Assembly: GCA_016284875.1 (NCBI GenBank)
Contig: JAEEPS010000004.1
Coordinates: 11,785-75,784 of the forward strand
Source: Salinivirgaceae bacterium
Lineage (GTDB): Bacteria > Bacteroidota > Bacteroidia > Bacteroidales > SZUA-534
DNA: 64,000 nt
Reading direction: 5' to 3'
The notes below the pieces were generated by a model that saw only the letters and a list, made by a program, of their open reading frames with translations, was not told the origin of the DNA and did not search any database. This document shows positions 1 through 64,000 of this stretch, in pieces (within the stretch, counting starts at the first letter, position 1; each line of letters begins with the position of its first letter). The position numbers and the translations under genes are program-made.

Positions 1-99
1 GGCGAGGGGGGGAACTCGAAAGGTGGACGCTTGAGCATTTAACTTAAAGTTTCTTTTGAGACTGCTGTACGAATTAACCTGGAAACCATAAGGGACCAT
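1..99 (-). CDS. Partial ORF running off the window start; possible truncated HsdS-like fragment
   Basis: There is an ATG at 99 on the minus strand, 4 nt after the hsdR stop. My translation is MVPYGFQVNSYSSLKRNFKLNAQASTFRVPPPLA. It ends in the PPLA motif that precedes the conserved helices in both halves of the HsdS at 6308-7564. Confidence 0.3.
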   Translation of the reverse strand, partial: MVPYGFQVNSYSSLKRNFKLNAQASTFRVPPLA

Positions 100-102
100 T
101 GC

Positions 103-3100
103 TTATTTCCCATTTCTGAAGCGCAGGTACATCGCTTCGGCCATCTCTTTCATAACGCGCTCGTAGAACTGCGGGTCCTCGAACAGTTTTGAGAAGGCGT
201 CCATCTGTTCCATATAGCACGTTTCGGCTATCTCGTGGAAAGCCTTGGGGAAGATTGCCGAAGTGAACATTGCGGCATCGGTGTTTTTGGCCTGCTTCTT
301 CAGGGTGTCGCTGCCTTTGCTCATCCTGTCGAAAATGGTTTCGACAATCACGCGGTCGGCTTCAGTGAATTTGCCTGCATACATTAAGTTGATTTTGTCG
401 ATAATGTTTGCAAGCAGGTCGCGCTTATCGGTTTTGAACGCTCCCTGACCGCCGTTTTCAGCCTTGACCTTGTTCTGGCCGTGCTCCAACTGTATGCTGC
501 CGCTGAAGGTCTCTGTCAACTTGTTGTTGATTAGGGCAATTTTGTTTGTCAGGTCGACTATTTCGTGCGGATTCTTGGGCAGAAGTTTGTAAAGATACTC
601 GGTGAAGATATAGGTCTTGTAGAGTTCCTTGTCGAATGTGCGCACCACCTGCGCCATATAGGCGTAGAAGCGGTTGAAGTTGTGAATGAGGAACCGCACC
701 TTGAACTTTTCCTCCTCGGCCAACGTCTCGTAAGCCGCCATTACCGATTTGAAGGCGCTTGCCAACTTGCCCATATCGGTGCTGCTCTGCTTGGTGGCGG
801 AATATATCTTATAGACTTTCTCCTCATCGTCGGTGTTCCAAAGGTGGAATTGCTGAACATCGTTCAAATACTTGTAAACCATATTTATATCGACGCCTTC
901 CTCGAGTAGCGTGTCCTCGTAGAACGGCTGGAACGATTTTTTAATGCTTTCGGTGTCGTTGCTGAAATCGAGGACATAGGTGTCGTTCTTGCCTGGGCAA
1001 CTGCGGTTAAGGCGCGACAGGGTTTGAACGGCCTTCACGCCGCGCAACTTCTTCAACACAAACATTGTGTGCAAAAGCGGCTCGTCGAAGCCTGTCTGGT
1101 ATTTTTCGGCAACAATAAGAATGTTGTACATATCGCTGGCAAAGAACAGCGGCAGTTTGCCTTCAGAAATCTTTTCGCCGTCGGCCGAGTTGATTTGGCT
1201 CTCGGTGTACTCCACTCCGTTGAATTTCACGGCGCCGCTGAAAGCCACAAGTGGTCTTACATCGTCGTAGCCCTTGTGCTTGCAGTAGTCGCGCATTGCA
1301 AAGTAGAAGCGCACTGCGTGGGCGCGCGAGGGCGAAACGACCATTGCCTTGGCGCGGCCGCCAATCTTGTGCAGGGTTATCTCGCGGAACTTCTCAACCA
1401 TTACCTCCACAAGTTGCTCAATGACAAACTTATGACTGTCGTGGAAAGCCTTGACGGCGCGTGTTGCGGGCGGTTCCTCGTATTCGGGATTGTCTGACAC
1501 CGACTTGGCAATCTCGTATGAGGTGCCAATGGTGGTGTAGAATTTCAGCACATCGAGAATGAACCCTTCGTCGATAGCCTGCCGCATACTGTAGTGGTGG
1601 AAGGCATCGTAGCCTTTGTCGGTTTTGACGCCGAAGGTTTCGAGTGTTTTGGGCTTTGGTGTGGCTGTAAAGGCGTAGAAATAGAGGTTCTTGTGCTGAC
1701 CCTGCGTGAGCAGCGTCTCCATCATCACGTCCATTTCGTCTTTGAGTTCGGCCTCGGTCTTCTCCTCAATTTCGGCCATCTCGCGCAATGCCTCGTCGGT
1801 GTCGGCAAGGGCGGCTTTCAGTTTCTCGGCACTCTTGCCCGACTGCGAACTGTGCGCTTCATCGACAATAATGGCGAAGTTCTTGCCAATATGCTCATCC
1901 AACTCCTTGTAAATGATTGGGAAACGGTGAAGCGTGGTTATAATGATTCGCTTGCGGTCGTTGATTGCGTCTTCGAGCACCGAAGAGTTGTCTTTGTCGG
2001 TGATTGTGGCAATCTGCCCTTCCAAATGCTCGAAACCGAGAATGGTTGACTGCAGTTGGGCGTTGAGCACGCGGCGGTCGGTTACCACAAACACGGTTTG
2101 GAACATCTCCTTGTCGAGGTCGTTGTGAAGCGAGGCAAGGCGGTAGGTGAGCCACGCTATTGAGTTTGACTTGCCGCTGCCCGCCGAATGCTGCAACAGA
2201 TAGTTCTTTCCGCCGCTGCTGGCTCTGGTGTCGGCAATGAGTTTCTCAACCACATCCAACTGGTGATAGCGCGGGAAAATGAGGTAGGTGCTTTTCTTTT
2301 TCACCTGCTTGCCTTTTTCGAGCGATATTTTCTCTTCGGTAATCTTCGATATATAGCGCTGAAGCAGCGAGAGCAACATCTCGCGGTTGAGCACACGCTC
2401 CCACAGGTACGAGGTTGGATAGCCATTGGGGTTTTCGGGGTTGCCGCCGTCGCCAATGTTGCCCGCGCCGTTGCTGCCCTGATTGAACGGCAGGAATCGT
2501 GTGGCGGCGCCCTGCAACTGGGTTGTCATTGCCACTTCGTAGAGGTCGACGGCAAAGTAAGCCAATATGCGGGTGTTGAAGTTGAAAATGAGTTCTTTGG
2601 GGTCGCGGTCGTACATAAACTGGTGTTTGCCGTTGGCTACGCTCTGCCCCGTGAGTTGGTTCTTCAACTCGAGCGCCACAACGGGAATGCCGTTGACCGA
2701 CAAAACCATATCAATGGTGTTGTGGTTGTCGGTTGAGTAGGCGAACTGGCGTGTGCACTGCAGAATGTTGGCGTTGTAGCGGTCCACCAAATCGAGGTTC
2801 AGACTGCTGGCAGGCTTGAAGAAACAGAACTTGATTGCCACGCCGCGGTCCTTCACTCCGTTGCGCAGAACGTGAATGAGGCCGTAGTTGGCCACATCGG
2901 CTTGGAAAACCTTGTAGAGTTGGTCGGCTGACTTGTCGCCATAGAGGTTGACATAGCGCTGCCACACCTTTGGCTGGGTGGCCTGAATGAACTGCAACAG
3001 CACTGGCATATCAATAGCCCGCCGCTTGTCGTAGGTGCTTTGGTCGCCTTTCAGATAGCCGCCTTCGTTAAGAAGATAGGCTTCTATGTCGTTCTCGAAG

Positions 3101-3120
3101 TTCTTCTCTTTGGTCTGCAT
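103..3120 (-). CDS. hsdR: Type I restriction enzyme R subunit (HsdR), 1005 aa
   Basis: The N-terminal nuclease region shows MVLSVNGIPVVALELKN. Helicase motifs present are a Walker A QHSAGSGKS and a DEAH box IIVDEAHSSQSG. It lies in an operon with hsdM and hsdS. Confidence 0.95.
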   Translation of the reverse strand: MQTKEKNFENDIEAYLLNEGGYLKGDQSTYDKRRAIDMPVLLQFIQATQPKVWQRYVNLYGDKSADQLYKVFQADVANYGLIHVLRNGVKDRGVAIKFCFFKPASSLNLDLVDRYNANILQCTRQFAYSTDNHNTIDMVLSVNGIPVVALELKNQLTGQSVANGKHQFMYDRDPKELIFNFNTRILAYFAVDLYEVAMTTQLQGAATRFLPFNQGSNGAGNIGDGGNPENPNGYPTSYLWERVLNREMLLSLLQRYISKITEEKISLEKGKQVKKKSTYLIFPRYHQLDVVEKLIADTRASSGGKNYLLQHSAGSGKSNSIAWLTYRLASLHNDLDKEMFQTVFVVTDRRVLNAQLQSTILGFEHLEGQIATITDKDNSSVLEDAINDRKRIIITTLHRFPIIYKELDEHIGKNFAIIVDEAHSSQSGKSAEKLKAALADTDEALREMAEIEEKTEAELKDEMDVMMETLLTQGQHKNLYFYAFTATPKPKTLETFGVKTDKGYDAFHHYSMRQAIDEGFILDVLKFYTTIGTSYEIAKSVSDNPEYEEPPATRAVKAFHDSHKFVIEQLVEVMVEKFREITLHKIGGRAKAMVVSPSRAHAVRFYFAMRDYCKHKGYDDVRPLVAFSGAVKFNGVEYTESQINSADGEKISEGKLPLFFASDMYNILIVAEKYQTGFDEPLLHTMFVLKKLRGVKAVQTLSRLNRSCPGKNDTYVLDFSNDTESIKKSFQPFYEDTLLEEGVDINMVYKYLNDVQQFHLWNTDDEEKVYKIYSATKQSSTDMGKLASAFKSVMAAYETLAEEEKFKVRFLIHNFNRFYAYMAQVVRTFDKELYKTYIFTEYLYKLLPKNPHEIVDLTNKIALINNKLTETFSGSIQLEHGQNKVKAENGGQGAFKTDKRDLLANIIDKINLMYAGKFTEADRVIVETIFDRMSKGSDTLKKQAKNTDAAMFTSAIFPKAFHEIAETCYMEQMDAFSKLFEDPQFYERVMKEMAEAMYLRFRNGK

Positions 3121-3139
3121 AACGATTTGCTATGAGTGA

Positions 3140-4204
3140 TTAAAGATTGTTTCTTAAATGCTGCAGCATAATGCGAACATATTCGGGCTCTTTTGCGAAC
3201 AGGCGCTGTTTACGGCTGTTCCACGAGGCAATATCTTTTGTCACCACATCCACCAGACTATCTTCGTCCATATTACGCCACTCTTTCAATTCGGCTTTTG
3301 TTGTAAGCAAGAAATCGATTGTTGCAAGCAACTCCAGCGAATAATTGGAATAGAATCGGCCTAGAAAACTTTTTGTTCGGTTTGCTATTTCAAGATATTG
3401 GGCGTTCTCCTTACGCTGAAGCATTTCGTCGGCTGCGGCTTGAGCGTCGGAAGTGAGCCAAATCTCATCGAACGGACGCTTTGAGAGGTCGCTCATTCCC
3501 ATAATATAACTGCCGTTGAGATAGTGCAGGACATACCGCACCTTTCCAGAGTATGGACCATAAACACCTTGACTGAACGAGAGTTTGAACACATCCTGTG
3601 CACCAAACCGCTGAAGAAAGTAGGCGATTTTTTCGGCTGCGAATTCAGACACAAACTCGCCGTGCGCCACCATATCGGCCATAATGCTCAACATCATTGC
3701 GCGGGCGGGTGTGAGCGACACACGCTCTTTTTTCATCTTCTCGTTAATTGAGTCGGAAGGCTCGTAAATAACAATGTCGCAATCCAAGTCCTGCAGTTTA
3801 CCGACAATCATATCGCGAACCCTGTGCCAGTCGAGTCCGCCGTTTCGCGAACCCAGCGGCGGAATGGCTATTGATTTTATCTGTCGGCTGATTATCTCCT
3901 GTTTCAGCGCGTCGAGCCCCGATTCTATGTAACTGTACTCGGAAGGGCGCCGCCAATCGGTTTTGGTGGGGAAGTTGACAATAATTTTTTTTGCGCCTAT
4001 CAGTGTCAACGCTTCGGTGATTAGCATTTTGCCTGGCTGCAGATTGCCAAGTTTGCATTCTTTGCGGTAAATGGCATAATTGTCGGGGTAGGCTTCTTTG
4101 AACTGCAAGGCCAAACCTTTGCCCATCACGCCAACTGTGTTCACCGTGTTCACAATGGCTTCCGCCGTACTGTCGAGAATGTTCCCTTTGGTAAAAGTAA
4201 TCAT
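3140..4204 (-). CDS. darG: DarG-like antitoxin: N-terminal macrodomain plus C-terminal DarT-associated domain
   Basis: From the internal ATG at 4204 the protein starts MITFTKGNILDSTAEAIVNTVNTVGVMGKGLALQFKEAYP, a classic macrodomain signature. That start lies 4 nt after the darT stop. The longer ORF-track start at 4252 would overlap darT. Confidence 0.85.
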   Translation of the reverse strand: MITFTKGNILDSTAEAIVNTVNTVGVMGKGLALQFKEAYPDNYAIYRKECKLGNLQPGKMLITEALTLIGAKKIIVNFPTKTDWRRPSEYSYIESGLDALKQEIISRQIKSIAIPPLGSRNGGLDWHRVRDMIVGKLQDLDCDIVIYEPSDSINEKMKKERVSLTPARAMMLSIMADMVAHGEFVSEFAAEKIAYFLQRFGAQDVFKLSFSQGVYGPYSGKVRYVLHYLNGSYIMGMSDLSKRPFDEIWLTSDAQAAADEMLQRKENAQYLEIANRTKSFLGRFYSNYSLELLATIDFLLTTKAELKEWRNMDEDSLVDVVTKDIASWNSRKQRLFAKEPEYVRIMLQHLRNNL

Positions 4205-4208
4205 AGCG

Positions 4209-4847
4209 TTAAAAATAATATTCGGGCGCCACAATAATCCTGTTGTCGGCAACTCCCATTGAGATTAATTTCTGTTTTGACTCTTCGTTGTAAACAAAGA
4301 ATCCTGCAATACATTGGGCGGGAATTTCGTTTTTTATGAGCAATTCCGCCTGTTTCCGCCTTTGCAGGTCGAGGTCGTTATCATCTTTCCAATATTTTGC
4401 ATAGACATCGTCGACGCTCACCAGTTTGTCTAAATCTGGCAGTCTGTCCTGCTTGAAAAAGGTGGTGATTTCGGTAACGGCGTGTCCGTCGGTGAATATG
4501 CACTCCCAGCCTTGCTCAATCACTGTTTCTATTTTTATCACGCAATAAACAATGTTGTTGGGGTGATATTTTGTGACGCCATAACCTGTTTGAATGTTGA
4601 ACAGCATTGGTGTATGCGGACCGAAATAGAACGGTATGTAGTTGGACAACTGATAACCGTGGTGTGTTTCTTCTTCGCGTATTTTTATGATAGACTGGTT
4701 GCCTATGTGGATATAGTTTGGACTTGCGTTTGGCGAGTTGGGGTGCACAAATCCTTCTTTGAGCAAATACGGAATATTATCGATATGCGTAAGCCTGTAG
4801 GCATACACTATTTTTCCCCAATACGGTCTTACAATCTCCCTTGCCAT
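4209..4847 (-). CDS. darT: DarT-like DNA ADP-ribosyltransferase toxin (DUF4433)
   Basis: Motifs seen are YRLTHIDNIPYLL, YIPFYFGPHTPML, FTDGHA and RRKQAELLIK. These match the H-Y-E ART pattern of DUF4433. It sits immediately upstream of a macrodomain gene. Confidence 0.85.
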   Translation of the reverse strand: MAREIVRPYWGKIVYAYRLTHIDNIPYLLKEGFVHPNSPNASPNYIHIGNQSIIKIREEETHHGYQLSNYIPFYFGPHTPMLFNIQTGYGVTKYHPNNIVYCVIKIETVIEQGWECIFTDGHAVTEITTFFKQDRLPDLDKLVSVDDVYAKYWKDDNDLDLQRRKQAELLIKNEIPAQCIAGFFVYNEESKQKLISMGVADNRIIVAPEYYF

Positions 4848-4927
4848 ATTTCTGCCGCCAAACAGATTACATTCTATTTCAGTGAAACAAAGTTAGTTTT
4901 TTTTAACCAAAGAACCCTTACCGCTTT

Positions 4928-5002
4928 CTAAATTTCCTTTTTCCCCGTCACACTCTCGAATATGACCGATTTCTTGTAATGTTCTGTTTTTTGCGCTTTG
5001 CG
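4928..5002 (-). pseudogene. Relic of an hsdS 3' end (last ~24 codons)
   Basis: The minus-strand translation is KAQKTEHYKKSVIFESVTGKKEI-stop. The intact HsdS C-terminus is QQKIEALKEYKKSVIFEYVTGKKEVEK-stop. The DNA similarity is visible when 4944-4985 is compared with 6330-6372. Confidence 0.6.
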
Positions 5003-5015
5003 GTTGTTGGTTGAA

Positions 5016-6311
5016 TCACTCTTTGTATTCAGCCATAGTTTCGTCCATCAATTTTATTATTTGCTGTATTTCTTCTGAAGAGTATACGTTATATAAAAAA
5101 TCGCGTTTTTCGTCATATGTCATTCCTGCGAATGTTTTTTCACCAAGAGAACATTCCTTCTCGAAATATTTCGTTTGGTCATATTTTACCAAGTATTTGA
5201 TATTCTTCTCGTTAGCCTTCTTCAGCAAAATATTGGCGCAGTTATTTATTTTATTATTGCCGCCTTCTATGTGCAGCACCAAGTACAAATTATGGCTTTC
5301 GAACAAATCGGCATATGATATGGGAATCCATTCAAAATGTGGGGATAAATTGGAAATTTTCTGCCACTGGCCATTTTTGATTTGGTAGTATCCTCCGTTT
5401 GGTTCAATTTTGTTATTGTCTGCACAATCAAAACCATCCACTTTCTCAAAATACTCTTTGGTCAACTTCTGCAGATCTGCGGCAACTTGCCCGCCAAATT
5501 TGTTTACTTCGCTTTCCAATGCTCTTTCCAACTCTCGAACATTGTCGAACATCTTCTTTATTTCTGTAAAGTTTTCTTGTATACCCATTTCGCCAAGTAG
5601 TTTTTTAATTAATCTTTTTTGCGCCTGCCCTTGATAATCCAACTGTCCGAACCTTCCTTTCAGGTAGTCGATATACTGATATATTGCTGTCTCGAGACAC
5701 CGCTCTTTCACTTTGCAATTGGGCAGGACATCGTCTTCCAACCAAGGCAGAATGTTGTGCTGAAAACTCATCGGCATAAAACGTTTTCCGAGCGCTTTTT
5801 CAGTATCGGCGGACAGACTGCTGTCCGAAACGGCTTTGCTTCCATCAAGGGTTAGATATATGACATAGATTTTATCAATCGAAACGCCACGCTGGGTGTT
5901 TACAAATTTCACATATCGGTCAATCTGCTTGTACTGGTCGCCTGCAAACCATATTTTATTCTCAATGATAATGGCGTACTTGCCGCTCTCAATAACAACA
6001 CCGTCAATTCTTCCGTCGCTTGTCGGGTACTCTGTGTCAATGGTAGGGCGAGTTACTTGAATGTCGGCCTCGCCATCGCACAAATCGTTTATTCGGTTGA
6101 TAAAGGAACGCAGCCAAGGATATTCGCCATTCTCGGTGTATTGAAGCAACCGCATAAGTATTCGCGAATGAGCATTTTCGTTGTCGTGCAGTTCCTGAAT
6201 CACATTCAGACGATAAGGGAAATTTTCCTTTTCTTTCTGATACAGAACCGAATATCGTTGGGCGACTTTAATCAAGTCTTTGAATTGTTCTTCTATCTCT
6301 TGCAAATTCAT
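5016..6311 (-). CDS. PD-(D/E)XK nuclease family protein (PF14281/PDDEXK_4-like), 431 aa
   Basis: The N-terminus has NVIQELHDNENAHSRILMRLL, followed by GRIDGVVIESGKYAIIIENKIW, a D...E-x-K core. Its start overlaps the hsdS stop as ATGA at 6308-6311. Confidence 0.7.
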   Translation of the reverse strand: MNLQEIEEQFKDLIKVAQRYSVLYQKEKENFPYRLNVIQELHDNENAHSRILMRLLQYTENGEYPWLRSFINRINDLCDGEADIQVTRPTIDTEYPTSDGRIDGVVIESGKYAIIIENKIWFAGDQYKQIDRYVKFVNTQRGVSIDKIYVIYLTLDGSKAVSDSSLSADTEKALGKRFMPMSFQHNILPWLEDDVLPNCKVKERCLETAIYQYIDYLKGRFGQLDYQGQAQKRLIKKLLGEMGIQENFTEIKKMFDNVRELERALESEVNKFGGQVAADLQKLTKEYFEKVDGFDCADNNKIEPNGGYYQIKNGQWQKISNLSPHFEWIPISYADLFESHNLYLVLHIEGGNNKINNCANILLKKANEKNIKYLVKYDQTKYFEKECSLGEKTFAGMTYDEKRDFLYNVYSSEEIQQIIKLMDETMAEYKE

Positions 6312-7564
6312 TTCTCTACCTCCTTCTTCCCCGTTACATACTCGAATATGACTGATTTCTTGTACTCTTTCAACGCTTCAATCTTCTGCTGCTTTACGGC
6401 TATCAGTTCGTCTATCTCGGCGCACTTCTCATCGAGGTAGGCGGCTATGGCGCGCTGCTCGGCGAGAGGGGGAAATAGACAAAGAACTTTATAAAAGTTT
6501 GAATTGGACAAATTTTGAAGACCTACTACCATACCATTGGAAGCACCTGCTAATATCAGTTTGTACTGGTGACTATGAAACAGATATTCGAAATATTTCG
6601 GGCTTAATTCAACCAATGCTTCATATACACCATAATGAAAAGAGACCATACCCACATACTTTGAAGCAAACAACACCCCTAAATGTGCCTTAAAACGATT
6701 TAATACCAAATCGTTAACAACAACTCTTTTCCATCCTTCATATGTTGACGTTAGCATAGCCTTTTCTTTCATTTCCGAAGTAGGAATCAACCCGTCAACT
6801 TGTGACAACGATAAAGAAATGTCGCCTTTTTGTGGAAGTCTGACGTTTTCCTTAAAAACACGTCCACACTTTCTCACGTCCCACCCTTCTGGTATCTCCC
6901 CAATCCATTCCACGCCGCTGTCCTTCATTGGTGCGTTTTTGTTTAGGCCTTTGGTGACGGCTTCGGTAATGACGGACTGCTTGTAGCGTTTGAGTTCGTC
7001 AATCATTGTCTGCTGCAAGTCGGCGAGTTCGTCAATCTCGGCACATTTGCGGTCGAGGTAGTCGGCTATGCGCTGCTGGGTGGCGAGAGGGGGAGCGGCA
7101 ATTCCTAAAGCGGCAAATTCGTCATAAGTTAGTGAATACCTTATGTTTTTAGAGAGATATTTGTATTTTCTGCCGTCAAAAATGTAATCGAACCAATAAC
7201 CATAGAAAGCAGGGAAATATCCATCTAATGTTTTAAGCACTTTGTATGCAGGGGATATCATCCCGTGAAAATTGCTCACTCCAGAAAAAACGGCAGAACA
7301 ATCCAAATCAAACAAGCACATAACCAAATCATCTTTATTGACAACCTGGTATGTTTCATAGGAATCGGGGACTTTACCGCTCGTACTTCCGATTGCAACT
7401 TCTTTAACTCCCTTTGTCGTTAATGATAGTAATTGCGTATGACTCCAATCTTCACCAACAAGACTTTTGGAACAGGCAAATACATTTTTTGTTCTTACCA
7501 CCTTCCAATCACTCGGAATCATTCCAATCCACGGGACACCGCTGTCTTTGTATTTTGTAGCCAT
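6308..7564 (-). CDS. hsdS: Type I restriction enzyme specificity subunit (HsdS), two target-recognition domains
   Basis: Two conserved helical regions are present: PPLATQQRIADYLDRKCAEIDEL and PPLAEQRAIAAYLDEKCAEIDEL. I chose the ATG at 7564 (MATKYKDSGVPWIG). The ORF-track start at 7630 is a TTG that would overlap the upstream gene by about 60 nt. Confidence 0.9.
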   Translation of the reverse strand: MATKYKDSGVPWIGMIPSDWKVVRTKNVFACSKSLVGEDWSHTQLLSLTTKGVKEVAIGSTSGKVPDSYETYQVVNKDDLVMCLFDLDCSAVFSGVSNFHGMISPAYKVLKTLDGYFPAFYGYWFDYIFDGRKYKYLSKNIRYSLTYDEFAALGIAAPPLATQQRIADYLDRKCAEIDELADLQQTMIDELKRYKQSVITEAVTKGLNKNAPMKDSGVEWIGEIPEGWDVRKCGRVFKENVRLPQKGDISLSLSQVDGLIPTSEMKEKAMLTSTYEGWKRVVVNDLVLNRFKAHLGVLFASKYVGMVSFHYGVYEALVELSPKYFEYLFHSHQYKLILAGASNGMVVGLQNLSNSNFYKVLCLFPPLAEQRAIAAYLDEKCAEIDELIAVKQQKIEALKEYKKSVIFEYVTGKKEVEK

Positions 7565-7575
7565 AGTTTCAGTCC
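7547..7575. repeat. 29-nt perfect direct repeat, copy 1 (gene-end / hsdS-start junction)
   Basis: The sequence tttgtattttgtagccatagtttcagtcc is identical to 8515-8543. It contains GAC-TGA, a 4-nt spacer and ATGGCTACAAAATACAAA on the minus strand. Confidence 0.9.
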
Positions 7576-8414
7576 AAAAAATATTGTTTGCGGAAAGCGT
7601 CGTATTGTGGCGCGGCTTTAATGTCGCCAAGCATATCGTTGTAATATTTCATTTCAAAGTGGCAGGTGGGCCAATTCAGGCTTTTAATGAAATCATTGAT
7701 ATCTGTTATGGCATCCTTTGCTTCTTTTTCAATAATACATTCTATTCGCTTTTCGAGATAACTCTTGCTTCGTTTCGATTGTTTCTCCACAAGGTCTATG
7801 AAACGGTTTGTGGGCTTCCACGAAACGCTTTCGAAGACAATCTGTTTGCCGACATATACTTGCGGGTTTTCCAAATAATGGCGGTAAATGGCAAGCAAGT
7901 GTCGGTATAGTTGCGTGACGTTCAGATATATAAAATCGGAATTAACTTGTCTGAACTTTTTAATCCAAAGGGCAGAATTAGGAATGTTGCTGTAGTATTC
8001 ATCATTCAAATACGAACAAATAATTTTCTCATTTCCACTATAATATGGTTCAAGGTATTTGCTTTCCACAAAATGTATCTCGTTCGCAGTTTCGTATCGC
8101 ACATCGAGGTTGGCTGGTGGAATATTCCTTTCGGGAATTACCAATGGTGTTGATTCGTTCCACTCAAACCTCAATGCCGAAATCCTGCCTGTCTGCTCCA
8201 ACATTTTATAGTAGAATACGGCAAGGCGCGCGGAAGAGTTTATCTTTTCCAACTTTTTGTCGGGGTGTCCCGAACCTTTGTCCAATCCTTGAAAGCCATT
8301 GCTGAACAAAGGGATAACCGAGAAATCAGTGGTAAACTTATCTCCCTGAATATCAATACCACATTCTTCTTTGTAGTATTTGGCAATGAGTTGTTTGATT
8401 GCTGTCAGTTCCAT
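7569..8414 (-). CDS. Uncharacterised 281-aa protein inserted between hsdM and hsdS; possible PD-(D/E)XK-like motif
   Basis: This is a clean ORF with an ATG start, packed 4 nt from the hsdS start. I recognise no family. The segment NLDVRYETANEIHFVESKYLEP gives a D-x12-E-S-K pattern, preceded by KINSSARLAVFYY. It looks AT-richer than hsdM and hsdR by eye. Confidence 0.6.
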   Translation of the reverse strand: MELTAIKQLIAKYYKEECGIDIQGDKFTTDFSVIPLFSNGFQGLDKGSGHPDKKLEKINSSARLAVFYYKMLEQTGRISALRFEWNESTPLVIPERNIPPANLDVRYETANEIHFVESKYLEPYYSGNEKIICSYLNDEYYSNIPNSALWIKKFRQVNSDFIYLNVTQLYRHLLAIYRHYLENPQVYVGKQIVFESVSWKPTNRFIDLVEKQSKRSKSYLEKRIECIIEKEAKDAITDINDFIKSLNWPTCHFEMKYYNDMLGDIKAAPQYDAFRKQYFLD

Positions 8415-8421
8415 ATTCCCG

Positions 8422-8532
8422 CTATCCCAAAATTTTGTTCATCAGTTCGGTTTCGCGCGCGCCTAACTCTTTGAGGTGGGCGAAGATATTGTCGCTCGAC
8501 TCCAAAGGCACGTATTTGTATTTTGTAGCCAT
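8422..8532 (-). pseudogene. 36-codon chimeric relic: hsdS start (MATKYK) fused to the hsdM C-terminus
   Basis: The minus-strand translation is MATKYKYVPLESSDNIFAHLKELGARETELMNKILG-stop. Its first 6 codons equal the hsdS start. The remainder equals the HsdM tail YKYVPLESSDNIFAHLKELEAKETELMNKILGK. Confidence 0.65.
8465..8520. repeat. 56-nt perfect direct repeat, copy 1 (hsdM 3' coding sequence)
   Basis: The sequence aactctttgaggtgggcgaagatattgtcgctcgactccaaaggcacgtatttgta is identical to 9715-9770. Imperfect similarity continues to about 8424 and 9671 respectively. Confidence 0.9.
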
Positions 8533-16322: not shown

Positions 16323-17681
16323 TCAACCTTTATTGCACTTCATAAAGCAATCGCCGCAGGCTGCATGCCGCCCACGAAGGCGGTTTTCAATCATTTCGGC
16401 ATAGCGTTCGGCAAGGATTGGGATGCGAATTGTACGGACAACCTCATGTGCGAATGCCGACATCAGCATCATTTTTGCCTCCTCTTCGCCAATGCATCTC
16501 TGCCGCATATAGAACAATGCGCTCTCGTCCAATTGACCCACGGTGGCTCCGTGGCTGCACTTTACATCGTCGGCGTAAATTTCGAGTTGCGGCTTGGTAT
16601 ACATCCTCGCCGACGGCGATATGCAGATGTTTTTGTTCGACTGCTGGGCGTTAGTTTTTTGCGCGTCGGGGCGGACAAGAACGTACCCGCTGAACACTCC
16701 CACCGACTCGTCGTTGAGCACGTTTTTGTAGAGTTCGTAACTGGTGCAGTTGGGCACGGCGTGGTCAACGTAGGTGAAGTTGTCGATGTGCTGATGCCCC
16801 GCCGGCAGCGACAATCCGTAGATGTTGGCCTCTGCGTGTTGGCCCGCCATCAGCACCTCAACATTGTTGCGCACAAATCCGCCATGAAGAGTCAGTGTGT
16901 TGGCAAGGAGTTGGCTGTCGGCGTTTTGTTCAATCAACAGTGATGCGATTTGCGACGAGCGGTCGTTCAGGTTCTGAATGCAGTAGCAATCGAGTTGCGC
17001 ATTTGGTTGCAGCACCGTTTCAGTAACGTTGTTCAGCAAGAACTGGCTGTTAGAAAGCGTATGGTCGCAGATGACTATTTTGGCTTGGCTGCCACGCCCT
17101 GCAACAATCAGATTGCGCTGGTTCACCATCAGCGGATTGCTACCAGTCAGCACATTGACAATCTGAATTGGCTTGTCAACCACAACATTGTCAGGTATAT
17201 ACAAGAAAAGTCCGCTGCGCGCAAATGCGGTGTTCAGACTTATTGTTGTGTCATCTTTTTTGTCGGCCAGACGGTTGTAATTGGCTTCAAAAATCTCGGG
17301 ATATTTGTTCGCACCATCCGCTATTTCGGTTGCCACAACATTGGCTGGTAATGTACTGTTTTTCAAGTCAATCCAGCCGTTATTTAAAATAATGGTATAA
17401 GTATCGAGGTCGGGTACAGCACAACGAAATACCGACTTGCCGTCAGTTGTCGCTAACTTGTTGATAGAGTAGCCGTAAGCATGGCCGAAGGCGGCCATAA
17501 TTTCTGTAAATCGGTATCGTTCGCACCCTTTTCGGGGCAAACCCAAAGCATCGAACTGACTGATGGCAGATTCGCGCACTCGGTTCATCGCCGTGGGCAT
17601 ACCGTCAGCAATTTGCGCGGAATACTGGCGATAAAGTGCTGTAAGTTTGTCTTTTATACCGACTGAACTAACGTTTTCCAT
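16323..17681 (-). CDS. sufD: Fe-S cluster assembly protein SufD
   Basis: This is a 452-aa beta-helix type sequence. The C-terminal region reads PQLEIYADDVKCSHGATVGQLDESALFYMRQRCI. It follows sufC. Confidence 0.9.
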   Translation of the reverse strand: MENVSSVGIKDKLTALYRQYSAQIADGMPTAMNRVRESAISQFDALGLPRKGCERYRFTEIMAAFGHAYGYSINKLATTDGKSVFRCAVPDLDTYTIILNNGWIDLKNSTLPANVVATEIADGANKYPEIFEANYNRLADKKDDTTISLNTAFARSGLFLYIPDNVVVDKPIQIVNVLTGSNPLMVNQRNLIVAGRGSQAKIVICDHTLSNSQFLLNNVTETVLQPNAQLDCYCIQNLNDRSSQIASLLIEQNADSQLLANTLTLHGGFVRNNVEVLMAGQHAEANIYGLSLPAGHQHIDNFTYVDHAVPNCTSYELYKNVLNDESVGVFSGYVLVRPDAQKTNAQQSNKNICISPSARMYTKPQLEIYADDVKCSHGATVGQLDESALFYMRQRCIGEEEAKMMLMSAFAHEVVRTIRIPILAERYAEMIENRLRGRHAACGDCFMKCNKG

Positions 17682-17684
17682 AAA

Positions 17685-18440
17685 CTACTTGTTGTCGAAT
17701 TCGCTTTTTATCCAGTCGTAGCCTTTCTCTTCAAGTTCTAGCGCAAGTTCCTTGCCGCCCGTCTTCACAATCTGGCCGTTGTAGAGCACGTGCACCACGT
17801 CGGGCACAATGTAGTCGAGCAGGCGCTGATAGTGCGTGATGACAATGGCCGATGTTTCGGGTGTTTTGAGTTTGTTCACACCGCTAGCCACAATGCGTAG
17901 GGCATCGATGTCAAGGCCCGAATCGGTCTCATCGAGAATCGACAAGCGCGGCTCAAGCATCGCCATTTGGAAAATCTCGTTGCGCTTCTTCTCTCCGCCC
18001 GAAAAACCTTCATTCACAGAGCGTGACGTCAGTCGTGAGTCAATCTCGACCAACTGGCTTTTCTCACGCATCAACTTCAGATATTCGGCAGCCGAAAGTG
18101 CTGGCAGCCCGTTGAATTTGCGTTTCTCGTTGACGGCGGCACGCATAAAATTGACCATACTGACGCCCGGAATCTCAACCGGATATTGAAAACTCATAAA
18201 AAGGCCCAAACGAGCGCGGTCCTCGGGCGGCATAGCAAGCAGGTCGCGGCCTAGGAACGTCACCTCACCGCCATCGACAGTGAAGCGGCTGTTGCCCGTC
18301 AGCACCGATGAGAGCGTGCTTTTTCCCGACCCGTTGGGTCCCATAATGGCGTGCACCTCGCCCGCATTGATGTGCAGATTGATGCCTTTCAGTATCGGCT
18401 TTCCGTCAATCGAAGCCCGTAAATCTTTTATTGTCAGCAT
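17685..18440 (-). CDS. sufC: Fe-S cluster assembly ATPase SufC
   Basis: Walker [10 protein letters not shown], the ABC signature FSGGEKKR and Walker [13 protein letters not shown] are all present. Confidence 0.95.
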
Positions 18441-18673
18441 ATTGTCAACTATAACTATGAACTATTACGATAACGCAAAATGCGGTGCAAAAGTAATCAA
18501 GGAAACCGACTTTATAAAGATTAATGTGCAGAGAGTTAAGAATGTTTGAATCAGATAAAAAGAATTTGAAACAAAAAGTTTGTATAATCGGTGCCATCTG
18601 CGCTCAAAATCAACGAAAAACTATATTTGCATTCAGGAACGGGAAAACCGTGCCGAGATATTTTGAACTGAAA

Positions 18674-19093
18674 ATGAACGAATTAGAATCGCGCCAGCAA
18701 CAAATAATTGACGAGTTCGGCATCTTCACCGACTGGATGGACAAGTACGAGTACCTGATTGAGTTAGGCAAGGAACTTGAGCCAATGCCCGACAGCGAGA
18801 AGACCGACGAGAACCTGATTAAAGGCTGCCAAAGCCAAGTGTGGCTCACGGCCAGTTGCAATGGTGGCATTGTCACCTTCCGCGCCGACAGCGACGCCAT
18901 CATCACCAAAGGCATTATCGCGCTGTTAATCAAAGTGTTGTCGGGACTTTCTCCGAAAGAGATTGCCGAAGCCGACCTGCACTTTATCGATGCCATTGGC
19001 TTGCGCGAGAACCTGTCGCCCACACGCTCCAACGGCCTTGCAAGCATGGTCCGCCAGATAAAGATGTTTGCGATTGCCTTCAGTAACGCTTGA
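18674..19093 (+). CDS. sufE: SufE-like cysteine desulfuration protein
   Basis: From the ATG at 18674 the protein reads MNELESRQQQIIDEF...LIKGCQSQVWL...GIIALL...SPTRSNGL. The upstream part of the listed ORF shows no homology. Confidence 0.85.
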   Translation: MNELESRQQQIIDEFGIFTDWMDKYEYLIELGKELEPMPDSEKTDENLIKGCQSQVWLTASCNGGIVTFRADSDAIITKGIIALLIKVLSGLSPKEIAEADLHFIDAIGLRENLSPTRSNGLASMVRQIKMFAIAFSNA

Positions 19094-19151
19094 ATTTGGA
19101 CATCAGAAAAACTTAAAACTTAAGAACTTATAACTTAAAACTACCCCGCCG

Positions 19152-19457
19152 ATGGACCAACTGCTTGAAACCAAAATAATCAACGAGTTGAAAACCGTTT
19201 ACGACCCCGAAATACCTGTGAATGTGTACGATTTGGGGCTTATCTACAACCTGAAGGAAAACGCCGGCGTGCTCGATGTTGAAATGACGCTGACCGCCCC
19301 CGGTTGCCCCATTGCCGACCAAATTCTCGACGAAGTGCGGATGAAACTCGAGTCGGTGCCGGGAATTCATCAAGTGAACATCAACCTTGTGTTCGAGCCC
19401 GAATGGAACCAGGATATGATGAGCGAAGAGGCCAAGATGGATTTAGGATTCTTGTAA
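19152..19457 (+). CDS. DUF59 / SufT-type Fe-S assembly protein
   Basis: The sequence VYDPEIPVNVYDLGLIY...MTLTAPGCPIAD is the DUF59 hallmark. Confidence 0.85.
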   Translation: MDQLLETKIINELKTVYDPEIPVNVYDLGLIYNLKENAGVLDVEMTLTAPGCPIADQILDEVRMKLESVPGIHQVNINLVFEPEWNQDMMSEEAKMDLGFL

Positions 19458-19722
19458 ATTGAAGATACAGTTTGGTGGAGGCGTGCCCCGAGAAAACCCG
19501 CAAAAACCGCCCATCACTCCCCCTATACCTTCCTAATATGATGGCTATAGGATAACAAAATGCCCGTTACTCAAAAAAAAGTCCCCGTCCGAGTATCACC
19601 CAATCAAAAAATATTCTACCTTTAAAAGACGCTTTCGAGCGGAAAATTACGTAGTCGTTCCTGATTCGCCAAATAGGTGGTCTTTAAGCAACTACGCCAA
19701 ACTTGAATATTATTTTGATGAT

Positions 19723-20811
19723 ATGGGACTTTTAAAATCATTGGTTGCAACGTGCCTTTTGTTGGCGGCAAACCCGATATTTGCGCAAGACACCATTACG
19801 AATCAGACCGACACGGCGGCAGCCGTCGCACCTGCGGAAAAAGGCTTCGATGCTGGCGAAGTCATAATGCACCACATAAAAGACTCGCACTCGTGGCACT
19901 TCTACGACCGCTCGGCACCCGACGGCAGCGAGTCGGCAGTGGCCATTCCGCTACCTATTATATTATATAGCGACGGCCACCTTGACGTTTTTATGTCGTC
20001 GGCGTTTGACGAAGGCAAGAAAACCGTTGTGCGTGGCGGGGGCAGCCGCGAGTACATTCTGCACCACGACAAGATTTACTTTGCAGAGAGCGGCCAACTC
20101 AAGCACGACGAGCACGGCGCCATTCTGAACGCCGCACCGCTCGACCTTTCGATAACCAAAAACGTGGCTTCGATGATGCTCTCGGCCATTCTGCTGCTCT
20201 GGATTTTCATTGCCACCGCGCGCGGCTACAAAAAATACGGCGAAGTGCCCACAGGCCTGCGCGGATTCACCGAGCCGCTCATTCTGTTTGTCAAAGACGA
20301 GATTGCAGTGCCCAACCTGGGCGAAGCGCACTACCGCAAGTATCTGCCCTATCTGCTCACGCTCTTCTTCTTCATTTGGATAAACAATATGCTCGGCTTG
20401 CTGCCAATGGGCGCCAACCTGACGGGCAACATTGCTGTGACGCTGCTTTTGGCCGTGTTTACGTTCATCATCACCAACTTTTCGGGCTCGAAGCACTATT
20501 GGAAAGAGATTGTGCGAATGCCTGGCGTGCCAATCGCTATTCAGCCCATAATGACTGTTATTGAGTTTATTGGCCTGCTCACAAAGCCCTTCTCGCTTAT
20601 GATTCGATTGTTCGCCAACATCACGGCAGGACACATCATTGTATTGAGTTTCATTTCACTGATATTCATATTCAAGAGCGTGCTGATTTCGCCCGTTTCC
20701 ATTGTCTTTGTGCTGTTTATGGACGTTCTGGAGTTGCTCGTTGCAGCGCTTCAGGCCTACATTTTCACAATGCTGACGGCAATGTATATTGGTATGGCGG
20801 TAAAACATTGA
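19723..20811 (+). CDS. atpB: F-type ATP synthase subunit a
   Basis: The polytopic membrane protein carries the conserved LSLMIRLFANITAGH motif. Confidence 0.9.
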   Translation: MGLLKSLVATCLLLAANPIFAQDTITNQTDTAAAVAPAEKGFDAGEVIMHHIKDSHSWHFYDRSAPDGSESAVAIPLPIILYSDGHLDVFMSSAFDEGKKTVVRGGGSREYILHHDKIYFAESGQLKHDEHGAILNAAPLDLSITKNVASMMLSAILLLWIFIATARGYKKYGEVPTGLRGFTEPLILFVKDEIAVPNLGEAHYRKYLPYLLTLFFFIWINNMLGLLPMGANLTGNIAVTLLLAVFTFIITNFSGSKHYWKEIVRMPGVPIAIQPIMTVIEFIGLLTKPFSLMIRLFANITAGHIIVLSFISLIFIFKSVLISPVSIVFVLFMDVLELLVAALQAYIFTMLTAMYIGMAVKH

Positions 20812-20880
20812 TTAGTTAGGAGTTAGTAATTAGGATTTAGAAATTAGTAGTTAGAATTTAATAATTAACAATTTAGGGCA
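20811..20880. repeat. TTAG/TTAGG-rich low-complexity spacer
   Basis: The sequence attagttaggagttagtaattaggatttagaaattagtagttagaattt lies directly after the atpB stop. Confidence 0.7.
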
Positions 20881-20932
20881 AATGTAGGGACGTGGCGTGC
20901 CGCGTCCGATAAAGGAAAAGACGGATAGAAAA

Positions 20933-21499
20933 ATGAAAAGGATTCTGTTATCGGCGGTTTTGGTTTTTGTGGGTGCCGCGCTTTGGGCGCAGGCATTCAC
21001 GGGCGATTCCGTGCGTGACGCGAGAATTAAATCCGAAATCCAAAACCTTACTGCCGACGCAACCATTTCGATTGACGAACAGACATACCTTTCATTGCTA
21101 GATAACGAAATTGAATTGGTTACCAAATATTTGCCAAAAAACAAGTTGACCGAGAATTTGGTTGTGCCTGAATTCGGGAAATTTGAAGTGATAACTTATC
21201 TGACACCAAATTGCGAATTGAAAAATCTTATTGCAAAGATTTCCGACTGCGAATGGGACGCTGTTGGAAAGTATGCGGAGGATTTGAAAGAGGCAGGCTG
21301 GAACTTCAAATATGATATGGTGCTGTATGGCGAGCATAAATCGGAACCCGATGTAAAGTTATCGTTGAGTTATCAGAAGAAAAATCAGCAAATGACTATG
21401 CTCATTTGTCGTTATGAAATGATGAGTGGATTCACAAAAACTGTAATTAAGGCTAACGGTGACGTGGAATATTATAGAAGTAATATAAGTAATTATTAA
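20933..21499 (+). CDS. Hypothetical secreted protein inserted between atpB and atpE
   Basis: The ATG at 20933 gives MKRILLSAVLVFVGAALWAQA, a signal peptide. I recognise no family. It looks AT-richer than the flanking atp genes by eye. Confidence 0.55.
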   Translation: MKRILLSAVLVFVGAALWAQAFTGDSVRDARIKSEIQNLTADATISIDEQTYLSLLDNEIELVTKYLPKNKLTENLVVPEFGKFEVITYLTPNCELKNLIAKISDCEWDAVGKYAEDLKEAGWNFKYDMVLYGEHKSEPDVKLSLSYQKKNQQMTMLICRYEMMSGFTKTVIKANGDVEYYRSNISNY

Positions 21500-21533
21500 T
21501 AAAGAACTTACGTTTAATTTAAAATTAAATTTT

Positions 21534-21758
21534 ATGGAACCATTTTCAGTAGGTGCGGGTTTGGCAGTATTAGGTGCTGGTCTCGCAGTAATTGGTGCAG
21601 GTTTGGGTATCGGCCGTATCGGCGGTCAGGCAATGGACGCCATTGCCCGTCAGCCAGAGGCTGCTGGTCAGGTGCAAACCAATATGATTATCTCGGCTGC
21701 ATTGGTTGAGGGTTGCGCACTGTTCGCAATCGTTGTATCACTGCTTGCTTCGTTGTAA
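21534..21758 (+). CDS. atpE: F-type ATP synthase subunit c
   Basis: This is a 74-aa hairpin proteolipid with GAGLGIGRIGGQAMDAIARQPE and the carboxylate in LVEG. Confidence 0.9.
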   Translation: MEPFSVGAGLAVLGAGLAVIGAGLGIGRIGGQAMDAIARQPEAAGQVQTNMIISAALVEGCALFAIVVSLLASL

Positions 21759-21843
21759 TCGGCAAACACCAAAAACAACTAAATGCCACTTGCAGCGATT
21801 GGCTGCAAGGGCATTTTAAAAAGGAAACTAAAAACGAAACAAT

Positions 21844-22338
21844 ATGGATTTAGTAACCCCACAAATCGGATTGCTTTTCTGGACCGTCCTAATCTTCCTG
21901 GTGCTGGTCTTCCTGCTTGCAAAATTCGCCTGGAAGCCAATCTTGAGAATGGTTGAGGAGCGGACAAAGAACATTGAGGACGCACTCAACTCGGCCGAGA
22001 ACGCCAAAAAGGAAATGGCTGGTCTGAAGGCTGAAAACGAGCAGATTATGAAAGAAGCGCGTGCTGAACGCGACAAAATCGTGCGTGAGGCCCGCGAAAT
22101 GAAGGACAAGATTATCGAGGAGTCGAAAGAGACGGCCAAGGCCGAAGCCGACAAGATTCTGGCACAGGCCCGCAAACTCATCGACGACGAGAAGCGCGCC
22201 GCAATGAACGAGTTGAAGGACCAAGTGGCTTCGCTCTCAATCGAGATTGCCGAAAAAATCCTGACAAAGGAACTTTCCGACAAGAAGAAACAGGCCGAAC
22301 TCATCGACGACATTCTGCAACAATCAAACCTGAACTGA
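21844..22338 (+). CDS. atpF: F-type ATP synthase subunit b
   Basis: It has a single N-terminal transmembrane helix followed by a long charged coiled coil. Its position follows atpE. Confidence 0.9.
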   Translation: MDLVTPQIGLLFWTVLIFLVLVFLLAKFAWKPILRMVEERTKNIEDALNSAENAKKEMAGLKAENEQIMKEARAERDKIVREAREMKDKIIEESKETAKAEADKILAQARKLIDDEKRAAMNELKDQVASLSIEIAEKILTKELSDKKKQAELIDDILQQSNLN

Positions 22339-22339
22339 T

Positions 22340-22885
22340 ATGGACCAAAGCAGAATAGCCGTCAGATACGCCAAGGCACTCTTTGAACTGGCACAGGAGA
22401 AGAAACTGGTGGAGCGCGTGAAAGCCGACACCGACCTTGTGGCTCAAGTGTGCGCCCTGCCCGAAATGGTGCAACTGGCCGAAAGCCCCGTCATCAAGCC
22501 GTCGGCAAAGGCAAAGGCGTTCGACAAGATTTTCAGCGGCAAGGTTGACGCGCTGACACTCGCATTTCTGCAAATGGTGGTGGCCAACCGCCGCGAGCGC
22601 TACATTGGCGCAATGTGCCGCAACTTTGCGAGCCGATTCTACGATTACGCCAACATCCGCCAAGTGCACATCACCACGGCCGCGCCCATCGACGAAAAGA
22701 CGACCGAACGCCTGCGCAAGGCCATTGCCGAAATGTGCAAGTCGGAGGTGGAAATGACGGCGTCGGAGGACCCGAGCCTGATTGGCGGTTTCGTGCTTCG
22801 CATTGGCGACCAACAGTTGGACGCAAGCGTCAGTTCGAAACTGAACAACCTGAAACAGAAATTTACTCAAACATCGATTAATTAG
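22340..22885 (+). CDS. atpH: F-type ATP synthase subunit delta (OSCP)
   Basis: The N-terminus [13 protein letters not shown] and the position between atpF and atpA support the call. Confidence 0.85.
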
Positions 22886-22902
22886 ATAAAAACCAAAATA
22901 TT

Positions 22903-24507
22903 ATGGCAGATATCAAACCATCGGAAATATCATCGGTTCTGAAGCAGCAACTTGAGGGCTTCAAATCGGCAAACGAATTTGACGAGGTGGGCACCGTGCT
23001 GACCATCGGCGACGGCATCGCCCGCATCTACGGGCTGTCGAACGCGCAGTCGAACGAACTTATCGAGTTCGAGAACGGCGTGAAGGGCATTGTGCAGAAC
23101 CTTGAGGAGGACAACGTGGGCGCCGTTTTGCTGGGCCCGTCGGAGGGAATCAAGGAGGGCGACACCGTGAAGCGCACCCGCCGCATCGCGTCTATCAACG
23201 TGGGCGAGGGGCTGCTGGGCCGCATCATCAACACCATTGGCGAGCCCATCGACGGCAAGGGCCCCATCACTGGCAAACTCTACGAAATGCCGCTGGAGCG
23301 CAAGGCGCCTGGCGTTCTGTTCCGTCAGCCTGTGAAGGAGCCGCTGCAGACAGGCCTGAAACCTGTTGACGCTATGACGCCAATCGGCCGCGGACAGCGC
23401 GAACTTATCATTGGCGACCGTCAGACAGGAAAAACGGCCATCGCCATCGACACCATCATCAACCAAAAGAGTTTCTACGACGCTGGAAAACCCGTTTACT
23501 GCATCTACGTGGCAATCGGGCAGAAGGGCAGCACCGTGGCCAACATCGCCAAAACGCTTGAGCGTCACGGCGCAATGGCCTATACAATAATTGTTTCGGC
23601 AACGGCTTCGGACCCTGCCGCAATGCAGTTCAACGCGCCGTTTGCGGGCGCCGCCATTGGCGAGTTCTTCCGCGACACTGGCCGTCCTGCGCTGGTTGTG
23701 TACGACGACCTTTCGAAACAGGCCGTGTCGTACCGTGAGGTGTCGCTGCTGCTTCGTCGTCCGCCTGGCCGCGAGGCTTACCCTGGCGACGTCTTCTACT
23801 TGCACAGCCGTTTGCTGGAGCGTGCCGCGAAAATCATTGAGAGCGACGAGGTTGCGCGCCAAATGAACGACCTTCCGCCTGTGCTGAAGGACGCCAAGGA
23901 CGAGAACGGCGAGCCGCTTGTGAAGGGCGGAGGCTCACTCACCGCGCTGCCAATCATTGAGACGCAGGCAGGCGACGTTTCGGCCTACATCCCGACCAAC
24001 GTAATCTCAATCACCGACGGACAGATTTACCTTGAGTCGGACCTGTTCAACTCGGGCATCCGCCCTGCCATCAACGTGGGTATCTCGGTATCGCGTGTGG
24101 GTGGTAACGCGCAGATTAAGAGTATGAAGAAGGTGGCTGGTACGCTGAAAATCGACCAAGCGCAGTTCCGTGAGTTGGAGGCGTTCTCGAAATTCGGCTC
24201 TGACCTTGACGCCGCCACAAAGGCCGTGCTCGACAAGGGCCGCAAGAACGTTGAGATTCTGAAGCAGGGACAGTACGCCCCAATGCCCGTGGAGAAGCAA
24301 ATCGCCATCATCTACTGCGGCGTGAAGGGCTTGCTCGCCGACGTGCCAATCAACAAGGTGCGCGATTTTGAGGCTGATTTCCTTGAGACAATGGAACTGA
24401 AGCACCGCGACACGCTTGACGAACTGAAGGCGGGCACATTGACCGAGAACGCTGAAAACGTTATAAAAGAGACAGTTAAAGAAGTATCGGCTAAATACGC
24501 AAACTAA
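22903..24507 (+). CDS. atpA: F-type ATP synthase subunit alpha
   Basis: It has the Walker A GDRQTGKT and highly conserved alpha-subunit sequence throughout. Confidence 0.97.
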
Positions 24508-24519
24508 AAGTAAAACGCT

Positions 24520-25395
24520 ATGGCAAACCTGAAGGAAATCAGGCAAAGAATTGCTTCGGTGCAGACCACGCGGCAGGTCACAAGTGCAATGAAACTTGTG
24601 TCGGCGGCCAAACTGCGCAAGGCTCAAGACGCCGTTATCAAACTTCGGCCTTTTGCCAACAAACTGGCCGAAATACTGGCGAACCTGTCGGAGACGCTGA
24701 ACGAGTCGGGCGAGTGCGCCTTCACCAAGGGCCACGGCGACGGCACCCGCCTGCTGGTGGTTGCCATCAACTCGAACCGCGGCTTGTGCGGCGCGTTCAA
24801 CGCGAATGTGAACAAGGCTATCAATCAGGTGATTGCAGAGCAACGGGCGCAGGGGCTCACCAACGCCGACGTGATTGCAATCGGCAAGAACGCCTTCGAG
24901 TTCGCCAAACGCAGCAAACTTGAGGTGACGGAGTTCAACGAGTTGTATTCGACACTCGACTTTGCCCACGCCCTGCCCATCATCGACCAAATAATGGGCG
25001 ACTTTGCCGCAGGCAAGTACGACAAGGTGGTGCTGGTTTACAACTTCTTCAAGAACGCATCGACGCAGGTGGTGACCACCGAGCAACTGCTGCCGATTGT
25101 GCCCGCAGCCGAGGCTGGAGGCAAAAACACGGCCACAAACTACATCTTTGAGCCGTCGGAGGAGAGCCTGGTGGAGAAGATTCTGCCAATGTCGCTGCGA
25201 ATGCAGTTCTACAAGGCCGTACTCAACTCGTACGCCGCAGAGCACGCCGCGCGAATGACAGCAATGCACAAGGCCACCGACAACGCCACCGAACTGCTGC
25301 GCACACTCAACCTGCAGTACAACAAGGCGCGTCAGGCGGCCATCACCAACGAGATTACTGAAATTGTGGGCGGCGCCGACGCTCTTAAAGATTAA
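24520..25395 (+). CDS. atpG: F-type ATP synthase subunit gamma
   Basis: The N-terminus is MANLKEIRQRIASVQTTRQVTSAMKLVSAAKLRKAQ and the C-terminus is ITNEITEIVGGADAL. Confidence 0.95.
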   Translation: MANLKEIRQRIASVQTTRQVTSAMKLVSAAKLRKAQDAVIKLRPFANKLAEILANLSETLNESGECAFTKGHGDGTRLLVVAINSNRGLCGAFNANVNKAINQVIAEQRAQGLTNADVIAIGKNAFEFAKRSKLEVTEFNELYSTLDFAHALPIIDQIMGDFAAGKYDKVVLVYNFFKNASTQVVTTEQLLPIVPAAEAGGKNTATNYIFEPSEESLVEKILPMSLRMQFYKAVLNSYAAEHAARMTAMHKATDNATELLRTLNLQYNKARQAAITNEITEIVGGADALKD

Positions 25396-25405
25396 TTGAC
25401 AGAGA

Positions 25406-26350
25406 ATGAATAAGATATTAGTGACAGGAGGAGCGGGATTCATTGGGAGCGCGTTGGCTGAAAAGTTGATTAGCAACCCCGACAACTATGTTGTGATTGT
25501 CGATAACCTTTCGACAGGCAACATCGGCAAACTGCCCAACCTGCCGAAAACCAACTGGAGGTTCATCAAGTGCGACGTGAACGACTACACCGAGATTGCG
25601 CCCGTTATGACAACCTATCAGTTCGACTATGTGTTCCACTTTGCAGCCGTGGTGGGCGTTCTGCGCACGCAGCAATACCCCGTGAGCGTGCTGCGCGACA
25701 TCGACGGAATAAAAAACGTGCTGTCGCTCTCGAAGAACACAACCGTGAAGAGGGTGTTTTTCTCATCGTCGTCGGAGATTTACGGCGACCCTGTGGAAAT
25801 GCCGCAGAACGTTTACACAACGCCGCTCAACAGCCGTCTGCCCTACGCGGTGGTGAAGAACATCGGCGAGGCCTTTCTGCGCTCTTACAAGCAGGAGTAC
25901 GACCTTGACTACACCATCTTCCGATTCTTCAACACCTACGGGCCCAAGCAGAGCCGCGATTTTGTCATCAGCAAGTTTATGCTTGCCGCGCTCAACAACC
26001 GCGACATCACCATCTACGGCGACGGCCTGCAAACGCGCACCTTCTGCTACATCGACGATAACATCGACACCTGTCTGACAGCCTTTTACGAGAACAAGGT
26101 GGTGAACGGGGTGATAAACATCGGCGGAAACCGCGAGGTGACAATCAAGGAGTTGGCGGAGATAATCATCCGCGAGACGGGCTCGAAATCGAAAATTGTG
26201 CACGTTGACCCGCTCAAAGAGGGCGATATGCGCCGCCGCCAACCCGACAACTCGGATATGAAGGCGTTGCTCAACCGTCCGCTCATCAAGGTTGACGAGG
26301 GCATACGCAAGATAATTGAAAAAGGACTTTTTGAACTGAACATTCAATAA
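25406..26350 (+). CDS. NAD-dependent epimerase/dehydratase (extended SDR, UDP-glucuronate decarboxylase-like)
   Basis: A Rossmann motif VTGGAGFIGS is present, with a YxxxK in LPYAVVKNIGE. It is inserted between atpG and atpD. Confidence 0.85.
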   Translation: MNKILVTGGAGFIGSALAEKLISNPDNYVVIVDNLSTGNIGKLPNLPKTNWRFIKCDVNDYTEIAPVMTTYQFDYVFHFAAVVGVLRTQQYPVSVLRDIDGIKNVLSLSKNTTVKRVFFSSSSEIYGDPVEMPQNVYTTPLNSRLPYAVVKNIGEAFLRSYKQEYDLDYTIFRFFNTYGPKQSRDFVISKFMLAALNNRDITIYGDGLQTRTFCYIDDNIDTCLTAFYENKVVNGVINIGGNREVTIKELAEIIIRETGSKSKIVHVDPLKEGDMRRRQPDNSDMKALLNRPLIKVDEGIRKIIEKGLFELNIQ

Positions 26351-27327
26351 TGGAAAGCACGGCCAACATATTGAAAACCATTGAACAGCGCATTGCCGCA
26401 CTGCCTTTGCAGCGCGAGCCGCAGGGGCTTTACGAGCCGATTGTGTACTCAATGGGCAACGGCGGAAAACGCATCCGTCCGCTGCTGACGGTTCTGGCCT
26501 GCCAAGTGTTTGACGCTGACAAGGTTGCCGACGCCTACACGCCCGCCATTGCGTGGGAAATGTTCCACAACTTCACGCTTCTGCACGACGACGTTATGGA
26601 CCGCGCGCCCATCCGTCGCGGAAAGCCCACGGTGCCCGCCAAATACGGCGACAACACAGCCATTCTGTCGGGCGACACAATGCTGGTTGAGGCGTTCAGC
26701 ATTCTGCATCAGACCAAGAGCAACAGTTTCAGCAAGATAGCCGAACTGTTCGCCCGCACGGCGCAGGAGGTTTGCGAGGGGCAAATGTACGATATGGAGT
26801 TTGAGGAGCGGGCTGATATTACTGAAAATGAGTACATTGAAATGATTCGGCTGAAGACATCGGTGCTGATTGGCGCCTGCCTGAAAACGGGCGCACTAAT
26901 GGGCGGCGCATCGGACGACGACGCGCAACTGTTGTACGACTTCGGCATCAACCTGGGCCTGGCGTTCCAACTGCGCGACGACCTGCTCGACACCTTCGGC
27001 AACCCCGAAACGTTTGGCAAGCGCATTGGCGGCGACATTGTGTGCGGAAAGAAAACCTATCTGCTAATCAATGCGTTGAACGCAGCATCGGCGCAAGACC
27101 GAGCCACTATGAACGACTGGCTGGAGCGCACGGAGTTTGACGAGGAGGCGAAAATTGAGGCCATCAGGGCAATGTATGTGAAGTACGGCATCGACCGAAT
27201 GAGTGAGAAAAAAATTGAGGAATACGATAACAAGGCAACGCAGATTTTGGATAAATTGAGTGCCCGCGGACTTGAGGTGAGCCCGCTGCGCGAATTGAGC
27301 CAAAAACTGCTGAACCGCAACAAATAA
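26350..27327 (+). CDS. Polyprenyl diphosphate synthase
   Basis: Two aspartate-rich motifs are present, LLHDDVMD and FQLRDDLLD. Confidence 0.9.
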   Translation: MESTANILKTIEQRIAALPLQREPQGLYEPIVYSMGNGGKRIRPLLTVLACQVFDADKVADAYTPAIAWEMFHNFTLLHDDVMDRAPIRRGKPTVPAKYGDNTAILSGDTMLVEAFSILHQTKSNSFSKIAELFARTAQEVCEGQMYDMEFEERADITENEYIEMIRLKTSVLIGACLKTGALMGGASDDDAQLLYDFGINLGLAFQLRDDLLDTFGNPETFGKRIGGDIVCGKKTYLLINALNAASAQDRATMNDWLERTEFDEEAKIEAIRAMYVKYGIDRMSEKKIEEYDNKATQILDKLSARGLEVSPLRELSQKLLNRNK

Positions 27328-27344
27328 AAAAGTGTAACTATTAA

Positions 27345-28865
<1,521 letters not shown>

Positions 28866-28871
28866 TTATTG

Positions 28872-28910
28872 AGGCATTAGGCACTAGGCATTAGTGATTA
28901 GGAATTAGGA
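28872..28910. repeat. TTAGG-rich spacer (aggcattagg family)
   Basis: The sequence is aggcattaggcactaggcattagtgattaggaattagga. It shares the 10-mer aggcattagg with 42268-42277. Confidence 0.75.
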
Positions 28911-28915
28911 GCGAT

Positions 28916-29236
28916 ATGGTAGTTTTGATTGTTATAGCGGTAGTAATGATTGCTTTGGGAGTTTTGCTTCTTAAGGGCAAAGCCGATAGGTTTATTGCTG
29001 GTTATAACACCGCAAGCGAAGAAGAACGTAAACAGATAAACATCAAGCGATTGCGTTTGGTGGTGGCCTTATGCCTTTGGGCAACAACGGCAGTTTGCGT
29101 TTTGGTTCTTCCTAACCTTCCAAAGCACGAAAAGCCTGGAAGTGAAGCGTTTATCGTAATGGGAATATTTTTCGCTATAGCCATTGTGACGGTTATTTTG
29201 GCAAACACTTGGTGCAAAAAGAAAGCGGGAAATTGA
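28916..29236 (+). CDS. DUF3784-like small membrane protein, paralogue 1
   Basis: It has two transmembrane regions, the motif IAGYNTASEEERKQINIKRLR and the C-terminal TWCKKK. An AGGAG lies about 6 nt upstream of the ATG. Confidence 0.65.
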   Translation: MVVLIVIAVVMIALGVLLLKGKADRFIAGYNTASEEERKQINIKRLRLVVALCLWATTAVCVLVLPNLPKHEKPGSEAFIVMGIFFAIAIVTVILANTWCKKKAGN

Positions 29237-29249
29237 TATTAGGAGCTAT

Positions 29250-29528
29250 ATGATTATTGAAATTGTCGTAGGGGTATTATTTTTTGTCTGGGGTATTATC
29301 ATCCTGCTTGGCAAGGTTGACAAGTGGCTGATTTATCCTGGCAATAAAATAAATATGAAGCGATTCCGTATAGTAAGGGGTGTGGAAAATATATGCGGAG
29401 GTGCTTGGTTGGCCACACTACAACTTTTTGGCGATTTCTTTACCATTCTGCTTGTAATAATTGTAGTGGCGTTTATTTTACAATTCACTTGGTGCAGGAA
29501 GTTGCCTGAAAACCAAACAAATCGCTAA
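29250..29528 (+). CDS. DUF3784-like small membrane protein, paralogue 2 (divergent)
   Basis: It has the same architecture and the tail FTWCRK. Its upstream attaggagctatATG is nearly identical to that of paralogue 1. Confidence 0.6.
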   Translation: MIIEIVVGVLFFVWGIIILLGKVDKWLIYPGNKINMKRFRIVRGVENICGGAWLATLQLFGDFFTILLVIIVVAFILQFTWCRKLPENQTNR

Positions 29529-29556
29529 ACATTCTAAACGCTAAACTTTTGAAGAA

Positions 29557-29829
29557 ATGATTTTAAAAATTGTAGTATCGGCAGTATTTTTTGTTTGTGG
29601 AGTTCTTACTCTGTTTGGCATTTTCGATAAGTGGTTGCTTTATGGCGATTCAAAAGCGATTGAAGAGGAACGTAAACAAATAAATATAAAGCGATTTCGC
29701 TGGGTGAACGGAGTGGCTCTTTTATTGGCCGCAGGGTGCGTGTTTCTGTACTATGAAGTAATAATTGTCATTGTTATTATTTCACTTGTTTTACGATATA
29801 CTTGGTGCAAGAAGAAACCTGAAAACTAA
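29557..29829 (+). CDS. DUF3784-like small membrane protein, paralogue 3
   Basis: It shares EEERKQINIKRFR and YTWCKKK with paralogue 1. Confidence 0.65.
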   Translation: MILKIVVSAVFFVCGVLTLFGIFDKWLLYGDSKAIEEERKQINIKRFRWVNGVALLLAAGCVFLYYEVIIVIVIISLVLRYTWCKKKPEN

Positions 29830-29888
29830 ACCTTCTAAACTTCTCAACAGCGAAGCGACTCAACTTTTAACTCTAAACTTTTAAAGAA

Positions 29889-30134
29889 ATGATTGCGGAA
29901 ATAGTAACACCTGACAAGTCGGTTTACAGCGGAAATGTGACGCTGGTGAGCGTTCCTGGCGTTATGGGTTCGTTTGAGATTCTGAACAGCCACGCCCCGA
30001 TAATATCGGCTTTGGGCAAAGGCCAAATACGTATTGTGGAAGACAACGCCGACCACAGCGAGCAACTGTTCGAGGTGGAAAGCGGCATTGTCGAGGTTAA
30101 AAGCAATAAGGTTAACGTGCTGATTGAGAAATAA
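29889..30134 (+). CDS. atpC: F-type ATP synthase subunit epsilon (short form)
   Basis: The 81-aa beta-sandwich sequence reads IVTPDKSVYSGNVTLVSVPGVMGSFEILNSHAPIISAL. Confidence 0.85.
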   Translation: MIAEIVTPDKSVYSGNVTLVSVPGVMGSFEILNSHAPIISALGKGQIRIVEDNADHSEQLFEVESGIVEVKSNKVNVLIEK

Positions 30135-30157
30135 CCGTCAACGCTGAATAGGTAAAG

Positions 30158-30187
30158 AAGCCGCTTCGAAAGAGAGCGGCTTTTTTT
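30158..30187 (+). terminator. Rho-independent terminator after atpC
   Basis: The arms aagccgct and agcggctt form an 8-bp stem, followed by T7. Confidence 0.75.
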
Positions 30188-30256
30188 GTGGAAAGGTATT
30201 GGGGAGATGCTAAATCGGCAGATAACTTCTGCCAATTTAAGCAACTGGAAAAAGAT

Positions 30257-30296
30257 GGAAAACAAAACCAGGCTGTCCAAAATTTTGAACAGCCTG
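30257..30296 (-). terminator. Rho-independent terminator after the nitroreductase gene
   Basis: The arms caggctgt and acagcctg form the stem. On the minus strand they are followed by GTTTTGTTTT. Confidence 0.55.
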
Positions 30297-30335
30297 CTTT
30301 ATTTGTAGAAGTTGGCAAAACCCTAACGGTCTGCA

Positions 30336-30947
30336 TTAGAAGAACTTGACAATGTCGTCAAGGTTTTTGTGCTGCGGCTGGCGGGGTTCACCACTGCGGT
30401 AACCCAACGAGATTACGGCTGTAATGGTCTCGCTTTCAGGAATTCCGAACAGACGGCGCAGAGCATCGGCATCGCGCATACCCATAATCAACGTGTCGAA
30501 CCCCATTGCGCGGGCCTTCAGAACAAGGTAGGCATTAGCCAGACCGTTGTCGTAGGCACCCCAAAGGTCGCCCAGTTCGTTGGCTGGATTGCCGTTGAAG
30601 AAACCCGATTTGCCGCGCTCGAATGTAGAGACAATCAGCACTGGCGCGCCTTCAACATTGCGGCGGTTGCCACCAATGTAGTTCTTCACGGAGTCAATCA
30701 TTGCGGCGCTCTGTGCCACGTAGTATTTTGTGGGCTGCTGGTTTGCCCACGATGGTGCTTCCTGTGCGCTTAAAAGCAGTTCGCGCACTTCGGCTTCGCC
30801 GATGGTTTTGGTGGCATCGTAACTGCGCACGCTGCGGCGTGTTTTAATCACATCGTCGAACGACACACTGTTTGAACCCACTTGTCCGCTGTTGTTGCAA
30901 CCGACCAATGCGGCCGCCAATGCAACTGTGAATAAGATTTTTCGCAT
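30336..30947 (-). CDS. Nitroreductase-family lipoprotein
   Basis: A lipobox LVGC is present, followed by the RRSVRSYD nitroreductase motif. Confidence 0.85.
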   Translation of the reverse strand: MRKILFTVALAAALVGCNNSGQVGSNSVSFDDVIKTRRSVRSYDATKTIGEAEVRELLLSAQEAPSWANQQPTKYYVAQSAAMIDSVKNYIGGNRRNVEGAPVLIVSTFERGKSGFFNGNPANELGDLWGAYDNGLANAYLVLKARAMGFDTLIMGMRDADALRRLFGIPESETITAVISLGYRSGEPRQPQHKNLDDIVKFF

Positions 30948-31221
30948 AAAATTCTGATGGACTTCTGGTTAATGATACCGAATGCTGTTTTTACCGTTTC
31001 TGCGAAGTCCGAAACAAAACTGGCAGACAACAACGCAATAAATATAGGCAGATATCGTGCAAAACCGATTGATTTTGGGCGATTTCCGTCAGCCGATTGC
31101 CGATTGTTTTTGTACGATAGCAGAATTTAATGCCAATGCAAACTGATTTTTCCTCCTTGTGCAGCGCGTTGGGTGCGTTTGAGTTGTTTTTCATATATTT
31201 CGGCACAAAATGCGATTTGAT

Positions 31222-33519
31222 ATGAAAAAAATAATCACACTTCTGATTTGTGCCAGCCTTTTGGCACCGCTGTGCGGCATGGCGCAGAATACAACGGGTT
31301 GGAAACCCAACGACTACACGACGGATTATAAACGTTACACTTTCAATTTCACAAAGCAAATAAGTCAGGCGGGAAATTATTCCATTTCGTTTATCTACAA
31401 CAGTGGATTGAACCTGCTTGCCAGCCGCAATGCGGTTATCGAGGTCGATGGGAAGAAGATTGCGTCGTTCGACAAAGAGGTGAGCGCGGGCTTGAAGCCG
31501 AAGCAGTGGACCTACACGTTCAATGTGCAGTCGAAGCCGAAGAAGGTGATACTGACTGTTGATTTGCGAACCAGCGGCGGCACCGATTCAAAAGGCACCA
31601 TCACGGTAACCCGAAACGGCAACGCCGACAGCAGCGATGCAACGCTTGATGGCGGTTATAATGTCTACTCAAAGAAATCGACAGACGGGTCTTCGTCGAA
31701 TTCAGGCTCTACGGCGCGGCAGGGCGGCTCATCTGGTCAGAAAACATCGTATGGCGGCAAAGGCAAATGGCAGCGCGACTCGAAGCCAGTGAAAGTTCCA
31801 AACGAGTTGATTATCTACAACCGACACTCGTCGGAGAGCCGCAAGCCGCAGCGCACGGAGGTTGTTTTGTTCAAAAACCAGCCCAAAGTGGCAGAATATA
31901 CCACGGGCGACATCACGCGCCCCGAAAAGAGCAGGTATGAAAATTATGTATCATATCCAGTGAACGACGACGCCAAACGCGAGAACAAGGCAGCCGCGCG
32001 CAACGACCGTGTTGAGAAAGGCTTTCTTTACATAGCCGAAGGCACAACAACCATCTACAAAAACGCCTACAACGGCCGCACCGACATTGTGAGAGTGATT
32101 CTGCCCGAAAGCGTGACAACCATTGGCGACTACGCCTTCGCCAACATGCCCAACCTTCAAACGGTGTCTGGCAACAATAGTAAGGTAAAATATATAGGCG
32201 ACCACGCTTTCGACCAGGATATGAACCTATCGTGGATTCCACGTTTCTACAATCTCGATTATTTGGGCAGGTGCGCTTTCCGCGAGACGGCACTCACCGA
32301 CGGCACCATTGCACGAGCCTATTTTGTCGGCGATTCGGCCTTCATGGGCTCTGCTGTGAAAAAGGCTGGCTGGAGAGGTATTACAGCCATTGGCGACTAT
32401 GCCTATAAAGACTGCAAGAATTTGACAGACTTTGATTTTACTGACGCTGATGGTTTTAGTTCCACGTTGGAATATATTGGGCACGGCGCGTTTTTGGGCA
32501 CGGGACTTACTAAAGTCGCTTTGCAAGAAGGGATAATGGTGGGAATGGAGGCTTTTGAGCCGAACACCGAAATATCATGGAATCTGAACTATGCGAAAAG
32601 CGAGGAGAAAGTGCGCCCGCACTTCACGGCTGATGATTATTATGAGATAATGCCCGACATCAACGACTTCTCAATACTCATGCCCGAAGACTACGACCCT
32701 GTGACGAGCGTCGATGTGCCAATGATTCTATACCTTCACGGCCGCAGCATGAGCAAAGACCTGCCACGCGCTACCCAATACGGCCCGCTGCAATCGATGA
32801 GCCAGGGGTACAAGATTTTTGAGCATGGACAGTCTATTGTGGTGAGTCCCAATGCAGTATCGAGCGAGGGCTGGTCGTCGGCCAAGCTGCACAAGTTGTA
32901 CGAGTTTCTGAAGGCGCACTACGCTTTCGACCATAACCGCTTCTACGTCATAGGATTGAGCATGGGCGGTTGGGGAACGCTGAACTACGTGAACCGCTAC
33001 CCCGACGAGGTGGCGGCCTGCATTGCTTTCTGTGGCGGCTGCGATGCTGCCAAACCCTGCGGACTGAACCAGGTGCCAACGTGGATTGTGCATGCCCAGG
33101 ACGACGAGATGACATCGGTGAAATACTCCGACCGTGTGGTTGAGGCCATGAAGAGTTGTGGAAACACCAACTTGCTGAAATATAGCCGTCTTGAGCAAGG
33201 CGGACACAGTCTGATTTACTATTTCGATTATTACAATCTTTACGACTGGCTTCTGTCGCACAACCGCCAGAACCGCACGTTCAACCACAGCATCGATTTT
33301 GTTGCCGACCCGCGGTCGACTGTCGATGACGATAATTTCTGGTTAGGCGTAACATACCACGAGATATCGTGGACTGAAATAACATCGGTGAAATTGTCGG
33401 AAATAAAGGCGCGCACGCCCAATGCACAAGGAACGCCAGTGCCGCCAAAAGTGAAGCCTGTGGTGGAGCCAGTAAAAGTGGAGCCGGTAACGCGCATCCC
33501 GACAGGGCGGAAAAAATAG
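31222..33519 (+). CDS. Secreted BspA-type leucine-rich-repeat protein fused to an alpha/beta-hydrolase (esterase) domain
   Basis: It has a signal peptide. Repeated IGDYAF / IGDHAF / IGHGAF LRR units follow. The C-terminal region has MILYLHGRS and the nucleophile elbow GLSMGGWG, with a Pro/Val-rich tail. Confidence 0.75.
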   Translation: MKKIITLLICASLLAPLCGMAQNTTGWKPNDYTTDYKRYTFNFTKQISQAGNYSISFIYNSGLNLLASRNAVIEVDGKKIASFDKEVSAGLKPKQWTYTFNVQSKPKKVILTVDLRTSGGTDSKGTITVTRNGNADSSDATLDGGYNVYSKKSTDGSSSNSGSTARQGGSSGQKTSYGGKGKWQRDSKPVKVPNELIIYNRHSSESRKPQRTEVVLFKNQPKVAEYTTGDITRPEKSRYENYVSYPVNDDAKRENKAAARNDRVEKGFLYIAEGTTTIYKNAYNGRTDIVRVILPESVTTIGDYAFANMPNLQTVSGNNSKVKYIGDHAFDQDMNLSWIPRFYNLDYLGRCAFRETALTDGTIARAYFVGDSAFMGSAVKKAGWRGITAIGDYAYKDCKNLTDFDFTDADGFSSTLEYIGHGAFLGTGLTKVALQEGIMVGMEAFEPNTEISWNLNYAKSEEKVRPHFTADDYYEIMPDINDFSILMPEDYDPVTSVDVPMILYLHGRSMSKDLPRATQYGPLQSMSQGYKIFEHGQSIVVSPNAVSSEGWSSAKLHKLYEFLKAHYAFDHNRFYVIGLSMGGWGTLNYVNRYPDEVAACIAFCGGCDAAKPCGLNQVPTWIVHAQDDEMTSVKYSDRVVEAMKSCGNTNLLKYSRLEQGGHSLIYYFDYYNLYDWLLSHNRQNRTFNHSIDFVADPRSTVDDDNFWLGVTYHEISWTEITSVKLSEIKARTPNAQGTPVPPKVKPVVEPVKVEPVTRIPTGRKK

Positions 33520-33642
33520 ACTCTCCGACGCCGTTTTGTTATCCACTTAATCCGATTCAAAGAGGCGGTATCTGATAAAAAACCGTACCTTGCGATTCGC
33601 GGGAAGCACATCGTCTTTGCTTTCTTCTTTTTGATAATAAGG

Positions 33643-35601
33643 ATGATAGACCAGGAAACAGTAACTCGGATTATTGACGCTGCCAACATTGTTGACGTGG
33701 TGTCCGATTTTGTGAGCCTCAAGAAAAGCGGCAACAACTACTTCGGATGCTGCCCGTTTCACCATGAGAAAACAGCATCGTTTTCTGTGTCGCCGGCCAA
33801 AAACATCTACTACTGCTTCGGCTGCCACAAAGGCGGCAACAGCGTCAACTTCATCATGGAGCACGAGCAGATGGCTTATGTTGAGGCGCTCAAATATCTG
33901 GCTCAAAAATATCATATCGAGGTAAAAGAGAAGGAGTTAACGCAAGAGGACCAGGAGCGCCACGACGACCGAGAGAGCATGATGGTGCTCAACGAGTTCG
34001 CCAAAAACACCTTCATCCGCAACATGACGGAGACCGACGAGGGACGCGCTATCGGCTACAAATACTTCAAGGAGCGCGGCTTCAACGAGGAGACCATCAA
34101 AGCCTACGAGTTGGGCTTCAGCCTTTCCGGCCGCAAAGCCTTCACCGATTTGGCACTCAAAAGCGGCTACAATCAGAAATACCTTGTCAGCACGGGCCTA
34201 TCGATTCTGAAAGAAGACGGCTACATTTTCGACCGCTTCAGCAACCGCGTAATGTTCCCCATCCACAACCTCACGGGAAAGGTCATCGGATTTGGCGGCC
34301 GTGTGCTCGACGCACGCACCAAAGGCGTGAATGTCAAGTACATGAACTCGCCGCAGTCGGAAATCTACGACAAGAGCCGCTCGCTCTACGGCATCTATCA
34401 GGCCAAATCCACCATTGTGAAAAACGACAAGTGCTTTCTGGTTGAGGGCTACACCGATGTGTTGAGCATGCACCAGAGCGGCATCACGAATGTGGTGGCC
34501 AGCAACGGAACGGCGCTCACAACAGAGCAGATAAGGCTCATCCGCAAGTTCACAACCAACATCACGGTGCTCTACGACGGCGATTCGGCCGGTATTCATG
34601 CCGCCTTGCGCGGAATCGACATGATTCTGGCCGAGGAGATGAACGTGAAGGTGCTGCTGCTGCCCGACGGCGAGGACCCCGACTCGTTCGCCCGCAACCA
34701 CAGTTCGTCGGAACTTGAGGATTTCATCGCCAAAAACGAGACCGATTTCATCCTCTTCAAAGCCCGTCTGCTCTTGAACGACGCCGGCAACGACCCCATC
34801 AAACTGTCGGGATTGGTAAACGATATTGTTGATTCAATCTCGGTTGTGCCCGACGGCATCAAGCGCGCCTTCTACGTCAAGGAGTGCGCCCAACTGATGA
34901 ACATCGATGAGAGACTGATTCACCGCGAGATAAACAAGCGTTTTCGCAATCGGCGTGAGCAGTGGCACGACGCCGAACAGAAAAAAGACGAACAAGAAAT
35001 CAAACTGCCGACAGTCAAAACGTTCAATCCGGAACAGGAGGCGCTGAATCGGTGCCGCAAGTATGAGGAAGAATTGCTCTCGCTGCTCATCAAGTACGGA
35101 AACGACATCCTTTTCGTCGTAGCCAAGGGCGATGAACCATCGGTCGATGTGAAAGTGGCGAATTACATCATCAAAGATCTGAATGACAATAATATAGAAT
35201 TCAAAATCCCCATCTGCCGGCGTGTGCTTGAGATGTACAACGAGGCCATCGAAAAAGGTAAAAAGCCCGATGCCACCACATTCACTCTCTGTGCCGACGC
35301 CGAGGTTAGCCAGTTTGCCGTGAGCCTGCTGATGCAAACAAACGAGTTGAGCAAACTATGGGAGAGTCGCAACCGCTATATTGCCCCCGAGGAGAGCAAC
35401 CTGCAGGGAGTTATTGACCGTGCGTTGAATGGCTACAAGAGTGAACAAGTGCAACAAAAACTCGAAGAGATACGGAAACAGATGAAAGAACTAGAGGAAG
35501 GTCCTGACAACGAACTTAAAATCAGCGAATTAATGACCGAACTCTCTATTTATCAAAAATACAGAAACAAGTTGAGCAAGTCTTTGGGACGAAATTCTTA
35601 A
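33643..35601 (+). CDS. dnaG: DNA primase
   Basis: It has a zinc ribbon CCPFHHEKTASFSVSPAKNIYYCFGCHKGG and a TOPRIM motif LVEGYTDVLS ... YDGDSAG. Confidence 0.95.
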   Translation: MIDQETVTRIIDAANIVDVVSDFVSLKKSGNNYFGCCPFHHEKTASFSVSPAKNIYYCFGCHKGGNSVNFIMEHEQMAYVEALKYLAQKYHIEVKEKELTQEDQERHDDRESMMVLNEFAKNTFIRNMTETDEGRAIGYKYFKERGFNEETIKAYELGFSLSGRKAFTDLALKSGYNQKYLVSTGLSILKEDGYIFDRFSNRVMFPIHNLTGKVIGFGGRVLDARTKGVNVKYMNSPQSEIYDKSRSLYGIYQAKSTIVKNDKCFLVEGYTDVLSMHQSGITNVVASNGTALTTEQIRLIRKFTTNITVLYDGDSAGIHAALRGIDMILAEEMNVKVLLLPDGEDPDSFARNHSSSELEDFIAKNETDFILFKARLLLNDAGNDPIKLSGLVNDIVDSISVVPDGIKRAFYVKECAQLMNIDERLIHREINKRFRNRREQWHDAEQKKDEQEIKLPTVKTFNPEQEALNRCRKYEEELLSLLIKYGNDILFVVAKGDEPSVDVKVANYIIKDLNDNNIEFKIPICRRVLEMYNEAIEKGKKPDATTFTLCADAEVSQFAVSLLMQTNELSKLWESRNRYIAPEESNLQGVIDRALNGYKSEQVQQKLEEIRKQMKELEEGPDNELKISELMTELSIYQKYRNKLSKSLGRNS

Positions 35602-35820
35602 AAATAAACGGTCGCTTGCAGAATCAACACATTGACAAGTCCGATTCCCTCCTATTTTTGTCCTTGATTAAAAAAAACGGCTCCTCAGTTGTCAAAATCA
35701 TTAAATAGTAACTACTTTCAAGCGTTTTTTGTAAAATGACTTGTCTCAAATTATTGAGGATTGAGCCATGTTTGTTATTATTGTAGGCAATATTCTGATT
35801 TATTAATTAAACTCAAGCGT

Positions 35821-36924
35821 ATGGACCAGAAAATCAGCATTATCAGTGACTGGACACTGCAGCGGCTGCTCACCGAACTGAAAGCCGGCAACATCAAAAT
35901 ACCGCGTTTCCAGCGCGATTATATTTGGGAAAAATCGAAAGTGGTGAAACTGCTCAATTCGGTTTACCACCAGTACCCCATAGGCTCGCTGTTCTTTTGG
36001 AAGGCTCCGGCCAAATACGCATTTTTCATCCGCCCGTTCGACATTGAGGGCATCAACGACACCAAGACCGATGGCGATTTTCAGTTCATCCTGGATGGTC
36101 AGCAGCGCATCATGTCGCTTTTTGTGGCGCTGATGGGCAAAACAATGGGCGACTGCGACTATTCAACCATCTGCTTCAACGCCGATCGCTGCGAGTTTGT
36201 GATTCCCCGCAGCCAGCGCGAGAAAAACAACGTTCCCGTTTGGCAAATCATTGACGATGAGGAATTTGACGCTATTATTGTCGAAACTGACAATGGCAAG
36301 AAAACCAGTAAGGCCGCGCAGAACCTGCGTCAGTGCCGCGAGATTTTCCTCAACTACCCGATGAGCATTGTGCTCACCACCAACACCGAAATCGATGATG
36401 TGGTGGAGATTTTCGAGCGCATCAATCAGGGAGGCAAACACTTGACAATCTTTGATTTAATTCATGCCACCACATGGAGCGAGAAGTTCGACCTGAAGCA
36501 GAATATCGATGATTTCAACACACAGCAACGCATCAAGCAATTCGGGCGGTTGGGCGAGAAGGTTTTCTCACTTTCGCTGACAATCAATGCTTTCGGCGAT
36601 GCCCGCAGCCTATATCAGTTAAAACTCACGCCTGAAATCTGCCAGAAAATATGGCCGCGCACCAAAGCAGCACTGCTCAGTTCGCTCGATTTTCTGAAGC
36701 AGATGCGCCTTTCGGGCGACCTGACAATGTATCACAACCTGATTCCGACACTGCAATATTATTTCTTTGCCTCAGAGGCCAAAACCATCGACCCAAGTCA
36801 TCAGAAAACACTCGAAAAATGGTTCTGGGACGCCAAATTCTCGAAACGTTATTCGGCCTCGGCCGCAACCCGCTTGAAAGAGGATGTGGTGTGGATTCAA
36901 TCGCTAATCAAAAACGAGATATGA
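35821..36924 (+). CDS. DUF262 (ParB-like / GmrSD N-terminal) domain protein with no recognisable DUF1524 nuclease domain
   Basis: Motifs seen are IKIPRFQRDYIWEKSKVVKLLNSVYHQYPIGSLFFW and FILDGQQR. I chose the ATG at 35821. Confidence 0.8.
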   Translation: MDQKISIISDWTLQRLLTELKAGNIKIPRFQRDYIWEKSKVVKLLNSVYHQYPIGSLFFWKAPAKYAFFIRPFDIEGINDTKTDGDFQFILDGQQRIMSLFVALMGKTMGDCDYSTICFNADRCEFVIPRSQREKNNVPVWQIIDDEEFDAIIVETDNGKKTSKAAQNLRQCREIFLNYPMSIVLTTNTEIDDVVEIFERINQGGKHLTIFDLIHATTWSEKFDLKQNIDDFNTQQRIKQFGRLGEKVFSLSLTINAFGDARSLYQLKLTPEICQKIWPRTKAALLSSLDFLKQMRLSGDLTMYHNLIPTLQYYFFASEAKTIDPSHQKTLEKWFWDAKFSKRYSASAATRLKEDVVWIQSLIKNEI

Positions 36925-37544
36925 TAAAAAAACTTCTTCCGGCCGCACTGGTCATATTATTCATCGGCTGCAGCAAAGAGACTCACTGCCCTGCGTTTCC
37001 CTACGACATGGAGGCGTGGATTTCATACTATGAGGGCGAGGAAGTGAAATTCACCGGTCCCCATAGCAGCCAATCGTTCAATATTATTGAGTCAAATTCG
37101 TCGAAGTATTACACTGTGGGGCGGACCGAAGCCTGCGAATGCGAATCGAGCGCTCGCAGCAAGACGAACATCGATTCAACCAACAATATTCAGTTGGTTT
37201 GCTATGCCAACAAACTGAACAACCGCACCGACTTTGAGTTCAAATTCCAGCATTTTGGATACTACCACGGAACTTTCTATTTTGCAGAGAAATACGACAG
37301 TTTCAGATTTTGTTTGAAATCCAATGGCGGTATCGAATCGGCCTCTTTCACCGATAATGTGACAGTTGGCGGGAAAAACTACAACCATGTGATTGTGGCC
37401 GAATTGGACACAAATTCAATGCCCGGAACCATAATTCATAGAATCTATATTGCTCAAAACGAGGGCATTATAAAATATTGTCACCGCACGCTCGGCGATT
37501 TTGAACTCACTGAGCGTACCGAGCGCCCAGAACCCATTAACTGA
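36921..37544 (+). CDS. Hypothetical lipoprotein, start overlapping the DUF262 stop (ATGA)
   Basis: The N-terminus MIKKLLPAALVILFIGCSKE is a lipoprotein signal. The long ORF-track N-terminal extension overlaps the DUF262 gene out of frame. Confidence 0.6.
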   Translation: MIKKLLPAALVILFIGCSKETHCPAFPYDMEAWISYYEGEEVKFTGPHSSQSFNIIESNSSKYYTVGRTEACECESSARSKTNIDSTNNIQLVCYANKLNNRTDFEFKFQHFGYYHGTFYFAEKYDSFRFCLKSNGGIESASFTDNVTVGGKNYNHVIVAELDTNSMPGTIIHRIYIAQNEGIIKYCHRTLGDFELTERTERPEPIN

Positions 37545-37550
37545 CGCGAA

Positions 37551-39098
37551 ATGGAAGACACTCTTGTAAAGACTTACGGCTCAGCCGTTTTCGGAATTGA
37601 TGCCATCACCATCACCGTTGAGGTTGACCTCAGCCCCGGAATGGCTTTCTACCTTGTGGGCCTACCCGATAATGCAGTAAAGGAGAGCCAGCAGCGCATC
37701 AATGCCGCGCTGAAAAACAATGGCTACCACCTACCTGGCAAAACCATTGTTGTCAACATGGCTCCAGCCGACATCCGCAAAGAGGGTTCTGCCTACGACC
37801 TAACACTGGCTGTGGGCATTATGGCCGCTTCAGGGCAGATTAAGGCTGAAGCGGTTGAGGATTACATAATTATGGGCGAACTCTCGCTCGACGGCAGCCT
37901 ACAACCCATCAAAGGAGCGCTGCCCATCGCCATAAAGGCTCGTGAGGAAGGTTTCAAGGGATTCATCCTGCCAAAGCAGAACGCCCGTGAGGCCGCCGTG
38001 GTCAACAATCTTGATGTGTACGGCGTTGAAAACATCCGTGAAGTGGTTGATTTCCTGAACGGCGATTCCAAACTTGAACCAACCGTTGTGAACACCCGCG
38101 AGGAGTTCGCAAACAGCGTAAACCATTGGGATTCAGACTTTGCCGATGTGCGCGGACAAGAGAACGTGAAACGCGCAATGGAGATTGCCGCAGCCGGCGG
38201 TCACAACATTATTATGATTGGCCCTCCAGGAGCAGGCAAGACAATGCTGGCTAAACGTCTGCCAAGCATTCTGCCGCCGTTCACGCTGCACGAGGCGCTG
38301 GAAACCACAAAGATTCACTCGGTGGCTGGCAAAATCGACCGCGAGACCAGCCTGATGACCAAACGTCCGTTCCGCTCGCCGCACCACACCATCAGCGATG
38401 TGGCGCTTGTTGGTGGCGGTACATTTCCGCAGCCTGGCGAGATTTCGCTGGCTCACAATGGCGTGCTTTTCCTCGACGAACTGCCTGAATTCCAGCGCAC
38501 AGTGCTCGAAGTTATGCGCCAACCATTGGAGGACCGCGTGATAACCATCTCGCGTGCTAAATTCACAGTTGAATATCCGGCCAGTTTTATGCTTGTGGCC
38601 AGTATGAACCCCTGCCCTTGCGGCTACTACAACCATCCCGACAAGGAGTGCACCTGCACGCCGATGATGCGCCAGAAGTATATGAGCCGCATCTCAGGCC
38701 CGCTGCTCGATCGTATCGACATTCACATTGAGGTGGTGCCAGTGCCGTTCGACAAACTCTCGGGCAAGGAACAACTTGAAACGAGCGCACAAATCCGCGA
38801 ACGCGTGACAAAAGCCCGCGCCATACAGCAGGAGCGTTTTGCCGATTTTCAGGGCGTGCACTGCAACGCGCAGATGACCTCTCGGCTCATCCGCAAATAC
38901 TGCGCCCTAAGCACCGAATGCAGCAATATGATTAAGACCGCAATGGAGAAAATCGGCCTTTCGGCCCGCGCCTACGACCGCATTCTGAAGGTGTCGCGCA
39001 CCATTGCCGACCTTGCCGGCGAGCCCGACATCAAGCCTGAGCACCTTGCCGAGGCCATTCAGTACCGCAGTTTGGACCGCGATAATTGGGGACAATGA
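37551..39098 (+). CDS. comM: YifB/ComM-family Mg-chelatase-like AAA+ ATPase
   Basis: It has a Lon-protease-like N-terminal domain, a Walker A GPPGAGKT and GVLFLDELPEF. Confidence 0.92.
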   Translation: MEDTLVKTYGSAVFGIDAITITVEVDLSPGMAFYLVGLPDNAVKESQQRINAALKNNGYHLPGKTIVVNMAPADIRKEGSAYDLTLAVGIMAASGQIKAEAVEDYIIMGELSLDGSLQPIKGALPIAIKAREEGFKGFILPKQNAREAAVVNNLDVYGVENIREVVDFLNGDSKLEPTVVNTREEFANSVNHWDSDFADVRGQENVKRAMEIAAAGGHNIIMIGPPGAGKTMLAKRLPSILPPFTLHEALETTKIHSVAGKIDRETSLMTKRPFRSPHHTISDVALVGGGTFPQPGEISLAHNGVLFLDELPEFQRTVLEVMRQPLEDRVITISRAKFTVEYPASFMLVASMNPCPCGYYNHPDKECTCTPMMRQKYMSRISGPLLDRIDIHIEVVPVPFDKLSGKEQLETSAQIRERVTKARAIQQERFADFQGVHCNAQMTSRLIRKYCALSTECSNMIKTAMEKIGLSARAYDRILKVSRTIADLAGEPDIKPEHLAEAIQYRSLDRDNWGQ

Positions 39099-39107
39099 TT
39101 GAATGCT

Positions 39108-39150
39108 AGAGGTGTTGGGTATTTGGTTTTAGGTGTTAGTTGTAGGAAGG
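39108..39150. repeat. G/T-rich TTAGG-type spacer
   Basis: The sequence is agaggtgttgggtatttggttttaggtgttagttgtaggaagg. It shares the 11-mer ttaggtgttag with 42273-42283. Confidence 0.7.
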
Positions 39151-39189
39151 TGAAGTACTGCGTGCAATTAAGGCCTGACAAAACAAAGA

Positions 39190-39214
39190 CGGGGGTTAAA
39201 CCCCCGCCTTTTAT
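39190..39214 (+). terminator. Rho-independent terminator after comM
   Basis: The hairpin cggggg-ttaaa-cccccg is followed by ccttttatt. Confidence 0.65.
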
Positions 39215-39257
39215 TAATCATTTATAAATCCCCGACGGGGCGACAGAATTGTCTAGA

Positions 39258-39632
39258 CTAATTATTAAAATCAATGAATACAGATTGGCAATCGTTGTTG
39301 GCGACATTAAATTCGTCTGAACAAACCATATTTGTTCCGCAATCACCTACGGCTTTATATTTATGTTTGCCTTGCTCAATTTCAACAGCAAGAATGCGAC
39401 CATTCTCATCTTTTACATCACAAGGAATTGACACTTCTTTGTCGGAATAAGGATTCTCCAATGTGCCAACAAGTTTATCGTCAACATAAACATCAACATT
39501 GAAAGGGCCGCAATTCACAATCATTTGTGCATTGGTGTATAACATAACCTTTACTTGGTCATTGCATTCTTTGTCTTTTTTGCAACTGGCAAAAGCAGCA
39601 AGAACCAATACTACTAATAATAACTTTCTCAT
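39258..39632 (-). CDS. Hypothetical small lipoprotein
   Basis: The internal ATG at 39632 gives MRKLLLVVLVLAAFASCKKD. I recognise no family. Confidence 0.55.
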   Translation of the reverse strand: MRKLLLVVLVLAAFASCKKDKECNDQVKVMLYTNAQMIVNCGPFNVDVYVDDKLVGTLENPYSDKEVSIPCDVKDENGRILAVEIEQGKHKYKAVGDCGTNMVCSDEFNVANNDCQSVFIDFNN

Positions 39633-39706
39633 AATCAACCTTTTGAATGGGTTGTTAATAAAAAACCGCAACCATACCTTTTGATACGGTTGCGGCGTTT
39701 TTGTTA

Positions 39707-40024
39707 TTACAGCAGTGCGTCAATCTTCTGCGCAAGAATTGGTTTGGCGGCTGCACCAACCTGTTTATCAACCACTTCACCGTTTTTGAAGAACAGCAGA
39801 GTAGGAATGTTGCGGATGCCAAACTGCACCGGTGTGTTTTCGGCTTCGTCAACGTTCATTTTCACAATCTTCACTTTGCCTTCGTATTCGGCGGCAAGTT
39901 CTTCAACTATCGGGAGCAGCATTTTGCAGGGGCCGCACCACTCTGCCCAAAAGTCAACTACCACAGGGATTGCCGATTTAAGAACTTCAGTCTCAAAGTC
40001 GGCGTCAGTTATTCTTTGTGCCAT
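39707..40024 (-). CDS. trxA: Thioredoxin
   Basis: The WCGPC active site is present. The ATG at 40024 gives a 105-aa protein. Confidence 0.9.
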
Positions 40025-40185
40025 ATTCGTGTTATTTATTGTTGCGTAAATGTAGAATTTTATCGTTTCGCCACTAACCGATTTTGAAAGATTCAATCAG
40101 AATTTTATTCGCAAGCAGATGTTGAATATTCGGATGTTGCTTCGCGAGAAATATCGCACATAAGGCCGTAGAAAAAGCCAAAACT

Positions 40186-41406
40186 CTACTTCAGCATACT
40201 CACCGCCCGCAGCAGGCTGTCGTGCAGAATGTCAATCTCTTCGGTGGTGTTGTAGAAGGCTATCGAAGCGCGGACGGTGCCTGGAATGCCGAAGTGCTGC
40301 ATTATGGGCTCGGTGCAGTGGGTGCCCGTGCGGACGGCAATGCCCATTTTGTCGAGCAGGGTGCCAATGTCGAACGGGTGGGCGAAATCGGTCACAAACG
40401 AAACCAATGACGCACGCTTTTCGGCGGTGCCAATCTGTCGCAAATCGCTGATAGATTGGATTTTGTCGTTAAGATAAGTGAACAGTTCGCTCTCGTAGGC
40501 GGCAATGTTGTCCATTCCAATGGCCTCAACGTAACGCAGAGCCTCGGCAAGGGCGATAATGCCCACGTAGTCGGGTGTGCCAGCCTCGAACTTATACGGC
40601 AACTGGTTGAAGGTGGTGCCGCTGAACGACACTGTCTCAATCATCTCGCCGCCACCTTGATACGGCGGCATCTGGCTGAGCCACTGCTCTTTGCCGTACA
40701 ACACGCCAACGCCTGTCGGGCCGTAAATTTTGTGTCCGCTGAAGACTAGAAAATCGCAGTCGAGTTGCTGAACGTCAATCGCAAAATGCTGAATGGCCTG
40801 CGAAGCGTCCACCAGCACGGGAATGTTGTGGCTGTGGGCAATCTCAATTATCTGCTCAACAGGGTTGATTGTGCCCAAAGTGTTTGAAACATAGACAATT
40901 GACAGCAACTTGGTGCGGTCGGTTATCAACTCCTCAAGTTCGGCCAGATTCAGTTCGCCACGGTCGTCGAAAGCCCATTTTACAACTTTCGCTTTATGTT
41001 GGTTTTCAAGCAGTTGCCACGGCACAAGATTGCTGTGGTGCTCCATCTCGGTGACGATTACCTCATCACCCTCACTCAAAAACTGCTGGCTGAACGAATT
41101 TGCCACAAGGTTGATACTCTCGGTGGCACCACGGGTGAAGATTATTTCGTGCTCCGACGCAGCATTCAGAAAGCGCCTGACTGTCTGCCGCGACTCCTCC
41201 ATTGCCGCTGTGGCGAGGTTGCTCAAGTGGTGAACGCCGCGGTGTACGTTGGCATTGTATTGGGTGTAAACCTCAACAATCTTGTCGATGACGCGGCGCG
41301 GCTTTTGTGTGGTGGCCGCATTGTCGAGATAGACAAGCCGATGGTTGTTGACGGTCTGCTCGAGAATTGGGAAATCTTTGCGTATCTCTTTGACGTCGAA
41401 GTTCAT
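40186..41406 (-). CDS. sufS: Cysteine desulfurase, SufS type
   Basis: It is a class V aminotransferase with PLP lysine context FSGHKIYGPTGVGVL and active-site RTGTHC. Confidence 0.92.
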   Translation of the reverse strand: MNFDVKEIRKDFPILEQTVNNHRLVYLDNAATTQKPRRVIDKIVEVYTQYNANVHRGVHHLSNLATAAMEESRQTVRRFLNAASEHEIIFTRGATESINLVANSFSQQFLSEGDEVIVTEMEHHSNLVPWQLLENQHKAKVVKWAFDDRGELNLAELEELITDRTKLLSIVYVSNTLGTINPVEQIIEIAHSHNIPVLVDASQAIQHFAIDVQQLDCDFLVFSGHKIYGPTGVGVLYGKEQWLSQMPPYQGGGEMIETVSFSGTTFNQLPYKFEAGTPDYVGIIALAEALRYVEAIGMDNIAAYESELFTYLNDKIQSISDLRQIGTAEKRASLVSFVTDFAHPFDIGTLLDKMGIAVRTGTHCTEPIMQHFGIPGTVRASIAFYNTTEEIDILHDSLLRAVSMLK

Positions 41407-41410
41407 AGCA

Positions 41411-42244
41411 CTATTTTTTCACAATTCGCATTTTCATCATCACATCGTTGAGCGGACGGTCGTTGCGGTCGGTTTCAACGGCTGCGATACTGTCGATAAT
41501 GTTCAGTCCTTCAACCACTTCGCCAAAAACGGTGTAATCACCGTCGAGGAAAGGCGCACCGCCTTCGGTGGTGTAGATTTTGCGCTGTTCGGGGCTGAAT
41601 TTGAACAGTTTGGCATCAGGATTAGTCTCGACAAGATGCTCCACAAGGCTGTCGCAATAGTGGTTGAAAGCGGCAAAGTTGCGCGCGCGCTGCAGTTTGG
41701 TCAGCGCCTCCTGGTCGGCCTTGCTCTCGTCCGATTTCAGCCAATCGTTAAGCATTTTCTGCTTTACCGACGCGTTATGCTGTTCCTCAATGTGGTCTAA
41801 ATCCTTGTTAGAGTACACTTTACCCTGCACGATATAGAACTGGCAGCCCGACGATTTCTTCTCGGGATTGTTGTCGCGAGCGGCAGCCAGAGCACCGCGC
41901 TTGTGGTACTTTCCATCGACAAACTCGGCAGGGATTCGCTCGCCGTGACTTCCAGCGCCCAGCATCTTGCCCTTCGGCGCGTTTTTCGATTCGGGGTCAC
42001 CGCCCTGAATCATAAAGTCCTCAATCACACGGTGAAAGAGCAAACTATCGTAGAAATGTTCCTTGACCAGCGCAACGAAATTTTCCTTGTGCAGAGGTGT
42101 CTCGCCGTAGAGTTTGACCTTCATATTGCCGTATGGCGTCTCGATAACCGCAAACGCAGGTTTCGGTTTCTTGCGGCTGCCCTTTGCCGACATCAGTCCG
42201 CCAGCCAGCAGCACTATCGAAATGTAAAACAATGCCTTTCTCAT
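41411..42244 (-). CDS. Cyclophilin-type peptidyl-prolyl isomerase, secreted
   Basis: The cyclophilin core FHRVIEDFMIQGGDP is present. Confidence 0.9.
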   Translation of the reverse strand: MRKALFYISIVLLAGGLMSAKGSRKKPKPAFAVIETPYGNMKVKLYGETPLHKENFVALVKEHFYDSLLFHRVIEDFMIQGGDPESKNAPKGKMLGAGSHGERIPAEFVDGKYHKRGALAAARDNNPEKKSSGCQFYIVQGKVYSNKDLDHIEEQHNASVKQKMLNDWLKSDESKADQEALTKLQRARNFAAFNHYCDSLVEHLVETNPDAKLFKFSPEQRKIYTTEGGAPFLDGDYTVFGEVVEGLNIIDSIAAVETDRNDRPLNDVMMKMRIVKK

Positions 42245-42267
42245 AATGGGGGCAAATATAGTAAATA

Positions 42268-42308
42268 AGGCATTAGGTGTTAGGCATTAGGCATTAGTGG
42301 TTTAGAAT
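42268..42308. repeat. TTAGG-rich spacer (aggcattagg family)
   Basis: The sequence aggcattaggtgttaggcattaggcattagtggtttagaat lies between the divergent PPIase gene and dxs. Confidence 0.75.
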
Positions 42309-42414
42309 GTTGAGTGTTTTCTGCGAAGATTGAAGACGATATAAACCTCAACGAAAAAACCTTACAACAAATCATCAAATCAACTAAATTTGCGGGATTT
42401 TTAAAAACAACGCA

Positions 42415-44373
42415 ATGCCGGACGCAGGTAACTATCTTTCGAGAATCAATTCGCCTGACGACCTTAAGAAATTCAAGGCCGAGGAGTTGCCTGCCATTTG
42501 CGCCGAACTGCGGCAGTACATCATCGATGTGGTGAGCAAGCACCCGGGCCATTTTGGTTCAAGTTTAGGTGTAGTTGAACTCACGGTTGCCCTTCATTAT
42601 GTGTACAATACGCCTTACGACCAGATTGTGTGGGACGTGGGGCACCAGGCATACGGGCATAAGATTCTCACGGGCCGCCGCGACCAGTTCCCGTCGAACC
42701 GGCTGCTGCACGGAATTTCGGGCTTCCCAAAGCGCAGCGAGAGCGAGTACGACTCGTTTGGCGCTGGACACGCATCAACCTCAATATCAGCGGCTTTAGG
42801 TTTGGCGATGGGTGCAAAACTCAAGGGCGAGACCGACCGCAACGTGGTGGCCGTCATCGGCGACGGCTCAATGACCGGAGGTCTGGCCTTTGAAGGTCTG
42901 AACAACGCTGGCGTGCAGAAAACCAATCTGCTTGTCATTCTGAACGACAACAACATGGCCATCGACCCGAGTGTGGGCGCTTTCAAAGACTATCTGGTCG
43001 ATGTATCGACATCGCAGCGCTACAACAAACTGAAAGACGAGGTTTGGAACATTCTGGGCAAACTGAACCGTTTCGGACCTAACACTCAATCGCTTATCCA
43101 GAAAATCGACCATGGCGTAAAGGCCATCCTGATGAAGCAGGGCAACTTGTTCGAGGCCCTGAACTTCCGATATTTCGGCCCCATCGACGGCCACGACGTC
43201 ATCTACATGGCACGTGTGCTCGACGATCTGAAACGCATTCCAGGTCCCAAACTGCTGCACATCAAGACTGTGAAGGGCAAAGGCTTTCCGCAGGCCGAGC
43301 AGGACCAGACCACATGGCATGCACCAGGCTTGTTCGACAAGCGGACGGGCGAAATCATCAAAGGCAAAACCGACAACCGCCCGCGCTATCAGGACGTGTT
43401 CGGCCACACGCTGCTTGAACTGGCCGAGCGCAACCCGAAGATTGTGGGCATCACTCCCGCCATGCCAACGGGCTGCAGCATGAACATCATGATGGAAAAA
43501 CTGCCCGACCGCACGTTCGATGTGGGCATTGCCGAAGAGCACGCCGTAACCTTCGCCGCGGGCTTGGCAGCGCAGGGCATGGTGCCGTTCTGCAACATTT
43601 ACTCATCGTTTATGCAGCGTGCCTACGACCAGATTATTCACGATGTGGCTCTGCAAAACCTGAATGTGGTCTTCTGCCTCGACCGCGCGGGCATTGTTGG
43701 TGCCGACGGCCCCACTCACCACGGTGCTTTCGACATTGCTTTCATGCGCAGCATCCCCAACATGACCATTGCCGCCCCGATGGACGAGCACGAGTTGCGC
43801 AACATGATGTACACCGCCCAGCACAAGCCCTCAGGACCATTCTCTATCCGCTATCCGCGCGGAAAAACACCTGGCGACAACTGGCACGGCGCTTTTGAAC
43901 TCATTCCCGTGGGCAAGGCCCGCACCATTCGCGAGGGCAACGACGTGGCCATTCTCACCATCGGCAACACTGGCAACTTTGTGAACGAGGTGGCCGACAA
44001 GATTCTGGCGCACGGCATCGACTATGCTCACTACGATATGCGGTTCGTCAAGCCGATGGATACTGAATTGTTACTCAACGTTTTCAAGCGGTTCAATAAA
44101 ATCATTACTATAGAAGACGGCGTAATTGCTGGCGGTTTCGGCAGCGCGGTCATCGAGTTCATGTCCGACCATGGTTTTTCGGCAAGCGTGGTGCGTCTAG
44201 GCATCCCCGACAAGTTTGTGGAGCACGGCGCTTCGCACGAACTTTATGAGATTTGCGGCTACTCACCCGACAACATTTACGAGGCCGTTGTGAAACTCAC
44301 TCAACCCACCCCCGACCTGCACGTCGGTCACCGCATCAAACTATTCAATGCTTTTCACTTTCTAAAACAATAA
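42415..44373 (+). CDS. dxs: 1-deoxy-D-xylulose-5-phosphate synthase
   Basis: Motifs seen are GHFGSSLGVVELTVALHYV and the TPP-binging motif GDGSMTGGLAFEGLNN. The transketolase-like C-terminal domains are present. Confidence 0.97.
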   Translation: MPDAGNYLSRINSPDDLKKFKAEELPAICAELRQYIIDVVSKHPGHFGSSLGVVELTVALHYVYNTPYDQIVWDVGHQAYGHKILTGRRDQFPSNRLLHGISGFPKRSESEYDSFGAGHASTSISAALGLAMGAKLKGETDRNVVAVIGDGSMTGGLAFEGLNNAGVQKTNLLVILNDNNMAIDPSVGAFKDYLVDVSTSQRYNKLKDEVWNILGKLNRFGPNTQSLIQKIDHGVKAILMKQGNLFEALNFRYFGPIDGHDVIYMARVLDDLKRIPGPKLLHIKTVKGKGFPQAEQDQTTWHAPGLFDKRTGEIIKGKTDNRPRYQDVFGHTLLELAERNPKIVGITPAMPTGCSMNIMMEKLPDRTFDVGIAEEHAVTFAAGLAAQGMVPFCNIYSSFMQRAYDQIIHDVALQNLNVVFCLDRAGIVGADGPTHHGAFDIAFMRSIPNMTIAAPMDEHELRNMMYTAQHKPSGPFSIRYPRGKTPGDNWHGAFELIPVGKARTIREGNDVAILTIGNTGNFVNEVADKILAHGIDYAHYDMRFVKPMDTELLLNVFKRFNKIITIEDGVIAGGFGSAVIEFMSDHGFSASVVRLGIPDKFVEHGASHELYEICGYSPDNIYEAVVKLTQPTPDLHVGHRIKLFNAFHFLKQ

Positions 44374-44419
44374 GCAATTGTTTTACAAGATGAAAGATAA
44401 GATTATTTGATGTTTTACA

Positions 44420-44506
44420 TCAATTTACTATAGCCACTCCCACAAGTTGCTCGTATTCTGCGGCAGCGGGATAATAAGAGAAGGCAATTGTAGGAATTAA
44501 AAACGG
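44420..44506 (-). pseudogene. Relic of the 3' end of a DUF5103-like gene
   Basis: The minus-strand translation PFLIPTIAFSYYPAAAEYEQLVGVAIVN-stop parallels the C-terminus of the gene at 46675-47931 (IFLVFYYPAAAEYEQLVGVLKIGN-stop). Confidence 0.6.
44435..44476. repeat. 42-bp perfect direct repeat, left copy
   Basis: The sequence cactcccacaagttgctcgtattctgcggcagcgggataata is identical to 46693-46734. Confidence 0.92.
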
Positions 44507-44509
44507 CTA

Positions 44510-44800
44510 TTAAATATCCATTGCCACCTTTATTGAGTGAATGTCAGTTTTCATTTGAGCAATATTGGCGGCAAGTTCTTGTAAATCAACGTCAGTGCTG
44601 CCTTTCACAAGTTCCGACACGTCAACTTTAAAGTATTCTGCAATTTGGACAAGACGGAGAAAAGAAATGTTTGTCTCACCACGCTCGATTTTGGCGTATG
44701 AAGTCTTTGATATTTCCAAATCAAATGCAACATTTTCCTGCGTCAGATTTTTAGCCCGTCTGACGTAAGCAATGTTTTTGCCGAGAGATGCCAAGTCCAT
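44510..44800 (-). CDS. XRE-family helix-turn-helix transcriptional regulator
   Basis: The HTH region reads LGKNIAYVRRAKNLTQENVAFDLEISKTSYAKIERGETNISFLRLVQIAEYF. Confidence 0.85.
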   Translation of the reverse strand: MDLASLGKNIAYVRRAKNLTQENVAFDLEISKTSYAKIERGETNISFLRLVQIAEYFKVDVSELVKGSTDVDLQELAANIAQMKTDIHSIKVAMDI

Positions 44801-44802
44801 TT

Positions 44803-44826
44803 GTTATACATTTAGTTATACAAAAC
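44803..44826. promoter_or_regulatory. Candidate operator, left arm (tandem TTATACA half-sites)
   Basis: The sequence gttatacatttagttatacaaaac abuts the XRE start codon. It is repeated in inverted orientation at 44889-44909. Confidence 0.45.
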
Positions 44827-44888
44827 TACCCTTTAGCATTATTAGTTTGTGTACTCATTAACTGCACAAAAAATAGTTGGGAATTGCA

Positions 44889-44909
44889 GTTTTGTATAAA
44901 ATGTATAAC
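44889..44909. promoter_or_regulatory. Candidate operator, right arm (inverted copy)
   Basis: Its reverse complement gttatacattttatacaaaac equals the left arm minus 3 nt. Confidence 0.45.
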
Positions 44910-44968
44910 TTTGAGTTGTTTTTTGAATAACTGATGATTAATATTTAAACAATTTAATTCTGCGAAAA

Positions 44969-46426
44969 ATGAAAAAGATTATGTTTCTAATGTCTGTACT
45001 GGCTTTTACAGTCGCTTTTGTTGCTTGTGAAAAAGACAATGATAGTAATCTGGTTTCCGTTTCTGTAACGGCTGGTGAAGGCGGAACCGTCGCTGGAGAT
45101 AATGGCAAACACAGCGTAGGTGAGAATTTAAAATTTGTTGCCATTCCAGATAATGGCTATGTGTTCTCGTGTTGGAGCGATGGTATAAAAAGTAATCCCC
45201 GTACTATAACCGTGCAGAACGACGACATTATCCTTGTTGCTCTATTTGCAAAAAGCGATGGCAACAATAGTGAGTATAACAACGAAAACAATGGCGAAAA
45301 TCATGACGGGAACGGGAATGGTGAACAAAACACTGATAATAACCCCAATTATTTTACAACAGGTTGTTGGGAAGGATACTTGCCTATAAGAGAAAATGAA
45401 GGTTCAAACTATTCAAGTTTGTTTTATTTTTCCGATGACAACGGTAGTAAATATGGCATAGAAAATTCTTATTATAAAGGTGGTTTGGACAATAGTTACG
45501 ATTTTCTATGGGAGTGGAATAATGACACGCACAGCGTTCTTGTTTTAAACTATGGAGGCAAATGGGCTGAAGACAAATGCTATGTTGAAATATTAGAATT
45601 TAACGAAGACCACATATATGGTTATTACTATAAAACGCCAGCAGATTATATTGAAAATCGTGTAAAAGTGGAGTTGAAACGCCATATGGCAACTAACGTT
45701 AACATTAGCAGTTTGACAATAGTTGCACAATCGGATGGTGCTATCAGTATTGAAGGAAACATAACGGCTAACGGTAATATTACTAAAATGGAATTACAAG
45801 ACCTTGAAGGGAAAACAATTGCTGATATACCTATTAATAACATGAAAATTATTGAAAAGGAAGAAAACGGGAAAAAAGCAAGAGTTTTTTCTATGGATAT
45901 TACTTCTGTTACTATTCCTATACAAAAAATGCAATTGGTTTATAAAGCAAAAGATGGTGATATAGGTAAGGGTATTGCCACGATAGGAGAAGATTATGCT
46001 TTTAATGTGGGTAATGGTTATAACACCGTTCTTGGTTCACAAATCTCTTTGGTTGACCAGAAATGCTACCTGTTGGCTGATTTTTATGACTCCACTACTG
46101 GAGAGGTTAATGATATTGCAAAAACAATTGAAGTTGTTTTGAAGGGCGGTACAAACGGCGATCCTTATCCAGCAGTGCTTGAATCAGCAAAAACGATGAT
46201 TATTGCTAATCGTCCAGGTAACAATAGAACACAAGAGCAAACCGATGCTAACAAAGCCAAATTGGCTGATGCGAAAATATTCCCCAATGTTGTTTTTACA
46301 ACAACAGGGTGCATTGCTACTTACACTCTAACAAAAGTTGATGATGTTACTTATAAATTGAGCGGAGTTATGATAAATTCGAAAGGTAATTATAAAGTTG
46401 ATGTTTCAGCGGCATTTGCTAATTAA
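44969..46426 (+). CDS. Surface lipoprotein with an N-terminal divergent InlB B-repeat (Listeria-Bacteroides repeat) domain
   Basis: A lipobox FVAC is present. The repeat domain reads VSVTAGEGGTVAGDNGKHSVGENLKFVAIPDNGYVFSCWSDGIKSNPRTITV. The C-terminal ~200 aa are paralogous to the ORF at 63224. Confidence 0.7.
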   Translation: MKKIMFLMSVLAFTVAFVACEKDNDSNLVSVSVTAGEGGTVAGDNGKHSVGENLKFVAIPDNGYVFSCWSDGIKSNPRTITVQNDDIILVALFAKSDGNNSEYNNENNGENHDGNGNGEQNTDNNPNYFTTGCWEGYLPIRENEGSNYSSLFYFSDDNGSKYGIENSYYKGGLDNSYDFLWEWNNDTHSVLVLNYGGKWAEDKCYVEILEFNEDHIYGYYYKTPADYIENRVKVELKRHMATNVNISSLTIVAQSDGAISIEGNITANGNITKMELQDLEGKTIADIPINNMKIIEKEENGKKARVFSMDITSVTIPIQKMQLVYKAKDGDIGKGIATIGEDYAFNVGNGYNTVLGSQISLVDQKCYLLADFYDSTTGEVNDIAKTIEVVLKGGTNGDPYPAVLESAKTMIIANRPGNNRTQEQTDANKAKLADAKIFPNVVFTTTGCIATYTLTKVDDVTYKLSGVMINSKGNYKVDVSAAFAN

Positions 46427-46452
46427 CAGAAAGATGCTTTAATCAAATGAAT

Positions 46453-46495
46453 CCGCAGCCATTGGAGCAAATTTCTGATGGCTGCGGTTGTTTTT
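46453..46495 (+). terminator. Rho-independent terminator
   Basis: The arms ccgcagccat and atggctgcgg form a 10-bp stem, followed by ttgttttt. Confidence 0.8.
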
Positions 46496-46500
46496 ACATG

Positions 46501-46602
46501 TTACAAAGATTTTTGGAAAAACCACTTTTCCATTGCGGTTTTAATGAAATGAATATCTGTTTTTATTTGGGCAATATTGGTGGTAAGTTCTTGTATATCA
46601 AG
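46501..46602 (-). pseudogene. Relic of an XRE-regulator 3' end
   Basis: The minus-strand translation is LDIQELTTNIAQIKTDIHFIKTAMEKWFFQKSL-stop. The intact regulator tail is VDLQELAANIAQMKTDIHSIKVAMDI-stop. No HTH-coding part is present. Confidence 0.6.
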
Positions 46603-46625
46603 AAATAAGGCTCTTGTACTCACAA

Positions 46626-46660
46626 GGTTCACCATTTGGTGGTCCACCAGTTGGTGAACC
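46626..46660. repeat. 35-nt nested imperfect palindrome
   Basis: The sequence reads GGTTCACCA ttt GGTGG t CCACC agt TGGTGAACC. It lies 15 nt downstream of the DUF5103-like gene stop, with no clear U-tract on either strand. Confidence 0.6.
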
Positions 46661-46674
46661 GTCTTAAAAACTTC

Positions 46675-47931
46675 TCAATTGCCAATTTTGAGCACTCCCA
46701 CAAGTTGCTCGTATTCTGCGGCAGCGGGATAATAGAACACCAGAAAAATGTAACTGTTCTCAGTTTCGGAGTGCGAGCCCTCAAACCGCTCGGTATCAAC
46801 GGCGCCGTTGTAGTAACTGCGGCAGACGTAGATGTAGTCGTAAACGCCCTGTTTCAGCAGCAGGTCGGCCTCGTATCGCTTTGCGCTGAAGTTGTAGCGC
46901 ATCATGTTGGTAGAGTCGAGCAGCCAGTTGTTGAACGCTCCGCACACAAACACATCGCCGTCGAGCACAGGCTCGGTGGTCAGCGTGGGGTGCGCAAAGG
47001 CATAATCGGCCGAGCGGTGAAAATCATCGAAACTCTTGTTCACCTGATTGGCGTAAACCACAAACTGACCATTCTGGTCTTCCTCTGCAAAATAGGGCTT
47101 GAAGGCGCGAATCTCGTCGGTAGGCGTTGTCACATGGAAATATCCGCCCGTGAACTCCACTGAATTATAATTGATTGGGGCCTGGCGGAGATAGCGCAAA
47201 TCCAAACGGCGGAACTCATTGCCGCCTGGCATTGTAAGGTCGCCCGCTTGCGCGTAAATCAGTTTGTCGGCCGCTATATATTTGGGTTTCAGCCCAGTGC
47301 GCGAGGTGTACGGGCACCCGTTCTGCACAATGTCAACTTTCAGGTCCTCCAGAACATTGTTGAGCGGCAGACCGTTGGCATCGATGCTCAACCTCACTTC
47401 CTGCTCCGTGCGGTCGCTGCGCTCGGGTTTGCGGACTTCGGCTTCGATAGTCACCAGTTGCTCATAAACCAGAAATGTTGTTCGCGCGACAACCTTTTCG
47501 GGATGCCCAGCCTCGAAAACATTCAGCACGTAGCGCCCCGAAAGCAGCATTCGCACATTGTCGTTCGGCAGTGTGATGCGGTAGTTGTAATAGCCCACCA
47601 CGGTGCCGACCGACGGCCAGTAATCGCTCACTGGATTCACATTGAATCCTTCGATATACTCCGTTGGTAATAAGTCGGTTGGAGTGCCGCAATTGAAGCA
47701 ATGATGCAGGCTGTATTCAAGGTCGGCGGGAGTGTCGGCAAGGCAGTCAAACTCCACCACAATATGGTCGTCGCTATCAAGGCCAATTATCGGAAACGAT
47801 GTCTCATCACCCTCAACGTGCGTGCGTAGTGTTCGCACCTGCAGCGATTTGAATTCAAGCGATGTCTGCGCCTCGGCAGTTATGCCGACAATCAGGAATG
47901 CGGCTGTCAGTATCGACCGTAAACGTGCCAT
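46675..47931 (-). CDS. DUF5103 / T9SS-plug-like protein with a C-terminal CBM-like domain (tentative)
   Basis: It has a signal peptide, then VVGYYNYRITLPNDNVRMLLSGRYVLNVF and C-terminal GAFNNWLLDSTNMMRYN...LLLKQGVYDYIY. The assignment is from memory of the family pattern. Confidence 0.5.
   Translation of the reverse strand: MARLRSILTAAFLIVGITAEAQTSLEFKSLQVRTLRTHVEGDETSFPIIGLDSDDHIVVEFDCLADTPADLEYSLHHCFNCGTPTDLLPTEYIEGFNVNPVSDYWPSVGTVVGYYNYRITLPNDNVRMLLSGRYVLNVFEAGHPEKVVARTTFLVYEQLVTIEAEVRKPERSDRTEQEVRLSIDANGLPLNNVLEDLKVDIVQNGCPYTSRTGLKPKYIAADKLIYAQAGDLTMPGGNEFRRLDLRYLRQAPINYNSVEFTGGYFHVTTPTDEIRAFKPYFAEEDQNGQFVVYANQVNKSFDDFHRSADYAFAHPTLTTEPVLDGDVFVCGAFNNWLLDSTNMMRYNFSAKRYEADLLLKQGVYDYIYVCRSYYNGAVDTERFEGSHSETENSYIFLVFYYPAAAEYEQLVGVLKIGN
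46693..46734. repeat. 42-bp perfect direct repeat, right copy (inside the intact gene 3' end)
   Basis: It is identical to 44435-44476 and encodes YYPAAAEYEQLVGV. Confidence 0.92.
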
Positions 47932-47935
47932 GATT

Positions 47936-49177
47936 TCATCTTTTTTCGGCCAGCCGCCCAGCCGAGCGCGCGTACCAAATCATGTAAACGTAGAGCGGAA
48001 TCATAATGAAAAGCGCCGCCTTCACGCCAAAATAATCGGCCACGGCACCCATCGCCACGGTGATGATTCCGCCGCCTGCTATCGCGGTGAGCATCAGGCT
48101 TGTAGCCTTGTTTGTGAGATAATCGAGCCCGCGTGTGGCAAGGCCGAAAATGTTGCCCCACATCACGCTTTGGCACAAACCCGAAGCAATGAGCGCCACA
48201 ATGGCCACAGGCCCGTGGAAGAGCAGCCCGAAGGCCACCAGCACGATTCCCGCGGCAGCGTATGCCGAAAGGGCCGTCTTGTCGGTGACACGCTTCATAA
48301 CAAAAATGCCAGTGAACCGCCCAGCGAGCATCGCCAGAAAATAGAAGGTGATGAACGTTGCCGCCCGCGACTCGTCAACGCCCAGAATGCTGCTGTCGGT
48401 GGCGTACTGCACCATAAAACTCGGGATGGCGATTTCAATGCCCTCATAGATGAAGATGGCCAGCACGCCATAGCGCAAGTGGCGGTGCTGCCACGCTTTC
48501 GCGATGGTTCCGCGGTCGTCGGTCTGGTGCGTGATAACAGGCAGTTTTATCAGGCTGATAATGATGAGCAAAACCAAGAAAGCCGCGCCAATCGACAGAT
48601 AAGGCATCTGCAGCGACTGCGCCAATTGGGTACGTTGCACATCGCTCACGGGCAGCGTGTTGTCGGGGATAATCTGACTGATGGTGCCCAAAAACAGCGC
48701 CGTGCCCACCAGCGGTGCAATCATTCGGGCGGTGCTGCTGGCCGTGCCCACAATGTTCATTCGCATTGCGGTGGTGCGGTGCGGACCAATCTCAACAACA
48801 TACGGATTGACAGCCACTTGCAGCAGCGTTATGCCCAGCGCCAACACAAACGTGGCGGTCAGGAAGAAGGGGTAACTCACCATCAGTGCGGCAGGATAGT
48901 AAAGGAATCCGCCCAGAGCGCAAATCATCAAGCCAATGAGCATTCCGCGCTTGTAGCCAAACCTCTCGGTTATGACCGACGACGGGATTGAGCCCACTCC
49001 GTAAGCCCCGTACCAGACCATGTTGATGAACATCGCCTGTGCGTTTGTCAGGCTGAAAAGAGTCTGCATGTACGGAATCAGGATGTTGTTCATTGTGGTC
49101 ACAAACCCGAACGAGAAGAACATAAACGTCAGGGTGCTCATTCCGGTGATGCTGGTGCGTTCTGAAGTGGTGCTCAT
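47936..49177 (-). CDS. Sugar MFS transporter (FucP / glucose-galactose transporter type)
   Basis: It has 12-TM-like hydrophobicity. The N-terminal region FMFFSFGFVTTMNNILIPYMQ is typical of this subfamily. Confidence 0.8.
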   Translation of the reverse strand: MSTTSERTSITGMSTLTFMFFSFGFVTTMNNILIPYMQTLFSLTNAQAMFINMVWYGAYGVGSIPSSVITERFGYKRGMLIGLMICALGGFLYYPAALMVSYPFFLTATFVLALGITLLQVAVNPYVVEIGPHRTTAMRMNIVGTASSTARMIAPLVGTALFLGTISQIIPDNTLPVSDVQRTQLAQSLQMPYLSIGAAFLVLLIIISLIKLPVITHQTDDRGTIAKAWQHRHLRYGVLAIFIYEGIEIAIPSFMVQYATDSSILGVDESRAATFITFYFLAMLAGRFTGIFVMKRVTDKTALSAYAAAGIVLVAFGLLFHGPVAIVALIASGLCQSVMWGNIFGLATRGLDYLTNKATSLMLTAIAGGGIITVAMGAVADYFGVKAALFIMIPLYVYMIWYARSAGRLAEKR

Positions 49178-49217
49178 AGTTTGTTTTTTATTGATAGCAA
49201 GATTGATGGCAAAATTC

Positions 49218-50045
49218 TTATTTACAATACTTCTCCAGCATCACCTTCATCTCGTCAGCCACCTTGCGGGCGGCTTCGGCGGCGCGTTCGGCAAAGTCGG
49301 TGCCGTTGCTTGCGTAGATGATGGCGCGCGACGAGTTGACAATCAGTCCGCACTGCGAGTTCACTCCGTAGCGGCAAACCTCCTCAAGTGAGCCGCCCTG
49401 CGCTCCGATGCCAGGCACAAGCAGAAAATGGTCGGGGGCGATGCGGCGGATGTCTTCAAACAACTGCCCCTGAGTGGCGCCCACAACGTACATCATTTGG
49501 TCGGCGGTGGCCCATTGCTGGCTGGTGCGCAACACCTTCTCGAACAGGCGCTCGCCGTTGGCGTCGGCCGTGAGTTGGAAGTCGTGCGAGCCCTTGTTGC
49601 TTGTGAGCACAAGCAGAATCACCCATTTGCCCTCGTAGGTCAGGAACGGGCTCACGCTGTCCTCGCCCATATACGGCGCCACGGTTACCGAGTCGATGTC
49701 CAACTCCTCGAAGAACGAGCGTGCGTACATTGCGCTTGTGTTGCCGATGTCGCCGCGCTTGGCGTCGGCAATAATGAACTGCTCGGGATAGTTCTGCTTC
49801 AGATATTTAATTGTCTTTTCGAATGATATCCAGCCTTTTACGCCCATACTCTCGTAGAATGCAAGGTTCGGCTTGTAGGCGATGCAGTAGTCGGCCGTGG
49901 CATCGATAATAGCCTTGTTGAAGGCGAAAATCGGGTCCTCGTCGTTCAACAAATGGGCAGGCACTTTCTTAATGTCGGTATCGAGACCAACGCAAAGGAA
50001 TGTCTGTTTTTTAGTAATCTGATTTACAATGTCTTGACGTGTCAT
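49218..50045 (-). CDS. pyrF: Orotidine-5'-phosphate decarboxylase (type 2)
   Basis: Motifs seen are LCVGLDTD and [14 protein letters not shown]. Confidence 0.92.
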
Positions 50046-50168
50046 ATTTATTCTTTTCGTTTAAAAGTTTAACAGGTTGAAACGCTGAGCTGTTTAAATC
50101 TTATCAATAACTTAAACTATTTATTCAAAATACCAATCTTAAATATCTGATTTCTAAATCTTAATGAT

Positions 50169-51272
50169 TTACAAATCCGCTTCCTTAAGCCGCTCTGCGT
50201 TTTCAGCCACAATCAGGTGGTCGATGCAGTCTTGGATGTCGCCATTCACAAAGGCGTCAAGGTTGTAGATTGTGTAGTTGATGCGGTGGTCGGTGATGCG
50301 CCCCTGCGGATAGTTGTAGGTGCGGATTTTGGCCGAACGGTCACCTGTGGAAACCATTGTCTTGCGCCGCGATGCAATGTCGTCGATATATTTTTGGTGC
50401 TCCTTGTCGTAGATGAAGGTGCGAAGGCGGCTCAAGGCGCGCTCCTTGTTCTTTGGTTGGTCGCGGGTTTCGGTACACTCAATCAGAATCTCGTCAACAA
50501 CGCCAGTGATTGGGTTCTTCCAGTTGTAGCGCAGGCGCACACCCGACTCCACCTTGTTCACGTTCTGACCGCCAGCGCCGCTCGAGCGGAAGGTGTCCCA
50601 CTTGATTTCGCCCTCGTTAATCTGCACGTCGAACTCGTCGGCCTCGGGCAGCACTGCCACAGTTGCCGCCGACGTGTGGACGCGGCCCTGCGTCTCGGTC
50701 ACGGGCACACGCTGCACGCGATGCACTCCCGACTCGTATTTCAATGTTCCATAAACACTTGCGCCAGTCACGCGGGCCACAATCTCCTTGTAGCCGCCGC
50801 TTGCTCCCTCGCTGCAACTCGACACTTCAATCTTCCAGCCTTTCGACTCGCAGTATTTTGTGTACATACGGAAAAGGTCGCCGGCAAACAGCGCGGCCTC
50901 GTCGCCGCCCGTTCCGCCACGGATTTCGAGAATGGCGTTCTTGTCGTCCTCGGGGTCCGACGGCAAAAGCAGAAGTTTGATTTCCTCCTCCATTGGCGCA
51001 ACCTTCGGCTCGTTCTCGTCGAGTTCCATTTTGGCCATTTCGCGCATCTCCTCGTCCTTTTCGGTGTTAAGGATGTTGCGGGCTTCCTCAATATTGGAAA
51101 TCAGCGTTTTGTATTTCTTGTAAACCTCAACAATCGGCTCAAGGTGCTTGTACTCCTTGTTGAGTTTCACAAACCGCTTCACGTCGGCAATAACCTCAGG
51201 GTCAGTTATTTGCTGTGCCGTCTCCTCGAATCGGATTTTTATTGCTTCAAGTTTTTCGAGTAGTGTGTTCAT
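50169..51272 (-). CDS. prfA: Peptide chain release factor 1
   Basis: The GGQ motif (SSGAGGQNVNK) and the RF1-type P-x-T tripeptide (RVPVTETQGRVHTS) are both present. Confidence 0.97.
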   Translation of the reverse strand: MNTLLEKLEAIKIRFEETAQQITDPEVIADVKRFVKLNKEYKHLEPIVEVYKKYKTLISNIEEARNILNTEKDEEMREMAKMELDENEPKVAPMEEEIKLLLLPSDPEDDKNAILEIRGGTGGDEAALFAGDLFRMYTKYCESKGWKIEVSSCSEGASGGYKEIVARVTGASVYGTLKYESGVHRVQRVPVTETQGRVHTSAATVAVLPEADEFDVQINEGEIKWDTFRSSGAGGQNVNKVESGVRLRYNWKNPITGVVDEILIECTETRDQPKNKERALSRLRTFIYDKEHQKYIDDIASRRKTMVSTGDRSAKIRTYNYPQGRITDHRINYTIYNLDAFVNGDIQDCIDHLIVAENAERLKEADL

Positions 51273-51437
51273 ATACTGATTTATTGATTAACAGATTAAT
51301 TGAGTGATTGAAAGTTTCCAAACACTCTGTTTTGCAAAATTTCGGCAAAAATAAGAATAAAATTGTTGTTGTCGGCTAAAGATGAATTGCATGCCGAAAG
51401 TGCAAAAATCCAATTCATGACGCGGAACCGACAAAAC

Positions 51438-53903
51438 TCACATCGGGTCCACATTGGCCACCACCTGTACATTCTTGAATTGCGGAATGGCAAGGAAATT
51501 GTCGATTGCCGACTGAATGTTGTTTTTGATTTGTGTGGTGTCGGTCTTGCTCAATTTTATCAGAATATTAACCAGATAGAGGTTCTGAATCCGATTGATG
51601 GGAGGCACTGTCGGGCCGAGAGCAACCAGTCCGCTTATCTTGCTGATTTGCCCGAAAAGATGGCTGGCACCGTCGTTCACCACTTGGCGGTCGCGGTGCT
51701 TGAGGGTTATCTGCACAAGGCGGCTCACGGGCGGGTAGAAGAAATTCTCGCGCTCCGCCATCTGGCTTTCGTACATGGCCTCGTAGTCGTTCGTAACCAC
51801 CTGACGGACAATCACATTCTCGGGGTTGGCCGTTTGAATTAGCACTTTTCCCACCTTGTCTTTACGTCCTGCGCGGCCGCTCACCTGCGCCATCAGTTGG
51901 AAACTGCGCTCGTAGGCGCGGAAATCGGGGAAGCCGAGCATGTTGTCGGCGTTGAGAATGCCCACAATGCTGACATTGTCGAAATCGAGCCCTTTCGAGA
52001 CCATCTGCGTGCCAATCAGAATGTTGATGTGGCGCTCCTGAAAATCGCGGATGATGTTCTCGCTGCCGTGCTTGCAGCGTGTGGTGTCGGTGTCGAGGCG
52101 GGCGATGTTGGCCTGCGGAAAAATCTTTTTCAACTCATCCTCAATGCGTTCGGTGCCGAATCCAGCCAGCCGCATGGTGTTTTGGTGGCAGTGGTCGCAC
52201 GAGTTGGCAACGCTCACCGTGTAGCCGCAGTAGTGGCACACCAACTTGTTGATACTCTTGTGGTAAGTGAGACTCACATCGCAGTGCTTGCACTTTGGAA
52301 TGTAGCCGCACTCGGTGCACTCCAGAAATGGGCTGTAGCCGCGGCGGTTTTGGAACAGAATCACCTGCTCGTCTTTTTCAAGTGCCTCGTTGACCGAGCC
52401 GAGCAGCGTCTGGCTGAAGCACTGTGTCATCAGCCTTTTCTTGCGGGCCTTGAGCGTGTCAACAATCTCTATTTCAGGCAGAATGGCCGAGCCGTGCCTG
52501 TGCGTCAACTTCACAAGTCCGTAGCGGCCGAGGCTGGCGTTGTAGTAACTCTCGAGCGACGGCGTGGCCGAGCCCAGCAGAATTTTGGCCTTGTGCTGGA
52601 TGCCCAAAACCACGGCCAGGTCGCGGGCATTGTAGCGCGGCGACGGGTCGAACTGCTTGTAACTGTTCTCGTGCTCCTCGTCAACAATAATCAGCCCTAA
52701 ATTGCTGAAAGGCAAAAAGATTGATGAGCGGACGCCAAGCACAATCTGATAGGGATTGTCGTCGGCGAGCATCTTTTTCCAAAGTTCGGCGCGCTCGGTT
52801 GACGAGTATTTTGAATGATAAACGCCCACCTTGTTGCCGAAAAACCGCTTCAATCGCTCCACAATCTGCGTTGTGAGTGCAATCTCGGGCAACAGGTAAA
52901 GCACGGTCTGCCCAGCCTCTAAAGTTTTGTTTATGAGGTTGATATAGATTTCGGTTTTTCCGCTGCCAGTCACGCCGTGCAGAAGCACCGTCTGCTTGGT
53001 CTCAAACTCGTGGTTGATGCTGTCGAGAGCCTCCTGCTGATAGGGGTTGAGGCTGTTGGGGGCGGCCGTTTCGCTTTCGGTTTGCTGCGGCAGATTGTCC
53101 TCATCGTCCATCTCCAGAAAACCCTTGTCAACAAGCGAGCGCACAACCGTCGGCGTTGCGGGCACACGTTCGAGCAGCACTTTCATCAGCACGGTCTTGC
53201 CCGAATAAGCCTCATCGCCCAGAAAATCGGCAATCCAGCGGAGCGTGTTGCACTGTTTCTCGGAACGCGCCAGCAGGGCAAGCGTGCGGTTAAGTGTCTC
53301 TGCATCAGCAATTCGGTTCGAAAAACGGATGACTTTTTGACGCCTTTGGCGCGGCTGCTCGCGCATCTCCTCGGTGATGATGGCAAACTGCTTCTCTACC
53401 AAATTCTTAACAACGGTCAGAATCGATTTCACGCCCGTCGTTTTCTCCAACTCCTCAATGCTGGCCGATTCGGCTTTGAGCAGCGCCGAATAGACCGCGC
53501 ACTCGTCGGGTGGCAAAGTGCTTGCATCGGCCTCGCTCTCGTGCAGCGGCAGCACCCGCGACTCGCTGTCGGGCCGCAGACTCACTGGAACGGCGGCCTT
53601 GTAGACATCGCCAAGCGGGCACATGTAGTAGTTCGATGTCCACGTCCAAAGTTCGAGTTGCTTCGGGGTGACAATCGGTTTTGGGTTGGCAATGGAGAGT
53701 ATCGATTTTATTCTGAAGCCCTCGGGCGGAGTTTCGGTCAGGCTGAAGATGATGCCCGTGTAGAGCCGCCGCGCACCAAACTGCACCACAACGCTCAGCC
53801 CAACCTGCACCTGACTCACCATGGAGATGGGAATCTCGTAGGTGAATGTCCCTTTGACGGGGACTGGAAGGATAATCTCTGCAAAAATCGCGCGCTCGGC
53901 CAT
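51438..53903 (-). CDS. priA: Primosomal protein N' (replication restart helicase PriA)
   Basis: It has a Walker A GVTGSGKT, a DEEH box IIVDEEH and a Cys-rich zinc region CTECGYIPKCKHCDVSLTYH. I chose the ATG at 53903. Confidence 0.95.
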   Translation of the reverse strand: MAERAIFAEIILPVPVKGTFTYEIPISMVSQVQVGLSVVVQFGARRLYTGIIFSLTETPPEGFRIKSILSIANPKPIVTPKQLELWTWTSNYYMCPLGDVYKAAVPVSLRPDSESRVLPLHESEADASTLPPDECAVYSALLKAESASIEELEKTTGVKSILTVVKNLVEKQFAIITEEMREQPRQRRQKVIRFSNRIADAETLNRTLALLARSEKQCNTLRWIADFLGDEAYSGKTVLMKVLLERVPATPTVVRSLVDKGFLEMDDEDNLPQQTESETAAPNSLNPYQQEALDSINHEFETKQTVLLHGVTGSGKTEIYINLINKTLEAGQTVLYLLPEIALTTQIVERLKRFFGNKVGVYHSKYSSTERAELWKKMLADDNPYQIVLGVRSSIFLPFSNLGLIIVDEEHENSYKQFDPSPRYNARDLAVVLGIQHKAKILLGSATPSLESYYNASLGRYGLVKLTHRHGSAILPEIEIVDTLKARKKRLMTQCFSQTLLGSVNEALEKDEQVILFQNRRGYSPFLECTECGYIPKCKHCDVSLTYHKSINKLVCHYCGYTVSVANSCDHCHQNTMRLAGFGTERIEDELKKIFPQANIARLDTDTTRCKHGSENIIRDFQERHINILIGTQMVSKGLDFDNVSIVGILNADNMLGFPDFRAYERSFQLMAQVSGRAGRKDKVGKVLIQTANPENVIVRQVVTNDYEAMYESQMAERENFFYPPVSRLVQITLKHRDRQVVNDGASHLFGQISKISGLVALGPTVPPINRIQNLYLVNILIKLSKTDTTQIKNNIQSAIDNFLAIPQFKNVQVVANVDPM

Positions 53904-54224
53904 TGTGTTTCTGTTTGTCCGCAATTTTATAATTAGTTGCCCGCTTGCACAAGAAAATAATGCCGCTGTTGATTTTTTTTGCCGTGCCTTGCCGTCGGTC
54001 AGCAGGCGGAGACCGACGTTTGGGTAAATGCAATATTCTGAAACATAGATTTATGATTTATAACAATATGACATTGGTTATTTAAAGAAAAACATTCGGT
54101 CGGCTGCGGCGGAAAGCCATTTTATGAACAACCATAATTTAATAACTACGGCAAATGCAAGTGTCAAATACACAATTCTTTTCTTTTTTTGTACTTTCGT
54201 TTAATAAAACGCAATCTTTTCAGT

Positions 54225-56864
54225 ATGGTCAGAAAAATATTTGTTGCCGCTTCGTTATGTCTAGCGGTTTTTGTTTCCGAGGCACAGGACAAATTGTTTA
54301 AAACATTGTTTCAGGCGGCTCAGGAGTCGATGCTCTATGAGGATTACGACGATGCTTTGAAAAAATACAAGCAGATTGAGACTCACAACTGGCTCAACGC
54401 CAATGTGGCCTTCGGCATCGGAATGTGCTACATGAATATGGAAAACCAGATTGAAAGCGCCATTCCCTATTTGGAGAAAGCGACAGCAAACACAAGCGCC
54501 ACCTACAAAGAGAGCAACTACAAGGAGGAGGCAGCCCCCGAGGAGGCATGGTTCTATCTTGGCAAAGCCTACCGCCTGACCGAGCAATACACAAAAGCCA
54601 TCGACGCATACCGTGAGTTCAAGGCGCGGCTGAACGCTACGGACCTCTACTATCAGGATTTCATCAACCTTCAGATTGAATCGTGCTCCAACGCACAGCG
54701 CATGAAGAGCAATCCAATCAACATCAATATTGAGAAGGCTCCGTTCGCGCTCGATGCCGAGTGCTATTATCCTGCTGTCTCGGGCGACGAGAAATCGGTT
54801 GTGTTCACCTCATATCAGAAGGTGCGCGACCCCTCAACGGGCGAGTCGGACTATTTTGAACTGATTTTCTATTCAACCCGCAAGGACGATGGCTCATGGA
54901 GCGAACCGCTCGACATCACTTACGACATCGCCTCCGACGGTAACTTCTCAACCGCCTCAATGTCGTACCACGGTGATATGATGATTCTCTACCGTGACGA
55001 CTTTGGCAACGGCAACCTTTATTTTTCGACCTTGACCAACGGCAAATGGTCTGAAATTCAGAAATTTCCGAAGAACATCAACTCAAAATACAACGAGACT
55101 CACGGCTGCCTGTCGAAAGATGGCCGCATTCTGTTTTTTGTCAGCAATCGCCCTGGCGGACAGGGAGGAAAGGATATTTTCCGTTCGGTGATGGACAACA
55201 AGGGCAACTGGGGAACGCCCGTGCCACTGTCGTATGTCATCAACACTCCGTTCGATGAGGAGGCGGTGTTCATGGCTGGCGACGACATCACGATGTTCTT
55301 TGTGTCTGAGGCGCACGCCACAATGGGCGGATTCGACATTTTCAAGAGCACTGTCGATAACAATGGTAACTGGAGCGAGCCTCAGAATATCGGTTACCCG
55401 ATTAACACGCCTTACGACGATGTGTTCTTCGCTCCTGTGGGCGATGGAAACGAGGGCTACATGGACCGCGTGCCCAACAGTGGCGGTATGAAGGAGATGT
55501 TCCGCATATCGTTGCCTTCGAGCAGCAAACCAACAAACACCTATGCTGCAGCGCCCGTTGAGCCAGAGCCTGTCTACACACCTGCGCCCGTGGCCGATGA
55601 GACACCCGCTTATCAGCCCGAGCCTGAACCAGCGCCTGCTTACACTCCAGAGCCAACCCCGACATATCCGTCGGAATACATTCTTAAAGGAACACTCACG
55701 CTGGAGGACAACAAGAGCCTCGACAACTCGTTCTACATCCACGTTTCCGACATAAGCGGGCAGGTGGTCGGCTCGTTGAGCCCCAACACCGCAACGGGCG
55801 AGTTTATGGCGAAACTCAAACCTGGCAGTTACAAGATTACCGCCTACGGCGACGGCTACGAAACGGCCGACAAGTACATATATATATCGGAGATGGAGAT
55901 GAACCCGACGGTGGTGTCGTTCCTGTCGATGAAGCCGAAGGCCGTCAGCACGGGTGAGTACTACTCCATCAAGAGCATTCTGTTCGACGACAACAGTTCA
56001 ACACTCAACCGCGACGCGCAGATTGAGGTTGAGCGCATTGCCGTGCTCATGCAGGCCAATCCCGATTTGAAACTCGAGGTTTCGGGCAACACCGACGACC
56101 TTGGTACCGACGATTACAATCAGCGCCTGTCGGTTATGCGTGCCCGCGCCGTTGTCAACTATCTGACAAAGAAAGGCATTGCTGAATCGCGCTTTGTGAC
56201 TAAAGGCTTGGGCAAGAGCAATTTCATTGCCATCAACCAAAACGCCGACGGCAGCGACAATCCCGAGGGCCGCGCTCTGAACCGCCGTGTGGACATGATG
56301 GTCATCAACCCGACGCAGGCCAATGTTACGGTTGAGGGAATCTACGTGCCCGACGAGTTGAAATACAAACAGCAACTCACCTACACCATTTGGATTACCG
56401 AATCGTCGAAGCCGATTGCACCTGCCAAGTTCAGGAATATCAACAATGTTTGGATGTTTGAGACGGGCGGTAACTATATGTATACTGTCGGTCTGTTCAA
56501 GCACCAGGCCGAGGCTGTGAGCATGGTGGGCGAGATTGTGGATGCAGGATTTGCCGATGCCCGCGTCATCAACAGTTTGGAATACAACGAGTTGGTGCAA
56601 AAGAGCAGTAGTTTCTACAAACGCAAGATGGCCGACCCCGACGAGAACACCTACACCATTCAACTCATGGCTGTCAATCAGCCAGTTGGCAAGGGCCGCT
56701 TCCATGGGCTCTTCGATGTTGAGGAGAACCGCGGCGACGATGGTCTCTACCGCTACACTTGGGGCGAGTTCATTGGCAAGACATCGGCAAAGCAGGCGCT
56801 TGAGGATGCGCTGACCAAAGGCTTCACCGATGCGTTCATTGTGAATGTTGAAAAGTTCAAATAG
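54225..56864 (+). CDS. Large OmpA-family outer-membrane/periplasmic protein (TPR, TolB-like propeller, Pro-rich linker, OmpA domain, SPOR-like C-terminus)
   Basis: The OmpA peptidoglycan-binding motif is present: NTDDLGTDDYNQRLSVMRARAVVNYL ... NRRVD. The signal peptide follows the ATG at 54225. Confidence 0.85.
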   Translation: MVRKIFVAASLCLAVFVSEAQDKLFKTLFQAAQESMLYEDYDDALKKYKQIETHNWLNANVAFGIGMCYMNMENQIESAIPYLEKATANTSATYKESNYKEEAAPEEAWFYLGKAYRLTEQYTKAIDAYREFKARLNATDLYYQDFINLQIESCSNAQRMKSNPININIEKAPFALDAECYYPAVSGDEKSVVFTSYQKVRDPSTGESDYFELIFYSTRKDDGSWSEPLDITYDIASDGNFSTASMSYHGDMMILYRDDFGNGNLYFSTLTNGKWSEIQKFPKNINSKYNETHGCLSKDGRILFFVSNRPGGQGGKDIFRSVMDNKGNWGTPVPLSYVINTPFDEEAVFMAGDDITMFFVSEAHATMGGFDIFKSTVDNNGNWSEPQNIGYPINTPYDDVFFAPVGDGNEGYMDRVPNSGGMKEMFRISLPSSSKPTNTYAAAPVEPEPVYTPAPVADETPAYQPEPEPAPAYTPEPTPTYPSEYILKGTLTLEDNKSLDNSFYIHVSDISGQVVGSLSPNTATGEFMAKLKPGSYKITAYGDGYETADKYIYISEMEMNPTVVSFLSMKPKAVSTGEYYSIKSILFDDNSSTLNRDAQIEVERIAVLMQANPDLKLEVSGNTDDLGTDDYNQRLSVMRARAVVNYLTKKGIAESRFVTKGLGKSNFIAINQNADGSDNPEGRALNRRVDMMVINPTQANVTVEGIYVPDELKYKQQLTYTIWITESSKPIAPAKFRNINNVWMFETGGNYMYTVGLFKHQAEAVSMVGEIVDAGFADARVINSLEYNELVQKSSSFYKRKMADPDENTYTIQLMAVNQPVGKGRFHGLFDVEENRGDDGLYRYTWGEFIGKTSAKQALEDALTKGFTDAFIVNVEKFK

Positions 56865-56871
56865 CCCTCTG

Positions 56872-64000: not shown

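Follow-up and report, generated by a model that had tools for sequence, protein, structure and literature searches.

PD-(D/E)XK nucleases of the REase-ARP family (Pfam PF22558) have been described in silico only (Iyer et al. 2022, PMC9503650), and the family name was traced to that article indirectly. A search of the literature returned no paper that mentions REase-ARP or PF22558 and no experimental report on any member. The family is rare, with 558 representative clusters among 1.84 billion proteins. Defence cassettes led by a WYL regulator, of the BrxR/CapW type, are known, and REase-ARP genes often keep company with such regulators. Accessory genes can also reside within Type I restriction-modification (R-M) operons, the precedent being prrC, which is embedded in EcoprrI (Loenen et al. 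2013, PMC3874165). The rationale for reading function from such placement, guilt by embedding, and the criterion that goes with it have been set out by Payne et al. (bioRxiv 10.1101/2024.01.29.577857). Here we describe ORF281, a REase-ARP gene carried within a Bacteroidales Type I R-M operon.

ORF281 lies in a 64-kb stretch of DNA from a Salinivirgaceae bacterium, referred to in its entirety as the window. The genes of the operon are all on the minus strand, in the order hsdM, DUF1016, a 35-codon recombination scar, ORF281, hsdS, PDDEXK_4, DarT, DarG and hsdR. Pfam matches identify hsdM (9669..11477; HsdM_N and N6_Mtase), hsdS (6308..7564; Methylase_S) and hsdR (103..3120; HSDR_N, SWI2_SNF2/ResIII and T1R_D3-like), and a DUF3990/DUF3791 pair is found directly upstream of hsdM. 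The hsdM-hsdS slot holds two passengers in tandem. The first, recognized by Pfam and PADLOC, is a DUF1016/YhcG PD-(D/E)XK gene (8537..9664; PADLOC candidate PDC-S02), which is complete and whose ATG at 9664 overlaps the hsdM stop; ORF281 is the second. The original prediction had placed ORF281 between hsdM and hsdS; it is indeed nested there but does not adjoin hsdM, as the DUF1016 gene and the scar ORF (8424..8531) intervene. Pfam and PADLOC also identify a PDDEXK_4 nuclease-like passenger in the hsdS-hsdR slot (5016..6311; candidate PDC-S26), the ssDNA ADP-ribosyltransferase toxin DarT (4209..4847) and the macrodomain antitoxin DarG (3140..4252), whose true start is probably near 4204. As guilt by embedding asks, ORF281 shares its strand with the R-M genes that enclose it, all of a single system, and is neither a mobility nor a housekeeping gene.

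The gene itself occupies positions 7569..8414 of the minus strand, starts with ATG and encodes 281 amino acids, as originally predicted, and the two segments that had been singled out, KINSSARLAVFYY and NLDVRYETANEIHFVESKYLEP, are both in its translation. It was also said to be richer in AT than hsdM and hsdR, which agrees with its GC content of 0.400 and GC3 of 0.457, compared with 0.538 and 0.756 for hsdM and 0.519 and 0.716 for hsdR. Values of dN/dS between 0.12 and 0.40 against five homologues indicate a real gene under purifying selection. Spacers in the operon are short, the ORF281 stop being separated by 4 nt from the ATG at 7564 that is likely the start of hsdS, and no terminator-like sites were seen in a scan of the coding strand, so ORF281 appears to be transcribed together with the operon. 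The accompanying sigma-70 promoter scan is uninformative for Bacteroidales, and the absence of terminators alone was taken from it.

ORF281 had first been regarded as unassignable to any family, a view that sequence profiles overturn. With hmmscan, residues 73-199 align to positions 96-203 of the 270-position PF22558 profile (E 4.5e-6), and the score of 26.9 bits falls 0.1 bit short of the Pfam gathering score of 27 bits. The same profile is matched by 24 of 30 relatives of the ORF281 clade, with a best E of 3e-12. When a profile of the ORF281 clade (A1) was aligned by hhalign with one of bona fide PF22558 members (A2), the probability was 99.9% (E 3.4e-37) over 239 columns spanning ORF281 residues 35-279. 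The A1 profile also retrieves the proteins of L027, L031 and L032 at E 1e-13 to 1e-15, and these score 57-89 bits on PF22558. Judged by these profiles, ORF281 belongs to PF22558 and appears to represent neither a new fold nor a new family. PF22558 was the sole match in the Pfam scan, which detected no YhcG_C (PF06250) and no DUF1016_N (PF17761), and ORF281 has no match in NCBIfam, PADLOC v2 or PHROGs; PADLOC families likewise match neither of the corresponding genes (X) of loci L001 and L020.

Four residues, E84, D104, E117 and K119, are invariant among the 30 relatives and again in 20 distant family members whose mean column identity is 23%. Twelve residues separate D104 from E117, which is followed by S118 and K119. 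This is the D-x12-E-S-K motif of the original prediction; it is present in the translation, and the invariance of its residues and of E84 across both sets of relatives shows that it is no chance occurrence. The family-invariant residues N59, S61, E122, Q168 and H172 are likewise present, aligned to invariant A2 columns, and ORF281 keeps the family motifs INSS, FE, D, ExK, LEP and Q-x3-H. E84, D104, E117 and K119 are the predicted catalytic residues. In the AlphaFold2 model (pLDDT 85.9, pTM 0.88) a helix (61-74) is followed by strands 79-85, 103-109 and 112-120, a second helix (166-182) and a strand (191-199). This is an alpha-beta-beta-beta-alpha-beta core, in which the four residues are placed on strands 1-3, D104 being on strand 2 and both E117 and K119 on strand 3.

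The structure prediction and Foldseek search that had been proposed for ORF281 gave weak matches, with a best E of 0.029 against the PDB and 1.3e-3 against BFVD and no match at E <= 0.001 in either. Restriction-fold nucleases account for nearly all of the top PDB matches, each statistically weak: AF1548, the Avs3 nuclease domain, R.BspD6I, the R2 restriction-like endonuclease, McrC, HamA, Vsr and RecU. A profile search of PDB sequences also placed AF1548 (1y88) at the top, at E 0.19, over ORF281 residues 79-134, which correspond to the three catalytic strands. PF20796 (PDDEXK_13), whose gathering score is 27, is matched by distant family members at 28-31 bits. The assignment of the fold is drawn from the Pfam and hhalign profiles and the model topology, there being no significant structural match, and ORF281 is predicted to have a PD-(D/E)XK nuclease fold. 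The resemblance to PD-(D/E)XK proteins that was originally noticed is supported by the REase-ARP match, the PDDEXK_13 matches of relatives, the topology and the weak fold matches. A direct search of PDB sequences with ORF281 gave chance matches only (a phytase at E 0.039 and ribosomal protein L36e).

Duplicated junctions flank ORF281, as had been reported, in the form of two direct repeats. A copy of the hsdM 3′ end at 8411..8520 is 84% identical to the resident hsdM 3′ end at 9661..9770, its partner in this 110-nt repeat, and is all but identical to the L045 hsdM tail. The junction repeat at 7544..7575, which reads GGACTGAAACTATGGCTACAAAATACAAAGAC on the minus strand and comprises the last codon and stop of ORF281, the 4-nt spacer and the hsdS start, is 97% identical to a second copy at 8512..8543 made up of the DUF1016 end and the start of the scar ORF. 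From the repeats and junction sequences, the scar (8424..8531, minus strand) can be read as a 35-codon chimeric ORF in which MATKYK, from the hsdS start, is joined to YVPLESSDNIFAHLKELGARETELMNKILG and a stop, the C-terminus of an L045-type hsdM.

The block made up of the hsdM tail, ORF281 and the start of hsdS shares 97.5% identity with L045. Since dS relative to L045 is 0.024 for ORF281, compared with 0.577 for hsdM and 0.80 for hsdR, the block appears to have been exchanged recently; the identity and the low dS relative to the flanks also support the earlier proposal that ORF281 arrived as a cassette. The mosaic history of the block is evident. An L045-type block (hsdM tail and ORF281) would have been joined behind the resident DUF1016 gene at a 6-bp microhomology (TACAAA), leaving the 35-codon scar. 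The alternative order, in which ORF281 is the resident and DUF1016 the newcomer, is disfavoured by the dS pattern, which marks the ORF281 block as the piece recently exchanged but does not prove the direction of the physical insertion. The window is a clean molecular record of passenger movement, in which the scar, together with synonymous divergence that differs more than 20-fold between block and flanks, dates the swap; the conserved flanks (hsdM 3′ end and hsdS 5′ start) may serve as recombination handles that let ORF281 move among R-M loci.

The hsdM-hsdS slot was surveyed in 80 sister loci from metagenomes, the hsdM genes of which are 71-90% identical to the one studied here. The slot is polymorphic. 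It is empty in most of these loci, which still carry hsdR, and where filled it holds DUF1016 (6/80), Fic, RhuM, SIR2, AAA_14-DUF4143 or an uncharacterised 219-aa gene. ORF281 was found in none of the 80, and its frequency within the slot can for this reason be graded just as rare.

Relatives of ORF281 occur in several genomic settings. In the closest clade (59-99% identity) the arrangement hsdM-X-hsdS is found in every member that could be examined, and to that extent homologues do recur at this position, as the original prediction anticipated; the pattern does not extend family-wide, most Bacteroidales relatives following a WYL regulator with no nearby hsd genes. A WYL+WCX regulator precedes the gene in about 20 of 26 Bacteroidales relatives, with no hsd genes within 8 kb, and relatives at 31-42% identity are directly downstream of a WYL+WCX protein of ~300 aa. 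R-M linkage is seen in one of the 26 Bacteroidales loci from reference genomes (L020), a result that separates an R-M clade from a WYL class among the relatives. R-M association thus appears to be a trait of one derived clade and not of the whole family, and the R-M-embedded clade seems to have dispensed with the WYL regulator; a WYL gene is absent from the 64-kb window as a whole. The REase-ARP domain of L028 forms the C-terminus of a 1532-aa Eco57I/MmeI-type (PglX-like) methylase with DUF7008, within a Pgl-like system together with PglZ and NERD-kinase genes. Further relatives are located behind a UvrD helicase gene, in a NERD/GmrSD island, and L040 has an intact X beside a decayed DUF1016, with neither hsdM nor a full hsdS. 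The islands that hold ORF281 and its relatives also carry DarTG, PDC-S02, PDC-S26, BREX, ApeA, GmrSD and a CAP12 TIR protein. A domain scan of the larger fusion proteins P0153, P0158-P0160, P0162, P0165, P0186 and P0192 gave no informative partner.

In several loci a truncated DnaE-like gene, with PHP, pol3 alpha and finger domains, forms a divergent pair with the WYL-X operon. This truncated gene could indicate DNA-damage repair, which would count against defence, and ORF281 might then be a repair or DNA-damage nuclease under a WYL sensor. Another role outside defence would be that of a selfish nuclease of the homing type, which spreads its cassette by cutting hsdM-hsdS junctions that are empty, and an X block much younger than its flanks (dS 0.024 against 0.58-0.80) is what would be expected of a spreading element. 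A non-defence role of either kind is nonetheless improbable, for the DnaE-like genes near WYL-X are often short fragments, and the settings that lack WYL are all overt defence islands (R-M, BREX/Pgl, GmrSD, NERD, ApeA, DarTG). The absence of X from the sister hsdM loci argues that any spread is inefficient, and non-nuclease passengers share the slot, such that its polymorphism can be explained without homing.

The constant position of the closest clade between hsdM and hsdS, with spacers of a few nucleotides, raises the question of whether ORF281 depends on the R-M complex. It could be a guard after the fashion of PrrC, latent while restrained by the Type I complex and freed when a phage anti-restriction protein disables HsdMSR, whereupon it would kill the infected cell; prrC provides the precedent, and a clade without a WYL regulator needs some other control. 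We consider such a guard unlikely, because the family is found in many settings without hsd genes, the copy in L040 is intact although hsdM and a full hsdS are missing there, and the slot also accepts the unrelated Fic, RhuM, SIR2 and DUF1016. ORF281 has no ATPase or sensor domain of the kind found in PrrC, and in the window it is split from hsdM by DUF1016 and the scar yet shows no decay.

A second form of dependence is suggested by the L028 fusion, from which it follows that the domain can be the cutting part of a methylase-centred enzyme. ORF281 might by analogy dock on HsdM2S1 and cleave in a sequence-directed manner, alongside HsdR or independently of it, and L036, where no hsdR is found within 8 kb downstream of hsdM-X-hsdS, would accord with this. 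It would be surprising if this were so, given that the window, L045, L047, L038 and L020 all have an intact hsdR, that most sister loci have an empty slot and keep hsdR, and that the WYL-linked relatives have no methylase partner.

The family was defined through systems of an ADP-ribosylglycohydrolase and a phosphatase with WYL or Nudix regulators (PMC9503650), and ORF281 might in keeping with this origin recognise ADP-ribosylated DNA, or the resulting lesions, and complement DarT-type toxins. The operon contains DarT and DarG, its sole ADP-ribose genes, two genes away from ORF281, with the DUF3990/DUF3791 pair just upstream of hsdM; in L036 an ART-PolyVal gene and a NADAR gene are immediately upstream of hsdM-X-hsdS; and genes for phosphoesterases (Metallophos, MBL fold, PHP-DnaE-like) are repeatedly found next to relatives. 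If true, this would add a new kind of restriction that depends on DNA modification, and would explain the association of the family with ADP-ribose-processing enzymes. It is very improbable: ADP-ribose genes occur in only 2 of ~7 independent close-clade contexts, the L045 island, otherwise the same, has a 213-aa uncharacterised gene where DarTG sits here, no relatives of DarT or DarG were found in L001-L032, and systems can mix by chance in defence islands. A Pfam scan of eight operon genes detected no ADP-ribosylglycohydrolase and no rhodanese-type phosphatase. The absence of these neighbours, from which the REase-ARP name derives, is a feature of context and not of homology. Taken in a broader form, in which the R-M-clade ORF281 is a conditional nuclease licensed elsewhere in the island, either as a guard similar to PrrC or as a cutter of ADP-ribosylation-marked or damaged DNA, such an explanation is unlikely.

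The explanation that we favour, and hold to be probable although by no means secure, is that ORF281 is an autonomous accessory nuclease effector, a passenger in a Bacteroidales Type I R-M operon. It draws on the family membership, fold, intact predicted catalytic residues, purifying selection and context statistics documented above. ORF281, as a REase-ARP protein, would be a metal-dependent and stand-alone PD-(D/E)XK endonuclease, and an accessory defence passenger in the polymorphic hsdM-hsdS slot. Its ancestors may have stood second, behind the regulator, in WYL-led cassettes; one lineage would then have shed the regulator and been captured into the hsdM-X-hsdS slot. We infer a second-line anti-phage role in which it cleaves DNA, either that of the phage or, suicidally, that of the host, and in which it acts independently of HsdM, HsdS and HsdR. 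Autonomy is supported by the WYL-led relatives without hsd genes, by the UvrD and PglX-like settings and by the intact X of L040; against it stands the tight hsdM-X-hsdS arrangement in every full-length locus of the closest clade, where a functional tie to HsdM and HsdS is possible. A nuclease that is constitutively co-expressed, with no WYL regulator, must still spare host DNA, which counts against the favoured explanation. On the whole, ORF281 is a reasonable and unsurprising candidate phage-defence gene.

If ORF281 is an active effector, a rare restriction-fold family joins the defence genes that ride in Type I R-M operons, and a PF22558-type passenger is one that current PADLOC models miss. 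The family is found in three settings (WYL-regulated cassettes, a PglX fusion and an unregulated R-M slot), and the shift among them offers a tractable system for how a potentially toxic nuclease stays restrained after loss of its regulator. The findings fit the picture of guilt by embedding and do not overturn current ideas.

Among the known systems with which ORF281 can be compared are the solved restriction-fold nucleases. AF1548 (PDB 1y88) leads both the Foldseek search and the profile search, neither match being significant, and TM-scores to it and to other solved restriction-fold nucleases are 0.24-0.35; the C-terminal helical half of ORF281 (residues 200-281) has no solved counterpart. 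PrrC, of the EcoprrI Type IC operon, is comparable as an accessory nuclease gene embedded in a Type I hsd operon. It is an ABC-ATPase-like tRNA nuclease dependent on the R-M complex, whereas ORF281 is a small restriction-fold protein whose family is mostly found without R-M genes; Pfam detects neither an ABC-ATPase-like N-domain nor an anticodon nuclease C-domain in ORF281, and the model is a single restriction-fold domain of 281 aa. DUF1016/YhcG (PF06250; PDC-S02) and PDDEXK_4 (PF14281; PDC-S26) are single-gene PD-(D/E)XK passengers on the same strand inside Type I R-M, and both occur in the operon of ORF281 itself. ORF281 differs from them in having no detectable sequence relationship to either and no PADLOC model match, and in being much rarer. 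With WYL-led cassettes of the BrxR/CapW type, relatives of ORF281 share the order of WYL+WCX followed by X, but ORF281 has no WYL gene. REase-ARP as described includes partners that ORF281 lacks (ADP-ribosylglycohydrolase, rhodanese-phosphatase, Nudix or WYL), and PMC9503650 covers actinobacteria, planctomycetes and proteobacteria, whereas ORF281 occupies a Bacteroidales hsdM-hsdS slot. The homology between ORF281 and REase-ARP extends over the full length, the invariant motifs are common to both, and both are predicted to be effector nucleases of conflict systems, in a family frequently accompanied by a WYL regulator.

ORF281, the 281-aa gene under study, lies on the minus strand at 7569-8414 and starts with an ATG. 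As the original prediction had it, the gene contains both peptides singled out as nuclease-like, and in it 12 residues separate D104 from the E117-S118-K119 triplet. It is part of a series of minus-strand genes in the order hsdM (9669-11477), a complete DUF1016/YhcG gene (8537-9664; PADLOC PDC-S02), a 35-codon chimeric ORF (8424-8531), ORF281, hsdS (6308-7564), a PDDEXK_4 gene (5016-6311; PDC-S26), DarT (4209-4847), DarG (3140-4252) and hsdR (103-3120). The ATG of hsdS is located 4 nt past the ORF281 stop codon. No terminator-like sites were found on the coding strand from hsdM to hsdR, and the genes are therefore consistent with one operon. The description of ORF281 as wedged between hsdM and hsdS holds only loosely; two passengers stand in tandem there, of which it is the second, and the DUF1016 gene had been omitted. 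It is indeed AT-richer than its neighbours, with a GC content of 0.400 (GC3 0.457) versus 0.538 (0.756) for hsdM and 0.519 (0.716) for hsdR. Comparison with five homologues indicates purifying selection (dN/dS 0.12-0.40), and so ORF281 is a real gene.

Several other features are encountered in and around this island. DarT and DarG (3140-4847, minus strand) form a complete toxin-antitoxin defence pair between PDDEXK_4 and hsdR; in its place the otherwise similar islands of the related loci L045 and L047 have an unannotated 213-aa gene. Directly upstream of hsdM is a DUF3791 (74 aa) and DUF3990 (163 aa) pair (11830-12542, minus strand), which is followed by an unannotated 75-aa ORF (11606-11833). 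The DUF1016 coding region contains a 27-nt palindrome (AATTGGGGCAAC.GTTGCCCCAATT) twice (9272-9298 and 9339-9365, spaced by 40 nt), at a place where the DUF1016_N domain seems to have an insertion of about 28 residues. Outside the island, the region 12983-16236 encodes a small MazG-type pyrophosphohydrolase (12983-13318, plus strand), and also a large 782-aa membrane protein followed by a 123-aa protein, the latter two of which, judged by sequence, look like a BlaR1/BlaI-type sensor-repressor pair.

The sole Pfam family matched by ORF281 is PF22558, 'REase-ARP' (E 4.5e-6), at 26.9 bits versus a gathering score of 27. The same precomputed assignment is found on most of its homologues in a database of 5.8 billion proteins, and 24 of 30 aligned relatives match PF22558 (best E 3e-12). 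A profile of the ORF281 clade aligns with a profile of distant, clear-cut members (among them proteins with 57-89 bits on PF22558) at 99.9% probability (E 3.4e-37, residues 35-279), and distant family members also pass PDDEXK_13. Based on this profile homology, ORF281 is assigned to PF22558. The literature search found no paper naming or testing the REase-ARP family; the name was traced to Iyer et al. 2022 (PMC9503650), where the context is systems centred on an ADP-ribosylglycohydrolase (ARG) and phosphatases, with WYL or Nudix transcription factors as regulators. ORF281 differs from these founding systems in being without the ARG/phosphatase neighbourhood that named the family. The family is rare: among 1.84 billion proteins, 558 representative clusters pass E <= 0.001 and 35 pass E <= 1e-30. 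It is essentially missing from phages, matching no PHROG and occurring on 2 of 2.9 million viral contigs.

An AlphaFold2 model built on the clade alignment is confident (mean pLDDT 85.9, pTM 0.88) and has a canonical core consisting of helix 61-74, strands 79-85, 103-109 and 112-120, helix 166-182 and strand 191-199, beyond which there is a helical C-terminal half and then a last strand. Among the residues invariant in both close and distant alignments, E84 is on strand 1 of the model, D104 opens strand 2, E117 and K119 are on strand 3, and Q168 and H172 are on the helix that follows, a predicted placement that is as the restriction fold requires. Foldseek returned no significant match (best E 0.029 in the PDB and 1.3e-3 in BFVD). 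Its non-significant top PDB matches are almost all restriction-fold nucleases (AF1548, the Avs3 nuclease domain, R.BspD6I, the R2 restriction-like endonuclease, McrC, HamA, SfsA, Vsr and RecU), and AF1548 also ranks first in a sequence-profile search of the PDB, across the three catalytic strands. The suggested PD-(D/E)XK fold is therefore supported by profiles and model topology rather than by a significant structural match.

The history of the gene can be read from its flanks. Window positions 8520-7499, which run from the final 100 bp of an hsdM through ORF281 into the beginning of hsdS, are 97.5% identical to L045, versus 86.6% for the window's own hsdM, 85% for hsdR and 93.7% for PDDEXK_4. 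Synonymous divergence from L045 is 0.024 for ORF281, 0.577 for hsdM, 0.80 for hsdR and 0.129 for PDDEXK_4. The 35-codon ORF begins with ATGGCTACAAAATACAAA, an hsdS start identical to the true one at 7564, and continues with TACGTGCCTTTGG..., an L045-type hsdM tail; this scar is most simply explained by a crossover within a microhomology of 6 bp, TACAAA. The block identity, the low divergence of ORF281 and the scar thus support the proposal that the gene arrived as a cassette from another locus of the same layout.

The hsdM-hsdS interval was surveyed in 80 metagenomic loci with an hsdM 71-90% identical to that of the window. In most, hsdM is directly followed by hsdS; in others the slot is filled by DUF1016 (6 of 80), a Fic-domain protein of about 290 aa, RhuM or a RhuM-Fic protein, an unknown 219-aa family, a SIR2-like protein (SIR2_2), an AAA_14-DUF4143 protein or an IS200 transposase, as expected from the original idea of an accessory-gene slot. 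The hsdS-hsdR interval is as variable, and both are polymorphic passenger slots in this Type I family; the second repeatedly holds unannotated genes, of about 307, 372, 431 and 615 aa. Relatives of ORF281 occupy the hsdM-hsdS slot in none of the 80 loci. Many unrelated passengers thus share this slot and ORF281 is a rare one of them, which argues against an integral R-M subunit. That ORF281 is a latent guard of the Type I complex, as PrrC is, has literature precedent and is an unlikely, though the least unlikely, alternative.

The closest relatives (59-99% identity) have hsdM-X-hsdS, where X is the homologue, in every readable full-length locus. This arrangement is found in L042-44; in other loci it is followed by BrxA, BrxB, BrxC and PglX (L033-35), by ApeA, GmrSD and hsdR (L038) or by PDDEXK_4, a 213-aa gene and hsdR (L045-48), or is preceded by ART-PolyVal and NADAR genes (L036-37), which in L036 occupy the position of the window's DUF3791/DUF3990 pair. 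L040-41 are decayed, with a frameshifted DUF1016 gene, then X, and without hsdM or a full hsdS. In L040 (6917-8831) the frameshift splits DUF1016 into 187 and 186 aa directly ahead of an intact REase-ARP gene, hsdM is absent and hsdS is reduced to a stub; the window's DUF1016-X tandem recurs there at 59% identity. A nuclease linked to ADP-ribosylated DNA is hinted at by the origin of the family, the DarTG pair of this operon and the ART and NADAR genes of L036; ADP-ribose genes appear in only 2 of about 7 independent contexts, and this reading is the least probable of those considered.

Among reference-genome relatives at 31-42% identity, L020 is the only one of 26 Bacteroidales loci to be R-M-embedded, and in about 20 of the 26 the gene directly upstream, on the same strand, encodes a WYL+WCX protein (about 300 aa). 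Such WYL-linked loci often add a sigma-70-like gene, an MBL-fold gene and a calcineurin-like phosphoesterase (PADLOC PDC-S10), and often are also near a truncated or fragmentary DnaE-like gene. A recurrent module (L054 3276-8706; L136 2462-7880; L001 2317-5153; L051 4364-7837) has the DnaE-like gene divergent from the WYL+WCX regulator, then the REase-ARP gene and a sigma-70-like and/or Metallophos-like gene. The truncated DnaE-like gene has PHP, pol3 alpha and finger domains and is 806 aa long, though often there are only fragments of 166-195 aa; the combination is not known to match a named system. L020 (10172-13537) is a second, independent R-M-embedded lineage, in which three unannotated genes (244, 213 and 282 aa) and a CAP12/Pycsar-type TIR effector lie between hsdM-X-hsdS and hsdR. 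Among more distant relatives, L027 has NERD, a UvrD-type helicase, X, an unannotated gene and GmrSD_N. In a neighbour-joining tree all R-M-embedded copies fall in one derived clade plus a sister branch, and WYL-linked copies are basal; no WYL, sigma-like, MBL or Metallophos relatives occur anywhere in the 64-kb window.

L028 (2-15294), likewise more distant and from a Kofleriaceae MAG, is a Pgl/BREX-type-2-like system composed of a NERD and Ser/Thr kinase protein (PglW-like), a PglX-like methylase, PglZ and a weakly matching DUF6079/PglY-like protein. The 1532-aa methylase (Eco57I/MmeI type) carries DUF7008 and a REase-ARP domain at its C-terminus, and the fusion supplies a nuclease domain where systems of this type are usually described as having none. 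It also suggests that ORF281 could be a nuclease module docking on HsdM2S1, which is a rather improbable reading.

The predicted restriction-fold active site is intact, the protein is under selection, and the gene is co-oriented with the hsd operon and tightly spaced within it. Defence genes recur as neighbours, and the family is independent of hsd genes in most contexts. Together these points suggest an autonomous nuclease effector. ORF281 would be Mg-dependent, would most likely act on DNA and would be carried as a passenger co-expressed with the R-M system; the ancestral control of its lineage was probably a ligand-gated WYL regulator, lost in the R-M-embedded clade. This reading as a whole is probable, with appreciable room for doubt. 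A non-defence role for ORF281 in repair or homing is improbable.

Two by-products are the most useful: a clean recombination scar, and the shift of a single nuclease family between three contexts, namely a WYL cassette, a methylase fusion and an R-M slot. ORF281 has no match in PADLOC v2 and agrees with the guilt-by-embedding framework that Payne et al. put forward (bioRxiv 10.1101/2024.01.29.577857). It is unrelated in sequence to DUF1016/PDC-S02 and PDDEXK_4/PDC-S26, yet is predicted to be, like them, a single-gene nuclease passenger of Type I operons.
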